This document shows positions 1-32,578 of a stretch of DNA of 32,578 nt, piece after piece. The number at the start of each line of letters is the position of its first letter. The first letter of the stretch is position 1. This DNA is from a virus (taxonomy: Duplodnaviria; Caudoviricetes), in the IMG/VR virus record IMGVR_UViG_3300025723_000121, positions 1 to 32,578 of that record, one strand, 5' to 3'. The translations under genes were made by a program, and so were the position numbers. The notes under the pieces were generated by a model. It saw only the letters and a program-made list of their open reading frames with translations. It was not told where the DNA came from and made no database searches.

Positions 1-138
1 GCAATGATGAGTGCATTTGAGATTGAAGTTAACAACAACTATGTTGAACTGCTTGGGCAGTGGGGCATGCTTATCATGAGCTTTTACTTTGGGGGTAGAA
101 CGCTTGAGAAGATCATGGACATGAGGAACAAGAAATGA
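1..138 (+). CDS. Holin, C-terminal part (3TM holin / DUF3154-like), truncated by window start
   Basis: Frame 1 reads AMMSAFEIEVNNNYVELLGQWGMLIMSFYFGGRTLEKIMDMRNKK*. Hydrophobic helix followed by YFGGRTLEK and a basic tail. TGA overlaps the next ATG, upstream of the endolysin. Not in the ORF track. Confidence 0.75.
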   Translation, partial: AMMSAFEIEVNNNYVELLGQWGMLIMSFYFGGRTLEKIMDMRNKK

Positions 139-356
139 AAGAATGGACTCTGAAAGGTTGTGTAACTTTAATTGCAACCTTGTCTTTAATGGGAGTTATT
201 GCGTCAATGATTTGGATGTTTGTTCAAGCAGTTCTTGATCCCACAGTTGATGACAAGATTGTGTTTGATATTGTTGGTCCTGCATTTCAAAGTATTTGCG
301 GTGGCTTTTTAGGTTTAATTACAGGTATTCATATCGGAGAAAAGAAAAATGATTAA
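135..356 (+). CDS. Small two-TM membrane protein (second holin/antiholin-like lysis protein)
   Basis: Two hydrophobic segments and a charged C-terminus. ATGA-coupled to the holin and overlaps the endolysin start. Confidence 0.6.
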   Translation: MKEWTLKGCVTLIATLSLMGVIASMIWMFVQAVLDPTVDDKIVFDIVGPAFQSICGGFLGLITGIHIGEKKND

Positions 357-768
357 CTCAAGAGACTTAAATGAACTACTACCGCAAGTTAAAGAAAAAG
401 TTGATAACTTCGTTAAAGCCTGTAAAGACGCTGGAATCGACCTGCTTATTACATCTACGTATAGAGATATGGAAAGCCAAGCTCAACTTTATGCACAAGG
501 TCGCACAGCTCCGGGAAAAATTGTTACCAACGCAGGACCTGGAGATAGTTTTCATAATTATCGCTGCGCTATCGACGTTGTGCCTTTGGTTAGTGGCAAA
601 CCAGACTGGGATGGCAGCCATCCTGTATGGGCAGAGATAGGTAGACTTGGTGAAGAAAACGGGTTAGAATGGGCGGGAAAATGGGTCCACTTTAAGGAGC
701 TTGCGCACTTTCAGTATTCTGGTGGTCTGACTATTACCCAACTTAAAGAAGGCGCAAGTATTGCGTAA
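349..768 (+). CDS. Endolysin, peptidase M15 family (L-Ala-D-Glu peptidase-like)
   Basis: Motifs TYR..E.Q..LYAQGRT.PG.IVTNA, SFHNY..AIDV (Zn ligands), GLEWAG.W and ELAHFQ. RBS GGAG upstream. Confidence 0.9.
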   Translation: MINSRDLNELLPQVKEKVDNFVKACKDAGIDLLITSTYRDMESQAQLYAQGRTAPGKIVTNAGPGDSFHNYRCAIDVVPLVSGKPDWDGSHPVWAEIGRLGEENGLEWAGKWVHFKELAHFQYSGGLTITQLKEGASIA

Positions 769-774
769 TGCGTA

Positions 775-2751
775 ATGCCATTAACGAAACTACAGTTTAA
801 GCCAGGAGTAAATCGAGAAGCCACATCTTTAGCAAATGAAGGTGGTTGGTTTGACTGCAATAATATTAGGTTTCGTTCTGGATACCCCGAAAAAATAGGT
901 GGGTGGGTTGCCGACACCGGAACTACTACATCTGCTTTAAAACCACCAACCGGTGCGTATTGGGGTGTATGTCGTAATCTTTGGGTTTGGTTAAACTTAG
1001 TTGGGTACAATTTACTTGGTATTGGCACTAACCTTAAGTACTATATTCAACAAGGTGAAAACGGTGGTATCTACGACGTTACTCCGCTAAGCCATACATC
1101 TTCTGGTACAGCCACATTTGCTACGGTAGCAAGTTCTAAAACCATAACGGTTACGGACGCTAGTAATGCGGTAATAGTCAATGACTTTGTTACTTTTAGT
1201 GGGGTAACTACTACATCTGATGCAAACATAACCCCTGCCGTACTTAATGCAGAGTTTCAAGTAGTTAGTGTTATTAGCACAACTAAATATACTATTGTCG
1301 CTTCCGTAGCTGCGGCGGGTACTCATTCCAGCGTAGTTACAAGTGGAACAGTGGCGGCGGCTTATCAGATCAATACGGGACTTGCGGCGTTTACAGTAGC
1401 CCAAGGTTGGGGCGGTGGTGGATGGGGCGGCGTAAATGCAGGTTTTACATCTACTGGTTGGGGCGCGTCTTCGTCTGGTGTCGGTACAGAACCTAGAATA
1501 TGGAACTCAGCTAACTACGGTCAGGATTTAATAATAAACCCAAGTGGCGGGGCAATGTATTACTGGGCAAACACACTTAGCGGTGCATTTAATCGTGCGG
1601 TGCTTCTTGGTGCGGGGCAGACTATTACAACAGAAAGCGGCAATTTCACGGTAGACGCTACTTGCCCATCTTTAGTTAACTACATTATTATTTCTGATGC
1701 GTCGGATTTTGTTATTGCATTTGGTTGTAATGACCCATCTGGATTAGTCACAGGTACAACTATTGATCCTATGCTAGTGCGTTGGTCAGATCAACAAAAC
1801 ATTGGTATTTGGAGTCCAACTGCAACCAACCAAGCCGGTAGTTATAGGCTCAGTCAAGGCTCACAAATTGTGACGGCTATCCAAACACGGCAAGAGATTT
1901 TAATATTTACGGATAGTGCGTTATACGCACAACAATATCTTGGCCCGCCATATGTATACGGTTTTCAGATCATGGGCGAGAATATCTCAATCATGGGTCC
2001 TAACGCAACTATTTCAGTAAACAATATTACTTATTGGATGGGGCTTAATAAATTCTATATGTACAACGGTACAGTACAAACCCTACCCTGTGCAGTGCGT
2101 CAATATGTTTTTGACAACCTTAACTTAAATCAAAACTATCAAGTATGTTGTGGTAGTAACGAGGCGTATAACGAAGTATGGTGGTTCTACTGTTCAGCTA
2201 ATGCAACGCTCACCGACTCCTATGTAATTTACAACTATTTAGATCAAACTTGGGCCTACGGAAGTATGCCTAGAGGTGCTTGGTTATATAACCCACTGCG
2301 TCAAGTTCCAATATCTACAAATTATGCTGGGCAGTTAATATACCAAGAAACAGGTGTTGACGATGGAACTACTACACCAGCTAGTCCAATTAATGCTTAT
2401 GTCCAAAGTTCTGATTTTGATATTGGGGACGGTAACAATTTTGGGTTTATTTGGCGTTGTGTACCTGATGTAAATTTCACTGGTTCTTATTCTGATAATC
2501 CATCAGTTAGTATGACGTTTTTACCTAGACAAAATTCTGGGTCGGCTTATGGACAAACTAATAACCCCTCGGTTATAAGTACACAAAATTACACTGGGCA
2601 AAGAGAATACATTGTTCAACAATTCACACAACAAATCTATACTCGGGCAAGGGGTAGACAGATGGCATTTAAATTGCAATCAACTGGACTTGGGGTTCAG
2701 TGGCAATCAGGCGTGCAACGCTTGGATATTAGACCAGACGGAAGAAGATAA
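775..2751 (+). CDS. Tail / packaged-DNA stabilisation protein (P22 gp10-like beta-propeller)
   Basis: N-terminal KPGVNRE...GGWFDCNNIRFRSGYPEKIGGW, internal VRWSDQ and EVWWFY..YVIYNY, C-terminal RARGRQ...RLDIRPDGRR. Lies before the ejection genes. Confidence 0.75.
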   Translation: MPLTKLQFKPGVNREATSLANEGGWFDCNNIRFRSGYPEKIGGWVADTGTTTSALKPPTGAYWGVCRNLWVWLNLVGYNLLGIGTNLKYYIQQGENGGIYDVTPLSHTSSGTATFATVASSKTITVTDASNAVIVNDFVTFSGVTTTSDANITPAVLNAEFQVVSVISTTKYTIVASVAAAGTHSSVVTSGTVAAAYQINTGLAAFTVAQGWGGGGWGGVNAGFTSTGWGASSSGVGTEPRIWNSANYGQDLIINPSGGAMYYWANTLSGAFNRAVLLGAGQTITTESGNFTVDATCPSLVNYIIISDASDFVIAFGCNDPSGLVTGTTIDPMLVRWSDQQNIGIWSPTATNQAGSYRLSQGSQIVTAIQTRQEILIFTDSALYAQQYLGPPYVYGFQIMGENISIMGPNATISVNNITYWMGLNKFYMYNGTVQTLPCAVRQYVFDNLNLNQNYQVCCGSNEAYNEVWWFYCSANATLTDSYVIYNYLDQTWAYGSMPRGAWLYNPLRQVPISTNYAGQLIYQETGVDDGTTTPASPINAYVQSSDFDIGDGNNFGFIWRCVPDVNFTGSYSDNPSVSMTFLPRQNSGSAYGQTNNPSVISTQNYTGQREYIVQQFTQQIYTRARGRQMAFKLQSTGLGVQWQSGVQRLDIRPDGRR

Positions 2752-2957
2752 TGGCTGCAACTACGGGTTCTATATCTAACCAAGTACAAATACCGGCAGT
2801 ACCTAATCTGCCTGTTGCGCCGACTACCTATGATCAGAACTATGTAGGACAGCTTAATAACGTGTTGCGTTTATATTTTAACCAGTTAAATAATGTAGTT
2901 TCTGTAAATACAAATCAAATCGCATCCAGTGCGGTTCTTACTTGGTTAAATCAATGA
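2751..2957 (+). CDS. Small virion protein (tail needle/adaptor N-terminal-like)
   Basis: PNLPVAP..Y...Y..QLNNVLRLYFNQL amphipathic helix, coupled to the gp10-like gene. Confidence 0.55.
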   Translation: MAATTGSISNQVQIPAVPNLPVAPTTYDQNYVGQLNNVLRLYFNQLNNVVSVNTNQIASSAVLTWLNQ

Positions 2958-3289
2958 GCTATCAAAACATAGTACCCAATCAATTAGGACAGGCGGCTAT
3001 AACTACGTCTGTTACTACGTTGTATACGACCCCTGCAAATACTAGAACATTTGTAAAAGACATTAATATCTGCAATACTACTGGGTCTCCAATCACAGTA
3101 AATTTGTATTTTGTGCCGACAGGCGGTACAGCAGGTTCAGGTAATGCGTTTTACTACTCTCAGAGTATTGCGGCTAATAGTACATTACATTGGTTAGGTT
3201 CACAAATTCTTCTTCCACTTCAAACAATTCAAATGTCTGCAAGTGGGGCGGGGTGCACAATTATCATCGGTGGCGGTGAGGCAACATGA
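2954..3289 (+). CDS. Small beta-sandwich virion protein
   Basis: TTLYTTPANTRTFVKDINICN beta-rich pattern. Start placed at ATG 2954 (ATGA overlap) rather than TTG 2942. Confidence 0.55.
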   Translation: MSYQNIVPNQLGQAAITTSVTTLYTTPANTRTFVKDINICNTTGSPITVNLYFVPTGGTAGSGNAFYYSQSIAANSTLHWLGSQILLPLQTIQMSASGAGCTIIIGGGEAT

Positions 3290-3678
3290 TGGATACTTTA
3301 TTAGCTACTATTAGAGCTGGTTTTGAAAAAGATCATCAAAATAGAGAATACACCATAGATGAAGGTGTACAACGGTTTATGGACTACATAAACAATGGCG
3401 GTGCTTATATACAATTAGGTAAAGTAATAATAAAATACGAAGAAAAAAACAATATTTGCGAATTTCATTGTTGTAACGGTGGTTCCGGAAAAGATATAAC
3501 GTCTGCGGTCGCTAAGTTTTTAGATGTTATTAAAGGCGACTACCCCCGTGCGGTTACGTATTATGATAATCCAAGAGTTAACACTATATTGCATTTTGTT
3601 GGTGTGCCATTTGAAACAAAAAAAATAGATGGCGGTATTGACCGCACCTATGAAACTACTTTTATTTTAGGAAAATAA
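3286..3678 (+). CDS. Putative head-assembly / GNAT-fold protein (P22 gp14 / T7 gp13 positional analogue)
   Basis: 130 aa with EFH motif. Sits between tail and ejection genes, where podoviruses carry such a gene. Confidence 0.4.
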   Translation: MMDTLLATIRAGFEKDHQNREYTIDEGVQRFMDYINNGGAYIQLGKVIIKYEEKNNICEFHCCNGGSGKDITSAVAKFLDVIKGDYPRAVTYYDNPRVNTILHFVGVPFETKKIDGGIDRTYETTFILGK

Positions 3679-3679
3679 C

Positions 3680-5332
3680 ATGGGATTTTTTCAACAAGTA
3701 CAACACGACCCAATAGGGGCTATAAGTAGCGGCGTATCTAATGTAGTTAGTGGTATAGGTAAAGATATTTCTAATATTCCACACGATGTTTCAACATTAA
3801 TATCTAACCCTAAACGACAACTTGAAGACACATTAGATAACCCATATGCTCCTGCTCTTGCCGGGGCTGCCTTAACTGCGGCTGGACTTGGTCCTGTTGC
3901 TGCTGGGTTGGCTGTTGGGGGCACTGAAGCTGCAGCTTCGGGTAGTCTTAGTAAAGGTGTAATGGCTGGTATTGGGGCTTACGGTGGGGCAAACCTTGCT
4001 ACTGATGTTACTACTTTGGGTTCCCAAGCTGCTCAAGATACGGCAGCACAAGACGCAGCTAGAAACTTAGGTTATGGGGGCGTTGATAGTGGGACTACTG
4101 CGGCTAATATGGTGAATAACGGAGTTATGAGTACGGGAGATTACACATCTATAACCGATGCACAAAATGCGGCTGCGGCTGCGGCTGCGGCAACTCCTTT
4201 ATCAACTGCGGCAAGCGGGATAAGTTCGGCAATATCAAATCCAAGTGCGGCGCTTAGTACAATTAATCCATCTGGAACTGCATTAGGAACTGCTGCAAGT
4301 GTAGCGGGTAATGTATTACAAGCCGCAAACGGACCAAATGGAAATGCGTTAATACCTTCTGCGTCTACTACAGCTTCTACACCTGCTGCAACTGGCACTC
4401 CGTATACCGCAACTCCTGGAGGAAACCCAAGCGGGTTAGTATATAACCGCAATGCAGTAGACCCAGCAACATTAAATATGATTGGGTCACAATACGTACA
4501 AGGAGCAGTTCCGGATACAAGTGAACGCACTTACTTTAAGCCAACATACTCCCAAAGTACTCCTGCACAACCAGCACAACCAACACAAACATTGACCCCC
4601 CAACAACAAATGATGGCACAGTTTATGGGGCGCGATCCAACAGTTACAAAATCAGCAATCGGCGGGTTACAAGCTACACCACAAGCAGCTATGGGGAACT
4701 TTAATGCGCCTATGTCGCATAACGTAAACCCAGTATATAACCCAATTCAACAACAAATGCCAGTTCCTCAACCCGTTATGAATATGGCTAGTGGCGGCGA
4801 CCCAATGGATTACGGAACTGACTCAGTAACAGGACTACCTGCAAAACCAATATACGCAATCAACCCAGCAACGGGTAGACCTTACGCACAAGACATAGCA
4901 CAAAGCGGTTTATCCGGTGCAGCATTATCAGACTACGTAGCTTCACAACAAGCGCAACAAGATATAAACAACGATCCTAATGCAATCAAAGCTGCAGACG
5001 GGGGAAGTATGGGTATTTCAGCATACGCTAGTGGTGGTGGGGCGTATAATCTAGGTAGTTATTCTGATGGAGGCCGATTGCTTCGTGGCCCTGGAGACGG
5101 TGTATCAGATTCAATTCCCGCAACTATAGGAAGTAAACAACCTGCAAGGCTCGCCGACGGTGAATTTGTAGTGCCCGCACGTATAGTTTCTGAATTAGGT
5201 AACGGTTCAACAGAAGCCGGAGCCCGTAAACTTTATGGCATGTTAGACAGAATTCAACACGCTAGACGTAAAACTGTGGGTATAGGTAATGTGGCTAAAA
5301 ATAGCCATGCAGATAAACACTTACCTGCATAA
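3680..5332 (+). CDS. Internal virion / DNA ejection protein with tape-measure-like C-terminal motif
   Basis: Gly/Ala-rich hydrophobic hairpin near the N-terminus, low-complexity middle, C-terminal GPGDGVSDSIPA...LADGEFVVPA motif. Confidence 0.65.
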   Translation: MGFFQQVQHDPIGAISSGVSNVVSGIGKDISNIPHDVSTLISNPKRQLEDTLDNPYAPALAGAALTAAGLGPVAAGLAVGGTEAAASGSLSKGVMAGIGAYGGANLATDVTTLGSQAAQDTAAQDAARNLGYGGVDSGTTAANMVNNGVMSTGDYTSITDAQNAAAAAAAATPLSTAASGISSAISNPSAALSTINPSGTALGTAASVAGNVLQAANGPNGNALIPSASTTASTPAATGTPYTATPGGNPSGLVYNRNAVDPATLNMIGSQYVQGAVPDTSERTYFKPTYSQSTPAQPAQPTQTLTPQQQMMAQFMGRDPTVTKSAIGGLQATPQAAMGNFNAPMSHNVNPVYNPIQQQMPVPQPVMNMASGGDPMDYGTDSVTGLPAKPIYAINPATGRPYAQDIAQSGLSGAALSDYVASQQAQQDINNDPNAIKAADGGSMGISAYASGGGAYNLGSYSDGGRLLRGPGDGVSDSIPATIGSKQPARLADGEFVVPARIVSELGNGSTEAGARKLYGMLDRIQHARRKTVGIGNVAKNSHADKHLPA

Positions 5333-5344
5333 CGGAGAATATAA

Positions 5345-8300
5345 ATGACTACATCTTCATTCACAACAGGTTCGCCATCAACTACCACAGGTACAAGTGG
5401 TATAGCGGCGTATGCGCTACCCTATGCGCAACAAAATTTAGCTAATGCTTGGGCTACAAGTCAACAACCCTACCAAGCATACCAAGGGCAGCAAAACGCT
5501 GCAATGACGGGGCTGCAAAATCAATCTTTTGAAGCCGCGCAAAACTTAGGTATAAACCCAAATACAACTGCAGCGGGTACTGCGGCTGGGCAAGCAACGC
5601 AAAATTTACTTAATACTGGCTATAACCCAATTAATGCGAGTTATCAAAGCGTAAATGCACCAAGTTTAAATAATTATTCAATGGGCACGCCAATGACAAG
5701 CGCGGCTCAAACGAGTGCAGCTCAGTTAGGTTATGCTCCTACGGCTCAAGCCCAAAATGCATACGCGGTAAATTCCAATGCTGCATATGGACAAGCGGCT
5801 CAAACAGGCGCATCACCCTATATGAGTGCGGCTCAATTTCAAGGGCCTGGTAGTGTTGGGTATAACAACGTATACAGTCAAGGGTTTAATAATCAATCTG
5901 CTGCGCAGTTGATGAATCCGTATTTACAACAATCACTTAACCCACAAATAGCTTTGCTTAACCAACAGCAAGGTATGCAACAAGCTCAAAACCAAGCACA
6001 AGCTACACAAGCAGGCGCATTTGGTGGCTCACGTATGGGCGTACAGAATGCTTTACAAAACCAATCTAACCAATTGGCAATGAGCAACCTAGTAGGTCAA
6101 GGATATAACAACGCGTTTAATAATGCGCAACAACAATTTAATACACAAAACGCAGCATCGCTTCAAGCACAACAAGCTAACCAAGCAGCGGGTATTAACA
6201 CTGGGCAGTTCAATGCTCAAATGGGTTATAACACCGGGTTACAAAATGCTCAATTGCAACAACAAGCTGGTTTAGCTAATCAAAGTCTTGCTGGTCAATA
6301 TGGTTTGCAAAATGCTTCTATGCAACAGCAAACAAACATGGCTAATGCAGCTAATCAACAACAAACTAATTTAGCTAATCAATCGGCACAAAATCAATTT
6401 GGTTTATCTAATCAAGCAGCTCAAAATCAATTTGGTTTAGCTAATCAACAAATGGCTGGTCAATATGGACTCCAACAAGGGCAGTTCAACCAAGCAGCTA
6501 ATTTAGCTAACCAATCGGCACAACAACAAGCTAATCTTGCTAATCAACAGGCTGGATTAACTGCGGGGCAAGCAAACTTAGGCGCACAATTATCAACACA
6601 ACAACTTGGCGCACAACAAAATTTAGCTGCCCAACAGGCTAACCAACAAGCCGGACTAACTGCGCAACAAGCCAATATTAACCAACAACAATACGGTGCA
6701 GGACTAGGGCTGTCTGCTAATCAAGCAGCAATTTCAGGCGCTAATGCGCAAGCTAATATTGGTCAAAATCAGTACGCACAACAAACTGGAAACATTGGTT
6801 TACAGAATACACTTGGCGCACAGCAACAACAATACCAACAAGGATTACTTAATACTCAGTATCAAAACTACGTTAATCAATTGAACTACCCATACCAGCA
6901 ACAAGGGTACATACAAAATATGGTTAACGGCTATCCAGTTCAAAGTACTCAATCTACAACACAACCTAGTAGCCCATCTGGTATACAAAATATTGCGGCA
7001 TTAGGTGTAGGTGCTTATGGTGCATCTCAACTATTTCCTAATTTAGGCAGTAGTATAGCCAACGCTCTTACATTTGCTGATGGCGGGATAATGAAGTCTT
7101 ACAAAAAAGGCGGAATGGTTGATCGCTATGCCGACAGTGGACTTACAAGCTCAATAACAAGCCCATTAGCTACAACTAATCCAAACATGCTTAAAAAGGC
7201 AATCGAGCATGCTGAAGCTAGAGGGGATACTGAAACCGCTACTGCACTGCAAACAGAACTTGGCGCACAGAATTACGCAACCCAACAGTTAAGAAGCTTG
7301 CCCCAACCTGCAACAGCAGGGGCACCACAGGCAGGAAGCTATGGGTCTAACCCGCAAACTGCAAGTGGGCTAACAGGCGCAGGTAACGGACAACGTGGTA
7401 TACCTAATCCACAATCAGCATCAGGACAAAATACACAAAGCTTACCAAGTCTTACTGACTTGATTAAGATGCAAAATGATGCAAACAAAGTACAACGTAA
7501 AGCGGTATCCCAACCAGGACAAATGGCTGTAGCAGACAATACTGCTTATGCTAATGCTATTAGTGATTCTCCTGTAATTGATCCTGTTATGCCAACTGAG
7601 TCTAAAAAACGTGGTGGTATTACTGATGTAGCTAGATATAAAGACGACGGTGTAACTACCTTGGGCAATAACTTACCTGCGGATATACAAAATGCCAACA
7701 TGGGGAACAACACTTTAGACTTTGGTGCGCCAAGTACTTTAAACGCTGTTCGTGAAGATAGAGGATTACCCGCAGTATCTGTGGGACAAGTACGAGATGT
7801 TCCTAATCAAGAAACATTAACACAAGCAAATGCAGAAGCACAGCAGCTGCAATCACAATCAATAAGTAGTGCGGTTGCACCAACAACTGCAAAAGCTGCA
7901 GCTCAACAAGGATTATCAAATCTTGGACTTGACTTTAAACAAGTGCCAACATTAACGTATGATGAAATGGTTACAAAGCTTGGTCAAAGACCAACTATGA
8001 ATTATGATCAATTACGCACGGCTAATAATAGTATATACGGTAACCCAGAAGATAATGCAAGACAAAATAGAGCATTTGCAGCTTTTTCTGCGTTGCCCGG
8101 ACTTTTATCAGGCAACCAAGCTGGGCGTGGAATAGCGCAAGGTCTAAGTGATTTTGGCACTACTGCAACTAAGATGCAAGAAGCTGAAGATAGAAAACGA
8201 CAAGCTACAGCTGAGATGAACATGAAACTTAACTTAGCTCAACATGCTGAGAAACTGGATGATTGGAAACAAAATAAAGAACTAATAGTTTCAGCTAATA

Positions 8301-8923
8301 AGAACGCTCAAGAAGCTACTAGAGAAGACTTTAAAGCTAAGATTGAAATGGCTAAGTTATTAAAAGATAATAAAGTACCAGGTGCAGATCAAGCATATCA
8401 AGCTATGGTATATGCTCAAGCACATCCAGAAGATAAGGCCGCACAAGAGGCAGCAAAAATAGCAAGGGAGTTTATAGTAATGAGTCACCCCGCACCTATT
8501 GCGGCTGGTATTACTGCGGCTCAATCTGGGGCTAATAATCAATCAAATAATGACATAAAAGCTCAGATAGCTAATATGCAAAATGCGCTAAAACAAAATG
8601 AAGATGCAGCTAAAGCAGTTGCAAAGATTAGAATAACACCCGAATACTCAAATGCAACTAGAGCAGAACAATTTCAAATGGAAGCGAATGCAGATGCTAG
8701 CGCTCGTAAAGGTGTAAATACCGTGCAAGTAAGCCCTAGTGCTAAAGGTAACCCTGCGCCTTCAGTCGCGCCTAGTAATAAACCAGTTAAAGTTTTAGAC
8801 GTGCCAAAAAATCCATCAAAAGATAACTTAGTTATAAATGGAGTATATCCACTTGCTAATGGGGGTTATGGGCAATGGACAGGTACGGGGTTTAGAACTT
8901 ATACTGGTTCTGTAGCACAATAA
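5345..8923 (+). CDS. Internal virion / DNA ejection (pilot) protein, Q/N/A-rich
   Basis: RBS GGAGA. QAGAFGGSR motif, 11-residue Q/N repeats, hydrophobic GVGAYGA segment, helical C-terminal half. Confidence 0.7.
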   Translation: MTTSSFTTGSPSTTTGTSGIAAYALPYAQQNLANAWATSQQPYQAYQGQQNAAMTGLQNQSFEAAQNLGINPNTTAAGTAAGQATQNLLNTGYNPINASYQSVNAPSLNNYSMGTPMTSAAQTSAAQLGYAPTAQAQNAYAVNSNAAYGQAAQTGASPYMSAAQFQGPGSVGYNNVYSQGFNNQSAAQLMNPYLQQSLNPQIALLNQQQGMQQAQNQAQATQAGAFGGSRMGVQNALQNQSNQLAMSNLVGQGYNNAFNNAQQQFNTQNAASLQAQQANQAAGINTGQFNAQMGYNTGLQNAQLQQQAGLANQSLAGQYGLQNASMQQQTNMANAANQQQTNLANQSAQNQFGLSNQAAQNQFGLANQQMAGQYGLQQGQFNQAANLANQSAQQQANLANQQAGLTAGQANLGAQLSTQQLGAQQNLAAQQANQQAGLTAQQANINQQQYGAGLGLSANQAAISGANAQANIGQNQYAQQTGNIGLQNTLGAQQQQYQQGLLNTQYQNYVNQLNYPYQQQGYIQNMVNGYPVQSTQSTTQPSSPSGIQNIAALGVGAYGASQLFPNLGSSIANALTFADGGIMKSYKKGGMVDRYADSGLTSSITSPLATTNPNMLKKAIEHAEARGDTETATALQTELGAQNYATQQLRSLPQPATAGAPQAGSYGSNPQTASGLTGAGNGQRGIPNPQSASGQNTQSLPSLTDLIKMQNDANKVQRKAVSQPGQMAVADNTAYANAISDSPVIDPVMPTESKKRGGITDVARYKDDGVTTLGNNLPADIQNANMGNNTLDFGAPSTLNAVREDRGLPAVSVGQVRDVPNQETLTQANAEAQQLQSQSISSAVAPTTAKAAAQQGLSNLGLDFKQVPTLTYDEMVTKLGQRPTMNYDQLRTANNSIYGNPEDNARQNRAFAAFSALPGLLSGNQAGRGIAQGLSDFGTTATKMQEAEDRKRQATAEMNMKLNLAQHAEKLDDWKQNKELIVSANKNAQEATREDFKAKIEMAKLLKDNKVPGADQAYQAMVYAQAHPEDKAAQEAAKIAREFIVMSHPAPIAAGITAAQSGANNQSNNDIKAQIANMQNALKQNEDAAKAVAKIRITPEYSNATRAEQFQMEANADASARKGVNTVQVSPSAKGNPAPSVAPSNKPVKVLDVPKNPSKDNLVINGVYPLANGGYGQWTGTGFRTYTGSVAQ

Positions 8924-8932
8924 GGAATTTAT

Positions 8933-11900
8933 ATGGCTGAAGAACTTTCTATAGAAGAAGCGTTTGGTTTAGCGCCAAATAATGTTCCTGCAGCAAAAGA
9001 AAAAGAATTTTCTATAGAAGAAGCGTTTGGTGCTGCACCCGTAGTATCTAATGAACCAACTGCAGAAGAACTTGAAACTGCGTCTAAGCCTTTTATTGGG
9101 TATAGACCAAATGTGTCTGCACCTAAAACACGCCAAAAACAAGAAAGCGTATTACAGGGCGTTAATATGGGCGTACCTGATTTCGGGTCGTATCTAAAAA
9201 ACCAAAAAGCAGTTGATGAAATAATAAAAGCAGGTCAGACTGAACAAAACGAAAAACAAAACATATTAAATAAAAAAGCTGCATATGATAGAGAGCAATT
9301 AAAAAAACAGGCTGATAAAGAACAATATGGCGCTACAGATTTAGCTAAAGATATTGGTTTGGGGGTTAGTAAAGGCGTTGTTGACTTAGGTCAAATGGGT
9401 GTAGGGTTGGCGAATATTGCTACTGGTTGGTATCCAGATAATGAATTGGGTATAGGGCAGTGGGGCAAAATGCTTGATAAGTTAAACTATGACCCACAAA
9501 AAACAAACGAATTTTTAAGTAGCTTTCAGAGCGCATCTTTACGTAACCAAGCTCAAAACGTACAAGAGACCAGTGGATTTTTTAATACCATGAAAGCTCT
9601 AGGAGCTAATCCATTAGCTATTGTGGATTCTATTAGTGAATCTATTCCGGGTACTGTACTTGCTGGTGGAGTTGGTGGTCAATTTACAAAAATGCTAATG
9701 GGTAAAGCAGCAGAGGAAGCCGCGTCGTTAGGACTTGTAGGTACTAAAGCTGATGAATTTATAGCAAATAAAATAAAAGAGCAAACATACAAAATAGCTG
9801 CTGCTTCAAGTTCTGCGGAAGGTGCACAAAGTTCTGGTCAAATTGCTGAACAAGCACGGGAGAATGGGGCTGATTGGAATATTTATGTTGCACCTGCTTT
9901 AGCAGCTGGTTTTGGTACTGCGGCTATAGGTATGATCAGCGGTAAAGCAGCTCAAAAATTTGGTATTGGGGATGTACAAACACAGATTGCTGCTAGGACG
10001 GCAGGTATTAAAGGTGTTGGAGAAGGTGAAGGAGCATTTCTTAATAGGTTGCTAAAAGAAGGAGTTAAAGAAGGGGTGTTTGAAGAAATGCCTCAATCAT
10101 ATCAAGAACAAATATTTACTAATTTAGCTACGGGTAAACCTTGGGATGAAGGTATTGATGCCGCCGCCGCGCAAGGGTTAATTCAAGGTTTAGTAATGGC
10201 AGGGGGTCATACCTCTACAGTTGAGGCATTACAAAAAACTTCTTCTACACTAAAAAATATTGGAGCCCCAAGAGAAGGCGCATACCAACAAGATACTAGC
10301 TACGAAGGGCTATCTGATTTAATTGCGCGAAGCAAGGGGTTCTTAACTCCCGCGCAACAAGAGCAACAGCAGCAAGAACAAACTACAGATACTAACTTAG
10401 GTACAGTTAATAATGAAGTACCTGGTACTCAAACAACTGAGACGACTGTACCAGCTCAAACAGCTGAGACGACTGTACCAGCTCAAACAACACCTCCTCT
10501 AACTAAAGAGCAACGTATTCAAAATGAAGTTGAAAGACTGCAGACTAGAAGCATACCTGCGGATGCTGCGTTACAAATTGCAACTGAGCGTGTAAATAGA
10601 CAAGAACAAGCAATAGCTACTCAACCTGTTACCGGTAGAATAGAACAAAGAACCCAAGAGCTTATTGCTTCTGGAGTTTTACCTACTCAAGCTTTAGCGC
10701 AAGCTACTAAGCAAATAGAGGCTGAAGATTTAGCAGACCAAGAAGCGCAAGGAGAAATAAATGCTGCAAGACCTAACGCACAACCACCTGGAACAAGCGT
10801 TCAAACATCTGAACAACCCACTGCAGTACAAGGAACTACCACAGGAACTCAAGGAACTCAACGAAATGGAGTGGTTTTTAATCAGCAGAATGCTCCAAGT
10901 GGTACTGCAGGAAAAGGACAACAACCCACTGCAGTAAAAGAAACATCATTTGTTCCAGTTGGATTTACATATAGAGTATTAGAAAGCCCTGCTTATGAAG
11001 GGCAAAAACCTTTATCTTTAGAAGATGCTGATTTTGAATTAGAAGCTCTACAACTTAGCGCAGAAAAAGGTAGGATGAGCCCGCAAAGATTTGCTGAATC
11101 TGAAATTGGTAAAAGACTTGACACCACTCAAGTAATGAAAGTAAATGAAGGTTTAAGAACCGACCCAGTTAAAACTATTCAAGATTTACGTAATAGTATT
11201 CAACAAAAATCTGCAGTAGAAACTACGCCTACTGTTTTACATGCCCCAAAAAATATTAGACCATTACGAGTATCAATGGCTCCCACTGGGGGTTACTTTA
11301 TTGAGTGGGCAAATGGAACACCCGCTTCAGACGCAAAATATGACACGGCACAAGAAGCTAAAGCTGCAGCGACACAACAGTTTCCCACTTACAAAGTAGC
11401 CGCAGATGTATATTCGCCTGAACAAAAAGCTTTTATTACAGAGCCAATTAAAAAAGAAGAACAACCCGCAACATCAGATATTCGCACAGAAGTTCAAGCA
11501 CTTACTACACCTGCTAAACGTGGACGTAAAGCTACGCCCGAGAAGACTGCGGCTAACAAAGCTAAGCGAAATGAAATAACCAAACAAAACAATAAAGTTG
11601 ATCGAACCGAACTTCCGAAGATAATAAATGATTTAAAAGAAGCTACTGCTCCAATTAACGAAGACTTAACTCTTGAAGAAGCTAAACAAGCTGAAATAGA
11701 TAGAGGTCAAAAGAAACGTTCGGCAATAAGAAAGCTTATTGAACTAAGTGAACACCCATTAAATGAAAAGAATAGTGCTACGGATAAAAGAATATCTGCA
11801 GTGCTTAACAACAGAAACATAATATCTCAGCAAGAAATTGATAATGTTCGGCGTGGGATGAAAGTTAGTGGGCAAGCACTAGCTAATAAAAACAATGTAA

Positions 11901-14900
11901 TCGGCCCAGTACAAAGTAAATTCCTGATGAAGACAACAGGAAGACCAAACAATGCGTTTAAAAAAGCTAAGACTGGGCAAGAAGCGTTAGATATTGTTAA
12001 GAAAACAGGAACTAAATTTGAAAAGTTCTTAGCTACTCGGTTAAAACCATTCTTAAAAAATGTTGAGTTTGTAGTTCTTGAAGACGGAGAGCCTTTACCT
12101 GATGAACTTAATGGAACTAGGAATGGCAAGTTTTGGACTAAAAGTGCGCAGGGTCTTTATGTTGAAGACGCAATGCGTAAAAAGAAAATCATCTATGTGC
12201 GTGGCGCATCTGGTGGTAACTTCCAAGGTATCAACAACACAACCGTATTGCATGAAGCATGGCACGCTGCTACTAACTTAAAAATCTTAATGGCTCAAGA
12301 GTCTATAGATAATAATGTTCAGTTAAATTCTCCTTTGGTTAAAGCGTACCAAGATTTAGAGCAAGTAATAGAAAACGCAGTAGAAGAATTTAAACGCCAA
12401 GCGTTTGAGGCCTTAGATAATCCTGAGAACAAAGGCGAATTACCATACCGACTACAAGCAATTTATGACTTGATAAAGAACGGCCCTATCTTTGAAGACG
12501 CTAGGGAGTTTGTGTCCTATGCGCTAACCGACGAAGACCTACAAGACTTCCTTATGGACGTCAAGGGGTTTAAGACTAATCAATCTTTATGGAGTAAATT
12601 TGTTGATGTTGGACGTAGGTTACTTGGCATACCGCCTGGGGATAATAATGCTTTATCCGATATGCTTGTTGTATCAAATAGTTTCTTATCTGCTAGGGCT
12701 ACATCCTTGCAAAAAGACATGGGCCTATCGTTGTATGCAGAACCTAGTAGACAGACGGGCCCAGATAATGATTTAACCGACGAAGAAGAAAAAGCACTTA
12801 AAGACCCAATACTAGAAGGCATACAAGCTTTAGATGCTGAGTTTAAAAAAGCTATGGATACGTTCCAAAAGTCTGAGGATGGTGCTGAAGCAGCTAAAAA
12901 CGCATCGTTACTACAAGCTTTAAGAGACCCCAAAAGAATATTACCGGCGCTTAACTACGCAGTTAAAGGCATGTCTTCTCGTACGCTAAAACGTTACGTT
13001 CGTATACCACCAGTATCTGTGCTTGCATCTAATACAGCAACGGCTGTACCTAGAATTACAGAGATGTATAAAAACGTGCAGAATATGAAGGGTATGACGC
13101 ACAGTCTACTTGAAAGTGGGGCTAAAGTTGTTACGTTAATCCATAAGACACAGATTGCACAACCTGGACTTAAAGATAAATTAAACAGAGTAGCATTTAT
13201 GTCTACTCTTATGAAGTATGACCCATCTAATCCTAATAATAAAATACGTAATGTTGAAATGGACAATATGTATAAAGCACTGGGGGCAGAAGGGCAGTTT
13301 GTTTATAAGCATGTAAAAGAATATTTCGAAGACCTATCTGATTACTTTAGTAACATATTAGATGAGCAAATTAAAAACTCAGGTCTTCCAGCTGAAGAAC
13401 AAGAAAAACTCATGGCTAAGATTCGTCAAATGTACGAGGCTAGCAAAAAGATTGACCCCTACTTCCCATTAGTTCGTTTTGGTAGCTACTGGTTGCGCAT
13501 AGGTGAAGGAGACCAGAAACAATTCTTTATGTTTGAGTCGTCCGAAGAAAGGGATGCGGCACGTGATGAACTTGCACCAAAGTATAAAGGACAAAAAATA
13601 GTTGTTGGCGATAGTTTAAAAGGGCTACGTGAAGATAACTTTAGGTCTAGCGAAATGCTTAAAGAAATCTTTGGGCTGATTGATCGTACATCTAGTTTAG
13701 CTGAAGCCGAAGATAAAGAAGCAGTTAAAGATGCGGTGTATCAGATATTTTTAACAACAATGCCTGAGCAAAGTTTCCGCAATCAGTTCATTAGCCGTAA
13801 AGGTCTAGCTGGTTTTAGCCCAGACTTCCAACGTAGCGTAGCGCAGGCAGTAACTAATATGGGTACTCAGTTGCCTAGACTTAAGTATGCGCCAATACTT
13901 AGAAACCAAATTGCAGCGGCGCGTCAAGCAATATCTGAAAGACATAGGTATGCTCCGTTTGTTGACGAAATGGAAAGGCGTATTCGTTTAGAACTTAGCC
14001 CGCCACAAAAAGGACTTTCTGATAAATTTGCAAACGGGTTAAACACCGCTACTTATATTTATTATTTATCGGCTGCTAAATCTGCAATCATTCAACCTAC
14101 TAGCGTATTTCAACTGGGGTTTGCACAGCTAAGTAAAAAACATGGCTACGTGGCTGCGGCTAAAGAGCTAACTTCTTTCTTATGGGTCTTTGATAAATTT
14201 GGTGTAACTACCACAAACTTAGATGGCTCTAAAAGTTTTGTATTCCCAAGTATTACAGAGTCTAATAAATTAACCCCAAAAGAAAAAGAAGCCGTGCGTT
14301 TAATGGTCTCAAGAAACGTAACTCAGTCTACGTATGCAAACGCAATATTTAATTTTAGGACAACGCCTACTGATAAACTAGATGGCCCAGCTATGGAGAG
14401 ACTAAAAGGCACGGTAAATATGTTTGTGCTTGGCGGGTTAATGGGTTCGGCTGAACGCTTATCTAGGGAAATTGTATACCTAGCTTCTTATCGGTTAAAT
14501 ATTAAAGCTAAACTTTCTCATGAAGCTGCAATAGACATGGCAGTGGAAGACGTTAACGAATCTTTGGGTGACTATGATTCTTTTAATAGGGCGCCTTGGA
14601 TGAAGAGCGCAGCAGGAAAAATATTTACGCCTTTTGATATGTACCCCATAACTGTAACCGTATACCTAATTAAAAACTTTACGCGTATGTTACCTTTACT
14701 TAATAAGGAAGGAAAAGTTGAAGCTTTGCGTGCTTTCTTTGGGGCTTTAGGTACTACATGGATATGGGCTGGTGTAGTCGGCTTACCTTCATATAGTATT
14801 TATATGGGTCTCTTAGGACTATTTTGGAAAAAACACGAGAAAGATAAACCAAATGATATGCGGGGTATTGACTACAGGTCATGGTTTGAAAGCAAGGAAA

Positions 14901-15703
14901 TGCCTAGGGTTCTTGGTGAGTTATCAATAGCTGGAATTAAATTATCTGACTATGTAAAAGACCCTGCCGCACTTGCGCTTAGAGGCCCAGCTAACTACAT
15001 GACAGGATTGGATTTTTCTTCAAGTACCAGTTTAAACGACTTATGGTTTAGACAGACTAAAGAAACTAAAAATATGCACGATGAAGCTATGGCTCTAGCG
15101 TTAGAAAAAGCTGGTGCATCTGTCAACATGTTAGTAGCTGAAGCCGAGGGTATCAGTGAACTAATGGACGGCAACTATCAAAAAGCTGCAGAGAAAATGT
15201 TGCCTGCTAGTTTACGTGGTCCTGTTGTAGCGGCTAAGTGGGTTAGAGAAGGTGTTAAAGATAACAAAGGCGATGTCATTATTAAGAAGGGAGCAATAAC
15301 TCCTACAGAACTAATCGGCAAAGTAATTAACTTTAACCCTGACATACTATCCAACGCACAAGAAATGACCTTCCGTTTCTATGCAATTGAGCAAAGAGTC
15401 CAAAACGAACGTCAAAAAATACTTGATCAATTAGATGCTGCATATAGAAACAATGACAGTAAAACATATGCTGAGCGTTATAAAGAAATGGAGAAGTTCA
15501 ATATTAAGTATTCTTTAGTATTCCCAGAATATGAGATTACCCAAGATAACATAGTAGAAGCGTTTGATACCCGTGCACAGCAAAGAGCGCAATCTTGGAA
15601 CGGCGTAACTCTAAGTGAAAAGAATGCCGTTGCAGCAAACGAAATATTAAAACCCTCAAGAAAAGCTATTGTTGAGCGAGTTAAAAAAACCCAAGGGCAA
15701 TAA
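8933..15703 (+). CDS. Large internal virion / polyvalent-type protein with zincin-like HExxH domain
   Basis: 2256 aa, RBS AAGGA. Ala/Gly-rich membrane-like N-terminal region, TVLHEAWHAA (nt 12251-12265) with downstream EFVS, YFPLVRFG motif, helical C-terminal domain with hydrophobic segments. Last gene of the late block. Confidence 0.7.
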   Translation: MAEELSIEEAFGLAPNNVPAAKEKEFSIEEAFGAAPVVSNEPTAEELETASKPFIGYRPNVSAPKTRQKQESVLQGVNMGVPDFGSYLKNQKAVDEIIKAGQTEQNEKQNILNKKAAYDREQLKKQADKEQYGATDLAKDIGLGVSKGVVDLGQMGVGLANIATGWYPDNELGIGQWGKMLDKLNYDPQKTNEFLSSFQSASLRNQAQNVQETSGFFNTMKALGANPLAIVDSISESIPGTVLAGGVGGQFTKMLMGKAAEEAASLGLVGTKADEFIANKIKEQTYKIAAASSSAEGAQSSGQIAEQARENGADWNIYVAPALAAGFGTAAIGMISGKAAQKFGIGDVQTQIAARTAGIKGVGEGEGAFLNRLLKEGVKEGVFEEMPQSYQEQIFTNLATGKPWDEGIDAAAAQGLIQGLVMAGGHTSTVEALQKTSSTLKNIGAPREGAYQQDTSYEGLSDLIARSKGFLTPAQQEQQQQEQTTDTNLGTVNNEVPGTQTTETTVPAQTAETTVPAQTTPPLTKEQRIQNEVERLQTRSIPADAALQIATERVNRQEQAIATQPVTGRIEQRTQELIASGVLPTQALAQATKQIEAEDLADQEAQGEINAARPNAQPPGTSVQTSEQPTAVQGTTTGTQGTQRNGVVFNQQNAPSGTAGKGQQPTAVKETSFVPVGFTYRVLESPAYEGQKPLSLEDADFELEALQLSAEKGRMSPQRFAESEIGKRLDTTQVMKVNEGLRTDPVKTIQDLRNSIQQKSAVETTPTVLHAPKNIRPLRVSMAPTGGYFIEWANGTPASDAKYDTAQEAKAAATQQFPTYKVAADVYSPEQKAFITEPIKKEEQPATSDIRTEVQALTTPAKRGRKATPEKTAANKAKRNEITKQNNKVDRTELPKIINDLKEATAPINEDLTLEEAKQAEIDRGQKKRSAIRKLIELSEHPLNEKNSATDKRISAVLNNRNIISQQEIDNVRRGMKVSGQALANKNNVIGPVQSKFLMKTTGRPNNAFKKAKTGQEALDIVKKTGTKFEKFLATRLKPFLKNVEFVVLEDGEPLPDELNGTRNGKFWTKSAQGLYVEDAMRKKKIIYVRGASGGNFQGINNTTVLHEAWHAATNLKILMAQESIDNNVQLNSPLVKAYQDLEQVIENAVEEFKRQAFEALDNPENKGELPYRLQAIYDLIKNGPIFEDAREFVSYALTDEDLQDFLMDVKGFKTNQSLWSKFVDVGRRLLGIPPGDNNALSDMLVVSNSFLSARATSLQKDMGLSLYAEPSRQTGPDNDLTDEEEKALKDPILEGIQALDAEFKKAMDTFQKSEDGAEAAKNASLLQALRDPKRILPALNYAVKGMSSRTLKRYVRIPPVSVLASNTATAVPRITEMYKNVQNMKGMTHSLLESGAKVVTLIHKTQIAQPGLKDKLNRVAFMSTLMKYDPSNPNNKIRNVEMDNMYKALGAEGQFVYKHVKEYFEDLSDYFSNILDEQIKNSGLPAEEQEKLMAKIRQMYEASKKIDPYFPLVRFGSYWLRIGEGDQKQFFMFESSEERDAARDELAPKYKGQKIVVGDSLKGLREDNFRSSEMLKEIFGLIDRTSSLAEAEDKEAVKDAVYQIFLTTMPEQSFRNQFISRKGLAGFSPDFQRSVAQAVTNMGTQLPRLKYAPILRNQIAAARQAISERHRYAPFVDEMERRIRLELSPPQKGLSDKFANGLNTATYIYYLSAAKSAIIQPTSVFQLGFAQLSKKHGYVAAAKELTSFLWVFDKFGVTTTNLDGSKSFVFPSITESNKLTPKEKEAVRLMVSRNVTQSTYANAIFNFRTTPTDKLDGPAMERLKGTVNMFVLGGLMGSAERLSREIVYLASYRLNIKAKLSHEAAIDMAVEDVNESLGDYDSFNRAPWMKSAAGKIFTPFDMYPITVTVYLIKNFTRMLPLLNKEGKVEALRAFFGALGTTWIWAGVVGLPSYSIYMGLLGLFWKKHEKDKPNDMRGIDYRSWFESKEMPRVLGELSIAGIKLSDYVKDPAALALRGPANYMTGLDFSSSTSLNDLWFRQTKETKNMHDEAMALALEKAGASVNMLVAEAEGISELMDGNYQKAAEKMLPASLRGPVVAAKWVREGVKDNKGDVIIKKGAITPTELIGKVINFNPDILSNAQEMTFRFYAIEQRVQNERQKILDQLDAAYRNNDSKTYAERYKEMEKFNIKYSLVFPEYEITQDNIVEAFDTRAQQRAQSWNGVTLSEKNAVAANEILKPSRKAIVERVKKTQGQ
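8946..9031 (+). repeat. 23-bp direct repeat TTTCTATAGAAGAAGCGTTTGGT (8946-8968, 9009-9031)
   Basis: Encodes the duplicated peptide E[LF]SIEEAFG at the N-terminus of the large protein. Confidence 0.9.
10428..10491 (+). repeat. 27-bp tandem repeat, about 2.4 copies
   Basis: CTCAAACA(A/G)CTGAGACGACTGTACCAG twice plus a partial copy. Encodes QT[TA]ETTVPA repeats in a linker. Confidence 0.9.
10761..10937 (+). CDS. Overprinted 58-aa hypothetical protein nested in the +1 frame of the large virion gene
   Basis: AAGGAGAAATAA-ATG. Reads MLQDLTHNHLEQAFKHLNNPLQYKELPQELKELNEMEWFLISRMLQVVLQEKDNNPLQ*, with helical amphipathic composition where the host frame is a low-complexity linker. Confidence 0.6.
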   Translation: MLQDLTHNHLEQAFKHLNNPLQYKELPQELKELNEMEWFLISRMLQVVLQEKDNNPLQ

Positions 15704-15727
15704 AAAACCCCCGCACATAGGCGGGGG
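15702..15727 (-). terminator. Rho-independent terminator of the early/replication block
   Basis: Minus strand CCCCCGC-CTATGT-GCGGGGG followed by TTTTTT. Confidence 0.85.
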
Positions 15728-15778
15728 CAAGGAGGAGCAAGGAGCGAACTTGCTAGGAGGAAACCATGAATCAATCAG
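15702..15778 (-). ncRNA. Candidate small RNA with three anti-Shine-Dalgarno motifs
   Basis: TATAAT at 15789-15784, then UUCCUCCU, hairpin AGCAAG-UUCGCUC-CUUGCU, CUCCUU, then the terminator. 11-nt complementarity to the RBS of ORF 19963-20391. Confidence 0.4.
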
Positions 15779-15791
15779 TATTTATTATATA

Positions 15792-15986
15792 CTAAACCCT
15801 CCAAACACGTAACCCTTTAATGCCGTCTTGAATAACTACCTTTGTAACAATATTAATTTGTAATCGTTTGGTTACAGTTTTCAATACTTTCCGAGCAGTT
15901 CTATGGTCTATGCAGGGTATAAAAAATGAATACCCTTTTCTAAACTTAGCCCAATTAATCTCATACGTTAATGTCTCTATCTTCAT
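15792..15986 (-). CDS. Small basic hypothetical protein (possibly DNA-binding)
   Basis: W..F..G.SFFIP...GLRVWRV. Start set at ATG 15986, overlapping the primase end. Confidence 0.6.
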   Translation of the reverse strand: MKIETLTYEINWAKFRKGYSFFIPCIDHRTARKVLKTVTKRLQINIVTKVVIQDGIKGLRVWRV

Positions 15987-18801
15987 TTTGTTGTAACAGT
16001 ACATCTATGTGCAAGAAATCACTAGCTGAAGCATCAAACTTTAATGCACGTATTGGTGGCGAAACAATCTTCATGCCCTTAGCCATGCGTTTATTCATGC
16101 TTTCTTTATATACTTTAACGCCCTCTAGTTTCTTAATTGTAGTTTTGTAGTTCAACTGTTGTCGTACACAGAAATCTTTAAACTGTTTAGCCGCAATATA
16201 TAATTCTTTAGTATCTGGTTCGTAGCGTATCAGTAGTTCGTTCTTAGGTTCCATCAGTGGCATAGCAACCATACTTGTTCTAGCGTCGGCTTCACCATTA
16301 ACGACCAAAATATTGCCAATGTGTGCATTAATGAAATCCCCCAAAGCTGCGGTTGGGCTGTCTTGTTGTGGTGCTTTAACCTCGTTGCGCATTTCGCCAA
16401 GCATCCTCTTTATCCACTCGTATATAGCTTTCATATCAAACTCATGCAGTTCTAACTTCTTAGCAACTAACCCTGCAGTAATAATACAAGCACAAGTTGC
16501 CGACCAAAACCTTTCACGACTGGTAAACTGTACTTCTTTATCTAATCTAGCCTGTACTTTTTTAAAGCTATCTTTAACATACTCTAAGTTATTAACAAGA
16601 TATTGAAGATAAATTTCACCCGCATGCCCATAGTTTTCACGCAGTTGATGATCAAACATTTCTTTACCTTCGGCGACACTAATAATATTTGATGGCTCTA
16701 TTCTGAACTCAATCAACCTTACTGATTCACCGTCGGCAACCGACTTGGATGCGCTGAGCTTTTCATAAAAACTTGCATTAGATGAACATAAAGTTAGATT
16801 TTGCCAAGAGGTATTGTTAACCCGCAGTTCGTTGGATGAACCCTTTACTCTATCTTTGCCCGTACCACCTGAGATACTGTATGCGTAGTCGGAAAACTCT
16901 TTACCAGATAGATTAGTAATTTCATCTACTGTGTTTGGCAAGTGGTTCATGACTCCTAGCTTTAACATCTTTGCATTGAATGTGTCTCTGTACGTAGAGG
17001 TAAGCCTAACTGGGTCACCGTAAATGCTATTACACATATAAAGGGCAGTTGATTTTCCTGATCCGGCTTGCTCATGTATCAAGTTAACTATTGCGCCTTG
17101 TAATCCTGTAAATTTAAATAACGGTGAAGCAAATCCAACAAGTGCGGCAAACGCATTAGCCTCTAACCCGGGCTTAGCATACATATTGAACGCTGTTTTC
17201 CAACCTTCTAGCGTACCTTTAGGGTGAATCTTTTCTGCAATGTTTTCCGTTGCAGATGACGGCGGGCTATAGAAAACTCCGTCTTTAGTTATCTCTTTAT
17301 CGCCCATGACAAACTTACTATCACCATCTACCCAACCAAATTGTGTTCTCATAATCTCTGCTTTCTTTTGAAACTGTAGGTTCTTAACAAATGTTATAAC
17401 AAACGCCGCCAATGCGTCGTAGCTTTTATGGTGCGCCATCACTCCACGTTGGGCTAAACATCTACGCAACTCATCTCTTGCGGATATTGAACTTGTCGGT
17501 ATAGTGAACTCTCTCATTCCATCATGAGGTAGATGCAACTTAAATAAAATTACTTCCCCCTGCTCCTTGTCGTGCATTCGTTTAACAACATAAAAATCGT
17601 GCTCATAAACTAACTCAGGGTCTGACTCTTCTTCGCTATCAGGTCTTTTATATATTCCGCCGTTCTTACCTCTAAAGTATGGAAACGGATACTCAGGTAT
17701 CCTAACTGTTGTAACTTGCTCCTCAACCTCTACTTCTACTTCGTTGTCGGCTTCACTAGCTTCTTCTATCTCAGCACCCAAAACTATGGGTGACTTGATA
17801 ACTCCTTTGTGTACACAACCTTCGCATCCTGTTGGATTAAGTTTCTCAAACTGAGCACATGTATGAGGGCCTCCCTTCTTAACAATGTTGTCTACTTTTC
17901 TATCGACTTCATCAGGGTCATAGCCTTCGTACTTGTTGGACATCATATGCGATGCCTTTTCTTTATCCACGCAAAACGCAGTTATAGATAGAGCTGAACG
18001 CCACAAAGGTTCTTCAAGCGTATCTTGATTTTGAAAACAGTGCAGTAGTTGATTGCAACCATCTCCTTTCACCGACCGCATCATGATTGTCTTAAAACGC
18101 TTTACCTTATTGCTCATCAAAGCCTCCATCATGGGGCTCATCTTGCGAGGCAAGAAGTCAGGCATTTCGTCTTTAGGTTCAGGTGCGCCAAGTAATACTT
18201 TGACTTCGTCGTAGGTCATACGACGCGTCTTATCACTCAGCACAACTACTGGTAGTGGCTCGGCTTTAAAATTAAAAGTACCGGGAACACGCAGTATCCT
18301 AGATGCTTCAAACACGGACGGGTCAACAATCAACCCATGCTCTTTACAAAGATCACGTAGTCGGTGAGACAACGACGTCCACTCTCTACGCTCTAATGTC
18401 TCCTCAAGTAACCAGTAAGCATGAATGCCGTTACCTGAGTTAACGATTATTGGCTTTGGTAAGCCGACTGTTTTGCAAAACTTAGAAAGTTCAATAAGTC
18501 CAATTTGTTGTGTCAGATACCCCTGTATCCTGCCCTTTTTATCGGGGACACCTTTAGTTGCACCACAATCAATATCCATCCATAGAGACCTAAAGTAGAC
18601 TGCATTCTCATGTGTGCGGTTATCAGCAGAACCATACTTAGCACAACCAAAAAAAGCATCTATCTTATTCTCTACAAACTTTTTGATTATTTCATCTACT
18701 TCTTCCTTTGTATCTACAAATCTTTGATCGGGATACTTACCATTACCAAACACGCAGTATCGCCCTTCCGTCGGCAATACGGTATCTAGTAGGTCAAACA
18801 T
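15961..18801 (-). CDS. Primase-helicase: RepB/AEP-like primase + Cys cluster + DUF927 + P-loop helicase
   Basis: WMDIDCG and NSGNGIHAYW primase motifs, ASRILRVPGT.N, Cys cluster (C..PHTC..CEGC.H), QFGW DUF927-type motif, Walker A AGSGKST, Walker B TVDE, ENYGHAG. Confidence 0.85.
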   Translation of the reverse strand: MFDLLDTVLPTEGRYCVFGNGKYPDQRFVDTKEEVDEIIKKFVENKIDAFFGCAKYGSADNRTHENAVYFRSLWMDIDCGATKGVPDKKGRIQGYLTQQIGLIELSKFCKTVGLPKPIIVNSGNGIHAYWLLEETLERREWTSLSHRLRDLCKEHGLIVDPSVFEASRILRVPGTFNFKAEPLPVVVLSDKTRRMTYDEVKVLLGAPEPKDEMPDFLPRKMSPMMEALMSNKVKRFKTIMMRSVKGDGCNQLLHCFQNQDTLEEPLWRSALSITAFCVDKEKASHMMSNKYEGYDPDEVDRKVDNIVKKGGPHTCAQFEKLNPTGCEGCVHKGVIKSPIVLGAEIEEASEADNEVEVEVEEQVTTVRIPEYPFPYFRGKNGGIYKRPDSEEESDPELVYEHDFYVVKRMHDKEQGEVILFKLHLPHDGMREFTIPTSSISARDELRRCLAQRGVMAHHKSYDALAAFVITFVKNLQFQKKAEIMRTQFGWVDGDSKFVMGDKEITKDGVFYSPPSSATENIAEKIHPKGTLEGWKTAFNMYAKPGLEANAFAALVGFASPLFKFTGLQGAIVNLIHEQAGSGKSTALYMCNSIYGDPVRLTSTYRDTFNAKMLKLGVMNHLPNTVDEITNLSGKEFSDYAYSISGGTGKDRVKGSSNELRVNNTSWQNLTLCSSNASFYEKLSASKSVADGESVRLIEFRIEPSNIISVAEGKEMFDHQLRENYGHAGEIYLQYLVNNLEYVKDSFKKVQARLDKEVQFTSRERFWSATCACIITAGLVAKKLELHEFDMKAIYEWIKRMLGEMRNEVKAPQQDSPTAALGDFINAHIGNILVVNGEADARTSMVAMPLMEPKNELLIRYEPDTKELYIAAKQFKDFCVRQQLNYKTTIKKLEGVKVYKESMNKRMAKGMKIVSPPIRALKFDASASDFLHIDVLLQQNEDRDINV

Positions 18802-18804
18802 AAT

Positions 18805-19053
18805 TTACTTTTTTATTTTGCGCTGCCTGATGATGTGTATGTATCGCTCAATATCAGTATAGTACCTAGCATAAGGTTCATGTGTTCCCTCAAACCAGTT
18901 GTAAATTGTCATTCGGCTTACGCCTAAATGGTCAGCTACTTCTGCAACACTAATATCGTGCGATATACATACACGCCCCAAGGCTACGCCTGGAGACTTA
19001 GGGTCAGCTTTTTTGTTTGCTTCTACTAAGCTCTGGCTGTAACCAATGGTCAT
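18805..19053 (-). CDS. XRE-family HTH DNA-binding protein
   Basis: ISVAEVADHLGVSRMTIYNWFEG helix-turn-helix. Confidence 0.8.
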   Translation of the reverse strand: MTIGYSQSLVEANKKADPKSPGVALGRVCISHDISVAEVADHLGVSRMTIYNWFEGTHEPYARYYTDIERYIHIIRQRKIKK

Positions 19054-19055
19054 AA

Positions 19056-19961
19056 TTACTCCTCGTCACTCCAAGCCTTCAGCACATCATCTAAGTCTGC
19101 TTTGGGTTTGGGAGTTGCTTCAACTTTCTTAATGGTCTCACGTTTCTTTGGCTCTTCAATTGCGTCCTCAATTGGGGCTTCAACCTTAGGCTTGGCAATT
19201 GCTTTAGGCGCTTCAAGTTTCGGTGCACGACCTGATACGTCAGCTTGGTACGGAGTCATAACAACCATCTTCTGCACAAGTGGGTCAACTGCCGCTTTGC
19301 TTGTAACTTCGTACTGGGACTTGTTGATATAGCCAACTGGAGTAAACAATACAGATTGATTGTCGTTGTCTTCGTTGAAACTAATCTGAGTAACCACATA
19401 GTCTAAACTCTTGCCGTTGTTAGCTAAGTACTTGCTATAGTTCTCAAACGTATGTGTGTTCTCACCAACACTGTCACCAAACAAAGACTTAGATGCCAAG
19501 TTCATTTGATATACATCGCCTTGTAGGGGTGTACCAAAATCATCTTCAAGAACAACTGCAAGCCTACGTGAGTATCTGCAAGCCTTAGATGTACCTTGAC
19601 CTGAACCTTTGATGTTATGTTGGCAAGAATCGCAACGATCAGACTGAGGAGACTTAGCCCCTGCATCGGGAGTACGACCATCATTAGAGAAACATTCAGG
19701 TGCAGTCGGCTCAGCATCAGCACTCCATGCTTGAGAGTAAAAGATTCTGCCTACGTGAGGAGAAGCATTCACAACGATTACTTTAATATCACCCTTGATC
19801 TTGCCCATATCTTTACCGCCAACTTCTTTGCGGAAGATACCATTCTTAGGCACAATGCGTTTGACCGCACTTGAGTTACCTGCAAGTTGTTTGGTAAGTT
19901 CACTAACCCCTGCGTTTGCAAGGAAGTCGGGTAGGTCTTGGTTCAATACTAGTGCATTCAT
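19056..19961 (-). CDS. Putative single-stranded DNA-binding / annealing protein
   Basis: C.SNDG..PD...CDSC..N..GS...KAC...RRLAV Cys motif, Pro/Lys linker and acidic-aromatic tail (WSDEE), in the replication module. Confidence 0.55.
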   Translation of the reverse strand: MNALVLNQDLPDFLANAGVSELTKQLAGNSSAVKRIVPKNGIFRKEVGGKDMGKIKGDIKVIVVNASPHVGRIFYSQAWSADAEPTAPECFSNDGRTPDAGAKSPQSDRCDSCQHNIKGSGQGTSKACRYSRRLAVVLEDDFGTPLQGDVYQMNLASKSLFGDSVGENTHTFENYSKYLANNGKSLDYVVTQISFNEDNDNQSVLFTPVGYINKSQYEVTSKAAVDPLVQKMVVMTPYQADVSGRAPKLEAPKAIAKPKVEAPIEDAIEEPKKRETIKKVEATPKPKADLDDVLKAWSDEE

Positions 19962-19962
19962 T

Positions 19963-20391
19963 TTAATTTTCCTTTGGTCTTCTAACTAACACGGTATATT
20001 CGTTTTCGACATTTAAACCCATCGGCAAAAGGTCAGGATTCTCTGTAAGAAACTGCTTCAAGTTTGTTTGGTGAAGTCGCTTCTCAAGTAGGCCGAACGC
20101 ATTATGTTCTTTGATGAACGCATACGTTGAATCCCAATCGTTTGTCCAATACCGTGATTTAATTGAACGCACAATCGTGCCAAATTTAGTTTTAATACTG
20201 TCGGCTTTCATGCTCTTACACATATCAAGCATCTTCTCTTCAAGCATGTCCATCTGCTCTTTGATCTTGTCATCTTGCAGTTCATACTCTTGTTTTAGTT
20301 GGGCTCGTTTGTCACGCATCTTGATATATGCTTGGGTGACTTTATCCAACGGAATAATAAAGGGATTTTCATCCTGAACTGTATCGTCCAT
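19963..20391 (-). CDS. Conserved phage replication-module protein (coiled-coil N-terminus)
   Basis: YIKMRD coiled coil, SIKTKFGT, DWD...FI. RBS AAGGAG. First gene after a consensus promoter. Confidence 0.65.
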   Translation of the reverse strand: MDDTVQDENPFIIPLDKVTQAYIKMRDKRAQLKQEYELQDDKIKEQMDMLEEKMLDMCKSMKADSIKTKFGTIVRSIKSRYWTNDWDSTYAFIKEHNAFGLLEKRLHQTNLKQFLTENPDLLPMGLNVENEYTVLVRRPKEN

Positions 20392-20419
20392 ATTTTTCGC
20401 TCCTTGTTGTTGAAATATT

Positions 20420-20447
20420 ATTATAACATAACTTTATACAATGTCAA
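20420..20447 (-). promoter_or_regulatory. Sigma70-type promoter for the replication operon
   Basis: Minus strand TTGACA (20447-20442), 16-bp spacer, extended TG-T-TATAAT (20425-20420). Confidence 0.8.
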
Positions 20448-21831
20448 TAGTATCCGAAGATATTTCTTGTTTATATAAGTCAATTATTTTTTGATGGTTA
20501 CCTATGTTACCTCTTAGTAACTGATAAACTCGGCTCTCTATAGAACTACCTGTGATATGCACGATAGTCATATTGTTTACTTGACCGGGTCGGTCAATCC
20601 TAGCATTAGCTTGTAGATAAGTTTCGACACTACTGCATGGAGCATACCAAATGATTGTATTCGCCGCAGTAAGGGTAAGCCCGTGTGATGCGGCTTGCGG
20701 TTGTATTATAAGCACTTTAGTGTCGTCAGTATCTTGGAACCTTTGTACTATATCGCTACGCTTATTTACATTGACGCTACCATTAATAACTTCACAAGTT
20801 ACGTTGTTCTTGGTCAAATATTTTTCTAGTAGTTCTATAGTATGTGTAAAGGGTACAAATACTAAAACCTTATGGCTCGATTCATCTATTACTTCATGAA
20901 CCACTTTGAGACGGGATGACACATCAAACTCTATGATCTCTCCAGTGTCGGTGTAAACTGCACCGCCTGATATTTGCAGTAGCTTATTAATTTTAACTGC
21001 GGCGTTTACTGCTGATACTTCTTCCCCTGAAGCCTCCATAAGCATCTGCTTCTTTAGTATGGCGTAGTATTTATGTTGCTGTGGAGTAAGCGGTGCTTCT
21101 CTGTCTACGTAAGTCAACGGCGGTAAATCAATACACTGACGTTTCTCAAATCTAATTGCGGGTTGTAATACTTTATGCACAGTTTGCATTGCGGTCGGCT
21201 TCGGTATCCATCGGTATTGAGATACTTTATCCATCACACTATCTTTAAACTGCGTAAAAAATATGGGAACACCGGTGGGGTTTACTAATCTTGCTAATCC
21301 GAAAGCATCCGCAGGAGATTGAGCCGCTGGTGTTCCAGTTAACATCCAAAGACCTTTTACTACTTTGTTAATATCCCTAAGTGTTTTCCATCTATCGGTC
21401 TGTGCATTTTTATAGGCTGATGCTTCGTCAACCACTATTAAATCAAACCCCCCATCCATAATTTCTTTCTTAACAATCTCAACGCCATCAAAATTAATGA
21501 TGACAAACTCTGCGTTACCATTAATAATATCTTTGCGCTTCTTGGCACTGCCATGCGCTACTGCTACTGTGCGGTGTATAGCAAACTTAAATAAATCATT
21601 CTGCCATGCCGACTTCATAATCGACAAAGGGCATACCACTAATACTCTTTTAATAGCTTTCACAGTCATTAAGTAATCGACTGCCCATATGACTGATGCA
21701 GTCTTTCCAGTACCTTGCTCGTTAAAGCAAAATGCTTTTCTGTTACTAATTAAAAACTCTGATGTAATCTTCTGATGGGCAAAGGGCGTAAACCCGGGGG
21801 GTCTAGGCCACTCGTATTCTGATAAGTTCAT
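20434..21831 (-). CDS. SNF2-family (SF2) helicase/ATPase
   Basis: NEQGTGKT, VVCPLS, VVDEAS, LTGTP, HGLTLTAA, QANARIDRPGQ. Confidence 0.9.
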   Translation of the reverse strand: MNLSEYEWPRPPGFTPFAHQKITSEFLISNRKAFCFNEQGTGKTASVIWAVDYLMTVKAIKRVLVVCPLSIMKSAWQNDLFKFAIHRTVAVAHGSAKKRKDIINGNAEFVIINFDGVEIVKKEIMDGGFDLIVVDEASAYKNAQTDRWKTLRDINKVVKGLWMLTGTPAAQSPADAFGLARLVNPTGVPIFFTQFKDSVMDKVSQYRWIPKPTAMQTVHKVLQPAIRFEKRQCIDLPPLTYVDREAPLTPQQHKYYAILKKQMLMEASGEEVSAVNAAVKINKLLQISGGAVYTDTGEIIEFDVSSRLKVVHEVIDESSHKVLVFVPFTHTIELLEKYLTKNNVTCEVINGSVNVNKRSDIVQRFQDTDDTKVLIIQPQAASHGLTLTAANTIIWYAPCSSVETYLQANARIDRPGQVNNMTIVHITGSSIESRVYQLLRGNIGNHQKIIDLYKQEISSDTIDIV

Positions 21832-22106
21832 TTTTTCTTAGGCTTATTAACCTTAACTGTGTGGTCACTGTTCCTACTGAAAGAACGATTAGCACTGGGG
21901 GCTTTGAGTTTTAAATTACTGGGTGCGTTAGTACCACCTTTAGATAATGGAACAGAGTGATCAATATCTTTACCTGTGCGGTCGATACCTTTCTTATCCA
22001 TTTCGTTGCGTGCACGTTGCCTGTCCATCCGGGTCTCGTGCTCACCTCGTTCAACTTGTTGTTTGTATTCCTTCTTGTAAGGGCGTGGTTTGTTTACGTA
22101 TGGCAT
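21828..22106 (-). CDS. HNH endonuclease-like protein
   Basis: DIDHSVPLSKGGTN..SNL.....ANRSF. Confidence 0.75.
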   Translation of the reverse strand: MPYVNKPRPYKKEYKQQVERGEHETRMDRQRARNEMDKKGIDRTGKDIDHSVPLSKGGTNAPSNLKLKAPSANRSFSRNSDHTVKVNKPKKK

Positions 22107-22418
22107 TTAGTTCTCCGCAGTTACATGGTTGTTTATCATGTGGGTATTTAAATCCTCCTTAGTAAGGCCAAACATTTCTGTCGGTGGGGGGCCTTCCCAT
22201 AAAGGAGTACGTCCTTCTTTCTCTATCTGTTGCAATGCTTTGCCTATGCTCAGCATGATTTCTGTCATCATCTCGTTCTTGTAGGTATCAAGTTCTTTCT
22301 TTACAATCTGGTGCACAGTCCCCGCTAGCTCGCTTCTGACTACCGCAGATACTCTACGCTTTAATTCGTTTTCTAGTATCAGTGCCGTGTCGGTTTCTTG
22401 GTTTGTCATTTCGTTCAT
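22107..22418 (-). CDS. Hypothetical protein
   Basis: Helical ORF, translationally coupled to the upstream ORF and abutting the downstream one. Confidence 0.55.
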   Translation of the reverse strand: MNEMTNQETDTALILENELKRRVSAVVRSELAGTVHQIVKKELDTYKNEMMTEIMLSIGKALQQIEKEGRTPLWEGPPPTEMFGLTKEDLNTHMINNHVTAEN

Positions 22419-22648
22419 TTTATATTCTCTCTGTTTAAAAGTCTAACGTGTTCGGTAATTGCGGTAGCAAGGTAACTTCTTGGGTTATTCTGTATTTCAG
22501 CTCTTACTGTATCTAATATTAAGGCTTTAAAATTACCTTCTTCAGCCCAATCTAATAGCACCAATCTAGCCCGTTCATCAATTAACTCACTCACGTTATC
22601 TTGTAACTTTATGTAAGCCTCGGCTTGTTCTCTTTCTTCGTTTGTCAT
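22415..22648 (-). CDS. Hypothetical protein
   Basis: Start reassigned to ATG 22648 (GGAGG RBS, ATGA overlap with the nuclease stop). Confidence 0.55.
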   Translation of the reverse strand: MTNEEREQAEAYIKLQDNVSELIDERARLVLLDWAEEGNFKALILDTVRAEIQNNPRSYLATAITEHVRLLNRENIK

Positions 22649-23313
22649 CTGTGACCTCCATGATGCTCGCACGTATCTACTGAACAGAATCGGCACAGTG
22701 CGGATGCGCTTGGATTCCAAATACCATTCTCTTTAGCTTTCTCAATACGAATTACATCTTGAGTCGGCTTCTCCATATACTTTAGTACCATCTCTCTATG
22801 ATGCTGAGTCCTCACAAACTCTTTCGATACTACAAAAAGCAATGCCGACTTGACCCGTTTGATCGTTGGGAATTTCTTGAATAGCCCACAAGCAATTAGA
22901 TCGAGTTGACCTACGTCCGCATATCTCGCATTCTTGCTCGTCTTGTAGTCCACTGAGTGTGCTACTCCTGTCGTCTGATTGATAACGACCAAATCGGCTA
23001 TCCCATGCCACCACACATTCGGCGCATCGAATTCGCATGACTCCAAATCCTTCGTTAAACCCAGTTTTACTTCGCAATATTTCTCTCCTTCAATTTCATT
23101 CAACGCATCTAGCGCAGGTTTCACATATAAAAAGTGAGGGGGCAGGGGTTTGCCGTCTCGTATGTATTCTTCCGCCGCTGTGTGCATTTGCTTTCCGTAT
23201 AGCGTAGCAGTAGTATCAGGTTCAACTACGTCCTTAATTACCTTTGTGTGATAGTATTTTCTCGGGCATTGTTGAAACGTCTTAAGACTACTAAAAGACC
23301 ATACTGTATTCAT
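22645..23313 (-). CDS. Cas4-like PD-(D/E)XK exonuclease
   Basis: WSFSSL..F..CPR.Y, G...H, E..GIADL...DYKT, Q motif, C-terminal CRFC....C (four Cys, Fe-S staple). TAATG overlap with the polymerase. Confidence 0.85.
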   Translation of the reverse strand: MNTVWSFSSLKTFQQCPRKYYHTKVIKDVVEPDTTATLYGKQMHTAAEEYIRDGKPLPPHFLYVKPALDALNEIEGEKYCEVKLGLTKDLESCEFDAPNVWWHGIADLVVINQTTGVAHSVDYKTSKNARYADVGQLDLIACGLFKKFPTIKRVKSALLFVVSKEFVRTQHHREMVLKYMEKPTQDVIRIEKAKENGIWNPSASALCRFCSVDTCEHHGGHR

Positions 23314-25127
23314 TAACAATCTCCATAAGAATCGCCATAACCCGACTCACAATTTAAGGGTAACTCCGTACCCCACTGCGGTCTAAGTTTCATACAAAGT
23401 TCTACATATTCCTGCGCAGTCTTAACCTCGTTCTCAGGTACTATACACGCAATGGCATCATGCACCGTCATAACCACTCGGTATTTCTTAGCTACCATAA
23501 GCATCTGATCACCAATGATAATTCGAGCAAGGGCTTGACATACGTTCTCTATCAGTTTACCACCGTATATCCTAGTAGGTATAACTTGTTTGCCACGTTT
23601 TACATCGTAAACTATTTCGGTTTTATCTTCGTTTTGAACCGCCCTGATGTTGGGGTAGTGTATATAAAGACCGTTGGGTAAACGGATACCCTCTTTGCCG
23701 TCAATAGCAAGTACATCGTTTCTTCCTAGATGGGTTTGCTGATCTCGAAGTATCGCTTTGATACTATCCCCTGCGGTTTTCCAAAGAGCCACAATTTGTG
23801 GATAAGTAGCTCTGTACGTATCAATAATTCGCTTTGCCTCTTCGTCCGTAACTTCAACACCAAAAGTTTTAAGTTGATTCTTGAATTTAGCCGAGCCCAT
23901 TCCGTAGCCCGCACCAAGAATAGTCGTCTTACCGACAAACCTCTCCTCTTTGGTAATCTCCGTGATCTCCTTGCCGTAGATAGCAGATGCCATGATTTTG
24001 TATACATCTTCGCCCTTTTCAAATGCTTCAACTAAATCGTCCTGACCTGCTAACCAAGCCAAAGTTCTTGCTTCAATCTGTGATGAGTCCGAGTCAATTA
24101 TCTTGTAACCTTCAGGCGGTCGGATAGCTAACTTGAGTTTTGACCCTCTCGGCAGGTTTTGCAGGTTAACTTTATCGTCGCCACCCCACCGCCCTGTATG
24201 TGCGGCGTAGTACCTAAGTGGTATAGGCAGAGTACCTCTATGTGCTATGTCCAAAAACCTTTGAGTCCTTGTCTCTTCTAACGTACCCTTAACTCCTAAC
24301 CTCGCTGCGACTAATGTTTGCACTTCAATATTTGGATGATCAAGTAACGCTTTGAAGTCTTCATCGGTCTTAGCAAATGCCCAAGCCTCTTTGCCTGTCA
24401 CCTTGCTAACCTTCCTTGGGGGTTCAACATCATGTGCTTTTAATAGCTCGGCAAACTTCTCGTTGCTCATTAGGTGGTCTTCGGAAAAGTTCTCTAGTAG
24501 TTTTTCTCTATGTTTCTTAATGATAAGCAAGTTTGCCTGAAGCATGGTGGGGTTAAGTTTCAAGACTGGTTCGGTGAACATCCGTATTGTTAAGTCTATT
24601 AGACGTAGCTCAGTACGTGGAAAGCCTTTGCTCATGCAGTTGAACAAATCCCATGTGAGGGCTACATCGTTCTTGCAATATTCACCATAATGCGCAAGGT
24701 GCTCGGGCGTAAAGTTACCCCGTCGGTATCCTTTAGCATCCTCTACTTCTGAACCCTTAACACCTACGTCGTAGAACTGAGTCAATGCCTTAAGACTTCC
24801 ACCTACCTGCGTACCATGTAATGCTCTACCCATGCACAAAGTATCTAACCAACCCTTTGGCTTGATGCCAAAAATCCAATTAAGGATTGCGCCGTCAAAC
24901 TGCGCATTGTGGGCTAAGCATAAATTGTTGGGTATGTCATATGTGTCTAAGAACTGGTATAGTTGTTCTCTGTTACCGCTACACCAAGTTGGTGGGCCCC
25001 CATCAACGCTTACTGCTACGCCAATAACCTCAAAGCGTTCGTCACGTACATACTCCTCAGTCGTCAGCTTGGTTAGACTAAACTCCTGTGAGTAATACGT
25101 CTCAAAGTCTAATGTAATTATCTTCAT
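23313..25127 (-). CDS. polA: DNA polymerase family A with 3'-5' exonuclease
   Basis: Exonuclease LDFET, AHNAQFD, YCKND. HTGRWGG, NLQNLP, motif A DSSQIEAR, motif B R..GKTTILGAGYG, motif C VHD. Confidence 0.92.
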   Translation of the reverse strand: MKIITLDFETYYSQEFSLTKLTTEEYVRDERFEVIGVAVSVDGGPPTWCSGNREQLYQFLDTYDIPNNLCLAHNAQFDGAILNWIFGIKPKGWLDTLCMGRALHGTQVGGSLKALTQFYDVGVKGSEVEDAKGYRRGNFTPEHLAHYGEYCKNDVALTWDLFNCMSKGFPRTELRLIDLTIRMFTEPVLKLNPTMLQANLLIIKKHREKLLENFSEDHLMSNEKFAELLKAHDVEPPRKVSKVTGKEAWAFAKTDEDFKALLDHPNIEVQTLVAARLGVKGTLEETRTQRFLDIAHRGTLPIPLRYYAAHTGRWGGDDKVNLQNLPRGSKLKLAIRPPEGYKIIDSDSSQIEARTLAWLAGQDDLVEAFEKGEDVYKIMASAIYGKEITEITKEERFVGKTTILGAGYGMGSAKFKNQLKTFGVEVTDEEAKRIIDTYRATYPQIVALWKTAGDSIKAILRDQQTHLGRNDVLAIDGKEGIRLPNGLYIHYPNIRAVQNEDKTEIVYDVKRGKQVIPTRIYGGKLIENVCQALARIIIGDQMLMVAKKYRVVMTVHDAIACIVPENEVKTAQEYVELCMKLRPQWGTELPLNCESGYGDSYGDC

Positions 25128-25435
25128 TTATTAAAATGCCAAGGGGCATCATTGGTATAGGAAATTTGTTCGCCTTCTTTGTGCACCATAGCTTTGCCGA
25201 ACGTGCGCTCTTTAACTTGCTCTCGCATTAGCTCAGACATGACCTTAGTATCTAGCTCCTTCCTGCGTAGGTCTTTTAATGCTACGTGCATGACTGCCTT
25301 CTCGTACTCGGTAAGCACGTCCCTGTAATACTCTTTGTAGATAAAGCCCCACTTACCCCCGCCATCAAAGAATTCTTCGGGGTTGCTTTTCATACGCTCA
25401 ACTAAAATCTTTATACCTGTGCTTAGTTCTTCCAT
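25124..25435 (-). CDS. Hypothetical protein
   Basis: RBS AAGGAG, ERMKSNPEEF motif, overlaps the polymerase start. Confidence 0.65.
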   Translation of the reverse strand: MEELSTGIKILVERMKSNPEEFFDGGGKWGFIYKEYYRDVLTEYEKAVMHVALKDLRRKELDTKVMSELMREQVKERTFGKAMVHKEGEQISYTNDAPWHFNK

Positions 25436-25669
25436 CGCTCACTCCTTATATGCTAGTCGTAGTTGTCATCTTAAACCCAGGCTGTAAAACTGAGACTGAG
25501 TTCATCCTGATGCCATATGTTTTTTCTATATGCCTTACAAGCAATACTGGAAAGTTTGCTTCTATTCCGTTATCGCTTAGTGCTTGCACATACCCTTGAA
25601 TGTATATATACTCTTTCTCAATTTGCTCATCTGTGAATATTGATTCTTTAATTTCCATCGCTCACTCCT
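25430..25669. repeat. 17-bp direct repeat TTCCATCGCTCACTCCT (25430-25446, 25653-25669)
   Basis: Identical copies. On the minus strand each reads AGGAGTGAGCG-ATG-GAA (RBS plus start). Confidence 0.9.
25446..25658 (-). CDS. Hypothetical protein flanked by 17-bp direct repeats
   Basis: RBS AGGAG, fits between its neighbours. Confidence 0.55.
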   Translation of the reverse strand: MEIKESIFTDEQIEKEYIYIQGYVQALSDNGIEANFPVLLVRHIEKTYGIRMNSVSVLQPGFKMTTTTSI

Positions 25670-25880
25670 GTAATAATTTTATATACCCATGTGCCGTCTC
25701 TATCGGCACTCCATCAATCACTGTCTCTGCTTCTCCACCATTAACATACTTAACCACTGCATACCTAGGCGGTATCCACTTACTCATCTTAACTTTGTAC
25801 TCGACCCTATCCTTATACCCACTGGTAAATATACCCCTTGCATCTGACCATCCCATTCTGTATCTGTCTATTTGTTTCAT
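25662..25880 (-). CDS. Hypothetical protein, GYIKLL family
   Basis: C-terminus AHGYIKLLQE resembles that of ORF 30683-30934. Confidence 0.6.
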   Translation of the reverse strand: MKQIDRYRMGWSDARGIFTSGYKDRVEYKVKMSKWIPPRYAVVKYVNGGEAETVIDGVPIETAHGYIKLLQE

Positions 25881-26176
25881 AGCTTCTTCATCCCAATAAT
25901 CACACCCTCTAAATACTCCTCCATGTTCTCACGTATCACTATGCCAACACCATCACCATCATTGATTTGTTTTAAATTCTTTTCTTGCAGTGCGGTGCAC
26001 TGACCTCTCCCCGCCTTAGCCTCGATAGCTAAGAACTTGCCGTTGACATTACAAATAAAGTCTGGCACACCGGCATTGCCGTAACCCGAACCAATCGGCA
26101 TAACATAATAAATGTCGTGCTTGCTCAGTATCTTTTTAATAGATGCCTTAACTTTGTTTTCAGGTGTTTGTGCCAT
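25877..26176 (-). CDS. VRR-NUC domain nuclease (resolvase-like)
   Basis: TPE..VK, GVPDF, FLAIEAKAG, TALQ. Confidence 0.88.
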   Translation of the reverse strand: MAQTPENKVKASIKKILSKHDIYYVMPIGSGYGNAGVPDFICNVNGKFLAIEAKAGRGQCTALQEKNLKQINDGDGVGIVIRENMEEYLEGVIIGMKKL

Positions 26177-26182
26177 TCAATA

Positions 26183-26210
26183 ATTATAACACAACTCTTT
26201 ACTTTGTAAA
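26183..26210 (-). promoter_or_regulatory. Sigma70-type promoter, probably giving a leaderless mRNA
   Basis: Minus strand TTTACA (26210-26205), 16 bp, TG-T-TATAAT (26188-26183). The ATG begins 7 nt downstream, with no SD. Confidence 0.7.
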
Positions 26211-26222
26211 TAGTACAGACGT

Positions 26223-26246
26223 AAAAAAGCCCACGTAATGTGGGCT
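26223..26246 (-). terminator. Rho-independent terminator
   Basis: Minus strand AGCCCAC-ATTAC-GTGGGC followed by TTTTTT. Confidence 0.85.
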
Positions 26247-26256
26247 AACTTTCTAC

Positions 26257-26271
26257 CCTAACATTGTTAGG
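26257..26271. promoter_or_regulatory. Palindromic operator-like site, copy 1
   Basis: CCTAACA-T-TGTTAGG directly after the DUF3310 stop codon. Confidence 0.6.
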
Positions 26272-26712
26272 CTATATATGTTGTTTCATTATTTCTCTAT
26301 CTAAATACCACCTAGCCTTCTTCAAGTCTTCCTCTCGGTTGTTCTTGTGGTCTGATCGAGTAATGTATTTGACTACGTTGCCAAGGTTATAGTTCAGCCC
26401 CTTAGCCTCAATGAAGTCTATGGTTTCGATTCCACCTACTTTGTAATGTGCAGGGTGATTGACTGGGTCGGGTTCAATCATAGTAACTGGAAATTCTTTT
26501 ACCTTCACTGTCTTCGGCACAACTTTATTTAGATACGACTCTATATCGTCCATCGCTTGTAGTTGAATATTTTTTCTCTTGATGAGCATACGATAGTTGT
26601 ATACCGCCTTCAATGGTAAGTCTAATACATCTGCTATCTCTTTTGGTTTGGCACTTGGATACCTCGCCATGTAACGCTCTACTCTACTGATTTGTGCTAT
26701 TGGTTTCTTCAT
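26272..26712 (-). CDS. HTH + DUF3310 (SaV / T7 gp1.7-like) protein
   Basis: DPVNHPAHY..GGIETIDFI...GNVVKY..R..HK....EDLKKARWYL. N-terminal KPKEIADVLDLPLKAVYNY HTH-like segment. Confidence 0.85.
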   Translation of the reverse strand: MKKPIAQISRVERYMARYPSAKPKEIADVLDLPLKAVYNYRMLIKRKNIQLQAMDDIESYLNKVVPKTVKVKEFPVTMIEPDPVNHPAHYKVGGIETIDFIEAKGLNYNLGNVVKYITRSDHKNNREEDLKKARWYLDREIMKQHI

Positions 26713-26890
26713 TTAATGCTCCTTGTTGTTTAACATAATTGATAAGAATTTCTCTGATTTTGGCTTGCTTTGTATACGGATGGTGCTTGGCAAAGTAATC
26801 CAATACGTCAATAGGTATACGCAAACTCGTGCACAGCATCGCAGGTTTCTTACCCTTACCTCGATATATGCGTTTGTTATCTTCATTCAA
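26684..26890 (-). CDS. Ribbon-helix-helix / BrnA-like DNA-binding protein
   Basis: RGKGKKPA...SLRIP.DVLDYF...KIREIL. TTG start overlapping the upstream TGA. Confidence 0.55.
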   Translation of the reverse strand: MNEDNKRIYRGKGKKPAMLCTSLRIPIDVLDYFAKHHPYTKQAKIREILINYVKQQGALNEETNSTNQ

Positions 26891-27030
26891 AATAGTGCCC
26901 CTTCATGTTTAGTTGTATCTACTTGTCTACGTCTTACTTTTTTTGGTTCTTGAGTAAGGAGTTTTGTGGGGAAAGGCCAAGTTGGATTTCTTCTGACCTT
27001 ATCTGTCTGTCTATGTAATTTCTGAGCCAT
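26887..27030 (-). CDS. 47-aa hypothetical peptide (WPFP motif), not in ORF track
   Basis: MAQKLHRQTDKVRRNPTWPFPTKLLTQEPKKVRRRQVDTTKHEGALF*. G-rich RBS, stop coupled to the next start. Confidence 0.45.
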   Translation of the reverse strand: MAQKLHRQTDKVRRNPTWPFPTKLLTQEPKKVRRRQVDTTKHEGALF

Positions 27031-27128
27031 GATGAGCCCCCCATGTCCGTAACAAATTGTTTTTGTTTGTGAGTTAACCTAATTGTTAAGGTAGCTTGAC
27101 TTGTGATTTCACTTTTGTCTCTCGGCAT
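26934..27128 (-). CDS. Small RHH-like DNA-binding protein
   Basis: MPR.KSEIT...TIRLT..Q......MGGSSWLR..ID. RBS AAGGA. Confidence 0.55.
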   Translation of the reverse strand: MPRDKSEITSQATLTIRLTHKQKQFVTDMGGSSWLRNYIDRQIRSEEIQLGLSPQNSLLKNQKK

Positions 27129-27129
27129 A

Positions 27130-27396
27130 TTAGTCCTTCATTAGCATTACTAACGCAATAGCTTCGGGTAAAGTTTGCCCTTCACGTATTATGTAGTGAC
27201 TAGCCATCCACTCATCACGATTCTTATCATATTTCATGATCTCCAATATATCGCCGTTCATTGCGTGGATTAAACTAATCCGCATCCTACAATTTGCACC
27301 ACTCTCAGGTCTTAATCCTACGTTGGTAGTATTAAGTGCACTCCCAACACTAACACTGTTAGTAGCATTTATTATCCGTCGCAACATTCTAATCAT
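27130..27396 (-). CDS. Hypothetical protein
   Basis: Start at ATG 27396 with GGGGG RBS. AMNGDILE...Y...D.W...YII pattern. Confidence 0.55.
   Translation of the reverse strand: MIRMLRRIINATNSVSVGSALNTTNVGLRPESGANCRMRISLIHAMNGDILEIMKYDKNRDEWMASHYIIREGQTLPEAIALVMLMKD
27349..27363. promoter_or_regulatory. Palindromic operator-like site, copy 2
   Basis: ACTAACA-C-TGTTAGT, inside a coding region. Confidence 0.5.
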
Positions 27397-27502
27397 CGTA
27401 ACCCCCAAATGTATAAATAATAAAACAGAACACTGCGGTTATCCATACGGACGCAATACCAAGTACACCGATTAGTAAAAGGTAATCTAGTATTTCATTC
27501 AT
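27389..27502 (-). CDS. 37-aa single-TM membrane peptide, not in ORF track
   Basis: MNEILDYLLLIGVLGIASVWITAVFCFIIYTFGGYDD*. ATGA-coupled and fills the gap exactly. Confidence 0.6.
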   Translation of the reverse strand: MNEILDYLLLIGVLGIASVWITAVFCFIIYTFGGYDD

Positions 27503-27750
27503 TTGTTTTTATCCTTAAATTTAGCTTCTATTGTTTGAGCAAATAAAAATAATCTATCAGGGTCTTGAACATAAGAATGACGAAAGAAAAACTCAACTTC
27601 ATTTTTTACTTCTTCTTTAGTCAACCCTACCCATTCAGACTTTGCATCCAACGCTCTGCCTGTTATCTCCAACAAGTTTTTTAAACGATGTAATTCAATC
27701 TCTACATCTTTAAGTTTGTTGATTGCTTCAAATGTTTTTTCGTGTTTCAT
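27499..27750 (-). CDS. Hypothetical protein, WVGLT module family
   Basis: EWVGLTKEE...FAQTIEAKFKDKNK. Confidence 0.65.
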   Translation of the reverse strand: MKHEKTFEAINKLKDVEIELHRLKNLLEITGRALDAKSEWVGLTKEEVKNEVEFFFRHSYVQDPDRLFLFAQTIEAKFKDKNK

Positions 27751-27920
27751 GTGTTCTTCTCCTTTGTTTTAATTGGTTCAATCTTTGTTTCATACCAATT
27801 CGTTTCATGCCCTCGTTTAGCCCATCCATATCGTGTCATCAATACAGGTTGCCAATATGCAGGATGATTGATGATCTTTGATTCTTGGACTTGGTAATGG
27901 CTTTCTAAATCATTAAACAT
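27747..27920 (-). CDS. 57-aa hypothetical protein, not in ORF track
   Basis: MFNDLESHYQVQESKIINHPAYWQPVLMTRYGWAKRGHETNWYETKIEPIKTKEKNT*. Overlaps both neighbours. Confidence 0.55.
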   Translation of the reverse strand: MFNDLESHYQVQESKIINHPAYWQPVLMTRYGWAKRGHETNWYETKIEPIKTKEKNT

Positions 27921-28155
27921 TATTTTTATCCTTTAATTGTTGCATTGCCCATGCAACACCCTCACGCCATGCACCTGCACTCTGCAAAGCATAAAAAGAT
28001 CGCAGTAAACCTTGATCTATTTCCTCATCAGTCAATCCTACCCATTCATGTTTAATCTTTGCTTTAAGTACTAAAGGCTTACCACCCTCCATCTGTACCT
28101 TAGTAATTCCTGCTTTTGGGTGTACCCATTCTAAAAATTCTATTTCTACGTTCAT
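27913..28155 (-). CDS. Hypothetical protein, WVGLT module family
   Basis: EWVGLTDEE...QLKDKNNV. Confidence 0.65.
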   Translation of the reverse strand: MNVEIEFLEWVHPKAGITKVQMEGGKPLVLKAKIKHEWVGLTDEEIDQGLLRSFYALQSAGAWREGVAWAMQQLKDKNNV

Positions 28156-28502
28156 ATGTTCTTATCCTTTAGTTTAGCTTCTATTACTTCTGCAAACCAT
28201 TTAAAACCTAATGGCAATCTTTTCGCCACAGGATCAAATTTAACTAAACAATCAAACATTTCATCTTCAGTCAACCCTACCCATTCTTTACCTTTACCAA
28301 AAAACTTTTCAGAGCACACAAGGCAATACAACGCATACCCACCATTAGCCCCACATTCATCGCACCCTTTAGTTTGTGGTTTGGTGTAGAGAGGCAATGG
28401 ATCAACATCAACTGTTACTGGTGCTTCAATTCTTGTTGGCTTTGCCCAGTAAAAACCGCCTTTTTGCGGATCAAAATAAGCAACAGGCTCGTCTTTAGTC
28501 AT
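28152..28502 (-). CDS. Hypothetical protein, EPVA + CxxC..CxxC + WVGLT modules
   Basis: EPVAY...PLYT.P, CDEC.....YCLVC zinc ribbon, EWVGLT...IEAKLKDKNI. Confidence 0.65.
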   Translation of the reverse strand: MTKDEPVAYFDPQKGGFYWAKPTRIEAPVTVDVDPLPLYTKPQTKGCDECGANGGYALYCLVCSEKFFGKGKEWVGLTEDEMFDCLVKFDPVAKRLPLGFKWFAEVIEAKLKDKNI

Positions 28503-28693
28503 TCTTGTCCCCTTGCTCTGATGGCGTTTGAATCGCTTGTCAATGAATATGAATCATGTAATTGCCGAAGTACAGCGCAAAACTTCTCACGCTCATGCTC
28601 TGCTATTAGTTTGGCAAAGTTAATTACTGAATCATCAGAAGCAAGATACAAATCTGCTTTTTCAGCTAATGCAAATATTTCTTCTTTAGTCAT
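28499..28693 (-). CDS. Hypothetical protein (FA.LIAEHERE.C...AIRARG type)
   Basis: Common small phage ORF pattern, ATGA-coupled. Confidence 0.6.
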   Translation of the reverse strand: MTKEEIFALAEKADLYLASDDSVINFAKLIAEHEREKFCAVLRQLHDSYSLTSDSNAIRARGQE

Positions 28694-28802
28694 ACCACCC
28701 CCAATTTATTAAGTATTTAATCCAATCCTGATCCTCGCTATGATAGTTATACCAAGGGTCGTACCTACAACCTATCTTAATTCCCGTTTTTGTCGTTACC
28801 AT
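28686..28802 (-). CDS. 38-aa hypothetical peptide, not in ORF track
   Basis: MVTTKTGIKIGCRYDPWYNYHSEDQDWIKYLINWGWYD*. GGAGG RBS, bridges the gap between neighbours. Confidence 0.55.
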   Translation of the reverse strand: MVTTKTGIKIGCRYDPWYNYHSEDQDWIKYLINWGWYD

Positions 28803-29634
28803 CTTTTTCCTCCACTTTAATTACGAATGTAGCCTCAGCTACTCGGCAACCTCTGTCCTCAATAACAGTGCCGTTTTCCACAAGTTTAAGCATACCTAAG
28901 TTAGTCTTCCAATCCTCGGGTAAATGCTCGTCATCAAATACAGATACCTTGCCTTTGTGTTGCACCATATAGTTACTGCCTTCCTTAATAAGCAATACCG
29001 ACTCCCCATTAGATAAGCCGTCCCAAACAGTTTTAACAGCATCGGCTTTCTCTAAGTGCTCCTTACGTTTTTGTACTGCCTCCATCATCCCTTTGTACCG
29101 ACTTGGGCTATCATCTTGTACGTGCTTTAAAAAAGTAGAAAACCCATTTCCTAATACCCATTTAGTTGCTTCACTCTCTATGTCTCGGTTATAGTTTCTA
29201 GCATCATAACGCTCACGATCTACTAACCTATCCAATACGTTGTCGGCTTCTTTTTTAGCCTTGCCCATATGTTCTAGTACGTTCATAGGTGCAAAGGTTT
29301 TCTTAATCTGGAGTAACGCTTTGTCTACGTCTTTTGTCGTATAGCAATTACCTCTGACCCTCTTCGCTTTAATCCTGTCGTTCTCTATTGCTATCGCCGT
29401 TTCATTCCTCGCCCATGTACGCTCAATCGTACCCAGTATCTCGCCGTTACTCGCACGAACCTCAAACCCATAGAACCCATCGTTATACTCACTATACTTA
29501 ATAGCAGTAAACTGCCACAAGGGGTTATTCATAGCACACTTGGTTACCACTTCCGCTATCTTAGTGGGTACTTTCTCTTTCTTATCTTTATAATCTTCTT
29601 TACGTCTAACATTTGGTAAGTCAAACAATTCCAT
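28777..29634 (-). CDS. Hypothetical early protein
   Basis: Long ORF. ATG 29634 is better spaced from AAGGAG than 29640. C-terminal LP......LGMLKLVE...G.RV motif. Confidence 0.65.
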   Translation of the reverse strand: MELFDLPNVRRKEDYKDKKEKVPTKIAEVVTKCAMNNPLWQFTAIKYSEYNDGFYGFEVRASNGEILGTIERTWARNETAIAIENDRIKAKRVRGNCYTTKDVDKALLQIKKTFAPMNVLEHMGKAKKEADNVLDRLVDRERYDARNYNRDIESEATKWVLGNGFSTFLKHVQDDSPSRYKGMMEAVQKRKEHLEKADAVKTVWDGLSNGESVLLIKEGSNYMVQHKGKVSVFDDEHLPEDWKTNLGMLKLVENGTVIEDRGCRVAEATFVIKVEEKDGNDKNGN

Positions 29635-29821
29635 CGTCATCTCCTTTAATTTCTTTTACACCTGATACCGCAATGATGATCTCGTTGCAGTCGGGGTCAC
29701 ACCCAAAGTCCTTACATATATCGTGCCAGTCGTGAGGCATGATTGTAGGGTCTAGTCTTATCCATCCACCCTTAGGGAGAACGATATAGCCCTCCTTAAG
29801 TAGTTGCTCTTTAGTTACCAT
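29621..29821 (-). CDS. Hypothetical protein
   Basis: RBS AAGGAG, overlaps the next gene. Confidence 0.55.
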   Translation of the reverse strand: MVTKEQLLKEGYIVLPKGGWIRLDPTIMPHDWHDICKDFGCDPDCNEIIIAVSGVKEIKGDDDGIV

Positions 29822-29830
29822 AGTTGCTCC

Positions 29831-30679
29831 TTACCAGTTAAATTTACCGAGAATCTCATCTACCTTATTCTTCAACTGCTCACGCTCGTGGCTATCTTCT
29901 TTGATAGCTTCTATACTTACACCTAACATAGTACGCTCTAAACTCTTGCGAGCTTCCTCTAGCTTGGGGTCGTTGGTCACGTTGAGTTTAGTTAGCAACT
30001 CACACAATTCTAATGGGTTACTGATAAGAGAGTCGTGGTAGCGTTTCTTCTCATCGCCGTTATCCTTCAACTTCTCTGACATATCAGCCAACACTTTGTG
30101 CAGTCGCTCCCAAGGGGCACGCATCGCATCCGCTAATCGCTCAGTAAACTTAGACTCGAACTCGCTGCGCATATCCTCTAAGTCCTGCGTTGGTATGTCT
30201 AAGCGGAAGTCGCCAGATTCAGGCAATGGATTGACACTACGCTTGAACCCGAACTTCTGTTTGACTTCGTCTAGCTCAGGGTAATCACTAGCCTTATACA
30301 TTGCGCCTAGATTAGTAGGTGCTTCTGCTACAAGTCGTGGGTACTCACAGAAAAAGTTATTGCACATCATATCGAACTGTTGCTCATACGCATTCATTGT
30401 CTGCTTGTACTCCATGAACAATGCAGTCGGCAACATACGCTCACCCTTATCTGCCCAAGGTAAAGTATGCTGATTGTGATACAAGCGAACCCTAGATGCA
30501 AACTTCTCAATATCTTTGCGAATGCCAGTTCCCGCAAATAAATTCTTCTTCGTTTGACTAGCATCTCGTACTGCCATTGCGTTGCTATTGACTTGCTCGG
30601 TAATCTCTCGGTCGATCTTACTTGCAGGCCACACACTAATATTCAACTCCACTAATACCGCTGATGAACTAATACTCAT
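29831..30679 (-). CDS. DUF3150-like conserved phage protein
   Basis: LVELNISVW...K.D, TLPW..G.RMLP, DYP...V..KF, LNVTNDP.L. Adjacent to the vWA gene. Confidence 0.6.
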   Translation of the reverse strand: MSISSSAVLVELNISVWPASKIDREITEQVNSNAMAVRDASQTKKNLFAGTGIRKDIEKFASRVRLYHNQHTLPWADKGERMLPTALFMEYKQTMNAYEQQFDMMCNNFFCEYPRLVAEAPTNLGAMYKASDYPELDEVKQKFGFKRSVNPLPESGDFRLDIPTQDLEDMRSEFESKFTERLADAMRAPWERLHKVLADMSEKLKDNGDEKKRYHDSLISNPLELCELLTKLNVTNDPKLEEARKSLERTMLGVSIEAIKEDSHEREQLKNKVDEILGKFNW

Positions 30680-30682
30680 AAC

Positions 30683-30934
30683 TCACTCCTCTTTTAAAAG
30701 TTTAATATAACCTTCTGCTTGCTCTTTAGTTAACCCCCTTGCTATCGCTCTCGCACCTTCATAGTCTTGACCAAAATACTCAATCACTTTGTACTTGCCG
30801 TACTTCTCTCTGATCTCATACGACGGCTTATATAGTTTTTTATACTCGCTATCGAATATACGCAGTGCCTCGTTTGTTATCACTGATATAGTTAGTATCT
30901 TAGAGCTAACATTGTTAGGCTTAGTCGTTGACAT
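30683..30934 (-). CDS. Hypothetical protein, GYIKLL family
   Basis: Start reassigned to ATG 30934. C-terminus GLTKEQAEGYIKLLKEE. Confidence 0.55.
   Translation of the reverse strand: MSTTKPNNVSSKILTISVITNEALRIFDSEYKKLYKPSYEIREKYGKYKVIEYFGQDYEGARAIARGLTKEQAEGYIKLLKEE
30906..30918. promoter_or_regulatory. Palindromic operator-like site, copy 3
   Basis: CTAACA-T-TGTTAG. 16 bp (CTAACATTGTTAGGCT) identical to copy 1, just after the vWA stop. Confidence 0.6.
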
Positions 30935-32144
30935 GGATTGTTTTTCCGTTTGGTGCACTAACTTTGTACCCACCGACGATAGTCCACATCACAGGTGCAG
31001 TCCACTCGCTACCCCAATCATCACCCACACAACCATCGGTCAACATGATGACTGCCTCGGGTACGATCTTATTGGTATTGAGATACTCAGATACACAACT
31101 AGGGCTAGTGCCACCACCACCCGCAGGTTTAGTAGACTCTACTAACGTACCCACAGTACTATTGGTATAGATCTCATGAGCACACACCGCACTGTCCCAA
31201 TAGATAAGATCAACTTGGTTAGGTGTAACCTCCTCGGCTATACACTTGACCTCGGATAAGAACTCGGCTAACTCTTTGCCACCAATCGAACCCGATGTAT
31301 CTATACCTATGACAAGATGACCAACCTTCTCACCGATCATGCTCGGCATATACACACCAGTCGATAAGAACCTGCGGTTAACTCTGCGCCATGACGACGT
31401 ATCCTTAGCACTGCAAGTAGCTTTGACGAACTCACGCAACACCTCACGCCAATCCACCTTAGGCTCAAGCAATTCCTCTAGCTCTCTGTCCATACCCAAC
31501 GAACCATCGCCCTTGTTCTTTTGTTGTGCAATAAGACCTTGACGTATAGCTTGGTCAACCTCCCTAGCTAGTACCTTCTTCTCCTCCTCGGTCATACCCT
31601 CCGCACCTTCCCAATCATGGACGTCGAACCCATCACCATCACCATCACCATCACAATCGAATGGTTTCTCACCTTTCTCTTTCTTATCTTTGAGTATGTC
31701 AAACACTTGCTTGGCATTCATACCACGATACTGCTCGTCGATCAGCCCCATGAACTCACCCTTCTTACTATGCTTGGTATCCTCCTTCCACTTAGGCATA
31801 GCAATGACTTGCTCGTTGGGGTCAACGTCTCTAAGCATAAGGTTAATAACGTAGTCACAAGCCATGTTAGCTAGCCTATGATCTTCATCATGTAGCTTCT
31901 TCCAAGTAGTCAGATGTCGATACATCTTATGACTACACTCGTGGGCTATAACGAACTGTAACTCACGCTCGCTTAGCTTCTTAATAAACTCACGACCATA
32001 GACCTCGTCACGCCCATTGGTCATCGCACTGGGTATGTCAGCAACCCTAGTCTTACCTAGCATCATGATGCCTTGCAACAATGCAAACTTAGTGTTACGC
32101 ATTAGTGCGATCTTACATTTCTGTAGCTTACGTTCTTCGTTCAT
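30921..32144 (-). CDS. Metallopeptidase + vWA domain protein (DUF2201-like)
   Basis: TNG, IAHECSH (HExxH), NMACDYVIN, VDWREVL, MIDAS DTSGS / GGGT / LTDG. Confidence 0.88.
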   Translation of the reverse strand: MNEERKLQKCKIALMRNTKFALLQGIMMLGKTRVADIPSAMTNGRDEVYGREFIKKLSERELQFVIAHECSHKMYRHLTTWKKLHDEDHRLANMACDYVINLMLRDVDPNEQVIAMPKWKEDTKHSKKGEFMGLIDEQYRGMNAKQVFDILKDKKEKGEKPFDCDGDGDGDGFDVHDWEGAEGMTEEEKKVLAREVDQAIRQGLIAQQKNKGDGSLGMDRELEELLEPKVDWREVLREFVKATCSAKDTSSWRRVNRRFLSTGVYMPSMIGEKVGHLVIGIDTSGSIGGKELAEFLSEVKCIAEEVTPNQVDLIYWDSAVCAHEIYTNSTVGTLVESTKPAGGGGTSPSCVSEYLNTNKIVPEAVIMLTDGCVGDDWGSEWTAPVMWTIVGGYKVSAPNGKTIHVND

Positions 32145-32145
32145 A

Positions 32146-32370
32146 CTATTTCTCCTCAGGTAATAATAACTTGCACATATTCTCTAGCTCCTCTTGTGTT
32201 TGATACTCGCCTAGTATTTCAGCACGTGGTATTTCACCAACCGAGTCAGTCTCTACGTTGTATAGGATATACCTACCACCTGCTCTAAGAACTGTATACC
32301 CCATATCGTTTAGCTTACGCAAGTACGGGGTCTGTTCAAACCAATCGTCCTCGAATCTAAACATCCCCAT
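32146..32370 (-). CDS. Hypothetical protein
   Basis: RBS AGGTG. C-terminus EELENMCKLL is distantly like the GYIKLL family. Confidence 0.55.
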   Translation of the reverse strand: MGMFRFEDDWFEQTPYLRKLNDMGYTVLRAGGRYILYNVETDSVGEIPRAEILGEYQTQEELENMCKLLLPEEK

Positions 32371-32381
32371 GCTTGCACCTA

Positions 32382-32578
32382 TTAGAGTAAGTCTTGATTC
32401 TTAGCAACCCAGTCAGCGAATGACTTATTACTAAACGCTATCGCTTGCTTGCCGTTGGTCTTGGCAATGTTGATTGCGAACACTGCTTGCCACTCGGGGT
32501 CGAACCTCTCAAGATACTGCATGAACGGAGTTATTGATTGCTTGTCAATCCTAGCGATTGCACCGAATACAGTAATAG
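32382..32578 (-). CDS. C-terminus of a probable MoxR-type AAA+ ATPase, truncated by window end
   Basis: ITVFGAIARIDKQSITPFMQYLERFDPEWQAVFAINIAKTNGKQAIAFSNKSFADWVAKNQDLL*. Position upstream of a DUF2201-like gene supports the call. No Walker motifs in view. Confidence 0.55.
   Translation of the reverse strand, partial: ITVFGAIARIDKQSITPFMQYLERFDPEWQAVFAINIAKTNGKQAIAFSNKSFADWVAKNQDLL

Follow-up and report, generated by a model that had tools for sequence, protein, structure and literature searches.

A probable trans-acting small RNA against phage ribosome binding sites, encoded behind the replication operon of an apparently virulent freshwater phage

A non-coding element located behind the replication operon of a tailed freshwater phage and its relatives is real and under selection. 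The element is likely to encode a trans-acting small RNA (sRNA) directed against ribosome binding sites (RBSs) in an apparently virulent phage, an RNA that would act like the c4 RNA of phage P1 and falls outside the Rfam families. Our preferred reading, to which we assign a probability of roughly two in three on the basis of sequence comparison, is that the unit yields an RNA of approx. 77 nt that would block in trans the translation of a small number of early-strand genes of the same phage, mainly ORF 20391 and a DUF3310 gene. The comparisons demonstrate promoter elements, a one-way terminator, a hairpin and co-variation between RNA and target. To judge from them, the seed is complementary to a distant RBS and has been kept so by selection in about half of the lineages.

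Results

Genomic setting of the element

The window, i.e. the whole stretch of 32,578 nucleotides analysed here, represents about half of the 61-66 kb genome of a tailed phage from freshwater. Late genes on the + strand end at position 15703 and converge with a replication block on the minus strand. This block comprises DNA polymerase, exonuclease, helicase, ORF 20391, a gene in the SSB position, an HTH gene, a primase-helicase and a 70-aa ORF; the label SSB was inferred from gene position, as the gene matches no named family. The features at the junction are as follows.

8933..15703, + strand: convergent late-strand gene of 2256 aa, whose stop codon overlaps the U tract of the terminator
15701..15728, - strand: minus-strand-specific intrinsic terminator
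15729..15735, - strand: single-stranded CCUCCUU anti-SD tract just before the terminator
15736..15754, - strand: seed hairpin, of which the loop and 3' stem arm (15748-15738) are complementary to the 20391 RBS
15755..15770, - strand: 5' arm, complementary to a generic SD-spacer-AUG region and lineage-specific
15701..15778, - strand: predicted small RNA of ~77 nt, the 5' end deduced from the -10 box
15784..15789, - strand: -10 box TATAAT (family form TANA(C/A)T)
15807..15812, - strand: -35-like hexamer, TTACGT in the window and TTGCGN in most relatives, within Leu-Arg codons of the last ORF
15792..16004, - strand: last ORF of the replication operon, likely start 15986 (70 aa), no family; carries the -35

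The sequence was confirmed in four DNA runs with 0-1 differences within the element, although these runs may include the DNA's own source. We estimate that IMG/VR holds approx. 1500 matching stretches of this family. Among 50,697 records of cultured phages the 70-aa protein had no match, and the nearest cultured-phage primases are only 24-30% identical. At the corresponding place, Rhizobium phage RHph_TM27A has a short spacer and a terminator without a CUCCU body, and in Pseudomonas phage Rollin the convergent genes overlap. The 70-aa gene also occurs on three MAG contigs of different phyla, which are maybe mis-binned, and the element is clearly intact on two of them. Neither a tyrosine integrase nor a serine recombinase was detected in any of five near-complete relatives, which makes a virulent lifestyle of the family likely, though not proven. 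In one relative (G004), the 43 of 70 ORFs that were scanned included terminase, portal, capsid, tail fibres and GroES, while RNA polymerase and integrase were absent from these 43.

A conserved promoter-terminator unit

The -10 box at 15789-15784, the terminator, which spans 15728-15701, and the intervening sequence were all present as described in the original prediction. The -35 hexamer TTACGT of the window is weak and is placed exactly 17 bp upstream of the -10. We collected 151 loci carrying the 70-aa gene with its stop codon, 146 of them with at least 110 nt downstream, which collapse to 102 distinct sequences with the window counted. A TANNNT motif at most 14 nt from the stop was found in 101 of the 102 (exactly 2 nt after it in 89), a terminator likewise in 101, and a -10 together with a terminator in 100. 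Downstream of four control genes TANNNT was present in 15/76, 19/77, 10/94 and 39/101 loci (11-39%). The stricter motif TANANT separated the sets further, with 99/102 behind the 70-aa gene versus 0/76, 1/77, 5/94 and 17/101 behind the controls. Moreover, among the 87 relatives that encode Leu 17 bp ahead of the -10, 63 use the codon TTG, with 21 expected from the codon use of the primase. An opposite-strand U tract was found at none of 101 terminators. The predicted RNAs of the 102 distinct loci range from 44 to 106 nt.

Conserved promoter elements together with a one-directional terminator point to independent transcription, one of the two origins originally envisaged, from a non-coding unit that, by its sequence, has its own promoter and intrinsic terminator. 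The other origin is the 3' UTR of the 4.7-kb operon mRNA, without separate promoter activity, which would either pair back onto its own leader or be processed into a 3' fragment. Such pairing is described for icaR of Staphylococcus aureus, in which an anti-SD motif at the 3' end of the transcript pairs with the SD sequence at its front (PMC3868564). The transcript that the element terminates indeed begins at 20447, and the first RBS on it is the best target; the weak -35 of the window would fit as well. We nevertheless regard this origin as improbable: the non-coding -10 fixed in 101/102 loci and the biased TTG codon require a promoter as explanation. Unlike in icaR, a conserved internal promoter precedes the motif here, and the second target described below is on another predicted transcript.

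Structure of the predicted RNA

The AGCAAG/CUUGCU hairpin with its 7-nt loop is part of both the MFE and the centroid fold of 15778-15701 (z -3.0). A multi-arm RNA with three CUCCU motifs had been proposed; CUCCU in fact occurs four times, distributed over three arms (two copies overlap), and three arms are not typical of the family, since 59 of 100 bodies contain a single CUCCU. The sequence of the RNA body is not conserved across relatives; nevertheless, CUCCU was found in 84 of 100 bodies versus 9 in mononucleotide shuffles. The hairpin type of the window was picked out by pattern in 21 of the 100 bodies, so that the invariant columns of this set are not evidence. Among 14 distinct copies of this hairpin, three of the five stem pairs have changed on both sides. 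Furthermore, the stem co-varies together with the RBS.

The RNA co-varies with the RBS of ORF 20391

The main predicted target is situated in front of the fourth gene named above, directly behind a promoter.

19963..20391, - strand: target gene, 142 aa, coiled coil plus alpha/beta domain, DUF7307-like
20396..20406, - strand: main predicted target, SD and spacer of ORF 20391, 11-nt complement
20420..20447, - strand: sigma70 promoter (12/12) directly before ORF 20391

Perfect complementarity of the loop and 3' arm to this RBS was confirmed over 11 nt (20406-20396), the longest match to the RNA body elsewhere in the window. Within the window alone, an 11-nt match arose anywhere in 41% of dinucleotide shuffles and in one of 38 start regions in 2.8%. 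The single-window match is therefore modest (p ~0.03 for starts; 0.41 anywhere), and relatives were needed. By duplex energy, the RBS of the HTH gene is the only one among 55 candidate starts of the window that ranks above this site, and the predicted net binding of the RNA to the 20391 RBS is -18.9 kcal/mol.

For the co-variation analysis, the RNA of each phage was paired with its own RBS (cognate) and compared with swapped pairs. Both RNA and 20391 RBS were held by 73 loci, leaving n=50 after dereplication on the RBS. Cognate pairs clearly exceeded swapped pairs in this set, with z values of 9.9 for the longest helix and 8.3 for the energy. When one random member per primase cluster was used, z was 8.3, 6.4 and 4.9 for 34, 17 and 12 clusters, respectively. 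A match of at least 9 nt to the phage's own 20391 ortholog was reached by 46% of cognate versus 6% of swapped pairs for the 34 clusters (41-46% versus 3-6% across cuts). The signal remained on the spacer side beyond the GGA (z 5.9). Of 27 independent sister pairs, 12 favoured the cognate partner by the helix measure, 3 did the opposite and 12 were ties (p 0.018); by energy the difference did not reach significance (14:8, p 0.14). Different lineages carry different keys, each matching the RBS of its own phage: UUCGCUCCUUG in the window, GUUAGCUCCUU in L177, GUUAGCUCCAU in L203 and UUAGUUCCUUUC in L201. The RNA of L253 forms a 15-nt helix with its own 20391 RBS, and that of L264 a helix covering the AUG. 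In about half of the lineages the RNA does not match the 20391 RBS over 9 nt, and the large clades with a longer 20391 leader are mostly among those without a match. Co-variation of the loop with the RBS of 20391 orthologs, which the original prediction had suggested looking for in relatives, is thus present in approximately half of the lineages.

A held-out set, for which predictions were set beforehand, consisted of 24 loci, of which 19 had the gene and 14 an ATG start and the RNA, 12 of these being distinct; some are closely related to loci seen earlier. Three of the 12 reached 9 nt, versus 3.8% of swapped pairs (z 3.4, p 0.001). Inclusion of three GTG-start genes read by eye gave 4/15, which is lower than the predicted 40-50%. 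Exact spacer predictions in this set were never fully right, each deviating by a bulge, a mismatch or a wobble or failing outright. When cognate duplexes were picked without regard to mismatch type, their mismatches were G-U rather than A-C in a ratio of 6:1, compared with 45:46 in swapped duplexes (p 0.06).

This G-U excess favours pairing of a minus-strand RNA with an mRNA and bears on whether the plus strand might be the functional one. Repressors such as CsrA can be titrated by RNAs that carry RBS mimics or GGA motifs. Read-through late RNA could be a decoy of this kind, or a 9-codon peptide could be made from the SD-ATG at 15755-15770. The plus strand has no terminator, 21 of 100 loci have an SD and ATG on this strand, and it folds as well as the minus strand (47:45 across bodies), which renders strand asymmetry uninformative. 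However, promoter and terminator polarity define the minus strand, and the plus-strand peptides are unrelated in length and sequence. We consider a plus-strand function extremely improbable.

A second target and the specificity of the signal

Apart from 20391, one further ortholog group stood out in 24 longer genomes, that of the DUF3310 gene.

26718..26725, - strand: second predicted target, RBS of the DUF3310 (nucleotide-kinase-like) gene 26712-26272
26228..26246, - strand: terminator-like site after the DUF3310 gene, which puts this target on another predicted transcript

Co-variation with the DUF3310 RBS had a z value of 4.1, with 35% of cognate versus 12% of swapped pairs matching in 17 clusters. 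As a terminator-like site follows the gene, this target argues for action in trans and against a leader fold-back. The 8-nt matches at 26725 and 29831, noted originally as hits to the RBSs of two further genes, do exist, as do many other matches of 8-10 nt located outside RBSs. The gene starting at 29821 belonged to no ortholog group of at least five members across the 24 genomes. In the same genomes, early-strand starts other than 20391, DUF3310 included, were slightly enriched for matches (4.2% versus 2.7%, p 0.011), and late-strand start regions were not (1.2% versus 1.4%).

The starts of the SSB, HTH, helicase and 70-aa genes displayed no co-variation with the RNA; control start codons were picked automatically and some are wrong, e.g. 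that of the 70-aa gene in the window. VRR-NUC and exonuclease starts gave no signal either, and for the polymerase too few loci were available. The primase exhibited a weak signal by energy only (z 2.7 for n=50, 3.2 for 34 clusters and 1.7-1.9 at coarser cuts). Since co-variation is lacking for SSB, HTH, helicase and late genes and the primase has only a weak energy signal, the proposed feedback on the replication genes in general, or on the whole operon, was not borne out. What stands of the predicted trans-acting translational repressor is a seed that co-varies with the 20391 RBS and, more weakly, with that of 26712.

These data also bear on whether the element is an ordinary terminator leader, its matches reflecting shared ancestry, generic SD complementarity or inverted copying at the DNA level. 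The modest single-window match and the half of the lineages without any match would be in line with this. Opposed to it are the co-variation with particular genes, seen over 12-34 clusters with diverse spacers and lacking at neighbouring genes, the conserved promoter and the preference for G-U over A-C; we hold an ordinary leader to be very unlikely.

In some genomes the same extended RBS is found at several genes, five in G004, the capsid gene among them. The early region beyond the window is supplied by contig L418, which is 94-99% identical to the right end of the window. There, the loop of the window's RNA matches two further early RBSs (11 and 9 nt).

The 5' arm and the GCAGUUGC hairpin

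Within the early region of L418, a near-identical strain, the 5' arm had no exact target and only interrupted matches that are within chance: among 729 early starts of non-cognate origin, 7% and 12.5% did as well as its best partners, at the ORFs at 2593 and 1757, respectively. The arm is absent from the sister lineage L160. An exact search with its 16 nt retrieved 120 viral loci, in 116 of which the site starts an ORF. None of these loci has a terminator behind the site, and the seven with family similarity are lysozymes only. An architecture combining anti-AUG and anti-SD elements was not clearly enriched (22/100 versus 16 in shuffles, with a maximum of 25). The GCAGUUGC hairpin, present in 27 of 100 relatives, had no consistent phage complement except for start-codon pairing with DUF3310 in G003, G015 and G031.

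Such arms without a phage partner are what one might expect if silencing of host mRNAs through generic anti-SD arms were the main job, in the manner of the Burkholderia double-hairpin 'toxic' sRNAs, and the phage matches were secondary. The occurrence of CUCCU also in lineages without a phage match and a weak Rfam likeness to suhB and RF02278 are compatible with this. We think it unlikely as the main function, as host targets cannot account for co-variation on the spacer side of the phage's own RBS. Silencing of host mRNAs may be additional to self-targeting.

The protein encoded by ORF 20391

The 20391 protein has a DUF7307 structural neighbour in the Atlas. Pfam scores for Mu Gam and Sipho Gp157 were below threshold (20.9 bits versus 27 and 19.2 versus 28.3, respectively), and the matching PHROG is labelled minor head protein. 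A structure model reached a pLDDT of 78, and a fold search returned generic coiled coils only, with Z up to 5.6 over approx. 50 residues.

Discussion

Under the preferred reading of a self-targeting sRNA, the host sigma70 polymerase would transcribe the unit. The 7-nt loop would nucleate pairing on the spacer side of the RBS. The target would then open the stem by strand displacement at its 3' arm, and the resulting 11-bp helix would cover the SD sequence and exclude the 30S subunit. As the downstream SSB, HTH and primase RBSs do not co-vary, the likely effect is a lowering of the first gene relative to the others. The strongly promoted first gene would thus be damped relative to the rest of the mRNA, with a delayed brake as the RNA accumulates, and DUF3310 would likewise be damped selectively and with a delay. 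If 20391 were Gam-like, restricting a DNA-end-binding protein past the early phase would make sense, although this step is speculative.

The closest functional parallel is the c4 antisense RNA of P1 and P7. It is described as a trans-acting RNA of ~77 nt which base-pairs close to the RBS of an mRNA of its own phage. The complementary sequences probably reside in loops, the RNA differs among related phages, and it silences an antirepressor in the service of lysogeny (PMC12197685, PMC8198154). The predicted RNA resembles c4 in length, in loop complementarity near an RBS of its own phage and in its differences between lineages. In contrast to c4, the targets are DUF7307/Gam-like and DUF3310 genes rather than an antirepressor operon, and an integrase or serine recombinase was found in 0/5 near-complete relatives, in a search that did not extend to plasmid-type lysogeny genes. 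Rfam c4 was not among the matches up to E 10 for 15500-16100, and nothing reached the gathering score in Rfam.

Other base-pairing regulators of phage or host mRNAs are sar of P22, OOP and PreS of lambda, and VpdS of VP882. Lysis-lysogeny genes are the reported targets of sar and OOP, PreS is directed at host dnaN, and VpdS works through Hfq on RNAs of both phage and host (PMC12197685). As far as the sources available go, c4, sar, OOP and aQ are self-targeting sRNAs of temperate phages that control lysis versus lysogeny. Whereas sar, OOP, PreS and VpdS are all from temperate phages, the phage described here is apparently virulent.

CU-rich unpaired tracts complementary to RBSs are reported for the Burkholderia double-hairpin RNAs ncS03, 05, 27 and 62 and for Neisseria NmsR, which are chromosomal and have host metabolic targets (PMC5688073). 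The phage element shares with the betaproteobacterial toxic sRNAs its shortness, a terminal terminator and unpaired CU-rich anti-RBS tracts; it differs in that its seed is variable and follows phage RBSs. It scored 14.4 bits against RF02278 (Betaproteobacteria toxic small RNA; cut-off 50) and was not assigned to this family. The best Rfam match, suhB/MmgR RF00519, was likewise rejected at 23.1 bits (cut-off 41): a UUUCCUCC-like tract and a terminator are in common, but the 5' stem is not kept, and the phage family has no family-wide fixed seed.

No description of the element was found in the literature searched, which excluded most subscription papers. Six motifs were absent from the searched supplement files of PMC10690425; the other supplements of this paper may hold the element as an anonymous candidate.

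A more far-reaching idea, which we regard as rather doubtful, is that seed and RBS form a lock and key diverging by lineage. The sRNA of a resident virulent phage might then silence the first replication-operon gene of a newcomer with the same key, resulting in superinfection exclusion and heteroimmunity groups without lysogeny, while the generic arms and the GCAGUUGC hairpin would hit host RNAs.

If the preferred reading of a self-targeting sRNA is true, single cistrons of an operon would be tuned by an sRNA in lytic phages that show no obvious polymerase for RNA of their own. Its targets can be deduced purely from co-variation, a rare situation among short trans pairings, and the family would offer natural orthogonal sRNA/RBS pairs that can be tested without phage culture.

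Predicted pairing of the putative sRNA with initiation regions

The extended ribosome binding sites (RBS) of two adjoining genes, 25435 and 25658, are identical.

25447-25436, minus strand, window: extended RBS of gene 25435
25670-25659, minus strand, window: extended RBS of gene 25658

Pairing of this RBS with the 3' arm of the predicted sRNA is better than that of 99.6% of non-cognate starts; across the family, the 25435 ortholog group did not emerge as a clear target. In the L161, L194, L199, L228 and L290 clades, the short leader of the ortholog of gene 20391, the main predicted target, is replaced by a longer one, which contains a hairpin in some cases. The sRNA match is mostly missing in these clades, suggesting an alternative control in cis of the 20391 ortholog.

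Variation of the predicted sRNA among related phages

The sequence GCAGUUGC is conserved within the 5' hairpin of the predicted RNA in 27 of 100 relatives (including L169, L186, L194, L201, L219 and L253), and the predicted sRNA of the window does not carry this hairpin. The octamer is self-complementary if G-U pairs are counted. No consistent phage target was found for it, and its partner may be a host RNA or protein. At the related locus L022 the terminator 3' of the 70-aa gene is missing, and at L312 the end of this gene is divergent and the -10 box is absent by the search rule applied.

Other features of the phage genomes

Further elements were located in the window, in L418 (a near-identical strain), in the related strain L316 and in a longer related genome (G004).

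26246-26183, minus strand, window: terminator with an 11/12 sigma70 promoter immediately behind it, upstream of the VRR-NUC gene
L418:1120-1750 and L316:4100-4570: apparent non-coding leader of about 450 nt, 5' of the first early gene
L418:2263-2500 and L316:5080-5380: non-coding, AT-rich segment in which GTTAC/GTAAC words recur and long inverted repeats are present, lying 3' of the first early gene
L316:3590-3900: GC-rich blocks in several copies, together with a palindromic run of the C6G6 type, separating the terminase region from the early region
L402:17651-18061 (G004): GroES co-chaperonin gene adjoining the portal and capsid genes

The terminator-promoter pair is a second modular junction, situated in the early/middle region. 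The early leader, 78% conserved between L418 and L316, could contain a structured RNA, and the GTTAC/GTAAC stretch is possibly an origin or an operator array. The GC-rich blocks possibly represent a genome end or packaging site. A GroES co-chaperonin is encoded in this phage family.

Predicted late transcription across the putative sRNA locus

The convergent late gene ends at 15703, and a plus-strand terminator for its transcript at this junction (15701-15792 in the window) was found in none of 101 loci. The late transcript would therefore cross the predicted sRNA in antisense orientation and then enter the replication genes.
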